A stretch of DNA of 54,807 nucleotides, the filler included, from Diploschistes diacapsis (Eukaryota), in the NCBI GenBank assembly GCA_023645945.1. It is 4 parts of 4 records of this genome, joined end to end, with 100 filler letters (N's around TTAATTAATTAA, not from the genome) between each part and the next. Parts side by side here need not be neighbours in the genome. Positions count along the whole stretch, not along the records: positions 41,204 to 54,807 come from JALAIB010000642.1; 3 more parts are not named here. One strand, 5' to 3'. Below, in pieces: positions 1 through 54,807 of this stretch; the first letter of the stretch is position 1, and every line of letters begins with the position of its first letter. The translations under genes and the position numbers were made by a program. The notes under the pieces are model-generated. The model saw nothing but the letters and a program-made list of their open reading frames with translations, made no database searches and was not told the origin of the DNA.

Positions 1-496
1 AGAAGGGGGAGACCGTGTTAGAAGAGCGTTTGAGAAATCTGAGGTGATGGGGGAAATGTACTTGAAGCAAGACCAAACGGGCTGATCCGGGGGGGGAAAC
101 TTTTTGAGCGTTTGAGATTTTAAAGGGACGAGCGCTGGGACTTTTGGGGGGGAAGGTGGGAATGGCTGAACGCTAGGTACGACTACGACTACGACTTATG
201 ACTAGGTACTACTACTACCACTAATGATTGGCACTGAAAGAAGAAGGAGGAGAAGAAGAAGGGGAAGGAGGAGAAGGGGAAGGAGAAGGAGAAGGTGATG
301 GAAGCTATGCGGGGGGGCTAGTACTAGGGGCAGGAGCAAGAGGAGGCTAAAATAGGAGGCTAAAAGGAAAGAGGCTAAATGGAAATGGAAATGGAAATGG
401 AAATGAAAATGGAAATGAAAAAGAAAAAGAGGCGCACTGTTTGTGGCTTGCAGGTGGCCTTGGCCGATTGGCTGATAAGTAGAACCAACTGTTGAA

Positions 497-577
497 CTGG
501 TCACTGGTCACTGGTCATTGGTCACTGGTCACTGGCCACTGGTCACTCACTGGTCACTCAACAACTGGTGGTCACTG
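497..577. repeat. Degenerate (CTGGTCA)n heptamer tandem array
   Basis: ctggtcactggtcactggtcattggtcactggtcactggccactggtca... read directly. It lies in a low-complexity contig end that also has (GACTAC)n near 178-195 and (GGAAAT)n near 380-416. Confidence 0.85.
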
Positions 578-868
578 GCAGAGGGTGCGAGAAGAACCAC
601 TGGGTACTACTCACTGGGTATTACTTACTGGCTAATGCCCCCCCCCCCGGGGTGAGTATGCTCGCTAGAATCTCTCGGCGAGGCTTGAAACTAGCGCTGG
701 CGACAGAGTAAGAATGGTAGTGGGTAGTTAGTTATATTTACCCACGCTCTGACTGGCTGCTTTATTCTCTTCCTTCAGCTTCCCTTCCCATTATTGGCCT
801 ATCTGTGGGCGCCGGTCTGGTAGGGGCATGGACCGTATGATGCTCAATAACTGTGAATATAAGAACTG

Positions 869-903
869 CAGCCATCAGCCATCAGCCATCAGCCATCAGC
901 CAT
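869..903. repeat. (CAGCCAT)5 perfect heptamer tandem repeat
   Basis: Five exact copies read directly. Confidence 0.9.
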
Positions 904-3900
904 ACGCACAGCTCACGTACGGTCGTTGCATTTACCTTCCATGCTTGATCCGAACTGAAAAGCCGACTAACGTTCAAGCTAGACTGCGACCACCGAACAC
1001 GGCGTGCTACATGAGCACATAATAGATGGCACTTTTTGCTATGCAGTTTGGGGGTATCAGGGTACCATTTATTCTAATTGTCGCCTGCATGAAGGTCAGA
1101 GTCCTACAATCCTTCTGAGCACAACCCCCGAATAAAAGGAGCCGTGCTGCCAACGAATACGTGATGCAACGCTCTGCATACCATCACCCCAGGCACCATT
1201 CCACCGCCACGACCATGTCCGCAGGCGGCATCATCTGAGGTACAAAGCAAAAGTCACCGCACTGCTACCTCTGAGTTACTCTGTACTCTGTACTCTGTAG
1301 ATCGCCCACTCCAACTTGTGCGACTGCTTACTGCACAGCCCAGACATGTGTCTCCTGAGGTCCGTGTCCAAAGTGCCAACGGAGTCGGTCGGCGGAAAGC
1401 ACTGCAATGATACGCACACAGCATAGGCCCATGGAAGGAACTCGGGTCCTTGATGCTTTGTACGAAGGTCAACTTCATGATTCATGCTTCATGCTTCATG
1501 CCTCGTGCCTCATGCTTCATGCCTTATTCGGATCACTCTGCAGCCGGACGCTTCTCTTTCCGGCCTCTGGCCCATTCCATCTAACATCCTTTCCTCCTGA
1601 ATTGGAAGCGTGAGCCTGAGCGGTCCGGTGCAAAAGGTTCGTCGGTCACAGTTCTTGCATTGCAGGCCTCACTAGCGGATGATTCAAGAGATAGGCACAT
1701 GATTTGAAATGATAAGACGGTGCCAGTGAAACCCACTACACACCGATAGATTGGGCACCGGGAGATGGTGTCCGTGTGTTGCTGTCTATTATGTGAAGCG
1801 TAGCACAGCCCTTCCATTTTGCTACTCTCCAAGGCTTGGATGGCCCTGCAGGTGATTCCTCTTGGAGCATCCCAAAGAAGCAATCTGCCGGAATCGGCCC
1901 GGTTCCAGTTTTCGGGAGGCTGACGCTGATGCTGACGCTGACGGACAGAGGATAAGATAGATACTATTGCGAATACAGGTCCTGGATTCCTGGCCGATCC
2001 TTTCTTTTCTTCAACGTCCATCACCTTTCGTAATGGCAGATCCTTTCCGTCGTGCCGGTTAAATCCATAGATGGATTGCACAGCCGCAACCCCTCGCAAA
2101 AGCGGGACTTTTATCAACTTGTCAACTATGCAAGCACGATGTAAGTAAATATGCAAGTAGTATAACACGACACAGAGTCACTGCTAGCTGTAACTGATCG
2201 ACCCTCCGAAACAGAGGCTGGCTGCCTCTTGTGACTCTCCCCCTTTTTTTCCTTCCCACATAGAATGAATACCTGATTCACGTGCGCGGATCTTTTCCGC
2301 CTGAATCAATTTGAGCGTCTCGCCCTCGGCAGTCATTTTACGCCACCACGCCCAGTACGCCAATGGGAAGCTTCCTCGCTTCGTTGGATCAGAAACCAAC
2401 AATGCCTAAACACCCAAGCTTTCTGAATGACGACGGATCCCGGTAGACCCATGCGCGCGAGCACCTTGACGGCCTGGGTGTCGATTGCTCCAAAGCTGCA
2501 TCCTCGGAATATTTTCATAGAAAGTAGTTCAAGTCGGCGTCGCTTGCATCTAGCGCCGCTCTATCGACTAGCAACCAAAACCCAAAGGATTGAGGTGCTC
2601 CAGAAAAGCTAGCTCGTGCCAAATGCCAGATATATCTAGACAACCTTATGCCTCCATCGTTGGCGGAATCACAATCCCATCACCCATCAGCTGCCTAACT
2701 TCCGCTAGTCTCGGCAGCTTTGGGAGCTAAGACGGCTTCTGCTTCTCCGATTACCTCATCAACCAGAATGCTTGATGCCATCGCGCTAGTTCTGGCCACG
2801 GGGAACGAGCAGACGATAAATATATATATGGAAAACGAAAGGAACGTTTTTGGGGTTTCAATGATCTCTTGGTGGATATCTGGATACACTACTTACTACT
2901 AGCACCACCCCAATAGTTGTAGCGATTTTTGCTAACCCAACACTTTGTTACCCCTCCGCTCCAACCAGCGGAGGCTTGTCTACAATACCTTCAGCTTTTT
3001 TTTCCAGCAAAGGTACGAGGTATAAAGTGAATGATCGAAACGAAAAACAAATACGGTTTGTTTGTTACGAACAGGCGATGTAATTCACTTTTTTTTTTTC
3101 ACGCTCCAATTGGGGAATCTCTTCCCAGGTCTAGAATGGAAATCAATACATGCTCCCACAGCCATATATTATTTACGTACCCTTTCCAGCCTGAAAATTA
3201 CGGCACTAAAGGATGAACAAGGGGCAAGGGGCGAAATTAGGCTGGAATGATTACATCCCCCCAACTAAAAGTATGCGGAAAGCCTCGAAGTCGTTATGCT
3301 CTAAAGGATGGACAAGCAAATACGCTTTGCTTCGAGTTATTCCACATCACATTCTCAATCAGTGGTACATGAGCTTGTTCAGCTTTGCCATATGAGGTTG
3401 CAAGTGCAGGGGTAGGTAGTGCTTGAAATATGGGTTCGGGGCTATCTACAACTGTTGCAATGCAAATGGCTTGGGCGCCTGCTTGTTGGAGACCTGGAGC
3501 AAGTGCAACTCCCATGCCTCGAAACAAACGCCCTCTTCCCTTCAAACTCTGGTCACTAATGGTATTTCGGTACGTGCTCCATGCCGGTCGACCTCCTCTT
3601 GACCCTGCCACCTGTTTTCAATACCCTCATACCCTATTGCTGTTCGAATCCTCTCCTCCTTCCATTACGCCTTGCGCAGTGCGGCACCCGCGGCTGCGTA
3701 AAAGTCGATGGAGCGATTCAGAGGTAGGCGAAGTGAGCGCGGGCAAAGGTTGACGCGCTCGCTCCGGATTCATCTTCCGTAGCTCCTGAACGGTGAGGTA
3801 TGGGCTCGTACATTTCCTCCATCCTTGCGGGACTACAGTGCAACCCGGTAACTGATCCATACCCACCCGGACGGGGCTACAATAGGCCTGAGTCACAGGT

Positions 3901-4076
3901 ACTTCGGGCGCAGAGTCTCGTACCTCGTAGTGTTCCTAGCTTCGTCGGGAAAGATGCAGTATACTTTAACGGCCAGTGTCATGGGCTGCTCTCGATCCGG
4001 AAAGAATCGGCCATGGACGAGCCAGAAGATATATTTGTTTTTGCCGCACCGCAACTCATGGCTCCGCCCTTATGCG

Positions 4077-6009
4077 TCAACCTACCCCCAGCTGCAAAGC
4101 CGCAGTTGACAACAGGGTCGTCAAAACAATGGTGGGTACTGAAGGCTGTAAGAAGCTCCCAGCACTAAAACCCCAAATCTGGCCCGGAATGTTGCACATG
4201 GGCAGCTCACTGTCCATCTGCGCTAAGCCGTAGCTATAGTTGAACCCCTTGCCCGCTGTTGGGCAAGCAAAGCCCAGAGCGGCTGGACATGTTTGAACGA
4301 GACTGTGGCACATGTCTCCGCACGGGAGAAGTTCCTTGTACGGCCCAGGGTTAATGACCTGGTCAATCCATGGATTGCGAGACTGTGCGTACGCTAGGAC
4401 CTCCTGGTTAGAGGCATTGAAGATGGGGTCTGGACTGACGCTTGACGGAACTGTGCCGTTGGTGAAGTTGTAGCTAACGGCGCGTGGTACCAGATATGGT
4501 AACTGCGAAGATATTTCCCGACAGCGTGGGATAGTGACGGCGCAGAGCCACTGCCGGTAGGCGTTCTTGCAGTCTTCACAAGTTACAGCGAGCGAATATT
4601 GGGCATCCGGGGTAGTGTCGCAGGCGATTTGGTCCATGGCGTTGGAGAAATTGGCCCACCAGTTCAAGGCCTGGTTATCGTACCATTGCGTGAGATTGAT
4701 GCCTTGATAGAGCGGATTGTTCGGATTATATGGTACCGCATAGTTGACTTCGTTACAAAAACTCAAGTTGTAGATTACTCGGCAATTGTCCTCTAAATAC
4801 CGTCAGTGGAGCTCTTCGCGAATGCGCAGAAATCCTACCTGATTGCGTGGTGAAATTCATTGCCTTCCATACTGTCCCTCCGCCTCCAGGTTGGCCGGGG
4901 CCAGCAGAGCTGTAGTTGGTAGGCAGTGCCATGACGGCCCAATACGAGGAGCTCTGGTTGAGGCCCGAAACATAGAATTGCTGCTTGATTGCATCGCCAC
5001 CAATCGTTGTGAAGCCCACGTTGACATCAGACTCGTTCTGGCCAGCAAAATTTCCGACAAGTTGGGTATTGTTTTGGAAAGCACAGTAAGAGCTCATCAG
5101 GCCTGTCATCTGAGTATTGTTCTGGTTTCCTACTGCGACTTTGAAGCGGGCTCCCAATTTCTCCCACTCGTCAATTTCAGACGTATCTGTCGAGTTCGGG
5201 TCCGTAAGATTCGATGAAATAAGCATCGCAGTAGTAGCGTCGCTGTCAATATAGTAAAGACTTGGATTGTTTTCAGCTACTGCATAGGCCGCATCAATCG
5301 AACCAGTAAGCTCGAATGAGTATGAGCCGCTGAACCCTGGAGTATCGAGCGCCTGCACCTGTACGTACACGTTGTCAGATGTTGGGTTTGAATAGCTTGC
5401 AAAGCCGTCCGCAACCGGGATGGGTATAGTTCCGGGATGTCCATCTATCGGTTGTGGATCCGTGAAGGATAGAAAGAGCTGCAGTTGTGGGAGGGACTCT
5501 ATGCTCGATCCACTGCTTGGAGAAGGCTGACTGCATACACCCAACGTAAGGTAAAACGGTACGTCGTTCTGACGCTTTCGCAACTCCACATGGTTTTCTC
5601 CCTCGTCTTCTATATCCCGCCTCTTGCTAGCAGGAACGATAGGGGTTGCTGTTGAGGGACTACCATGGAGCACGGAAGAAGGGAAGACGTATCCCAGCAC
5701 TTGGCCAGGTGTGATGGTCGCTTGCGCCGGGACGTTGTTTTGTAAAGTTGTGTCGCTGTCACCACCTTGCCTCCCTAGAATGCTTCGGCTCAACGCAGCA
5801 AATATCGGCTCATACGCGGTAGGAGGATGCCGCTCTTCCGAACCCTCTTTCACCAGCTTGTAACTTACTTCATCGTGGGCTCTTGCGCCAGGCTCAATGT
5901 GGCCTCCAGAAATCACTTGCTCATTGTCAAGAGTCGCTACGGATTGACAATCGAATCCACAAGCCAACATTAGCAAGGAAGCAGCGAAATATCTCGCGAA
6001 CCTAGACAT
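4077..6009 (-). CDS. MID1: Mid1 calcium-influx channel subunit (Cch1 partner); exons 6009-4839 and 4792-4077
   Basis: N-terminal signal peptide and many NxS/T sites. Cys-rich C-terminal domain (NCRVIYNLSFCNEVNYAVP, ACDTTPDAQYSLAVTCEDCKNAYRQWLCAVTIPRC, SRNPWIDQVINPGPYKELLPCGDMCHSLVQTCPAALGFACP). A 46-bp GT-AG intron (4838-4793, branch CTGAC) joins the two ORFs in frame (..TTQSE/DNCR..). Confidence 0.93.
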
Positions 6010-6283
6010 CTCTTCGATCGTAGCTGTTGAAATATATCGACTGGCATCGGAGAGCGGATAAACGAGGTCGCTTCAGCTTCAGAGCTGAGGATCCGAAGCT
6101 AGAGCTGGGATGCGCTGATGCTTGGAATTGGGTATGGTTTGTCCATGAGAAGCTGGTGTGGGATGAACAACACGATCCATCGCTCTGACTTGAGGTAGCC
6201 CGGTTTCAGAGGTTGACATGTGCAATCATGCGTAACAAGTGGAAGGAGGGTCTTTATTCTGGAAGCTGCCAAGCCAAGCTTTA

Positions 6284-6677
6284 CTCGGGATGATTCAGGA
6301 GCACCACCTGCTCCCCACCCTGTCCAGACAAATCTCGTAGGGCTGACAATTAATCTGCTTACACGCTAAGCTAGGTCCCATACAGATCTAATATATTCAT
6401 TTCCCACAAGTTAATATCACGTGATAATATCTCTCATTATGCAAACTAAAATTCACTTTTCTCCATACACGTTAGAGTTTATTATTAGAGCTTATTTTTA
6501 TGGTTTAATACGTCGCTTTCCTAGATCATCAGTATCTAAATAACGTTGTCAGCTATGGCACCTACATGTAATGCATACTCATTACTATGGGAACTAGATA
6601 AGAGCTAAAAGGCTTGGCAGGCACACTATACGTGGGACAGCGTGGGGAGCAGGTGGTGCTCCTTGAATCATGCCGAG
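6284..6677. mobile_element. MITE-like non-autonomous element with ~42-bp terminal inverted repeats
   Basis: 6284-6325 CTCGGGATGATTCAGGAGCACCACCTGCTCCCCACCCTGTCC versus the reverse complement of 6635-6677 CTCGGCATGATTCAAGGAGCACCACCTGCTCCCCACGCTGTCC: 40 matches, 2 mismatches, 1 indel. Interior is AT-rich and non-coding. Confidence 0.65.
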
Positions 6678-6855
6678 CTTACTACTTTGGCACCGATACC
6701 GCAGCCTATGCAAGCATCACTTGGTGAACGTTATTGTAGCTTCTAAGTATTCACATTCGGTAGGCACCCAACCTGGGGCAATGGAATCGGATAAAAGCAT
6801 ATCCTTATTGAGATCTTCTTGACTCCAACGCTACATTACAATACATTTTGGTAAA

Positions 6856-9492
6856 ATGTCAGGTCGAAGGCTTGTTGACCTCATCGGAATTTTCAAGGCC
6901 ACTCGAGGTATAGCTAACCAGCATTTTGCCTTGCGTCGCCAACAGTATTATCTCTACCGGAAGACATCGTCGTTATGGAAACCTATATCTCGCCAGAGTG
7001 AACACAGTCCTCCCACAGGTGGGGCAACTTCGGTATCAACAAGTGGACCGCATTCGTCTGGTTTGGCATACTCTACATCGAAAAAGCCCAACAATGGCGA
7101 CTCTGCAATTCCGAGGTCTCATACGGTAGCAGAAGCCACAAATACAGAAGGACTAAAGCAAAGGTCTGAACAAGATCGCTTCTATGAAAGATCATCCCAA
7201 AACTCTACGGCGGACCCGGTTCCTCAATCAGAGATAAATGTAGTACAGGAGAAGGCTAAGCATCGTCCACTTCCGGACGGAACTATCCCAGCCATTTCCA
7301 CTAGCGACATCCTAGATTCAAATAGCTCGACAAGCGATTCAACGATCGACACTTCACCACAGCCATCAGCACGCACCATCACTGAAGCAAATGATGCTCG
7401 GAAAGCCCATCTTGAATCGGAGTCGCAAATACCATCTATCGAAGCGAAACCGCCCCCAGACACCTCTTCCCATATCGATCCAGTCGATCCTACAGGCTCT
7501 GGACTTCGCGTGGAACAGGACCGAGATGTCTTTTATTCACCTTCTTCGGATGCTAGCCCTGTGTTGTCATCGCTACCTCGTATCAAAGTACCCAAGTTGT
7601 CTGCAGACATCCAAGAGGGCGACGAACATGTGCCTGAAGATGGTATCAACCAAGACGTCTTCTATTCTTCCAAGACCAGTTCTCAGGAAGTCCCTGTGCC
7701 TGGTGCTCAAGCAATACCGAAGCAGGACGAGCCAAGTGAGCATATGTATTCCGAGCTGTTTCATAGTCCGAAAGTAGCGCGCATGCTGCATCAAAAGCCC
7801 AAAACAAAGTCTGCACAGGACAACATCAGATTACAGCGATTAGACGAAGCTACGCCGAAGCATACCAAGAAGTCTACAGTAGCTGACCAGGAGAGCTACG
7901 CTACTCCATCTGGGAGGCCTTCCGCAGATGGAGCAACCAAAGAAGCTGATGATGTAGGCAAGCTTGCAACTGACATCGCGGATGATGTAGGGGTTTCGCC
8001 GGCAAATGCGATGGTAAATGACTCTGCAGACGCCCCAGAGAATTGCTGCTGATAAACTGACAGACTTCCTGCAGGATTCGCGAAACTTAGCATCACCAAG
8101 CTCCGGGACGCCATTCAAGATGCAAGAATCACGTGTACCGTCTTCTAGATTTGGCAGGCTTTGGCAGTATGGTGGCTTGGCTACTTCAATGGCCTTTGGT
8201 GCTGTGGGCGAAGGCTTTCGGCGAGCAACAGGAACTGGGACTTCCGAGCAGAGATCGCTAATGCTAAGCGCTGCGAACATGGAGAGACTGGTCTCGAAGT
8301 TGTCTCGCATGAGGGGAGCCGCTCTCAAACTCGGCCAAATGATGAGTTTTCAGGGTTGGTGGTTGTTGTCATCTACATGAGAGCAGCGCTGACAGTTCTA
8401 GATTCCAAAATGCTCCCAGCTCAGATTCACGAAGTGCTCCAAAGAGTCCAAGATAGCGCAGACTACATGCCTGCTTCACAGCGCAACAAAGTTCTAGCGA
8501 GTAATCTTGGTACCGACTGGCGAGATTTGTTTTCCTCCTTTGATGAGGTTCCCCTAGCGGCAGCGTCCATAGGACAGGTTCACGGCGCTGTTCTAAAAGA
8601 AAACGGTATGAGGGCTGCTGTCAAAGTCCAGTATCCGGGTGTTTCGGACTCAATTGACTCTGATTTGAACAACCTGTCGATCTTGCTGACCGCTTCACGT
8701 CTCTTGCCAAAAGGACTCTACCTTGACAAGACGATTGCCAACGCTCGTACCGAGCTTGGCTGGGAGTGTGATTATGTCCGTGAAGCACAGGCGGCAAAGC
8801 GATTCAGGTCGCTATTGGCGGATGAGACTTCTGTATTCCACGTTCCAGAGATCATCGACTCGGCCTCGGCGGCTCAGGTTCTCACCATGGAGCGCATGGA
8901 AGGCACTGGCGTGACTAAAGTGACGAATCTCACGCAGGAGCAGAGGGATTGGATCGGCACTCAGATTCTTCGACTCTGCCTGCGTGAGATAACGGAGTTT
9001 CGTTTTATGCAAACTGATCCGAACTGGACCAACTTTTTGTACAATTCTGAGACGAAAAAGCTTGAGCTCCTCGACTTCGGCGCCTCCCGCGACTATCCCG
9101 CCAAGTTCATTAATCCTTACATCAAGGTTCTCCAGGCTGCAGCTCGAGATGACCGGGTCGCTTGTCGCGACATATCCATTGAGTTGGGCTACTTGACCGG
9201 GCATGAGTCAAAAGCGATGCTTGACGCACACATTGCGTCCATGCTAACCTTAGCGGAGCCCTTTCGGGACGGGTCTCCAGAGGTCTATGATTTCCGTGAT
9301 CAAACAATCACCGATCGGGTGCGTGGGCTCATTCCCACCATGGTTCGGGAGAGGTTGGCGCCACCGCCAGAGGAAACATATAGCCTTCACCGGAAGCTCA
9401 GCGGCGCCTTTCTCCTATGTGCGAGGTTAGGCAGTCGCATTAGATGTAAAGACATGTTTGCGGTGGCCATGACGAAGACGGCGCTAGATTGA
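6856..9492 (+). CDS. COQ8: Mitochondrial ABC1/UbiB-family atypical kinase Coq8; exons 6856-8013, 8075-8354, 8402-9492
   Basis: Motifs [29 protein letters not shown] (KxGQ), [53 protein letters not shown]. Two canonical introns (8014-8074, 8355-8401) restore the frame. Arg-rich N-terminus fits a mitochondrial presequence. Confidence 0.95.
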
Positions 9493-9911
9493 TTCGAACC
9501 AGCGTGATTGGTGACGCAAGAGCATTTCCAGTCCACCTACTCTTAAATTAGTCCAGGAACTAGAGATCATGGCGCTACAAATCTTGTTGTCACGGTCGCT
9601 CAGGAGCATCGACGATGGGTGTTATGGATTAGAAGTTGTACATAGGATCTGGATAGATAATATTATGTATAAGATTTGAGTATTATGACAGTTGGGGTGA
9701 AGGGGGTTTTTTTTGTGACCCACTAGATTATTAACGTTCCCATACAGGACAAGACCTACAACTCTTATAATCATGCTCTTGCCAACAACGAAAGCCGTCA
9801 ATGCGCTAGAGCTTTGTTAAAAGTCAGTTTTTGTCTACAGGACTGACGGACCACTCAAGGAACGCGCACTCGATTAGGGATATCGATTTCGAAGGGGGTG
9901 CGAGGTCAGAC

Positions 9912-10503
9912 ATGGGGCGCAAGGATCCCAACATCATCGTGACCGGGACTCCGGGCGTCGGCAAAACGAGCCATTGCGAGATTGTGGCCGAGAACACTGG
10001 CCTGAAGCACCTTGCTGTTAACCAGGTCGTGAAGGAGAAAGGCTGCCACGAGGGCTGGAACGAGGAGTTTGGCAGCTACATTGTAGACGAAGACAAGGCG
10101 AGTGCCCTCTTCGTACGGTCAGGCTCTACACGGGCAGTGTGCTGAATAGTCAAAGCTACTGGATGCGATAGAAGAGCAAGTTCAGCAGGGTGGCTACTTG
10201 ATCGACTGGCATGCGTGCGACCTGTTCCCGGAGAGCTGGATTGACCTGGTGGTTGTGCTACGGACGGACTCGGCGCAGCTATACGATCGGCTCAAGGCCA
10301 GGAGTTATTCTGAGGCAAAGCTACAGGAAAACCTTGATTCGGAGATCATGGAGGTCTTACTGTCTGAAGCTCGCGAGTCCTATGATGAAAAAATCATTGT
10401 AGAGCTCAAAAGCAATGATAATGATGATTTGGAAAGCAACGTCGAGCGCTTAGGAACCTGGATAGCGCACTGGAAGGACAACAACGTAGGGGCGGACTCA
10501 TGA
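9912..10503 (+). CDS. FAP7: Adenylate kinase 6 / Fap7 (40S biogenesis ATPase); exons 9912-10097 and 10156-10503
   Basis: PNIIVTGTPGVGKT (Walker A), YLIDWHACDLFPESWIDLVVVLR, LYDRLKARSYSEAKLQENLDSEIM. Splicing out 10098-10155 (GC-AG) gives the family-typical VDEDK/LLDAIE. Confidence 0.93.
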
Positions 10504-10521
10504 ATTTAACAGGCCGGTATT

Positions 10522-11207
10522 CTACGATTGTGACTGGAGCCATCCCTTGAGCTTCTCTAAAGCCTTCCCACGGTGCGAGATCCTGTTTTTCTCAACCTTG
10601 TTTATCTCAGCATACGTCTGGCCTTCGTATTCGAATATTGGATCCCAACCTAGAACAATCAATACGCATTGGCGTAAAGGAAAGCATGTATTACCTACCA
10701 AAATTCATCGGACCTCGTGGCGAAACGATACGACCCTATTTTAAAGTCAGATAAAATATCAGGCTTGTTGCATAGGGCACGAACATCCGTCCTGCCTTCA
10801 AACAGGATGGGAGCCTGATCGGGGCCTTCCGCATAGGCAAAAGTGCATACCGCCTGTGCCGACTTGTCCTCGAATCCGGCAAGAAGTTTCGGGAGGTTAT
10901 CGACGCCCATAGATTTCAGAAACCATTTGATATAAGGGCCTGGAAGTTGTATGTCTGGTCCGCCAGTATTTGGTTGGGAGAGAGCATTGAATATCAAGCA
11001 TGTATCCTCAACCAGCACTGGGCCCCCGATCTGAGTAACAGCTTGCTTACACTTTGCAATGGAGACTTCTTCAATCGTCCCCTGTATCTCGAGGAGGTCC
11101 AGCGCCTCTGATCGAAGGTCAATAACTCCGTCAAGTATTGCCGTCACCTCGGCAAGCTTATTTTTGTTGCCTGTAATGAAATTCAAATATGTAGGCCTTG
11201 CCGTCAT
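10522..11207 (-). CDS. HAM1: Inosine triphosphate pyrophosphatase (ITPase, Ham1); exons 11207-10785, 10735-10699, 10649-10522
   Basis: [35 protein letters not shown]. After two 49-bp GT-AG introns the frame reads [38 protein letters not shown] (FGWDPIF and SHR signatures). Confidence 0.95.
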
Positions 11208-11835
11208 GATCGGTGAGAAGCGAACTGGCACCTACCAACAAGTCAACAATAGCAGATGCTCCTGTTTTGCATAAGTAGGGCAGTAAGTCAGTGAAAGAGT
11301 ACGAAATAAATGTCAATCTCGGCCCGACGCAAGCATTTTTCCGGACCGACGACTTGCCACGAGTTGTTGTCAGCCGAGCGGTCACTCACAAGCGGAAAAC
11401 CTTCCCAGTTGAACCCCTTGGGCTTTTTAGCCAATCATGGTAGGTTGAAACTTCTTAAGTACATAACATATAATAAGGATACCACCGTCGACCTCTATTC
11501 AAGAGCGAGTATCTTTCCTAACAGACATCCTTTGCTTCCTTCCTACACCATTTCACTTCTAATTTTTGATCGCAAGAGTGCAATCTTAAAATATACTATC
11601 CTTGATATAACTCACCGTCAGTGTTGTCTCATGTTCCGAGCTCTCACCTGACTATATCACGTCTTGCTGCTGGGTCACTGATTAGGAATGTCTGATTATA
11701 CAACGTGATCCTGACCATTGCTTCTCGCGGGAGGGGACTGCTTCTGTCCGCAAAGGAAGTCGTTGAGTGTAGTTTTTTATTTATAACAGAGCTGTTGGTT
11801 TGGTATCCTTCACCAACCATGGCCGAAAAAGCGAG

Positions 11836-13654
11836 ATGAAGCGTACCATCCTCGAAGTCAGCAAAGATTCCCGCGATCTCACAATGAGTGATGATGAAAG
11901 CGCTCGTTCTTCCCCGCCTGGACATTCCAAACATGCCAAGGAGGTGACTCCGCTTTTAGCAGCTTCAAGCCGTGATAACCAAGGCCACCATGTCACCGGC
12001 CAGGAATACAACAGTCGATACGCAGGACAAGATTGGGCAGATCAAAGCTCACGAAGTAGCTCTTACCTTTTCCTTCTATGTCTCGGCATTGGCGGGCTAC
12101 AAATGGCCTGGGCGACGGAATTATCCAATGGTTCTCCTTACCTCCTCTCGCTCGGGATGTCAAAGTCGTGGCTAGCAATGGTCTGGGTAGCTGGGCCTTT
12201 GTCTGGAGTGCTTGTGCAACCTATAATTGGCAGTCTCAGCGATAACTGTAAGATCTCATGGGGAAGAAGACGACCGTACATGCTCGCTGGAACAGTAGCA
12301 ACAGTGCTTTCTTTACTCGCTCTAGCCTGGACAAGGGAGATTGTCCGCGGAGTCGCAGAAATTTTTGGTGGCACGGCTTCTTCCGACACGATATCTAAAG
12401 TGAACGTTTGCTTCGCTGTGGCCTGGATCTATATTCTAGACTTTTCCGTGAATACTTGTCAGTCCTATTCTAGCCTCAAAACGAAGGTCACTAATCATTT
12501 GCAGTGCAAGCAAGCATCCGGGCTTTCATAGTGGACAACGCACCCGTGCATCAACAGGATCAGGCAAACGCCTGGGCAAGCCGTATCGTAGGCTTTGGCA
12601 ATATCCTTGGGTACTTATCTGGCTACATCAATCTTCCCATGCTTCTACCATTCTTTGGAGATACACAGTTTAAAGTGCTCTGCGCTGTTGCTTGCATCTT
12701 TCTCATAGTCACGGTGTCCATATCGTGCCTCTCCGTACAGGAAGCTGATCCAAGAGTACAATGGCCATCAGCGCAGTCCACCAACCGCAGCGCCATAAAG
12801 TTCTTCGAAGACTGTCTGACATCTTTCACGCGACTGACGCCCCAGACGCAGCTGGTCTGCGTCACACAATTTTTCAACTGGATGGGCTGGTTTCCCTTCC
12901 TTTTCTACATCACCACCTACATCGGCCAGCTTTACCTCAATCCCTTCTTCGAACAGAACCCCAACCTCAGCCGCGACGAAATCAACAAGGCTTGGGAGCC
13001 AGCAACGCGCTTCGGCGCATATGCTCTGCTCATCTTTGCCATCGTCTCTTTCACGGCCAACTCGCTCCTACCACTGTTCATCGAACCCACCTACAGCCAC
13101 CAGCGTACCCGACGCACAAATGCAAGTATCTCACCACTCAGTCATCTTTGCTCCAGCCTCCACATCCCACACTTCACAATCCGCCGTGCCTGGCTAATCT
13201 CTCATCTCCTCTTCGCCGCCTGCATGTTCTCCACTCTATTCATCACCACCGCCGCGGCAGCCGCAGTCATGACCGGCATCGTCGGCCTCTCTTGGGCCAT
13301 GACACTCTGGGCACCCTTCGCCCTCATCTCCACAGACATCAGCCGTCTCGACACCCTTCGGCGCGCTCGGAAAGCCACACTCACACAGCAAAACAACGCT
13401 AACAATCCAGCCATCGCCCCTCCCCAAAGCGCAACCAGCTTCAGCGCCGAAACAAACGTCGAACTCGCCGCCCCCACAGAGCCCGAAGACGAGGACGTGG
13501 TCGAAGACCAAGCCGGCGCGGTCCTGGGCCTGCACAATGTCGCCGTGTCGGCGCCACAGATCGTCGCGACCGTGGTGTCGAGCATCGTGTTCAAGCTGCT
13601 GCAGCGCGAGCGCGGCGTGGCGGGGGACGACAGCGTGGGGTGGGTGCTCCGCCT
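11836..13654 (+). CDS. GPH/MFS sucrose or alpha-glucoside:H+ symporter (S. pombe Sut1-like), 3' end cut by contig end; intron 12458-12504
   Basis: GLQMAWATELSNGSPYLLSLG, WVAGPLSGVLVQPIIGSLSD..WGRRRPY, LDFSVNTLQASIRAFIVD, FNWMGWFPFLFY, AGAVLGLHNVAVSAPQ. Multiple TM segments. Start could be ATG 11836 or 11884. Confidence 0.9.
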
Positions 13655-13754
13655 NNNNNNNNNNNNNNNNNNNNNNNNNNNNNNNNNNNNNNNNNNNNTT
13701 AATTAATTAANNNNNNNNNNNNNNNNNNNNNNNNNNNNNNNNNNNNNNNNNNNN
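13655..13754. other. Artificial contig linker N44-TTAATTAATTAA-N44
   Basis: Exactly 100 bp with a palindromic stop-codon spacer; identical to the other two gaps. Confidence 0.97.
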
Positions 13755-15031
13755 CGCCCACTCCCCCAGTATCCTCCCCGTCTGCGGCGCGCCCCTGAAC
13801 GCCCTCATCCAGAACCAGGCATGGCACAGCCCCTCGAACTCCAGCAGCCGCACGCGCACCCCCTGTCGGTGCGCCGTCTGCGCAACCAGCCGCACCGAGT
13901 CCCGCGCCTGCTCCTCGCCGCCGCCGAGCCACAGCGGACAGGCGCCCGACCAGTCGCGGCACGCGGCGGGGCTGACGAGCGGGTGCGGCAGCAGGGCCGC
14001 GTCGCAGTAGAGGTTTGAGCGCGGCGGCGTCGCGGGCCACAGCGCGCAGTGCGGGAAGGAGCGCGAGAGGTAGGGCAGCCGGAAGCCGGGGAGGGGGAAG
14101 AGGTCTGTGCGTGCGGCGGTGGTGTAGGACGGGAAGGCGTTTGTGAGGTCCGCGACTGGGCTCAGGAGGGCGAGGCCGGCGGGGAGGATGCGGGTTGTCG
14201 TTGTGGTGGTGGTGGTGGTTGTTGTTGTTGGGGAGGACGTGAAGGAGGGGTGAATGGTGTGGTTGTGGAAGGTTATTGGTTGCTCGCGCCGGGTGAGGTG
14301 GAGGAGGACTTGGAGGAGGGCGAGGCAGAGGTTGGCGCCAGAGCTGTCGCCTGCGAGGACAATGGAAGATGGAGGGATGGGGGTGTGGGGGGAGTTTAGA
14401 GGCGCGACGAGGAGGGTGAGGTAGGCTTGGAAGACGTCAAGGAGGGCGGAGGGGAAGGGGTTCTGTGGGGCGAGGCGCTGGGTTAGGGTGAGGACTTTGC
14501 CCCCTGTGTGGTGGGCGAGGGAGCCGGCTATGCGCCTGTAGCGGGAGGGGTGGTTGAGGCTGTGCGGAGTGTTAGTGGGTTGAAGGAAGGGATCTGTACG
14601 AGGAACGGGACTGACACGAAGGTACCGCCGTAGATGTACAGGACTGTTAGGGAAGACGTTGTCTCGTTAACCAAGTTCTGGAACTTCTCTCCTTCCGAGA
14701 TGACTGGTTCTAGCGTATCCTCCTTGGCATTCTTGCGATAGCCTGTCCATTGGAAGCGGAGAGGTTCTGAAGCCGGGCGATGGTACGGGATATCCCTGTC
14801 ATTTAACTCGTCGACTACATTGAGGAGCACTTCCCAAGAGTTATCTTCTTTGGCAACTGGGACATCAAACTTGCTGACCCACACAGGGCCTTTCACAGGC
14901 ACGTCTCGTGTCGTTGCAGCTTGCTGGTCAGAGATGGATGTGGTTGTTGCTCTCCTCAGATACCCGTTTCTCAGCTTGTTTATGATAGCCTGCAAATGTT
15001 GTACGTTCTCGAAGTCCATTTTACTAAACAT
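13755..15031 (-). CDS. HSL-family alpha/beta hydrolase (lipase/esterase), 3' end cut by contig end; intron 14615-14560; start uncertain
   Basis: Spliced translation: KGPVWVSK..TVLYIYGGTFVLNHPSRYRRIAGSLA..QRLAPQNPFPSALLDVFQAYLTLL..IVLAGDSSGANLCL (GDSxG nucleophile)..LPAGLALLSP..HPLVSPAA..EFEGLCHAW. Most of exon 2 is missing from the ORF track. Confidence 0.88.
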
Positions 15032-16100
15032 AGTGGTGAACAAGCACAGCCAGTGGAGACAGAAGGAATAAATATAACGAACATTTTCCAGGAATTAGAG
15101 TGAATTGGGGCATAGCATCAACTGACCTGCCAGACTACTCAAGCTCAGGTTGGAGGTGGTAATGGCGTACCAAGTGAGTCAACAGAAAGGGCACCTTCAC
15201 ATTCGGCACATAGGTAGGCGTGCCTTGCTACCTCGGAACGTGAGAGCATTGTTGGCTGATCTGAAGAATAACAGGCTTCTGAAGAACCTCCCATACATGC
15301 AGCCCTAAGATGGGTAAACAGTCGCGCAGAGGAATGTCTTATAGAGGATACATTCAATCCCCAGCCGGGTATTCTTGGAGGGTAGTAGCTGCATCCGGCT
15401 ATGACCAGATGACCGGGCAAAAACCTCATACTCGCAGTAAGCTGATCGATGCTTATGGACGTTGTATTGAAAGTTAAACCAGTGCCGGTGCAATGAGGTT
15501 GGTCCAGTCCACCTGGGTTCCTCCCATACTTGATAACCTCTACCTCCTATGTACGAACTTCGAGCCCCTTGAAATTTTATCACTGGTTTGCCAACGCTAT
15601 AGGACCACAGCGAAGAACATATCGGGACACACACCGTGCGCATCGCCTAAGGGAGAAAAAAGAAAAAAAAAGCCTGAGCAACGAGAAATGCTCTACAACC
15701 TCAAGAATATCAGACGCTGTTGAAAAGCCTTGGCATTGCTTCATTGCTATTAGTCAACCCCAACCGTTAGCGTACATGTCTTTCCATAGCTCCATTCAGT
15801 CGCTTAAATCTCCCTTAAAGCCAATAAGAGCCTACATCAAGCAAACTTACTAACAATTGAATACCGCAGGAGCCTTTACGACGACTCATCAATGCCTCCA
15901 GATCCTCATTTACAACTCTGACCTCCAAAACATCCTGTCTACTTTTCCACACTTTGCTGCAATTTACTGAGAGGCAAGAGTACTTTGTTCATTCTGCCTG
16001 CTCATGGTTTGTACAAGAGTCTCTTATTTGCTTTGCTTCACATATCTGTGGTTCGTTTGAGGTTCTCCCAATGGCTTAATATCTCTATCCTTCTTTCACC

Positions 16101-19100
16101 ATGTCTTCGACGTCAGACGAGGCTCCAGAGGCAAAGGAGCTGAACTTGGTGGGCAAGGTCGAGCTCAGGCTAGCGCTAGCCGACTCTGACCCCAAGTTCG
16201 AGTCTCTTCTTAGCACCTATCTGGCCCCTCTGCTCCTGAAGCTCGCTAGCGAGCATGCAAATGTGAGAAAGAAGGTGAGCAAAGATTCCTGAAATACTTT
16301 GTGGAGGATGCCTAGATACTTCGGTATCATTTGTGCACTGGTTGTTGACCTCCAATAGGTCATAGCTGTCTGCCAGCATGTCAATACTAGAATAAAACCG
16401 CCGTATGACATCTCGTCTTCTCTGCTCCTTTCTCAGCATGCTTTCCTTCACAAACTATTTCCCATTGGCGTTTAGCCTGACATCTCTATGGCAGATCCAT
16501 TAAACTTCCGGTAGCACCTCTACTGAAGCAATACAAGGAGCAACACAATGCTCTTATTCGACATTTTGATCTGCTGTATATACACCAAGGCTTCGAAAGA
16601 CTATCACAGCCTGTTAGTCGTGGGCACCAATGATATCATGGCCGTGTATATTGACTTGATGCTTTAGGAGAGACTGGATCTGTTACCAATTCTACTTAAT
16701 GGACTTTCTCTGAATTTCGATGAATCTGTCAGCCATACGGCAAGCCTTTTCAATCTGCTTTTGAAACTCCTTCACCATTTGAAGCTTCCTCATCGGGGTA
16801 GTAAAGAAGATCGTGAGCTGAGGGGCAAGCTGAGCCTCGATCAAGGCAACGATGCCGGATTTGTAGCTAGTTGGATCGGGAAACTTATACTATTTAGCGC
16901 TGCTCCGTCCGCTACAAAAAGCTGCCCAGGACTTACTACGCAAGAACTTGAATTCTTCCACATGAATGGTAAACAGGATGTGTGGAATCCAGCAGTTTCA
17001 GGGGGCTTAAATCTGGTGGAGACCAAAGTTGTTGCTATGAAACTACTGTCTAGTGGAGCATTTAATGAAGGCGAAAGATTCCTGCCTGCTCTTTTCGCAT
17101 CTGTCGACCCAAATTCGCGACTATCGGATGTTGCGGACGATGTTCTGAAAGGTGTTCTCGCTAACACCTCCTTAGAAAATACCAGCATCGTCAGCAACCT
17201 GCTTCGAGTCTATTTAGGTACAAGTGGTACTGACTCTGAGCATCGTCCACCAGTCTCCGCTCCCTTGAAAATGAAGATTCTTACACTACTTTGCAAATCC
17301 AAAGTGGCTACAACATATGGGCCTGAGATCTTGCACATTGTTAAAGAGGGTCTTGCGGTGCAAACTGGAGCATCAGCTCCAATCACACAAGGGCTGCAAG
17401 CTTCCAAGCTACGTGTGCGAGTTTTCAATTTCGTGAACTGGGTCGCTCGCACGGCAGCCTCTTCGGCCATTTCTGACATTGCTCCCAAGCTTGTTGGAGA
17501 CTTGAGAAACTATATAGAAGCCCAGGGCTGGCCAACCTGTGACGAAGAGCTGCGACGCAATCCTGCAGAGCTAGCCTCACGCGCCTACGGATATGAAAGT
17601 ATTGGCATACTTGCGAAATCGTCGCCCTCTGAGCTTTTGGTGGATTCTGATCTGGATCTACTGCGATGGTTGTTCAACTCCCTTGGACGAGACGGTTCGG
17701 GGGGTGATATTTTCTTGAATATTGATCAAGCCTTGAGCAGTGTTCTAGGTGCATACGCACACATCCATGAGTCTGGGCTTCAGCAACCATTGGAACAGCT
17801 CTTAATGCACTACGCGGCGATTGAACCAGGAAGTGAAGACAGCTCCAATACGCCAATGATTCGAAGCACTCGATATGTCGCCGTCCGGTTCGCTAATAGG
17901 TGCTTGCCTTACAGTAATGTACGTGCTAGATGGATCGATCTTCTGGCAATGTCTGGCGGCCCTGGTGAGCGTAGCGAGATCATCGAAGAGGGCAGAAAAG
18001 GCCTCGATCCGTACTGGTATAGGATACTTAACCCACCAGATCCAGGCAAGTCCATAGACGATACATCAACATTTCCTTCTTCTGTGGAGCCACGCTACAT
18101 AATGCCAAACTTTGAGGAACTCGTTAACTTTCTTTTTCCGAAGAAAGACACAGCGCTGGCGCTCGGCCGCGGATACGTACCAGCGATTGATCTTTGCAGA
18201 ACGATTTTGTTTCACGAGGCAATTGCGCAGAGCTCAAAAGCCCCAATCGTTGATGCAGATTGGGATAGAAATTTAGATGCGCTTATTCGAAATGATGAAG
18301 ACATCCGCACGACGATCATCAATAATCTTTCAAACTTGTCAACTGACAAGGATCGAGCCTTGGACCAACTCGTGGACGCCGCATTCACTGGTTTCGTCAG
18401 TAGTAAACTCGGCAACACATCTCCGGCTGGTCGGTGCCTTTTGGACGTGTGCCAACTGGGACCTCACAGTGCATCGAATTTCTTGACAGCTCGAATTGCT
18501 GAACTGCGAGAGAGCATTTATTGCAACAACCACCCCTCAAGACTCATGGCCGGTCACCTATTTGGACTGCTTTCAGCACATGACGGCCATAACCAGTCTA
18601 TCGTTGATGGTATGCTGAAGGAGTTCACAGGAAAAGTCAAAGGGTGGGATTCTGCTGTCGGGTCAAGTGTTCACCACGTTCACGGGTCTATGCTCGCACT
18701 CGCGTATTGGCTGAGTCGGACCACGGATAGAAATTTAAGCTCGGGATTCAAGAACATTCGTGAGAGGATAATCCAGATCTCGCTGGACATCGTCGACAAT
18801 GGTAGAGACAAGGAGATACTGGAGGCTGCAGTTCTTACCATAAGCCAATTAAGTCTATTCGGAATCATCGATTCAGGTGTTATTAAAGCTTCCAGTAACT
18901 TCAAGGACCTCTCGACCGGTCTGGAAGCTATGGCTAAGAAGGGAGACAAAAATGCAGTGCTTGCCCTCGGTTATATTGCTATGCAATGCAACGAACATGA
19001 AGCTGGGGAAAGCTTGTTAGCAGGGGTCATCGATTCGCTGTACGGTTTGCATGAGACAAGACAACCAGAACTGCACTTTGCAGTAGGGTCTGCTTTGAGT

Positions 19101-22088
19101 TGCGCAGCAATCGGATGGGAATCGAAATCACTGATTGGACTGATTAACGTTAAGAGCACTCGTCCACACACGGCGTGCCGCAAGTCTACTTTAGAAGAGA
19201 TGATCGAGAAAGTCTTAGAAAGTTGCGAGCAGACGAAGCCGTCTCTGAGGCAAGCAGCAGTAATATGGCTGTTATGTCTGGTACAGTACTGCGGTCACTG
19301 TGATGAAATCCAAAGCCGCCTGAAACGATGTCAAACAGCTTTCAAAGGATTTCTTGCAGATAAGGAAAGTCTGAATCAAGAAGCCGCTTCTCGAGGTCTG
19401 ACGCTAGTGTACGAGAAAGGAGATTCTGATGTGAAGGACGAACTTGTGCGAGACCTGGTCGGCTCATTCACAGCGGCCAAATCGAGCCTTTCAGGGACTG
19501 TCTCGGAAGAGACACAGTTATTTGACTCTGGAGCGTTACCGACGGGAGATGGCCAATCAGTGACTACATATAAGGACATCATCAACCTGGCAGGTGAAGT
19601 CGGGGATCCTAGTCTGGTGTACCGCTTCATGTCGTTGGCTTCGAATTCTGCAATATGGTCTAGTCGTGCTGCATTCGGTCGGTTTGGCTTGAGCCGTATC
19701 TTGTCCGACTCTAGTGTGGATGGATATCTGTCTCGTAACCCGAAGCTCTATTCCGCACTATATCGCTACCGTTTTGACCCAAACACCAATGTCAGAGCTG
19801 CCATGAACGACATATGGACATCACTAGTGAAAGACCCGAAGGCTGTTGTCGAGACTCACTTTGGGCGTATCTTACAGGATCTGTTCAAATCAATCTTGAG
19901 CAAAGAATGGCGCACTCGCGAGGCTAGTTGTGCCGCTTTGGCCGACTTGATCCAAGGGAGGCCCCTGAAGATGTACGAACAGCATCTAACCAGAATATGG
20001 GAATTGACTTTCAAGGTCTGCGATGACATCAAAGCCACCGTACGCCTTGCAGCTATGCAGTTGGCTCGAGTTTTGACTGGCATCCTTGTTCGGAGCCTTG
20101 AGGCTGGCGAAGAATCCGCGGCAAATGCTCATGCCATGCTTCAGCAGGTCTTGCCTTTCTTGCTCAGTCCGTCGGGGTTGGAGGCAAGTGCCAAAGACGT
20201 GCAAGCCTTTTCTCTGATCACCTTAATGGACATTATCGAGAAGGCTAGCTCCAAGATGATGCGACCATATTTGGCAGACCTTGTCGGCCATCTGCTAGCA
20301 TTACTAAGTGCTATGGAACCAGAGGCTGTCAACTATATTTCTCTGAATGTAGACAAGTACGGAGTAACAGAGCAGCAACTAGACGATGCTCGACTGGATA
20401 GCGTCAAGCTTTCTCCAATGATGGAAGCGATTGAACGCTGTTTGGACATGATAGACGAGACCAGCATGAAAGCGCTTAATGCGTCACTCAGCAATGCAAT
20501 AAGGACGGTCATTGGACTTCCATCCAAAGTCGGTGTAAGCCGAGTACTCGTTACGCTGGCTACAAGACACAGATTCTTATTCCAGCCATACGCTGATGGG
20601 TTCTTGAGACTCATCCGCAAGCAGGTAGTGGACCGTAACGACACGATCTCCACTACTGCCGCAGCCACTTGCGGCTACCTATCCAGAATCGCAAACCAGA
20701 GCGAGATTTTGAAGCTGGTCGGATATTCAAAGACCCTCTATTTTGAATCAGAAGACGACCGGCATCGAACTGTCGCCGGAGAGATTCTGCTGAGCATTGG
20801 CAAATACGCAACAGATCGTTTCGCTTCTCTGGCCAACATATGCCTTCCGTTCGCCTTCTTCGGCTCACACGATGACCACGAGCCTGCCAAAGAGCTATTC
20901 AAGTCCGCTTGGGAGGACAATGTGGGCGGCTCTCGCGCCGTGCTCCTGTATCTTCGCGAGATTATCGATTTGTCAGTACGTCATCTTGGCTCGCCACGTT
21001 GGTCGATCAAGCACACCGCGGCTCTTACCATTGCAGATACTGTCAAGCCAGCTGGTAGTGAAATCTCAATGGCACATTCCGAGGTAATGTGGCCTGCTAT
21101 TGAGAAGGCTATCGATGGCAAGACGTGGGAGGGAAAGGAGAGGGTACTCGACGCCTTTATAATATTTGCAAAGGCATCCTGTCTGCCAGAGATATCCACC
21201 CAGGTGAAAGATCAGATGCACGTAAGTCTCCTGTTCCTCCTTATAGCACAACTATTTCATGGTCTGACCAATGACCCTTCCATGCAGCGTATAATTGTCA
21301 GGGAAAGCAAGAGGAACAATGCAACCTACCGTATACACGCCTTCAGTGGGCTTGGCCAGTTTGCACAGAACTTCAAATCAGCCTTCTCGTTCGAGACTGT
21401 GAGCTCAATTGTCAGGCCTGTTATCGAAGAGGAGTTGGAGGAGTCCAGCAGCATGGACATTGATTCTGGGCGGTACGCCGAGCGCTCTTCACAGGAGACG
21501 TGGGTTGTTGTCCAATGAAACTGGCCAAGGGGATAAAATACTAAGCTTACTTGTGTAGGTCAGCGTTGATGATTGCGAACGGCTTGTGCGCTTTGTTGAA
21601 ATCGGTCTCGCCAGTCTCAGCGCATGTGGCTGGAAGGGGCACTGACATACGTGTGTGGCTTCTGCTCCTCTTTTGGGCAAGCGCGGATTGATGATATGCT
21701 GACCGGCAATGCAGCCATGACGAAACAACTGACTCAGGCTCTTGTATTGGTGCGCAAGACCTTAGCCACACGCAACCACACGATTGCAAATGCCGTCTTC
21801 GAAGGCCTGAAGAGCTTATTTGCATTGCTTGCAGATGCCAAGCTCGACCTGCAGGAATTCCCCGACCGAGAACTTGCCGACTGCTGCGCGACAGTCTTCA
21901 ACGTAGAAGACTTTGCTGAGTCGGCACGTGTGCGGGCTGCAGAAGCCGCGCTCAAGCTGGCCCCGTTGTGCACTGAAAGGCCAAGACTGGACGAAAGGTT
22001 TGGGTTGCTGTTGTCACAAGCGATTCAGAGGGAGCGGTCTCAGTCAGTTCAGCACATCCTAAAGGAGATTGCGAAGTTGCGTTCCTAG
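16101..22088 (+). CDS. ECM29: Proteasome adaptor/scaffold Ecm29 (HEAT repeats); exons 16101-16274, 16359-16402, 16495-16612, 16668-21221, 21288-21499, 21559-21650, 21715-22088
   Basis: N-terminus ELNLVGKVELRLALADSD..YLAPLLLKLAS. Internal QEAASRGLTLVYE, TYKDIINLAGEVGDPSLVYRFMSLASNSAIWSSRAAFGRFG, LYRYRFDPN, EWRTREASCAALADL. All six introns are GT-AG and phase-consistent; the last two are less certain. Confidence 0.95.
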
Positions 22089-22185
22089 GCTTCAATAACT
22101 TGCTCATACTGCAGACGAAGCACGGCCGAGATAACTCATGCTCTCTGCAAGCAAACCAAATGCATCGGAAAGTTATCATCGTTGT

Positions 22186-22211
22186 TCTGTCTGTCTGTCT
22201 GTCTGTCTGTC
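22186..22211. repeat. (CTGT)n microsatellite
   Basis: ctgtctgtctgtctgtctgtctgtc read directly. Other simple repeats follow: (ATT/ATC)n near 22564-22596 and (TAC)n near 24300-24322 and 24399-24443. Confidence 0.85.
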
Positions 22212-24700
22212 AGCAGTTCCAAAAATAGAAGGAGCCACGTGCTGACCGCTTGACCGCTGATCGCTCTGCTCTGCTCTGCGGGGGAATCTTCTCAACGCAG
22301 AATTATTTTCATTAACACACAAAGTATTTTCAGTTTGCTTCCAATGGCCAGCACTTCCGCTTTTAGCACGCTCTTATTAGTAGATAACCCAAGTTGATGG
22401 CAACTAGCCGCATTCTATTCCTCATCTACTTTTGTAAGCTGCCCTAGTCAGTGGTCAGGTGTGAGGAGAGATTTGCTAGTGCTAACACTACACTACCAGT
22501 TGGACCGCGCTGAAGGCTGGATTCGGTCATCATTACGAGCAGGTGCGGGGCACAATTTTTGATATTATCATTATTATCATTATCATTATTATTATTCGAC
22601 AGCTCCTTCGACTTTTCCCCCGCTGTGGTATTATTATGGCTTGCCGAGAAAATGGCAAAATCGCCCGTCAAGTAAATAGGTCGGTAGTCAGCTTCCCCGC
22701 CGATGCCCGCCAGGCCCCGCTCAGCATTCACTCATGGGTCTTAGTTTATCTTGTTCTACGGTTGACAAAAACAATGAGCGACCGCGACGGCGACTTTGAT
22801 GATCCGCACCGACGCACCGTCAACCGACCCATTCCTGGTTACCTAGGTACTTCACGGTGTCTTGGTGGAAAGCAATGGGCGAGGCCGGCCTCAGCCGTGG
22901 AATCGGATGGAAAGATGGGGAGAGGCTGGAAAGGGAAAGGCCGGGGCCCCGGCGGGAGGGTTGCAATGGGATTCTTATGGGATTTGACTACTCGACTAGG
23001 CCAGACAGGAAGTCATCGCTGCCTCGTGGTAAATCCCTGCATGAGGAGAATCTTCGTACTTCTTTGCACGATCCTGATTCCTGATCAGAGATGGGCCCTG
23101 TTCTCGTCAGATCTCTCTGCTAACAGTCCAACAGTCCAACAGTCCCTGCAGTCCTGCAGCGGCATTACTGCGTCGCGCATAACTTTTTTTACATTGTACA
23201 TTGCATACATCTCCAGGCCTAGGTACGAAATTCGGGCATTGTTACAAAACCGGGGGTGCCGCTTCGCTTCCTCAGCCTAATCCGTACGGTGGCTTTGCTT
23301 GCGGCTTGCTTGCTGAGAATTATCCATTTAGGCTCTTGCGCACATGCATACAACACAGCACGACACAATCCGCGCCAAACCAGAGCGTCTACGAGACAAC
23401 AATCTAATATGCGCTGTGGCCGAGTCAGCCAGTCGACTTCTGCTCTCATCTTGACGTCAAGCATGCTTTGCCTTTGGTTATGCACAGCGACTTAGTACTA
23501 CCTGAGCTACTACTACAATTACTTGGTCAAGCCACGACCAGGGTGACACTGCCTATAGGCTATACCTCGGTGGCCTAGATCTATTGCAACTTCTTCTCTA
23601 CTGCCTTGTACTTTGTACTACCACCCTAGTCTCAAACTCCGTATTGCCCAGCTTGTGGCGTCCGACCAGCTGCTGTCACTCGACTTCCTCCTTTCCCTTC
23701 CAAGGTACCCCCGAGACCGAGACGTTCAGAGGAGGCACACCGCGATGGTAACGCACTAACAACTACGTGTAACCACAGGAGCTGGGAATGCTTGGTTCTA
23801 CTCGATTTGGACAGTTACATTCACGCCATTGGTATCCCAGTTACGTAGGTTCAACAGCCACCAAGTCCTTGGCTAGTGCTCCCCGTCTGTTCCCTCTCAG
23901 GCCCATCGCAGTTCGTCCCAAGTGCCAAGTAGATTACTTATGGCCCTTGTCGGAGATCGCCCCCGTCGGTCGACTACCAATCTTTTTTAGACTGACGAAA
24001 CGAAAATCGTGGCCTTTGTCAGCGCCTGTCAATTTCCAGTCCGTTCACCAACTGCCCGTCGTCGTCAACCCAAGCTTTTTAAAGGAACAGCCAACGAAAA
24101 GTCCGTAAGCAGCCCAAGCGGGCTAGGATCTGACTGTGCCTTTGACCACTATCGTCGCTACCATCCCCCAGGTTCCCGAGCTGCGAACGGACCTCTAGGG
24201 GCTGGCTGAAACTACTTATCCCCTACATGGACTATCTATCAGAGTTTGGACGCCAGACAAGCTCCTGGCTGTCCGCTAATCGCTTGGATTCAGTGGACTC
24301 TACTACTACTACTACTACTACTGTAGTAGACCCCCGGTTCGTCAGGCCTTCGCTTGTCTTGAGAGGCTTGCTTCTTTAATATGCCTTATTCCTGTCGCTA
24401 CTACTACTCCTACTACTACTACCACTACTACCACTACTACTACTGCAGCATCATTCAACCCCGTTCAGTGCCTGCATCTACTTTCTGGCCGCTTACACGA
24501 TATCTCTCTCTGCGTTTCATCTCGCTTGTTATTCCTCATGACATGCTTCTCTCAGGCTCGCTCAGTGCCGGCCAGCTGGCTGTCTCCCGAATAGCCTTGT
24601 GAAGGGGGGCTCTTTCTTTCTTCGCTTCAGTTCGCCGGAGCTCCGTCGAGAAAAAGGATCATAGTACCGGTGCGGCCGGAGATCCAAGGTCTCGGAGTCG

Positions 24701-27365
24701 ATGCTGAAGACAGCATGTATGGATAACGAACGAGGAATGTTTCTCGCAACGCAGCCGGACTGGCGGTACTATCCTGCAACTCAGTACTCGAGCCACCTGC
24801 CAACCATTGCTCCGCGAGAAGAGCAGATCCTACATGCTGCATATCCCCAATTCTCCCTTTCGACAATATCAGATGTTCCAAGAACTCGTCTTCCACCGAG
24901 ATCTCGCAGTGGCTGCTGGTAAGTCGCAAAAAACTACTTGCGGCAAACCCTTTTGAAGATTGATGCTTACGCCCCATTTCTCCGCTTGGCCCAGGACTTG
25001 TCGGGTATTTCCACCCACTCTGATCCTCCTTCCTCGCTGACCGATGCAGATGCGCAAAGTAAAGTTCGTCCATCGTCCATCGGATTTTGGAATAATATGT
25101 CGGTGCACCATGCTTACCATTTCTTACGGGCAGGTGTGATGAAGGTCGACCCCGCTGTAACGTATGTCGTGCCACTTCGTCCTGTGCTTGCTGTGTGCGC
25201 CGTGGCACAACACTGACGTCGAGCGATAGCAATGCACAAGACTCAACCATGAGTGCGATTACAGTCCGAAGCTTGCCTTCAAAGACGAGACCCCCAAGGT
25301 TATTGACAAGTACCTGGGATCGAACAGTCCTCTCGACGATTGGGACCGTAAGGATGTCAGCTCTGCGGCCGGCACTTTGCTAACGAAGCTCTCTAGCCAC
25401 CGCGGAGCTCGACGCATCCCGAGAGTCCGCCCCGACGGAGGACTATGATGATGACCTTCCGGCTTTCAATCTGCTGACGAACGAGGAAGACTGGCAAAGG
25501 AAAGCAGAATGCCATCCACCCGGAACGTTCTTCGTCGTGGCGAACTCGGACAGTTTTGCGGACCTCGAGGAGTATCGGGCCTCCTGTCCGCCGGTGCATA
25601 CGAATGAGAACCTCAGGCTGAAGACGGGACATCCCAACATCTCTGTCGATGATGCCACCCTGATCCTAGGTGTTTTCGAGGAGAACCCCGGAAGGCCCTC
25701 GTGGAGACCCGATTCAGGCTCAACAAGGAGCGATTCTACCGCGCCGACCGACGTGCAGTTCAGGATAAGCATGCCTTTCGGGACCGAACCGACATCGGCC
25801 TTGCAGATGGTTCCCGCAGCCTACCCAAATTACAGCCTGCAGGACCTCGAGTTCTCGGAGCCCAACTTGCGACTGCACTACCGCTCGTACATTCGTCGCC
25901 ATCTCTTCCGCGTCTCCCAGGACACGGTCGTTGCGGGAATCGACGCCGAAGATCTTTTCGAGCGCGAAGCGGCCTTTTGCCCTCCTGTGAGCCCGCCATA
26001 GATGCATAGACTTTTCCGGTGCTGACGGCGAACAACCAGCTACATCACGCTTTAATGGCCCTCACTGCATTAAGCGTCGCATTCCGAAACGGCCATCAAA
26101 ACGTGCACGCCCTGGAGCATTACACGAATTCGATCAAAAGCTTGGCAAACCTGCACAGCGAGCAGGAACTGGCCTCGAATGGCCAGTTCCTAACTCATTT
26201 CATACTGCTACTGTACGAGGTACGTTCGGATATCGAACCCGAGGCGAATAGTTTGGGGTGCTCACGCGTTATCCAGATCGCGGCCACAGAAGGCTTCTGG
26301 ACCCACCATCTCGAATCGCTCAAGCGGATCATTCGACAGCGCCGAGAGATTCTACACGCCGAGCCTTACCCTGGCATCATCTGGTGGATATGCCTCATTG
26401 ACATTAGTGTGCTTCTGAGCGGCAGCGGGAAGGGCGAGTTCGTGCTCGAGAAGGTCCATGACAATACCATCCCCACCGCCAAGGACCTGCGAATAATGTC
26501 GGGCCTTTGGTTGAACGAAGCGAGTCAGTCGGAAGACTGGGATGTTCTGGCACCGACATTTGATTTCCTCCGCGAGATAGCTATCCAAGCCGCCAAGATT
26601 GGAGCACTGCGCGTTGAAATACGAGAGCTCTTTAGGAGGCAGCCATGTCCTCCTTCCAGGGCCCAGATTGCGCAGTTACAGCAGAGGGTATCTCGAGCAC
26701 GTGATCTTTTGAGGCAGAGATGGAATTCTCAGGTCCCGGCTCCGCTAGCTGCTGCTTTGGGGCAAAAGCGTTTAGTTGGTAGAGCGAGGGACGCCTACGA
26801 ACACGTAAGTTTTTTACGGGGGATTTTTTTTTCTTTTTCTTTTTCTTTTTTCTTTTCTTTTTTTCCCTTTTGCTTCCACGTGGAGACGTCACTCTTCCAG
26901 AACATGGCACTGTCCGATCGTTGTGGCTAACCAACGCGCGTGCAGGCCAGTCTAATCTACAACACCTGCATCATATACACGCACACCAGCATGTGGTCGA
27001 CGCAGCGCCGCGACACGGAGCCCTCACACTGCGAGACGGAAATCAACTACGCCGCGCAAGCCATCCTCAAGCTCGCGACCGACCTCGTCTCCCGCCAGCA
27101 CCTGCAGCAGCGCTTCGCCGTCTTCGCCCTCTTCGTGACGGGCATGGCGTCGAGCGCGCAAGAGGACAAGACGCGCGCGGTCGGCCTGCTAAAGGCCTTT
27201 GAGCAGGAAAGCGTCGGCGGCAACACGCAGGCGACGCGCAAGTTCCTCGAGGCCATCTACGCGCGCCAGAGCGCCAGCCGCGAACGCAGGGGCAATGCGC
27301 TCGACGTGGATTGGATCGAGGTCAGCGAGGAGATGGGGCAGCAGATTGTTAATTTCGGACTATGA
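24701..27365 (+). CDS. Zn(II)2Cys6 transcription factor with a fungal-specific C-terminal (Fungal_trans_2-like) domain; exons 24701-24918, 24995-25004, 25050-25063, 25134-25161, 25230-25347, 25397-25986, 26040-26219, 26277-26804, 26946-27365
   Basis: The spliced product gives a complete binuclear cluster [33 protein letters not shown]. Downstream: LHHALMALTALS, FLTHFILLLYEI, WTHHL, WWICLID, FAVFALFVTG, VDWIEV. Eight GT-AG introns, all phase-consistent. Start ATG 24701 or 24719. Confidence 0.9.
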
Positions 27366-27393
27366 TGACACGTGGACCGGGGTAGGGGGGAGG

Positions 27394-27493
27394 NNNNNNN
27401 NNNNNNNNNNNNNNNNNNNNNNNNNNNNNNNNNNNNNTTAATTAATTAANNNNNNNNNNNNNNNNNNNNNNNNNNNNNNNNNNNNNNNNNNNN
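27394..27493. other. Artificial contig linker N44-TTAATTAATTAA-N44
   Basis: Identical 100-bp spacer. Confidence 0.97.
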
Positions 27494-29001
27494 GCTGGCG
27501 AGGCGCGAGCTTGGGAGAGAGGAGGAGTAGAGTGGTTTGTCGGTTAGGAGGTTGTGGATGAGGATGTTGCGCTGGGGGCGGGTGCCGACGCCGGGAGGCG
27601 AGGGGGAGGGTTGAGACTCCGAGCGGGCGACGGCTTGTGGAGAGGTGATGAGGGCGGAGGAGCTGGAGGGGAGAAGGCTCAGTGCGTCTCGAGCGAGTCG
27701 TAGGTTCGCTGCGTGGCTAGCTGCTGCGGGTGGCTTACTCTGCCGGTCTGAAAAGCTGCCAGTAATTTGATCTTGATTCTTGCCTTCAAGTTGGTCTTCG
27801 CAGGGTGATTTCGCATTCGCTGAAGCTTTGTGGAGATCCCTTTGCGAGCTCTCCATTGGGCTGTTTTTTTCGAAATAATCCTTAATCTCCTCGTACTCTT
27901 GTTCCAGGTTGATGAAGACATGGGCGCGGTTGGATGGCCCCAACGAAGGAATGCCTCCTTGCGAATCGAGCACGATGATCCGATCTAGGGAAACAGGCTT
28001 CGCTATTCGTGACTGGCTGCTCGCGTCGCTAGCGCACTTTTCTGGAACAGGCGGTTCGAACGATAGGCCAGCGAATTCGCGAGTGATTGCCAGAACAACA
28101 TCGTTGGCTTCCACCGAAACCAGCGTTTGCTCCACTGTGCTGCAAATTGGCGCAACAACCGGTATCGCTCCGTCACGTAACGGGCAGAGCAGTAGGTTCT
28201 TGTTCAAAACTTGAAGCTCTCCTCGGACTTTGACGGACTGGCCGACGGCCACTCCGGAAGATCCCAGAGATAGGATACTGTCCAGACGTCTGGCTTTCTG
28301 GCCCGCTGTACGTTCGATTGCGGTGACTATCCTGTCAACCTGGGCTAAAGTCGTCTGTCGCCAAGATGGGTTGGAGGATGCTGTCGAATCACCGCTGGTG
28401 CAGCATGCTTCAACCACGATAACAGAGTACATACCTAATTGCGAGAGCTGGCATAGCGTTCTGGAGATACCGCACAAGGTGTTGTCATCTACTAATTCGG
28501 GAGAACGGATTGTGACCAGTGCAGCGTGAATTGGTTCCGTCGAGCGATCGATCAAGAGCTTCTTCTCGGCCGCGAGGCTGAAGACGGGGCTATCATCGAT
28601 GGAGCGTACAGGCAAATAGAGGTCTCCAAGATTGACGCCATTGCCGAGTATCGTAAACCTTCTATCACCTTTGGTTACTTCGGACTCCTTCGAACTCGCT
28701 AGCGCAGCATGACCTGTTTGAAATCGAGACAAATAGGATTTGGCTTCGCGCTTGGTTGCAGTTGCGCTGAGCACGTCGAAAAAGAGCTCCTGGGGGTCCT
28801 TAGACAGCCACAAACCTACGGATCAAGTACATACCCTGCTGTCAGCCCTGTGCCGTGCTATATCAATTCCGGAACGTAGGCGTCCCGCAAAGCCGCTCGA
28901 AGATACCAGATGTGCTGCCTCATCGCCAGCAGTAGGTGTGTTCGTAGCGGCACTGCTGCGCCTCGACAATGGAAGACGAGCATGACAGCGGGGGTGTCCA
29001 T
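27494..29001 (-). CDS. ARG2: Mitochondrial N-acetylglutamate synthase (amino-acid acetyltransferase); C-terminal domain cut by contig end; intron 28834-28790; 5' end needs a frame correction
   Basis: ELFFDVLSATATKREAKSYLSRF, GVNLGDLY, IHAALVTIRSPE, GAIPVVAP, SLDRIIVLDSQGGIP, AHVFINLEQEY, LSLLPSSSSALIT, LIHNLLTDKP are characteristic of Pezizomycotina Arg2. Confidence 0.9.
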
Positions 29002-32000
29002 GTTATGGTCGTTAGACTTTTCACACTGCCATTCGGCCTGTGGGCAGCAAGAGCTTACAGATATGGCCCATCTCCCGCATGATCCACGGCCCGCAGCAAC
29101 TGGACTCATGTCTGGTCTTCCACACGGAAGGGTAGGTCCTGGGTAAGAATTGAAAGCATGGACATTTCAGTATACGGCTGTACCTTGAGTAAATTGGATC
29201 TCCTTGATTTTGCACTCCACCTTAGGTCAATGTGAAGTCAAATTCAGTCAAATTCAGTGCAATTCACAATTCACACCTTCTAAACCCCGTATGATGATGA
29301 TGATGCTGGTTGGCCGACATCGGTGGGCTTAGCGAGCTCGGCAGAATCCAAAACACCGACGTGAAGGTTGAAAATATTTTATCAGTATTATTGCTATCTC
29401 CTGAACTTAAAACTGCTGTATGAACCTTCGGCTGTAATGGCTCAGAAGCCTATACTATACTCAACTGTCCGGCACTTTACAGAAAGGCAAGCACCTCCTA
29501 CGGCCGCCTAATCCGTCAGGCAAGTGCCTTACAATCAGTACCCTCCTTGTCTTCCCATGCTTTATCTTCTACGAGCCAAACCCAAGGAGCAAAGCACTTT
29601 GAGCATATCCTGAGACCTTGTTACCGCATTGGTTGGCCCCATAGCATAGCTAGTTGATCTACATTCGTTACATCCTGCTTACTGGGTGTGAAGGCTTCAA
29701 TTGGTTTGAAGAGCGCTTAAAAATAGCAAGCTTGGATTGTCTTCTAACGTTGCCCTATCGAATCACGTTTTCTCGATATGCTCTTTCTCCTGTGCGAGAA
29801 ACACATGGACTCTTCAGATGCCCCTGGAGTCCCTTTCGGTCAACTGCCAAAGCTATGACCCGGCAAGTTGAATCCAATCCTTCGCCCTTTAAGAGCTTGT
29901 TCTAGAGCCAATCGTATTGAACTACCGACAGAGGAAACCGATTAAATGAGCTTTACCCGAACTCCAGCTTGATGTCTTCATTTTTCCAATGTCATTGTGC
30001 TTCATGCACATAAGTAGGCCAGATGGAGCCAACGTCTCGCGGAAGCCCTTTAGGGAGCGAAGCTCGGGAATCCCACGACTCTCACAGCGCGATCCTTTTC
30101 GCCCGGAGTCTGATAAACCCGAGACATTGCATTGCTTCTTGCTGTCTGAAACAGCCAACCCAGACGATGGCAACTCGATCGAGTTGCATTCAGAGCAGTG
30201 CGGTAATGCTTGCTGTTCCCATGACACTGACAGCTCTTGGTATCACAAGGCTTGATATCACCGAAGGGTGGCGCGTCCAGATTGGCTGGGAAAAGAGCAA
30301 GATACGGGATAGGAGAGCTCTTTCGCACGATTGACTCAGCTCCATCTCGCAGGGTAGGATTGGCAACGAAAGACTAAAGGGGAATTTGACAAAAATGGAA
30401 ACCGGTAGGTGGTTTATATGTGCCTGTCAAGCCGTTAACCGATTCGCTCACCAAAAGAAGACGCTCGAGGCAAGCCAAGGTCGGGGTGTCGAAGGGGGGT
30501 CTGTTGGCTTTCTATATTAGGCTTATGCGAAAAGAGACAATGAAGTGATATATTTCCCAATCTGAGTGTAGAGTTCTGGAGGCTAGAGACCCAAGAGGTC
30601 GAGAACTCCGACAGGCTTGCAGTAGGGTGGAGACACAACGTCAAGAACATGAAACTGGTCGGCTCTGCTGTGCTAAACCAGAAGAAGAATATGCTGCTAT
30701 GCACATGTAGCACAAGTGGCAAGTCAAGCTGCCAGAAACTTGGAGACTCATGAGTAGCAAGATACTGCCTATCGCCTGGTGCCCATTTGGCGACATGCAC
30801 GGAAACCGGCCGCCCACAGCTATATACTCACAACACCGAGCAGAGAAGTTCCTCCCACCAACACTAGTCGATTAAGAAATCTCTTCCTTTTAAGCACTAC
30901 TACATTGTTGAAGTGCACGGCTTGTATGCAGCATTGTAGCCATATTGTTCAATTTATCAAAGAAGAAGTTTCGACGACAGCGGGAGACTGACCAGTGACT
31001 TACGCAGCATTAAGGCCAGCTCAGTCAGGCCAAGAGGCGCACCAGGAAAATCGTTGTTGATTCTGTTCAAAACATTTCCATATCGATCTCCCCCCTGATG
31101 AGGCGGAGGAATTGCCAGAAAACGGCTGCTTCACTTCGGGTCCACTTGGCTGATCCATTGGATAAAGCAAATCATGGTAGCAAAGAAGGTCATTTGGCAT
31201 CTGTCTGATGCAATCAGCATCTCCTGTCACTAATCAACTCTTGACAAGTAAATCAGTCTGTATGCAGTTTCGTCTCCAATGTTCAAACACGCTTCAATCA
31301 ATAGCTAAAAGGCGAGCATACAAGCGACCTGGAAAAGGGCATTGCTCATCTGTGCGTTTTCGGCAAGCAACCTGGGCCGGTGAGACAGCCATAGCTGGGT
31401 AAATTGTGAGCATGGCGTGCACCGCATAGAAAGAGTCGAATGACAGTATAAGTCACATGTTATCGCTTCACCCTCCTTCCTGCAAGCCATCACTGGCTCT
31501 GATTACTGAACAAAGGGATGAATCCCACCCTTACCAGAGCGCTGGGTTTGCAAATGGAGCCATCAGGCTTGAGTCCTTGGCCAGGGCGCAACCCCCACCA
31601 CGATTTGGAAGCGGCGACTCCGTGTGAAGAGTACCTAGGCCCACTCCTCCCTTGAGGACTGGACCTAGATGACCGGCCGCGAATCCTTGTAGGAACATCA
31701 GCAGCTGTATGACGACTGTCCGATCCGCTCAACACCTATGATTGGGAGCTGCTGATTGGCCCAAGTCACATAATTGATCACCTTACAATGACTCTAATGA
31801 AATCGTGTGGTGAGCTTGGAGAATCTGGCTCCGTGCTCCATGAAGTAGTGGCTCTTCATGCGACATCCTGAATCCAAGCGGCGCGATATAGATCGTATGG
31901 GCCGTTGTTTCGAATGTGCCTTGGAGGTTCTCGATCGAAGGCACTGTTCGAACATGGCATTACGGCAGCGGCAACTTTTGAGATGGTAGAGCTTTGGGCA

Positions 32001-35000
32001 ACGCTCTGCGGCTGACAAGGCTTGCCTACTGATCATTTTCCCGCTGCCGTCAGACGTTACCAAAACAGGAACACTTATCCCATCATGCACCTAACCGCCG
32101 CTGCATCGACACACTTCGGCATCCAGAAGCCCACTAGCCGGCTGGGTTCAGCGTCATTCAGATTGATGCATGGGACTTAACAACGCGTCGAGTCAAGATC
32201 CGCCCTTACTGAGGTATCGTTGGAAGCCTTGATGACTCAAAGCTTTAGGCCTTCGTATATTTGCTCGATTATGCTCTTTCAACCGTGGGACTGTCCAATA
32301 GGAGCGAGTTCCGTAAACATGAGCGCTGCACTGAGATATGGGGAGAATAACCTGGAAACGCAGGTCCAAAATAGAAAAGTTTGAGAGCGAAGAATAGATG
32401 ATCGGCTATTATCGATCAAGTTTGTCTTGTAGGAGCAAACTAACTTGTGAGCCGAGGCTTTTCTCCCCTCTGAACGCATATCCTCCTAGCTACAGCCATG
32501 AGACGATTGATAGGTATGAACAGCATGAATCTCGTAACATCGATACACAGAGCGTGACATTATGAGGCTTTCTTTGGTCACGCTGGTCCGTTGGATTGAT
32601 CCAGGATTCGTTTCGCCACCCTCAATCCTTGTATCCTTTGAAAGAGCGACAAGATTACCACCTCGGGACTGAAAATATTATCGATGCGTTCAGAAGAGTT
32701 GCCTCTTTCATCGAGGCTTCTCGACTCTGCTAGGTGCTTATGGCGTAGGTTGAACTCATTACTCGGAAGAAAATCAACTTCCCTTGCCGCATTCATACCA
32801 AGCTGATTCAGCTTGGTCGCAAAGCGAGGAACCATGCTGATATGACATGATAGTCTGTCGAAGAACTGTATGAACATTTCGGACCCGTAGACACCGGATC
32901 GGAATCTGATATTGCGCTTGACCGCATCTGGCTCTGCTTTTTTGGTCCGGTCCTGCTTGACCTTTGTCCGAAAGAGTACAGTCGTGAAGCCACGGGTGAA
33001 GCCACGGACGAAGCCCCATGGGGACCTAGGCCAGCTATGTGTTGTTGTGCAGGTCTCATTAAGAGCATTGTCTGAAATTGTCTGCTTAGTGGATCGGTGA
33101 AACGTAGTATTGCATTTGTTCATCTAACGGCGGTTCGGCAACTATCCGAACGGAATTTTGCCGCCGCCATCATTTACGATTCAATAGGTAGTATTGAAAC
33201 GGAACAAGAGAGGGCGGCTTTGAAGGTTGTCCGAATAACCTTGCATGCAACAGGATCAGATACTGCTGGCTTCGAAGGCAACACCTTCAAGATATCGTGA
33301 TCATCCGTGATGTATTCGTTCTGAGATCTTTCGCTGTCTCGGTTGGCATTGCTAACCTAGCGGAACTGTATACCAGTGAGATAGTTTGGGATAGCGTGCT
33401 GTACATGCCAATCGCGTATCTGCGCCCTGGCCAAATAAGGTTTGCCTTACAGGCTGACAACTCCACGTTCATGTGCTGCAGAAGAGACTGCCAAACTCAA
33501 AGCCAGCTAACTATCAGTTCGTGTTTTGAAACACAATCTGTGTCGACATTGGAGCCTGTGGGAATCCAACGCGACAAAGGTAGGTACGGCGACGGCCGCT
33601 TGAGCAACAAGTACTAAACAGGGCATTGAATGAGATCCGACTCATTCAGTCCAGCGGTCGGCATATTTAGAGATCTATAGCCCAAAAGGGTCAGTCAGTC
33701 TTTCAACCCCCGATCCATGTCCGAGGGATTGTATGGCCAATTAGCAAACATCGCTCGACGTTTCAGAGATAAAGCTAGCCAAGCATTGCTACAGTCTCCG
33801 CAGCATCGTTAGGTGTCGACGATCCACGGTTACTACTTCGCGGGATGTGCCGATCCGTAATCTTCAGCTCAAGTCTTCATTCAGGGAGTATTGCTCTTTC
33901 AGTCGTGATAGATTAGGGAAATAGCAAAGGCCAATGATGCAGCTGAGCATAGCATATGACGCCAGCACTATAGCGGGTAAGGAATTGACCGCACAGCACC
34001 ACAACAGCCCCAGAACAATGAAAGAAACTCGAGATACTATGATAACTATGTCAGCACAGCTAGTGTACGAATGACTAGGACCTGGGGAGCAGAACGTGAT
34101 GTTGAAGTTGGTCTATCATTTCCCGGAAGTCAGGGGGGTCCTCTGGTGATACGGAGTCTCCGATAGAGCTAGAGTAACTTGCCCTGATACCTAGATGTTG
34201 AGAAACGAATGTGAGTAGCATGCAGTATTGAGTGTTGAGCTATTATGGTCGTTGGGTGCCAACCAGGATTTGCATAACCGGCTGCCGCGGAATCGACTCG
34301 AAAATCCTGACGCACTGCGGCCCCTGCGTTCAACGCGGCACGATTGCCCGCAGCAGCTTAAACTGCTTTATCCTCGGATGTCGGGGGTAAAGCCAGTTAG
34401 CAGCCTCTCCAGGAGAAAATTCCGCGCCTCCTTCGTGGCTTCTGCGCCCCATCTCTGGGCTCGCTTTATTGGCTTGTGATGAATCTCCGGGTCGCTGCGG
34501 CTGCTCATCCTTGACGTCGATCTTGATGCATTCTGCCTCAGAGGTACAGCACAACCATGTCATGACCATCATCTTATTTTAGCCCAGGAGTTTGCCTGTT
34601 CAGTCTCATACGAGTCCCCTCTGCTTCATTAAATGGGCAGTGCATGGAGGCTATACCATTGGACAAGCATTCAGATCTGATTTGAAGTCGTCGGCCCCTT
34701 TCACTGTTGAGTGTGAAAGGCAGACGTTAGGATCGTAGCCATCATGTGTTTCGCTGTAGGAAAGAAGTGTCGAGAGCATATCGTGAAGATAGCAGCGGGA
34801 ATGTTCCTGTACCTTCTTTCAATAGGCTCGGCCAATGGGTCAGAGTTTTTGGAGAAGCGCTCGACTCTGATGGCTGTTGGCCGGCCACTTAGCGATTGGC
34901 GGGGCAGTTGGATCAAATTGGACAGTTGCGGACAAGTTCGGTGACACCGTTACTGGAGCATTGGGCATTGGGCATTGAGCATTGAGGACCAAAGGATCAA

Positions 35001-37715
35001 GAGAGTATGATTGCAGTAGGGTGCCGGATGGCCTTGACCTGGCTGCTGTCAAGACCAACAGTGTCTGACACCTTTGGAACAACCTTGAATCGGTCGATTG
35101 CCGTACAATACCTAAAAATGTAAGCATCAGACGTTGGAAGACAGGAATGTCGCCTGGTTGCCTGGGGCCTGCAGCTCAGAGCAAAGTACCTTGCGTAAAC
35201 GGCTCTGCTACTTTGCAGGCTGCGCTTTCCGGACGTGTAGACTGCTACTCTGCACGCTGCCAGAACTTGCAAGCACCAGGTCTCGAAGATCATGTCAAGA
35301 TCATGTCAACACGAGCCCGACTCAATGCTTGGGGAATGAGCTTGGGTGGGAGACGGTTGTATCAATTGGTAGGTACCTGTCACTTCTCTTGAGCCAGCGT
35401 GAAGTCGAACTCGAACGACGTCCCAAAATGGATGATCGGGTATAAACGAATAGTGTCCATATTTCCAGGAGAGTTCGAGCCAGAGACCCGTTCTCCTCCA
35501 CCTCCATTGTCTACTTCCCTGATGCACCAGCCATCTCTCGCTCCATCTGCTACTATACTTCTGTCTCTCGAGGTCGTCCTGATCGGAATTGATAGACGGT
35601 CTTGGCTGTTCCCAATCAGGCCCTGCAGACAGGCCTGAGGAACCTTTCGGATCACGCTTCTAGCAAACCTTTCTCGGTCACTCCCTACAGCTCAGTATTG
35701 TCTCTCTTTGCTTGTTCTTTCTCCTGCTTTCCAAACCCAAGGATCGACTTTGCCATGACCCATTCCTCAGGGTCTAAGTCTGGCTTTGCTATACTAAGGA
35801 GTCAACCGGAACGCTTTGAGGCACTCTTGTTCACCAGTCTCCGGGTCTTTGTTTTGTACCACTCAGGGGAACCTAGAAGCCAATCTTAGAAGTATTATAT
35901 GTATCGGTTACTCGGCCATTTACTTCCAACATCACTACACGACAACCTGCTTCCACGAGAAAGATATGGTTGAACTTCCATGATAATCGAGGCTTTTTGA
36001 CGCATCCTCTGCTGCTGACGCAGTCCCAATCCCTGGCCTCTCTTAGCTCAGACTAGGGCTGTTCATTGGAGGCCTATCAGGACCCGCTTGCGTTGCTGCC
36101 CATCCCAGCCTCCTTCAAGCGCACTACTGCCTACTTGCTTCCTTGCCTGGCCACGGGGGGACGCCCACGCCGTTGAGACCCCGCCTCGAAAAATACCAAC
36201 CTGAGGCATAGACGCTGTTGAGGGGGCGATCTACAAAGCACTTGCTTGGGGTTCGCGACTAGTATAGGTACGACTCTTTTCGAAGTTCCCACCCAGGCGC
36301 ATAGCCCAGCCTGCTTAGCCTTCAACTAGCTGACCAGTAACCACTTTCAGGGGCTACCGGGCTGGGCTGCTACCTGCTCCAAGATCTCCTGCTCTGCCAT
36401 CCTTTGCCCGTCCGCGTTGGAGCTAGGGAGCCCCTCCGCATACTGCCAGAATATTGTCACAGAAAGCTATCGCCAAATATCGCCCCAAGAAAAGTAAGGC
36501 TGATGAGGATATCGTGCGAGAAGGAGACTTTGGGGAACAGAATTCGAGGTTGGACTCCGTGTTCCTATTGGTACAGAGCTCGTGGCCATGCTCATCCTTC
36601 CTATAGCTTAAGTATCCGAGAGCCTGGCCGCGATGCACGAAGCAATGAATCAAGGTGGGAAAGGCCTTTCATCATCCCAGACACATGTCTTCTTAGCGCG
36701 CAATACCCCGTTCTCTGCCCGTGTCAGCACGCCCTTTGTATGGATGAAGATCTTGCCGCTCGTTTTCTTTCTTCACACCTATGGTACGAGCTCGCATCTC
36801 CAGCATTGGACGCGGGATTTTTTGGCCAGCAAATTGCCTTGACCCAGTACCGTGGGTTTCAAATCTACTGTGCTCTTTCGTTTCTCTCAGTTACTCTGAT
36901 CAATATCACTGCGCATCTGGCCAACTGCACAGTCTCTCATTCGGCATGGATCTTGCGCCTTGCTGCTCGCCTTTCCTCTGAGCCTCGCTTGCTGCATGTC
37001 TGAAGCCTTGATGTTTGGCTATGGCTAATTCCTGTGCCTGTAGCGCTCTTGCAGGACTCGTTCACTTATCATCTACGCAATGACGCAGAATGTGAACCTT
37101 TGGAGCCTATTTCTTCATTCGGTCAGTCGTCTTCATTCGAGGATGGAAGTGACAATTCTACGCCAACGGTTTTCCCATCTTCTGGAAATGCACGGCTCGG
37201 CCAACCTTCAGTGCAGTCAGTAGCCTTGCATAATACGGACACTTTCGATTATCGCGCGCCCACAACTCACACTTCCCATGATCTTTCGTAAGTTTTTTAT
37301 CTACATCTTTATCCGAGTTTTGCCATCTATCCCTGAGCTTGTCACACCAAATGGCAATGGTAGCACAATCTCAAGGGTGGTGCGAGTATGGCATCTATAA
37401 CTCGAGTCTCTGTTTTTCCACGATAGAGAACATCTGCAGATCTCGAGCCAAATTCCGAACCACCTCCATGCCGCAGATTCCTCGCATCACCTTCTTGGCT
37501 TTTGGCCCACACCTTGTTGTACAATACCCGGCAGCTTGGGACCTTTTGAGCACAAGTCAATGCGACTTGGTCGTACCCCTAACATATGCCTGGACCAATC
37601 CTCAACCGGTCCTTGCTGCATCCTTTTTACCAAACAGTTCATTTCTTCCCGGTGTTTTGATGAGACCAGAAACTGACCCAAACTGCCTAGCTTCCAACCT
37701 GGTCCCGGTATCTCG

Positions 37716-39667
37716 ATGAGCACGTCGACCTCAAGTCGTGGCTCTTCTTCCACTAGTCCAAATTCCGCTTGTTCGTCCTTTTCTTTCCTGCCACCACACA
37801 GCCAGTATACCGTCAACGGTCATGTCCCGTACAACTTAGGGGCTCAAAACGCGGCCTCTTCCTATTCGCCCTCTGCAGCCTACAACCCAAGCTTTCTGCA
37901 GCAACCCTTCGAGACTCGACCTCGATTGACTACGATGTGTGTTGCCTCCCTGCAGATGCTACCCCCTTTAGCTTAGAGCGCAGATGCTAACATCAACTTC
38001 TGAAACCCAGATCGTTGGTCTCGGGCATGCCGCCACCTTCGCGTCACTCAACGAATCCGATTTCGCTATCGCCTCCACTTGCATCGACGTTGAGAAACGA
38101 TTATCCTTCTTCACCATCCCGTCTTTCAAGGCAACCCTTCTCCGGCCACAGCAACCCCTTCCATCTTTCGCCATCTCCGCAGTCGCCACTGTCTGCAATG
38201 TCAAGAAGCCTCGACTCTGCTTCCGGCCGAGGATCTCCTGCGTCGACCGCCCATTTCAGCTTCACCGGGCCAATGCAGGTAGAGGTCGGCTCGCATCTGA
38301 ACACCAACGGACAGAACGTTCCTCCATTCGAGCCGACCGAGTGCTTCCACCAGCTCAGCGACGATGGCGCACGACCTGTCCAACCCGAGATTCACGCCAA
38401 GATAGACAAGGGCTTCTTCCGGGCCGATCAGGACTGGACATGTTACCGAAGAAACTATTTCTCCGTTGCTTGCAGCTACGGTCTTGGAGCAGCGAGGCAC
38501 GACCCCGACCATGAGAGGGTTTGCTTGATCCGACAAGGCTCACCGGAGCGTATTCTCGGCTTCTACATTTCCATTGCTGCTAAAGTCGACGGAGAAGATG
38601 CCAAGCCGATCGAATTGGTGCAGCACACCCCCAAGAGAGACAAAGGGCCGATGACGCAGCCAGAGAAGAAGGAATTGAAGCCTAATCCTTCGGGCAATCT
38701 GGGAATTTACACGGCTACCACGGGATTCGGGACGAGCCAAAGTATGACGGGCGAATACGAAGCATCCTACATTGGAGGCGCACAGGAAAGCCAGAACGTT
38801 GCAACCTTCGAGCGCATACAGTTCAAGAAAGCCACGGCAAACAATGGGAAGAGACGAGCGGCTCAACAGTACTTCCACATCGTGGTCGAACTGTATGCGA
38901 AAGTGTATAAAAACAAAGGGTCCGATACGGAGTATATCAAAATCGCTCATCGCGTGTCTGCCCAGATGGTAGTTCGTGGGCGTTCTCCTGGCCACTACCA
39001 AGACGAAAGGCGAACCAGTTCCACAAACATGGGGCCGGGGAGCGGGTCCAGTGGCGATTATGGAGCGCATGCTCGAGATCCGAGCTCAGCCGGGAGCTCA
39101 CTAGGGTCCCATAGCTCTCTTGGGGGGGCGCACTACGGCAACAGGTTGGGCCATGGAGGATACCATAGCCATCATTCTGCGATCGCATACTCGCCTTCTG
39201 TCGCAACGTCGCTGCCCAGGAACGTTACTTCGAACTTGACGGGATCCTTTGATCAATTTGTCGAAACACTGCCTACATCAGACATGGCTGCCGAGGGAAG
39301 AACACATATGGAAGACAGTCACTCCTTTCAGTATTACGGTAGCAACGCTTCATACGAAACCCACGGTTCTACTTCGAGATCCGCAGCGACTTCACTCGCG
39401 CTTACGGCCAGTGTTCCTTCTCCCGCGGAATTCCAACGCACTACAAACTACAATGCCATGTCGTCCATAAAGGAAGAGCCGTGTATGAAGAGTCCCTTCA
39501 AGACCGAAAACCACCATCGTCTGAAGTCGAGCTACGGGTCGCTTCAACTGCCGGTGGTTGGAAAGTGGCTGGAAAATCAGGACCACCTTCAGCCGCCGAG
39601 GGACTGCCGGCCCATACAGCTCGATGCCCACAGAAGCTACTACACCGCAGCACCAGCGGGGTGGTAG
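37716..39667 (+). CDS. NDT80: NDT80/PhoG-family transcription factor (Ndt80/NdtA-like); intron 37937-38010; probably extended by upstream exons
   Basis: DNA-binding domain motifs IHAKIDKGFF..WTCYRRNYFSV, IELVQHTPKRDKGP, TFERIQFKKATANNGKRRAAQQYFH, MVVRGRSPGHY. The 74-bp intron with a GCTAAC branch joins ORFs 37716 and 38015 in frame. Which paralog this is cannot be established by eye. Confidence 0.9.
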
Positions 39668-41103
39668 GACCTCTTTTTAACCAGCGTTGTGAGCAGATCA
39701 TGAATCTTCTGCAATCCCTGAATAACTTTGGATTTTATTTCACACGCACTGGGACTTGCTCGGGAGTTTGGATTCCCCGGAATAGCTTGGGGGAAAAGTC
39801 GGCCCCATCTTTTGATACCATTATGCTATTATGTCATATATGAGATTTTTACGGTATTTCCTGCTTTACAGTCTTCCAATTGCGCCCGGCACGGCACTGC
39901 ACGTCTCGGCCGGCTCCCCTGCGTTCTTTTGCCCACGGAGCTTCAGACCGCTCATTCATCGTCTTGATTTCTTGTTTCAGTGTTCTGCATCTGCATTCGG
40001 GTCTTGTTCCTCATGGTGGAAATACTTTTTGGAGCGAAGTGCAAGGGATACGAAGTACTGTCTCAGAAACTCACCTACACACGTGGAAGGAAAAGCAATG
40101 CGTTACCCCTTGCGTGGTACGACTTTGTTGTTAATAGCTATCTGCAGCCTAGTCTCGGCAGCGGGCATGGTCGTATCCAAGAGATTTACGAGACCATGTA
40201 TGACATACATGGCCAACGGTTAGCGACGACATGGGCCGAAAACAGCATTGATACATTGCAAGACATGCCGCACGCATCACTATCAATGCTATTACATTTG
40301 GAGTTACCAACACTCGATGGCATATGCTACATTGGACAAGCTGAAAGCCTTTCCGCGCAGCGCGGGAAGGCAGAGGTACCGTTTCGCAGCCGCAAACCCG
40401 GGTTTCGAGTGGGCTTTTGCATCCTCCAAAAGCGCTACTGCACGCCCGAATTGAACTACATGTCATTCGAGATCTGCGCTCTAGAACTCGGGTCGGCAAG
40501 GAAAGAGCGGTCTGCTCCGCCAGCCAGCAGCGCGCACGGGTCGCTTCTGGCTCTGGCTCTGCCCGACTCTGCCCCAATACGAATTCGTTCGACTGCTTCT
40601 GCCAGGCCACTCCAACTCGACTGCTGCTCCGGTTCAAGAGGAGAGGGATGCCATGACTTCGCCGAGGGCGATCTTTGTGGCGTTCGCCACTCAGACGCAG
40701 CACATCGCACCTTAGCCAGGCATGCTTCGCGGTAAAGCTTGCCGCTTAAACTTGTACTTGTCGTCTCACGTAGGAACTCAATTGCATCACTCGCTTCTGC
40801 CCCTCAACGTGCTTGCATGACTTGTATACCGATTATAGACATCCCCGCAGGTGCCCACGCCTTGTGCAGCCCTTGCGATAAAAAAAATTTCACCATCGAC
40901 TCTGCCACTCCGCAACTGCCACTCAAAGGACGAGCTTTGACCTCTACCGTCAGCCACTCGCCAGCCTTGAAGTTCACCCACCCATCCATTTATCCATCTA
41001 TTCATCTATCCCGCCCCAAAGAGGATGCACAGGAGGAAAGTAAAGCAAGGCAACGGCCAACGCAGAAGCGACTTGCAGGCGCAAATATTCCAACGTCTCA
41101 GAC

Positions 41104-41203
41104 NNNNNNNNNNNNNNNNNNNNNNNNNNNNNNNNNNNNNNNNNNNNTTAATTAATTAANNNNNNNNNNNNNNNNNNNNNNNNNNNNNNNNNNNNNNNNN
41201 NNN
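41104..41203. other. Artificial contig linker N44-TTAATTAATTAA-N44
   Basis: Identical 100-bp spacer. Confidence 0.97.
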
Positions 41204-41206
41204 ACC

Positions 41207-41853
41207 CTACTCCAGCTTCCCAATATAACTATACACAAGCCTCGCCCTCCTCCTCTCGCTTCCCTTCATAATTACCACCTTCCTCACATGCCTCCTCTTC
41301 CCCTCCACCACCGCAAACCCCCAGATCTGCACCGCCGTCCAGCCGGCCGCCCTGTTCTCCACCAAGCTCTCCACCTTCTCGCCCTCCTCGTCCCAGCCCC
41401 CGGCCAGCCAGTCCTTGTCGGCGCCGAGCTCGGCATCCGGGAGCGCGCGCGGATCCACGTACCGGCTGCGCCCCACCAGCTCGCCGAAAATGCGGTCGGA
41501 GTGGGGGCGCTCCTGCCAGTCCAGCACCCGGTACTCGGGCGAGGCGCTGATGCCGCCCGTGACCGTCTGCTCGGTGTCGATGTGCACGGTGCCTTTGGCG
41601 CCGGCGGAGGAGGAGGGCGAGGGGGAGGAGCTGTAGTGCTTTATGGACTGGGTGACGGTCGCGAGGCCGATGGCCTTGCGGGTCAGCCAGCCCATGCCCT
41701 GCAGGGCGAGGATGGGGTCGAAGTCGTCCGAGAGGGTTTTGTCCTGATGCAGAGGTGAGCGTTGTTGGGCGTGGGCAGAGTACAGCGGGGTGGACGGACC
41801 ATTTGCCATTTGCCTGTCAGGTCTTTGATGGTCACTTCTGGTGGGGCAGCCAT
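41207..41853 (-). CDS. Conserved fungal calycin/FABP-like beta-barrel protein; exons 41853-41800 and 41743-41207
   Basis: MAAPPEVTIKDLTGKWQM/DKTLSDDFDPILALQGMGWLTRKAI (GxW motif plus FABP-like GMGWLTRK), ..LDWQERPHSDRIFG..GWTAVQIWGF..RRHVRKVVI..ARLVY. 56-bp GT-AG intron. Confidence 0.85.
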
Positions 41854-42274
41854 GGTTGCTTGTGGGTTTGTGTGAAGTTGGGAGTCCCTGATTCTGCTGG
41901 CTTGGTTTATGGTGAGAGTGAGCAAATCAGGCTTGGGGTTGCTTTGAGGGATATCAAAAGCTCTTATAATAGCTTTTGAATGGGCTCTAGTAGCTCCGTT
42001 CGTTCAGTTACAGTTACGAATGATGTTGCATCACGGAGGTATCACAGGCAAATGCTCCGTTCAAGTCTAGTGCCGGGACGGACCGGGAGTATCAAGCTGA
42101 GTCTCTCAGATGTCGACAAGATACACCTCTGAATTGCCCTCTTTTCCCCACTCTCCTCTGCAGAGCTCCCTGTTGCCGATCCGAACCGAGGTTCTTCACA
42201 TGCGAAGAAGGAGCTGCATATCAATTCCTTCAACAAATTGCCACAAGCCGCTGAAAACGCTCTGATACGACGCA

Positions 42275-42620
42275 TCAGAGAGCCTGGCTAACGGCATTTC
42301 CAATGCCCTCGCCTACGCCTCCCTTGCCGACAAGACCGCCGGCGGTATCTGCGACGCTGTTCTGAAGGTTTTGGAAGTTTTCGTCTCCGACTTCCTGGCT
42401 TTTGATGGTATCTGTATTGTGATCAGTATTTGAGTAACTCTCTGGAGTGCTCCCGAGCTTTACTCTTCAAGCCGTAGGACATGCGGTTGTCCCCCATGGT
42501 TCCCAGCAAAGTGTCCTGAAGCATCTTTTGGTATTTATCAAGGTAGCCAGCGACCCACGCGCCGGCGATGACAACACTCAGGATAGCATAAATGACGGAG
42601 ATAGCAAAGGCGGACGGCAT
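42275..42620 (-). CDS. Small (97 aa) protein with an N-terminal TM helix and Gly-rich tail; exons 42620-42464 and 42411-42275
   Basis: MPSAFAISVIYAILSVVIAGAWVAGYLDKYQKMLQDTLLGTMGDNRMSYGLK/NTIKSQEVGDENFQNLQNSVADTAGGLVGKGGVGEGIGNAVSQAL*. A 52-bp GT-AG intron with CTGAT branch gives an intact frame. Confidence 0.75.
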
Positions 42621-42766
42621 TGTACTGGTGAACAGTATCCAAATATCTACGATAGTTTCAGTTGGAAAACGAAGGATGGGATATGATCACATGGAAGGAC
42701 CAGGATCCTACGTCATTCTTGTAAATAGAACTACTAACGTTAGATAAGTTAATTAAATAATAAAAA

Positions 42767-43031
42767 TGATTTGATTGTGCGAGCTGAAGCTGGATTACCC
42801 TACTTATCTTTATACACACATAAATATAAATATTAATGCACGAATATTGTGCCACAGAACCTAAATCAATAAATGTTACCGAAAAACAACTGGCCGCTTT
42901 AACATTAAACCAGGTTGCCAAGCCTGGAATAAAGAATCTTCGGAGTAGCGACAACAGTGGGAATCGAACCCACAATCTTTCGATCGAAAAGACTTATTAA
43001 TAATCGTTTCACCATTCGACCATGCTGCCAC
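42767..43031 (-). mobile_element. Putative tRNA-derived SINE (265 bp) with 10-bp flanking direct repeats
   Basis: tRNA-like head 43029-42949 with A box TGGTCGAATGG and B box GGTTCGATTCC, an AT-rich body, and a 3' end ..CCAGCTTCAGCTCGCACAATCAAATCA. ATAATAAAAA occurs at 42757-42766 and 43032-43041, exactly bracketing the element. Confidence 0.65.
42949..43029 (-). pseudogene. tRNA-like sequence (class II, Ser/Leu-type) lacking a valid anticodon arm; head of the putative SINE
   Basis: Acceptor stem GGCAGCA/TGTTGTC with discriminator G, D arm GTCG-AATGGTGAAA-CGAT, T arm GTGGG-TTCGATT-CCCAC, and a hairpin TCTTT..AAAGA just before the T arm. The expected anticodon-arm position holds only TATTAATAAG. 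Confidence 0.7.
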
Positions 43032-43576
43032 ATAATAAAAAAAAGGGGCTTTCAACTTTGGTTGCATCAGCCATAGACGAGACAAGCCTTCCCCTTTTGT
43101 ACAATTGAAAGCGACCGGGAGCGCGGGGCAGTTGGCGTACTTTACCCGCCAGGACTGGACTGGGTACAGTATACTACTAGACGGCCTGAGAGAGCCTGAA
43201 AGCCTCAGAGCCTCGTTTCAATCGTCGGCCATCCCAGGACTTTACTTTTCTTAATGCTCTAGTGACTTTAAAAGGTGATTCACAAGCATCAATGCCTTCC
43301 TTCTAGCTGATCGCTCTCTAGACCTCCTGTTCTTGTCGTATTAAGAAGCCAAAGAGCTCATCCCCTACGCGCGCGGCGCATAGCTCACCATAAGATCTTC
43401 CATTTACTTACTCTGCTGTCTGAGCGAAAGCGAAAACCTGGCAATTTAGTTTACTTGGGAATCCACGTTCTTTCCCACTGTGTCCCGTATTTGCTCTCAT
43501 TGCGCGGCAGCGCCCCCCGTTTGCTTAGCAACGAAGACCATTAAGGAGGCAGGGGCACCCGAGGTAACCGTCCATC

Positions 43577-45159
<1,583 letters not shown>

Positions 45160-45481
45160 TGATGACTGCACATGAGGCATGATAGGCACAAGCATGATTT
45201 TGGGATTCCTGGTTGCGCTTGTACTACGTGAACAGCTGCTGCAAGAACCTGCACAGTGGCAGGGAATTGGGAGCAAGTCGGCCGTGTTCCATTTGGGGGT
45301 TTCATGATGCCCGTTTACATAAGATACTCCTACCGTGGAGTATTTCTATGACTCGATGACAATCCTAGTAATCCTTTTCCTTCATTCATTCCAGGTAGTT
45401 AGTATCATGGTCATCCTGGTTCAACGAAGCAGAACCTGGGCAGCCAAGCATCAGATCCTCAATCCATGCCACAACCGAAAC

Positions 45482-45903
45482 CTAGCTCGAGCCCTTGCCC
45501 ACAGGCTCGTTGGTCTGCATACCATCCCCAATCTTGCCCGTAGAGTCCGACACGAGGCCTCCAACGTTTTCTAGGCAAGCAAGGCGTTACGTCAGCCCCG
45601 GATGCTTCAAGATCTCTGTCCCTGCATCGTTTCCTCCCTGTGGGCCCGAGCAGCTACCTGGATAGCTACCCAGCCAGCTACCAGGTATTTAATTAACTCA
45701 CTCGTAGTGTCCCCCAAACCCGACGTGGCCCCATGCAGCGTGTCCCCGGTGCCTTTGCCGACCGTCTGCACCGTCTCGCCTACCGTGTTCACCACGCCGC
45801 CGACCGCCTTGCCCGCCGTGCCCACCACGCCGCCGACCAGGCCGCTGACGCCGCCGAGGAGGCCGCCGGATGGGGCTTGCTCGTCTGTGTTGCCCGAGGA
45901 CAT
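45482..45903 (-). CDS. Small (96 aa) Gly/Val/Thr-rich repetitive protein, LEA/hydrophilin-like; exons 45903-45702 and 45570-45482
   Basis: MSSGNTDEQAPSGGLLGGVSGLVGGVVGTAGKAVGGVVNTVGETVQTVGKGTGDTLHGATSGLGDTT/KNVGGLVSDSTGKIGDGMQTNEPVGKGSS*. ACCATG start context; GTGAGT..CTGAC..TAG intron of 131 bp; approximate 11-residue periodicity. Confidence 0.75.
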
Positions 45904-46330
45904 GGTGATGGTTTGATTGGAGATGGAACGAGGCGGTGCTGTTGTTTTGGGGTTTTTTTTTGTGGGATGATGGTTGATGGTGGTCGAGATGGAGGAGTAG
46001 CAAATGGAAGAGGTTAGAAAAGCTTGGGACCTGCCTTCCTTATGTATATCCACTTATGTGGGGTGGAAAGAAGCACTTAGCTAACTATGAATACCCATGT
46101 GATTGATCCCTCGCCAGCGCTCGGCGCAACAAATCTCCGTGACTATTCCCCACTAATGCCTTAGCTCCCATGTAAATAGCTTTGTGCCTACAAGTGTTTA
46201 TCCATAAGCGCCCTACTTAGTAGTTTGGCCAACTTGGAACTGGATCAGGCCTGGGACTAATATATGGCTCAAGTTCTTAATCGAGGCTCTGCTCCTCAGT
46301 CCAAAGCATACGGCAAATCACTGCTTCTCA

Positions 46331-47320
46331 ATGCTTGTACAATTGCAGAAGGGTATCCAGAGGCTGGACGGTGGCGGGTCGGCATACATATATGCCGTGA
46401 CAGACGAGATCGTACTGAAAGCTCCAGTCACATATTGCCAACTTCCCGAAGGCGTTTCGTTCCAAGACCGCTACGATTTTGCTTTAATGACCTTCTGCTA
46501 TCATGAGGACATCCGGAACGAGCGGGATATTCTCCGCACGCTCGAAACAGTACCACACCCCAACATCATACAACCCATTGCATTAGACCATGCCGAAGGT
46601 CTATATATACGACGGCATCAATCACTCTCGTCGATTCTAGCAAAGGGACTACCTCCGGGGGTCATCAGAAAGTGTTTCTATCGGGATATGCTTCGTGCCC
46701 TGGCACACCTGCACAGATTAAAGATTGCGCACGCAGATGTGAGAATAGATAACTTTCTTTATGAAGAAGGCGGTGCAGTCCTCCTTTGCGATTTCACCTG
46801 CTCTCGATCCTTTGGAGGTGAGAATCCATCATCGACCAATCCTCCAGAGCCGATGGGCATCAATGGGCCCTACAGTCAGGTGTCAGACATTACAGATCGG
46901 TTCGCACTGGGTTCGGTCATCATTGAGATTGAGACGGGCGGTAGGCCCGCTCTAAACTTTAATGGAATCGATCTGAATGTACCTTCTGCCCGGACGGGTG
47001 ACGCACAACTCGATGTAATCATTTAGAAAGCTTGGTATAATGACTTTGCTTCTACTGTTGAAATGCTTCAGGCTGTGGAAAATCTTCTCCCCAATGATAA
47101 ACCCACTCAAGAGCACAGGTTAATGGACTCTTCGGTACTTCAGAACCTGCGAATTCATATAGATGAATGGAGGGCTCTGAGACAGTGCAAATATGGTACG
47201 AGATTTTCCGTTTACATTGCATTATTGCTCACCGTCTTTGCAGGTGAAGTTCTTGCTGGGGTTTGCACAGAAAAAGCCCTTCAAAATCTTCAAAAGCAAC
47301 TAAATAGATCAGAAGAATAG
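46331..47320 (+). pseudogene. Divergent protein kinase-like gene with one in-frame TAG (47024-47026)
   Basis: GGGSAYIY..VLKAP..ERDILRTL..HPNII..ALAHLHRLKIAHADVRIDNFL..LCDFTCS..TDRFALGSVIIEIETG. The frame continues past the TAG as KAWYNDFASTVEMLQAVE, resembling kinase subdomain XI. Probable intron 47196-47243. Confidence 0.75.
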
Positions 47321-47529
47321 CTAACCAGGCGAATCGGCATCCAACAATCCGGTCCTAAAGAGCGTCATCCTTCATCTATCCCCTAATCATCCTCCGGTAT
47401 CTGTTAGAGTCGTATCTCCATCTGCTACTGTTTTCCGGAGAGAAAATCTATCGAGCAAATCTATCGAGCAAATCAGCGAATAGAGTTTCGATATTATCAG
47501 TTATAAGGCCGTCACCCAAGTTCGAAGCA

Positions 47530-47709
47530 CTAATGACCGTTTGGCACTCCGGAACATGTGGCGCATCTGAAGTGCCTATTTGTGTTGCTTCCCATGTGTC
47601 TTTCTGGCCAAGATTCAGGGTGATTTTGTCCGCATGGGGCCGGATCTCGGCCTATTACGGTATGACCACACATTTTGTATCTGGTCATATGAACTCGATA
47701 TTCGCACAT
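47530..47709 (-). CDS. Candidate 59-aa Cys/His-rich microprotein
   Basis: MCEYRVHMTRYKMCGHTVIGRDPAPCGQNHPESWPERHMGSNTNRHFRCATCSGVPNGH*, pattern MC..Y..CGH..C..H..CxxC. Confidence 0.45.
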   Translation of the reverse strand: MCEYRVHMTRYKMCGHTVIGRDPAPCGQNHPESWPERHMGSNTNRHFRCATCSGVPNGH

Positions 47710-47909
47710 AGCTAAATTGGTAGATCTCTGCCTGGGAGAAGAAAAGAACGGAAGATTGAATTCTTTATACATTACACTTACTGCTCCCGACGCCGCTGCA
47801 TACCTCGACTCGACCTTAAGGCTGATTAATAACCGAACCAATACGCCCCTCGCCCTGTGCAAGACGTTGCTGCCAACACACCTCAAGGGAATGATGAATA
47901 GAAGACCAC

Positions 47910-48539
47910 CTCTCGACCGTTAAATTCCGTAATGGCTAAGCGTCTTATATCTTCGCGAGCTATCACCGCTCCTCCTCTGGACGTGTGGGCCCTGTGGAGT
48001 ATATGTTCCCCGATTTGGCTTCGAACATCAGCACTTAATTCGTGGTATTTCTACATGAGATGGATTCTGCTGAGGATCGCGTCATCGAGGCCGGATACTC
48101 GGTTTATGGTAAGAAAAATGATACCATGGCAAAACTCCAATTTGCAAAGGAACACCGAGACCAGCTTATTGCGAGTAACATCCTTCGTCGAGCGTTGTTC
48201 CAAGTATACGTCTGCTTCGTCCAGAAGAATGCGGGCATTCCAATGATTGGCGGTCTAAAACACGCGCGAAAGCTGAACTTCCATTGCCGCTAAATCAAGG
48301 CTCATTCCACTGGCAGAGATCTCAAGAGTCAGACAAGATCATGAAAGGTTTCAAAGCAGGATATACCCACCGAATAGGGCGGCCTTTGAAGATGCTCAGA
48401 CACCGCCTCCACCGTCAAGGTCTGGGGGTCCCATTAAGTGACACGTCAGGCGTTTCCGGGAGGAGTATTGAGCGTCTTACTGCAAAAGCACATTAAGGCT
48501 TCGTCCTTTACCAGTCACGATGTCATCAAAGGGGACGGG
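47910..48539 (-). pseudogene. 5'-truncated fungal AAA+ ATPase pseudogene
   Basis: Not in the ORF track. Manual translation: PVPFDDIVTGKGRSLNVLLH/GTP[Walker A core missing]TLTVEAVSEHLQRPPYS/ISASGM..QLSRVF*TANHWNARILLDEADVYLEQRS (Walker B)..RNKLVSVFLCKLEF..IIFLTINRV..DDAILSRIHLM*KY..FNGRE. Stops at 48257-48255 and 48053-48051. Confidence 0.85.
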
Positions 48540-48547
48540 AGACATTA

Positions 48548-48929
48548 CATGATGAAAAGGCTTACACGATTACTTCGACATATCAGGGGGGCTCTTGGGG
48601 CACTGAAATTATATACTACTCACTGTATACGATCCGCCGCTCCCAACCGCGACTACGAATTCCACATGACCCAGCTTAGAGGCTGGGACATGACTGACAA
48701 TCCAGATACCTTCCGACAAGGAGCTGGAGCTCTGAGAAACGCCAGGGAGTGGGCCAAAGAGAAACGGGAAGAGCTTATAGCTGCGGCGAACGGCAAGGTG
48801 CCAGATGCAGAACATTCAGATTTGGTTTCGTCCACACAGAGCTTTGTGTCACTGTCATCGGACGAACCTGTCCGCTTAGAATCTGAGACGTCGGCCGACG
48901 AGCTCGCCTTAGACACTATTAGACACTAA
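48548..48929 (+). pseudogene. C-terminal fragment of an expanded uncharacterised fungal family (DUF7924-like, by recollection), frameshifted
   Basis: HDEKAYTITSTYQGGS [frameshift near 48595] ALKLYTTH..EFHMTQLRGWDMTDNPDTFRQGAGALRNAREWAKEKREELIAAAN..ETSADELAL. The N-terminal half is absent. Confidence 0.65.
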
Positions 48930-50618
48930 TGCATTTGCTACCTCTAGTCGAAGAACCCCGGTCGGAGCTCAAACAAATCATGAATTCAAAGTATAGTTAT
49001 CTATTCAAAGTATAATCAATTCGACGTTTGAAAAAGAGGCCATTTCGAGCCGACAGAGCATCTGCCACTCGCTATGGAGACTTACAAAAGATCAAGGGAT
49101 AATCGTTCCTTTTGGGCTATAAAAGTATGCATAAGCCTCTGGAACGAGGGCCAATATAGGACTGAAGCTTCTCTCCAATCCTGTGTAATAGGGCAGGATA
49201 GCACACAGTTATTATGCCATATATTCCCCCTTCTTCAGACCAACCTTTTAGCGCCGCCCTCTCTAAAGACCCTAGCTCCTGCCCTCCCATCTCCAACTTT
49301 CCCTCGACTTCTATTTCTTACTTGCCCAATTCGCTTAGATCCACCTTCTTGAGCCTACAACATCATTATCGGCCTTTTCCCCAACTCGGTCGACTTACCT
49401 TCCAGCTCCCCCCCCTGATTTGTCTCGACCTGCTACGGATAGGTATCAAATTATAGAGGATGGGAAGAACCATAAATACTCAGTCAGGGTTTGACTGTCA
49501 TTCGAAGATTCTGAACTACGACTTTGTACATGATTATGCTGATGAGTAAAAGCCCAGGGATCGACTATTCCGATGAATGAGCATGCATGCTTTGCGATGA
49601 AGCTTGCTCTTTTGTGAAATAATCGCTAACTCACTTAGGAGAAGAAGTATTGCATACCTCTAACTTTAGGTGACCTCTAAATGCCGGTGTTTCCAAGTTC
49701 GAGTAACGAGTAACGTAGTAGAATACTCATTAGATGAATTTCCTTATATCCATAATAGGCACTAGTTAAGTTAAGAGCCCTTTCTTAGTAATGCATACAT
49801 GCCAAGATCGGAGGCCCGTGCTGGCATCAGGGGTCGTACAATATCAATATCTCTGATATCAGACAGATCTCCCACTCTTCCCAATCTTCCATGTAAGTTG
49901 TTAATGCTCAAGCTATCTCTTTCATCTTCTTGCCGTTGTATGGAGCATTCTATCATTTGGAGCTTGGTGTCTTGCTGTGGTGGTTTTTGCAGATGTCCCG
50001 ACACATTCACGTCACGTTTCTGCCACGGACTTTCAGCCTCAAGATTAACAGCCCGTTAACGCATCAGGAATCTTGCGGGAAAGAGTTCACGAAGGTTCAT
50101 CCTGTATCAGCGTCTAATCCAGCTGTAGCGTGACTCAAAGGTCAGCCCTATGAGAATCTCTGTCCAGCTTCAGTCCCGGCTTCTGTCCACAATCTACTTT
50201 CCATCGGCATCTCCATCCCCTCCGGAAAACCCACAGATGTGATTCAGAGAACTCGGTCAAGCAAAAAACAAAGCTTTCTAGGTCTCCGAACATCCATATA
50301 CTACTCCGGGCGCTTCTTGGCTACTTGTCTGTGTCCCATACATTCCGGCCATGTTGCTGTCTGGTCACTTTTCCAGACCTTTTGGGTACTGCTCTTGGAC
50401 GTGGTGATTCTCCCTCTTTGAGGTACTGGGTAAGTCTACAGGATTTCTCTGCAAGGTCACACAAAGCATTATCCGTCCATTCCTTTCCTTTAGACAAGCT
50501 ACTCCTTTCTCTGGTCCTTCTCTATCTGTCCCCATTCCCTTGGGCAGAAGCTTCTAAAGATCTTGCCTTGTTCCGACGTTTTCCTAGTTTGCGCTATCGC
50601 TCCTATCGTATTTCCAAA

Positions 50619-53600
50619 ATGCCGTTCTGGAATAGACGAGCCAGAAGCGATGCTAACGCACGACCAAGGAGACGATATTACCGTTCACACCGCGGTTAGT
50701 CAAGACCAAACCCCTTGCAAGAGCTCTTGATTTGCACTCTGTCCAGTTTCTGTTGCTCTTCCATTACGCTAGTGATCACAGCTTGCTGCAGTGTGATCCG
50801 CCTGTAGGGGTGTTCCCACCTGCTTGTCAGGGCGCTGCAGCATCAACATTATGCGCACTATCAGAAAGTCCGGTGTTGTTGAGGAAGAGAGACCCAGAGA
50901 AATCTAGACTTCGAGCCCATGCGTCCAGTCTATCGGAGCCCCAATGCTAATTATAGCTTCAGAGATCTTTGTTCAGAGTTACGACGGCGGCTTTAGCAAT
51001 ACCATTACTTGTTCGCATTATCACGAGCAAACCAACCTTTGCTACGACTACCCCGAGAACTGTGCAATTCAGGTTGTAAGTCTACTGATTAAGCAAGGAG
51101 GTCTCTAGCAGCAGATCCGCTGATGTCTTAACCAATGTAGAGGCCAAGAGAAGTGCGGCCCCGATCGCCCATCTATTCATCAAGGTCCGCAGTGCCGGCG
51201 AATTACGGACGCCCTCTCACATTGCTCGAGGCATTAAGAAGCATTGACAGAGAGACTGAGCAACGTGAAGGCACTCGACAATCAGTAACAGAAGAGGGCA
51301 GTGGCGTACAACCTGAGACACAGCAAGCCACATCTCAGCAGCCAGAAGCACTGGACGCACGCAGCATTGGCGAAATGTCAACTCATAGTATGCTCAGAGT
51401 AATTGCGGATGATAGCAGCCATGAATTCCGTCAGTCTGCGATCCAGGCGGCCACGAAGCAGCAGAAGGCTATCCGCGAAAACTGCAAGAAGAACGGAGAA
51501 GAGGCCCCGGACTACGAGCTCTTGGAGATGATTGGAAAGGGCGCCTATGGCCGCGTCTACAAGAGGTGAGATTCCGCGCGCGCCCCCTTTGGCCTCAATC
51601 AACACGAAGTTCTTCCATGCCTATCTGCTCATAGCTGACTCGCTGCAGTCGAGACACGCTATCAAACGCTACCGTGGCCATCAAGATTATTGACGCCGAA
51701 GCCATACCGGAGCAAGGGCTCAGGGATACGCAGAAGGAAATCGAAATCCTTCGTACGCTGCAAAAGAGTCATACCGTTAACGTCAATACTCTCGTAGACG
51801 CCTTTCCGGTCCTTTCTTCTCTTTGGATTGTCAGCGAGTATTGCCCGGGCGGAAGTCTTACGACTCTTCGTCGAGGTCAGAACAGGCTGACGGAAAACCA
51901 CATCCGACCGATTGCTCGTGAGCTCGCTTTCGCCTTGCGGTCAGTACATGAGGCGGGCATCGTCCATCGCGACGTCAAGTGTAAGTTACCCTTTCCATAC
52001 TCTCTGGCGCGTGCTATGCAGGACACTTAGTTTTCTTTCAAAGGTTCCAACGTGATGGTCCACGAGAATGGGAGCCTCCAGCTTATTGACTTCGGTGTTG
52101 CCGGCTTGATTCAGACGAATATGGAGGAGGACAAACGCACAACCATCATCGGAACGCCTCACTGGATGCCGCCCGAAATGCAAAAGAACGTCAAGGAAGT
52201 CGCTCATAGTTTCGAAGTGGACGTGTGGGCTTATGGAATTACTCTCTACGAGTGTGCGATGGGTGCTCCGCCGAATGCCTACAAGATGGGTCGTCAGCTC
52301 CAGAATGCAATCCGCCACTCACCTCCGAGGCTAAATCCACAGGACTATAGCGAAGAACTTTGCGACCTCGTAGCTTCCGCCTGCGAGCTCGACCCAAAGA
52401 AACGTCCCTCGATGGCTCAGCTCTGCGAGCACAAGTACATCGCGAACACGAGCGAAGAGCATCCCACTACCATTTTGAAAAATTTGGTGGAGCAATTCTA
52501 CAACTGGCAGTTCAAAGGCGGTATTCGTTCTTCTATGCTTGAAAACCCCCACAGCGCGGCTCCTATGATATTGTTGGAAGGCGACGATACCGAGTCGGAC
52601 TGGAACTTTAGCATGACTGACAAATTCGAGAAGCGGATGAGCAGCGTTTCCAATGAGCTGGACCTAAGCTTCACATTTCCTGGTCCTTCAGACAACAACA
52701 AGCCATTCGAAGAGGAGACCGTCAGGCAAGTGGACACAGCTGGCCGCACAAATGTCGCGCCGCGCCTCGCTGACCTTGACGACAACGCTCGCGTAGCTCG
52801 CGGTAAGCAAGCATTACAAGGCCTGTTTGAGGAGGAGCCTTCTCCTACACAGGACACTGGCAAGTCCGATCTACCATTCCGCACGGGCAGTGGCTCCTCG
52901 TCGCTACACCACAAAGAACTTTCCATCAACTCAAATAATGGACAGCCGATGATAAGTCTCAACAACCCGCCAAAACAAGCGAAGCGCGATACTCAGGCCT
53001 GGACCTTTGCGGATAACCAACCGCCACCACTTACAGACTCAAAGCGTGACACGCAAGCATGGACCTTTGCGAATAATCAGCCCCCTCCACTTAAAGAAGC
53101 AAGCTATGAAGGGCAATCCGAGTCGTTCACGTTTCCGTCCAGTTCGGACTTTCCTCCAGAACGTCCACAACTGAGGCACGCAGCCACAATGCCCACCACC
53201 GAGTCCGACTACTTTACGCGAAGTGAGAGTGAGCAAGCGGACCGCCGTGGAACACTTGACCTGGATGCGTTGTTGAACCCGGACCCTCCCGGTCTCAACG
53301 CTGCAAGTCGCGGGACTCTCGATCTCGATGCTCTTCTGAACTCGGAAAGTTTTGACACGGAATCTGCGAGCGGTGGCGAGTCCAGCTTCTTCTCAGCCAG
53401 GCCCTTTGCGCCAAGTCAACATGATCGGTTCACGGAAGAGCCTCTCGACTCCTTTGAGACTGCGATAGCGATGGGGGATCTCGACCCGAACACGGCCACG
53501 ATGCGCCCGTCGTTCTACTCAAGCACGCAGCTCGACCGCGACAACAGTTTCGCAGAGTTTGACCAGATCAACTCGACAACTGCCTCCTTCGCTGCGCTCA

Positions 53601-54154
53601 ACGGGCACCAATTCCCAAGTTTCATGACCGACCATGGCACCGAGTCACTCGCGAGTCAGACATCCACCCGTCTTCCATCTCCCGAGCCTGGCATGCTCAA
53701 CAACGCCGATCTCCCCCTCTCGCCTCCTCCCGCGTCTCCACCCCTTCCCAGTCAATTCGGAGGACAACCGGTTACGAACGGCATGAACGGGCTGGCCGCC
53801 CGGTGGAACTCAAACTCGCCCCACCAGGACGGCTGGTACCCCCGCCCGCCGCGCCCCGAGACCATGGTGCCGGATGCTCCGCAAGATCTGATGCTGGAGG
53901 AACTGGTCTTTCAGGCCAACCAGCTGATCGAGGCCCTAGACCGCTGGGGCGAGGGCCTCGATGCATGCAGCGACAATGGAGGCGATGTCAGCGGCGACGA
54001 AGATGACGACGAGGACGAGGACGAGGACGATGATGGGGGAAGCGAGGAGGCGGGAGACGAGGATGAGAGCGAGGGCGAGGGCGAGTACTTTGGTAGCTCG
54101 TTCGACGAGGGGACTGGGGAGAGCGAGGAGGAGGAGAACGGCGAGTCTGAGTAA
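50619..54154 (+). CDS. KIC1: STE20/GCK-family kinase, Kic1/Nak1/POD-6-like; exons 50619-50694, 50957-51075, 51141-51565, 51649-51980, 52044-54154 (shorter alternative start ATG 51375)
   Basis: YELLEMIGKGAYGRVYK..VAIKII..KEIEIL..LWIVSEYCPGGSL..IARELAFAL..IVHRDVKCSNVMV..LQLIDFGVAG..KRTTIIGTPHWMPPE..EVDVWAYGITLYE. N-terminal kinase domain with a long low-complexity tail. Confidence is high for the core and moderate for the first two exons. Confidence 0.88.
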
Positions 54155-54397
54155 GCAGCTCGCGATACAGTGGAAGGGTGACTTCAAGGTAGATACCCAG
54201 TCGATCCAGGCTCCGAGCGAGAAGTGTATTTTTAGCAAGATGCGTGCGGATAATGCGATGGAATGTCCTGACGGTGTAAGTGCGACGTGTGCCTTTCCTT
54301 TCTGTTGCCTCATTGCAAGCTTTGAAAGCTCGAAGGCCAAGCTACAGTTGAAATATCTTACACGTAGGATGAAATCAGATATGCGTGAGAATAAGCT

Positions 54398-54807
54398 TCT
54401 CTCTCTCTCTCTCTCTCTCTCGCTCTCGCTCTTGCTCATACCACACACATAATCTCTTCTCTTCTCTTCTCTTCTCTTCTCGTCCAGGGGGCTAGCCAGC
54501 ACCGGGGCATCCGTCCATGCCCCGTGCTTGGAAACTTGCCGCAAGATGCCAGATTTCATATATATATCTTATTTTCTATCATGTATCTACCCAAAAAGGA
54601 CCCAACCAACCCCCTTCCGAATCTTTTTTTCTCAAAACGTAGATGAATATTCTCTCGTCTCTCTCTCTCCGACATGGGATCTTTGACGTAGATCTTGGGG
54701 ACGGGGGGGAAAATAAGATAAAAAACCTCGGTGAAAAAGAATAGCTAAGAAAAAGGAAAAAAGGTAGGTAGGTAGGTAGGTAGGTAGGTAGGTGGGCAGG
54801 TAGGTGG
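54398..54807. repeat. Simple-repeat-rich contig end: (CT)n, (TCTCT)n and terminal (GGTA)n
   Basis: Read directly near 54399-54420, 54453-54480 and 54763-54793. Confidence 0.85.

Follow-up and report, generated by a model that had tools for sequence, protein, structure and literature searches.

The closest described counterparts of the element analysed here are the tRNA-related SINEs of Aspergillus fumigatus Af293, which, in the portions of the published account cited in this text (Kanhayuwa & Coutts 2016, PMC5063351), measure 140-493 bp, are flanked by target-site duplications (TSDs) of 4-14 bp, occur in low copy number and have degenerate boxes. Among them AfuSINE2 comes closest and AfuSINE2-1a nearest of all, by description only. 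In the same portions, AfuSINE2-1a is presented as tRNA-Arg-derived, with a 3' part resembling Tad1-type LINEs and an end in (ACT)n, and MgSINE, Foxy, Egr1/EGH24, nrs1 and SINE2-1_BG are named as other fungal SINEs (PMC5063351). A further point of comparison is Helenus / TRIMp3, which the cited part of its source (Kojima 2024, PMC10886601) describes with two LTRs, a PBS, a PPT and 5-bp TSDs.

The element studied here belongs to a filamentous ascomycete, and its DNA was assembled from a lichen metagenome. AfuSINE2, as the cited portions describe it (PMC5063351), likewise has a filamentous ascomycete as host and a tRNA-related head that has lost its clean cloverleaf, and the two also have in common A and B boxes, a tRNA-unrelated body, a length within the 140-493 bp range, low copy number and a flanking repeat within the 4-14 bp range of TSDs. 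Like AfuSINE2-1a, it ends in short tandem repeats, (ACT)n there and two AATCA units here (PMC5063351), and its B-box 11-mer, GGTTCGATTCC, is identical to one quoted as a B' box in that source. Unlike AfuSINE2, it comes from a different host class, its head still scores as tRNA in Rfam, and a core of ~36-80 nt behind the head is its best-kept part. The other fungal SINEs named above are likewise short tRNA-derived or Pol III-type retroposons of filamentous ascomycetes, but they are given there as having tens to hundreds of copies (PMC5063351), whereas the number here looks lower, with roughly 5-10 core-bearing contigs per run, a figure that is no true count. With Helenus / TRIMp3, on the cited part of its description (PMC10886601), the element shares a short, dispersed form and a tRNA-like, non-functional Pol III-promoter part of the kind that inflates tRNA-pseudogene predictions; it differs in being a single unit with a 10-bp repeat in an ascomycete host. 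Among the papers listed by literature searches on lichen TEs and fungal tRNA pseudogenes, none dealt with a tRNA-derived SINE-like element of a lichen-forming fungus, which is no proof of absence.

We read the locus as an old, decayed copy of a low-copy, tRNA-derived, SINE-like retroposon family, with a probability of about 0.55. On this reading it is most likely an ordinary SINE, with no working tRNA and no new kind of RNA.

The window, that is, the whole 54.8-kb stretch of DNA that was analysed, is ordinary gene-rich filamentous-ascomycete DNA. Pfam searches of 34 long reading frames, chosen among 60 of at least 130 codons after shorter overlapping ones had been dropped, identified Mid1, ABC1, Ham1, ECM29, NDT80/PhoG and several protein-kinase domains. 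The 265-nt unit has a G+C content of 38.5%, against 51.1% in the window, and an AT-richness equal to or above that of the unit was found in 40 of 5344 windows of 265 nt. The element lies upstream of a small ORF of 65 codons with a hydrophobic N-terminus, whose ATG at 42620 is 137 nt away, which fits the distance of about 150 bp to a small TM gene given in a preliminary description of this DNA. The figure of about 550 bp to CMK1 given there has to be corrected: the kinase ORF has its first ATG at 43800, 759 nt from 43041, unless an upstream exon exists. The coordinates given in that description all hold on reading, the boxes, the two hairpins and the 3' end are present, and the layout of the locus is as follows.

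43031 to 42767, minus strand: the unit, 265 bp, between two copies of a 10-bp direct repeat.
43041-43032, minus strand: upstream direct repeat TTTTTATTAT, a candidate target-site duplication.
43031-43030, minus strand: dinucleotide GT ahead of the head, separating the upstream repeat from the tRNA-like part.
43029-42949, minus strand: tRNA-like head, 81 nt (Rfam RF00005).
43022-43012, minus strand: A-box-like motif TGGTCGAATGG (sequence reading).
42970-42960, minus strand: B-box motif GGTTCGATTCC, in the T arm (sequence reading).
42948-42888, minus strand: conserved core behind the head, repeated in other contigs.
42927-42910, minus strand: hairpin CCAGG-8 nt-CCTGG, inside the core (sequence reading).
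42886-42882, minus strand: run of five T (sequence reading).
42881-42818, minus strand: AT-rich variable middle (contig depth, copy differences).
42852-42838, minus strand: hairpin GCAC-7 nt-GTGC, inside the middle (sequence reading).
42817-42767, minus strand: tail, closing in two AATCA units (42776-42767) and repeated elsewhere independently of the head.
42808-42767, minus strand: 42-nt 3' end (sequence reading).
42766-42757, minus strand: downstream direct repeat TTTTTATTAT, adjoining the last tail bases ..ATCA (sequence reading).

The head was recognised as a tRNA by Rfam (RF00005), with 35.2 bits on 42949-43029, minus strand, over model positions 1-71 and against a gathering score of 29. 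Across the whole window tRNA was the sole Rfam family above its gathering score, and the nine non-tRNA matches obtained with E up to 10 in 42600-43200 all lay far under theirs. In the Infernal alignment the acceptor, D and T arms are clean, with two G-U pairs in the acceptor stem, while the anticodon arm takes up 22 nt in place of the model's 13 and forms a longer palindromic stretch. ARAGORN with default settings found zero tRNAs in the window and likewise in the element region, and its metazoan mitochondrial mode found nothing. When introns were allowed, it returned a forced 'Lys(ttt)' whose stem is mispaired and whose 4-nt intron precedes the anticodon loop. By these results the head lacks what a functional nuclear tRNA gene should show, namely an anticodon stem of 5 bp, a loop of 7 nt and, where there is an intron, the canonical place for it. 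Because Rfam calls a tRNA here while ARAGORN finds none by default and otherwise makes only a forced call, we consider the head to be tRNA-derived, with Pol III box motifs, but not a usable tRNA. The preliminary description had pictured an 81-nt tRNA-shaped head starting 2 nt (GT) inside the boundary, with A and B boxes and acceptor, D and T stems present and the anticodon arm collapsed, and each of these features was recovered.

The A-box-like reading depends on what we take to be the Pol III consensus. The B box is perfect, and in this copy it might still bind TFIIIC. Judged by the anticodon and variable loops that we assume to be typical of Arg tRNAs, the anticodon region of the family resembles that of tRNA-Arg(UCG). 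One copy in the source run (record 7) has a similarly non-canonical anticodon region with a CTTCGAA-like stretch, which would presumably be in keeping with descent from a tRNA-Arg(UCG).

Contigs of four public runs were matched to 42300-43500 at a likeness of at least 80%; X1 is the presumed source run, X2 is from organism A and X3 is a rock metagenome. The public run that matches the window best carries the label of a lichen metagenome and may be where the window comes from. Nine X1 contigs match, one spanning the whole stretch and eight partial, and the seven listed of these eight all fall within 42888-42973, over 33-63 nt and with 3-7 mismatches. This segment, which comprises the T arm, the acceptor 3' strand and ~55 nt behind them, is the most repeated piece of the element. 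X2 (52 matching contigs) and X3 (9), whose flanks agree with the window at ~99%, likewise have their contigs concentrated on this segment. By our own estimate, 45-nt matches with six mismatches are far beyond chance in ~115 million letters. Below 42888-42899, five of the seven listed X1 core contigs run into sequence that differs both from the window and from one contig to another. The depths of the X1 core contigs, 57-107, are like the 90.5 of the locus contig, so that these contigs probably come from the same organism, with the proviso that contig depth is a poor measure. When the X1 contigs are summed, depth over 42874-42955 rises to 324 and 441, the flanks staying at 90.5, values that do not translate into a copy number.

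Dispersed copies, for which the preliminary description had proposed a search, are observed for part of the element: the T arm, the acceptor and ~55 nt behind them recur in at least seven other X1 contigs and in two close relatives. The same description had named a single copy, combined with no empty site and no LINE sharing the tail, as grounds for giving up the SINE reading. The locus is not single copy, since the T arm, acceptor and core recur and, separately, so does the tail. Within the 54.8-kb window, blastn at word size 7 returned no second copy, only the self-hit and chance matches of up to 26 nt. A 19-nt hairpin pattern matched five loci in a metagenome contig collection, all by chance and with unlike flanks. 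Two patterns, a 22-nt tail and a 20-nt hairpin, had 0 matches each in contigs of prokaryote-only genomes, a result of little weight, and two element patterns had 0 matches among viral contigs.

The direct repeat, in the form ATAATAAAAA, occurs only at 42757 and 43032, whichever strand of the whole window is considered. In 5000 dinucleotide-preserving shuffles, a word of at least 10 nt present both in the 31 nt upstream and in the 500 nt downstream appeared in 3.7% of cases when the whole region was shuffled and in 5.1% when shuffling was local. Direct-repeat pairs of at least 10 nt with a spacing of 100-600 nt numbered 47, or ~30 after (CTA)n and (TC)n runs had been merged. The 10-bp repeat on its own is therefore weak evidence. 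The earlier caveat that it is of low complexity was justified, the repeat being only marginally unusual (p ~0.04-0.05). Of the proposed target-site duplication, what stands is an exact repeat flanking both ends; by itself it carries little weight, given its frequency of 3.7-5.1% in shuffles.

The body of the element had been described as structured, and this did not survive folding: the 148 nt of 43029-42882 gave z = -1.34, with 24 of 200 shuffles as good, and the 265-nt unit gave z = -0.60, with 47 of 200 as good. We rejected a MITE, as the ends carry no terminal inverted repeats and the sole inverted repeat, an AT palindrome of 12 nt, lies in the flank. The middle was also considered as the place of a second head start, from a 19-nt direct repeat of 74% between 42841-42859 and 43017-35, which was judged indistinguishable from chance.

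X2 carries the element at the same site, with two contigs (records 12 and 14) bridging both boundaries. In X3 the locus contig keeps the head and core and skips 42734-42882, between CGGTAA and CGTTAG, and the ends of the skipped interval lie off the direct repeats. The empty site that the preliminary description had hoped for in relatives was accordingly not seen in X2, which has the element, or in X3, where the gap mismatches the repeats; both are close relatives with flanks ~99% alike. An old insertion is compatible with these results, because the comparison was confined to very close relatives. The X3 form reads equally well as a deletion or as the state before a second insertion, since the flanks of X2 and X3 are equally close to the window. 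Within the element, X2 differs from the window by 12 mismatches and 13 gaps over 127 nt and by 8 mismatches and 27 gaps over 206 nt, against 1-2 mismatches per 144 nt in the flanks, and it has indels inside the head at 43006, 43007 and 43018. Between close relatives, the element locus changes faster than its flanks.

The tail recurs on its own. In X1 its bins have depths of 138.7 and 115.7, the flanks 90.5, and one X1 contig is alike over 42771-42802 and departs from the window to either side, with at least 255 unlike letters upstream and no core. At a likeness of at least 80% this is the one tail copy elsewhere in X1, against at least five other core-bearing contigs. In X3, record 18 matches the tail at 42760-42817. 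As a separate observation, the headless X1 tail copy has the appearance expected of a LINE 3' end. The middle (42833-42873) is single copy in X1 at the 80% threshold, and its depth is 90.5 in X1, equal to the flanks, 31.7 in X2 and zero in X3, whose contigs skip it.

Loose ends of 24-30 letters were read on the minus strand by eye, not from a computed alignment. Copies diverge from one another from about 42888 onward. In this reading three X1 core copies have TTCTCGG/TTCG at the offset of the window's TTTTTCGG, a shared motif from which the family seems to continue past 42888, with indels. Also by eye, the X1 tail copy reads ..CAATCA(A)TCAT as in the window and diverges at 42767/42766, where the downstream repeat starts; the tail copies of X3 stop at 42760 and 42776; upstream of 42811 those of X1 and X2 are alike, the window only loosely so; and the GTGGCA start seems to be retained in an X2 contig that is not orthologous (record 15, 42910-43025). 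In the few other copies where it is visible, the end of homology thus seems to lie no more than a few bases from the direct repeats. In one X3 contig 42880 is followed directly by 42800, which suggests that core and tail occur together without the middle, with the reservation that the shorter side has 25 letters and that such short joints in metagenomes often stem from other organisms or repeats. A 'go-back' joint in record 15 of X2 (43025 to 42820, with 10 letters between) was put down to a brief match of AT-rich, low-complexity sequence, since there is no rise in depth at 42833-42873.

Taken as a SINE, the locus would have arisen by a familiar route. RNA polymerase III would start at the tRNA-like head by way of its internal A and B boxes, and the resulting transcript would carry the conserved core plus the tail. 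The reverse transcriptase of a putative LINE partner would recognise the tail and copy the RNA into a nicked AT-rich target, leaving a target-site duplication. Of the preliminary reading as a SINE, the tRNA head and, for parts of the unit, the dispersal were upheld, and the few visible boundaries seem to agree with the repeats; the structured body was not upheld and no empty site was seen. Several observations weigh against it. The only full-length copy read is the window's own. The X1 tail is found at one other place and without a core, so that for the source genome joint travel of head and tail is unsupported. At the 80% threshold the middle has a single copy, the direct repeat is of low complexity and marginal, and no empty site was seen, X2 bridging both boundaries and the X3 gap lying off the repeats. 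Finally, Pfam found no reverse transcriptase or LINE among the window's 34 longest reading frames.

These conflicts, namely the imbalance of core and tail, the single-copy middle, the lack of a visible empty site and the X3 form, are the reason why we keep a composite origin as a serious rival to a single 265-bp SINE, albeit an unlikely one. Under it, a tRNA-derived Pol III-type unit of ~145-155 nt (43031 to ~42880) would lie beside an unrelated repeat fragment, the tail, and the direct repeat would be a chance occurrence in AT-rich DNA. The excess of X1 core copies (at least five) over tail copies (one) agrees with this, as do the X1 tail copy with no core nearby, the fall in likeness between copies at 42888-42899 and a direct repeat that reaches only p ~0.04-0.05; the X3 locus lacking 42734-42882 could be the state before the second insertion. 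What speaks against it is that the tail end and the head start of a second copy both adjoin the direct repeats, that one X3 contig joins core and tail, and that other copies seem, by eye, to extend past 42888. Moreover, X1 and X2 have the full arrangement, and with X3 no more distant a deletion there is equally likely.

The best-kept part of the family is a block of ~36 nt at 42893-42928. It is nearly identical among copies and across three related lichen-associated fungi and has no listed variant at 10% or above among copies in the three runs, whereas the anticodon region of the head and everything downstream of the block vary. We regard it as improbable, though worth stating, that this block, within ~80 nt of high likeness that include the T arm, is a strongly conserved centre holding the family together. 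The family would then be the first among fungal SINEs to have a conserved central domain of the sort found in CORE, Deu and V SINEs of animals, or else a small-RNA module linked to a tRNA and still under selection.

The same block, invariant at that level in three runs while its surroundings vary, and the perfect B box would also fit a few related Pol III RNA genes that are still in use, all with a tRNA-like part and a conserved 3' module, spread by DNA duplication and with the window locus as a degenerating member. We doubt this strongly: sequence change at the locus outpaces that in its flanks (in X2, 12 mismatches and 13 gaps over 127 nt), its head has indels in X2, it folds like shuffled sequence, and its Rfam match is to tRNA alone.

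Under the preferred reading as a decayed SINE copy, the window's element shows several changes relative to its family. At 42954, 42929 and 42931 most other copies have C on the minus strand and the window copy has T. With C at 42954 and, presumably, at the second G-U position, the acceptor would pair perfectly. At the window's run of five T, other X1 copies show C/T mixtures in loose ends read by eye, for which reason the run is probably a C-to-T product of the window copy and not an ancestral terminator; in this copy it would act as a Pol III terminator. With regard to RIP and AT-richness, the three C-to-T positions are polarised against the family majority, and none is in CpA context. Given the five-T run, the weakening of two acceptor pairs, the additional bases of the anticodon region and the fast change at the locus, the window's copy is most likely dead.

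A solo LTR of a tRNA-bearing miniature LTR retrotransposon of the Helenus / TRIMp3 type appears very improbable. Read from 43030 to 42767, the unit does start with TG and end with CA, and tRNA-like sequences in fungal LTRs are known from the cited part of the source (PMC10886601). The five bases beside TG...CA differ, however (TTATG against TTTTT), while fungal Helenus duplicates 5 bp and, in that part of the source, is reported only from Pucciniales and a few Agaricomycetes (PMC10886601); a second copy, a PBS and a PPT arrangement are all absent from the window. Assignment to Helenus / TRIMp3 itself was excluded, as there is no 5-bp duplication, second LTR, PBS or PPT.

A lone tRNA pseudogene, or a NUMT, in ordinary AT-rich spacer, to which the degenerate head and the one copy in the 54.8-kb window might point, is hardly credible and appears largely refuted, because many other contigs repeat the ~55 nt behind the tRNA-like part, a sharing not to be expected of sequence beside unrelated tRNA genes, and, for a NUMT, because the depth of the other copies (57-107 against 90.5, depth being a poor measure) shows no organelle-like excess.

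If confirmed, a tRNA-derived, SINE-like family of a lichen-forming fungus would join the short list of fungal SINEs. The element is otherwise an ordinary decaying mobile-element relic, and such copies inflate tRNA-pseudogene calls and mark AT-rich, indel-prone promoter spots.

The AT-rich part of the element locus is indel-polymorphic between very close relatives, as seen in two public sequencing runs of such relatives, X2 and X3. The variable stretches are as follows.

42733-42883: variable stretch, from the run X3 contigs
42833-42873: variable stretch, from the run X2 depth

Two segments are absent from X3 contigs, one of 149 nt flanked by the short direct repeats CGGTAA/CGTTAG and one of 79 nt flanked by GGTAA/GGTAA. 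In X2, depth at 42833-42873 is 31.7, compared with approximately 100 in the flanks.

The middle of the element also carries one copy of a 19-nt direct repeat (42841-42859 and 43017-43035, 74% identity), which takes in the first bases of the tRNA-like head, TGTGGCA. This repeat may be what remains of a second head start at that place, or it may have arisen by chance.

When the 148-nt head-plus-core RNA is folded to minimum free energy, its 5' end (GCAGC.UGGUCG, 43028-43017 on the minus strand) forms an 11-bp pairing with the last bases of the core (CGGCCAGUUGU, 42895-42885). This pairing competes with the acceptor stem in that fold. Overall, the 148-nt fold was not better than shuffles.

Elsewhere in the window, two tracts resemble microsatellites, (CTA)n and (TC)n, at 24300-24445 and 54398-54670. 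Runs of 44 N occur in three pairs (13655-13754, 27394-27493, and 41104-41203), with 12 bases between members, and the pairs recur at intervals of approximately 13.7 kb. These N runs probably represent sequence that was masked or withheld rather than assembly gaps.

The window also holds the following gene.

4080-6072, minus strand: Mid1 (stretch-activated Ca2+ channel component) gene

The Mid1 gene is divided between two reading frames, and an intron presumably accounts for the split. With the kinase adjoining the element, a Pfam Pkinase match and putative CaMK, it would bring the calcium-signalling-type genes in the window to two.
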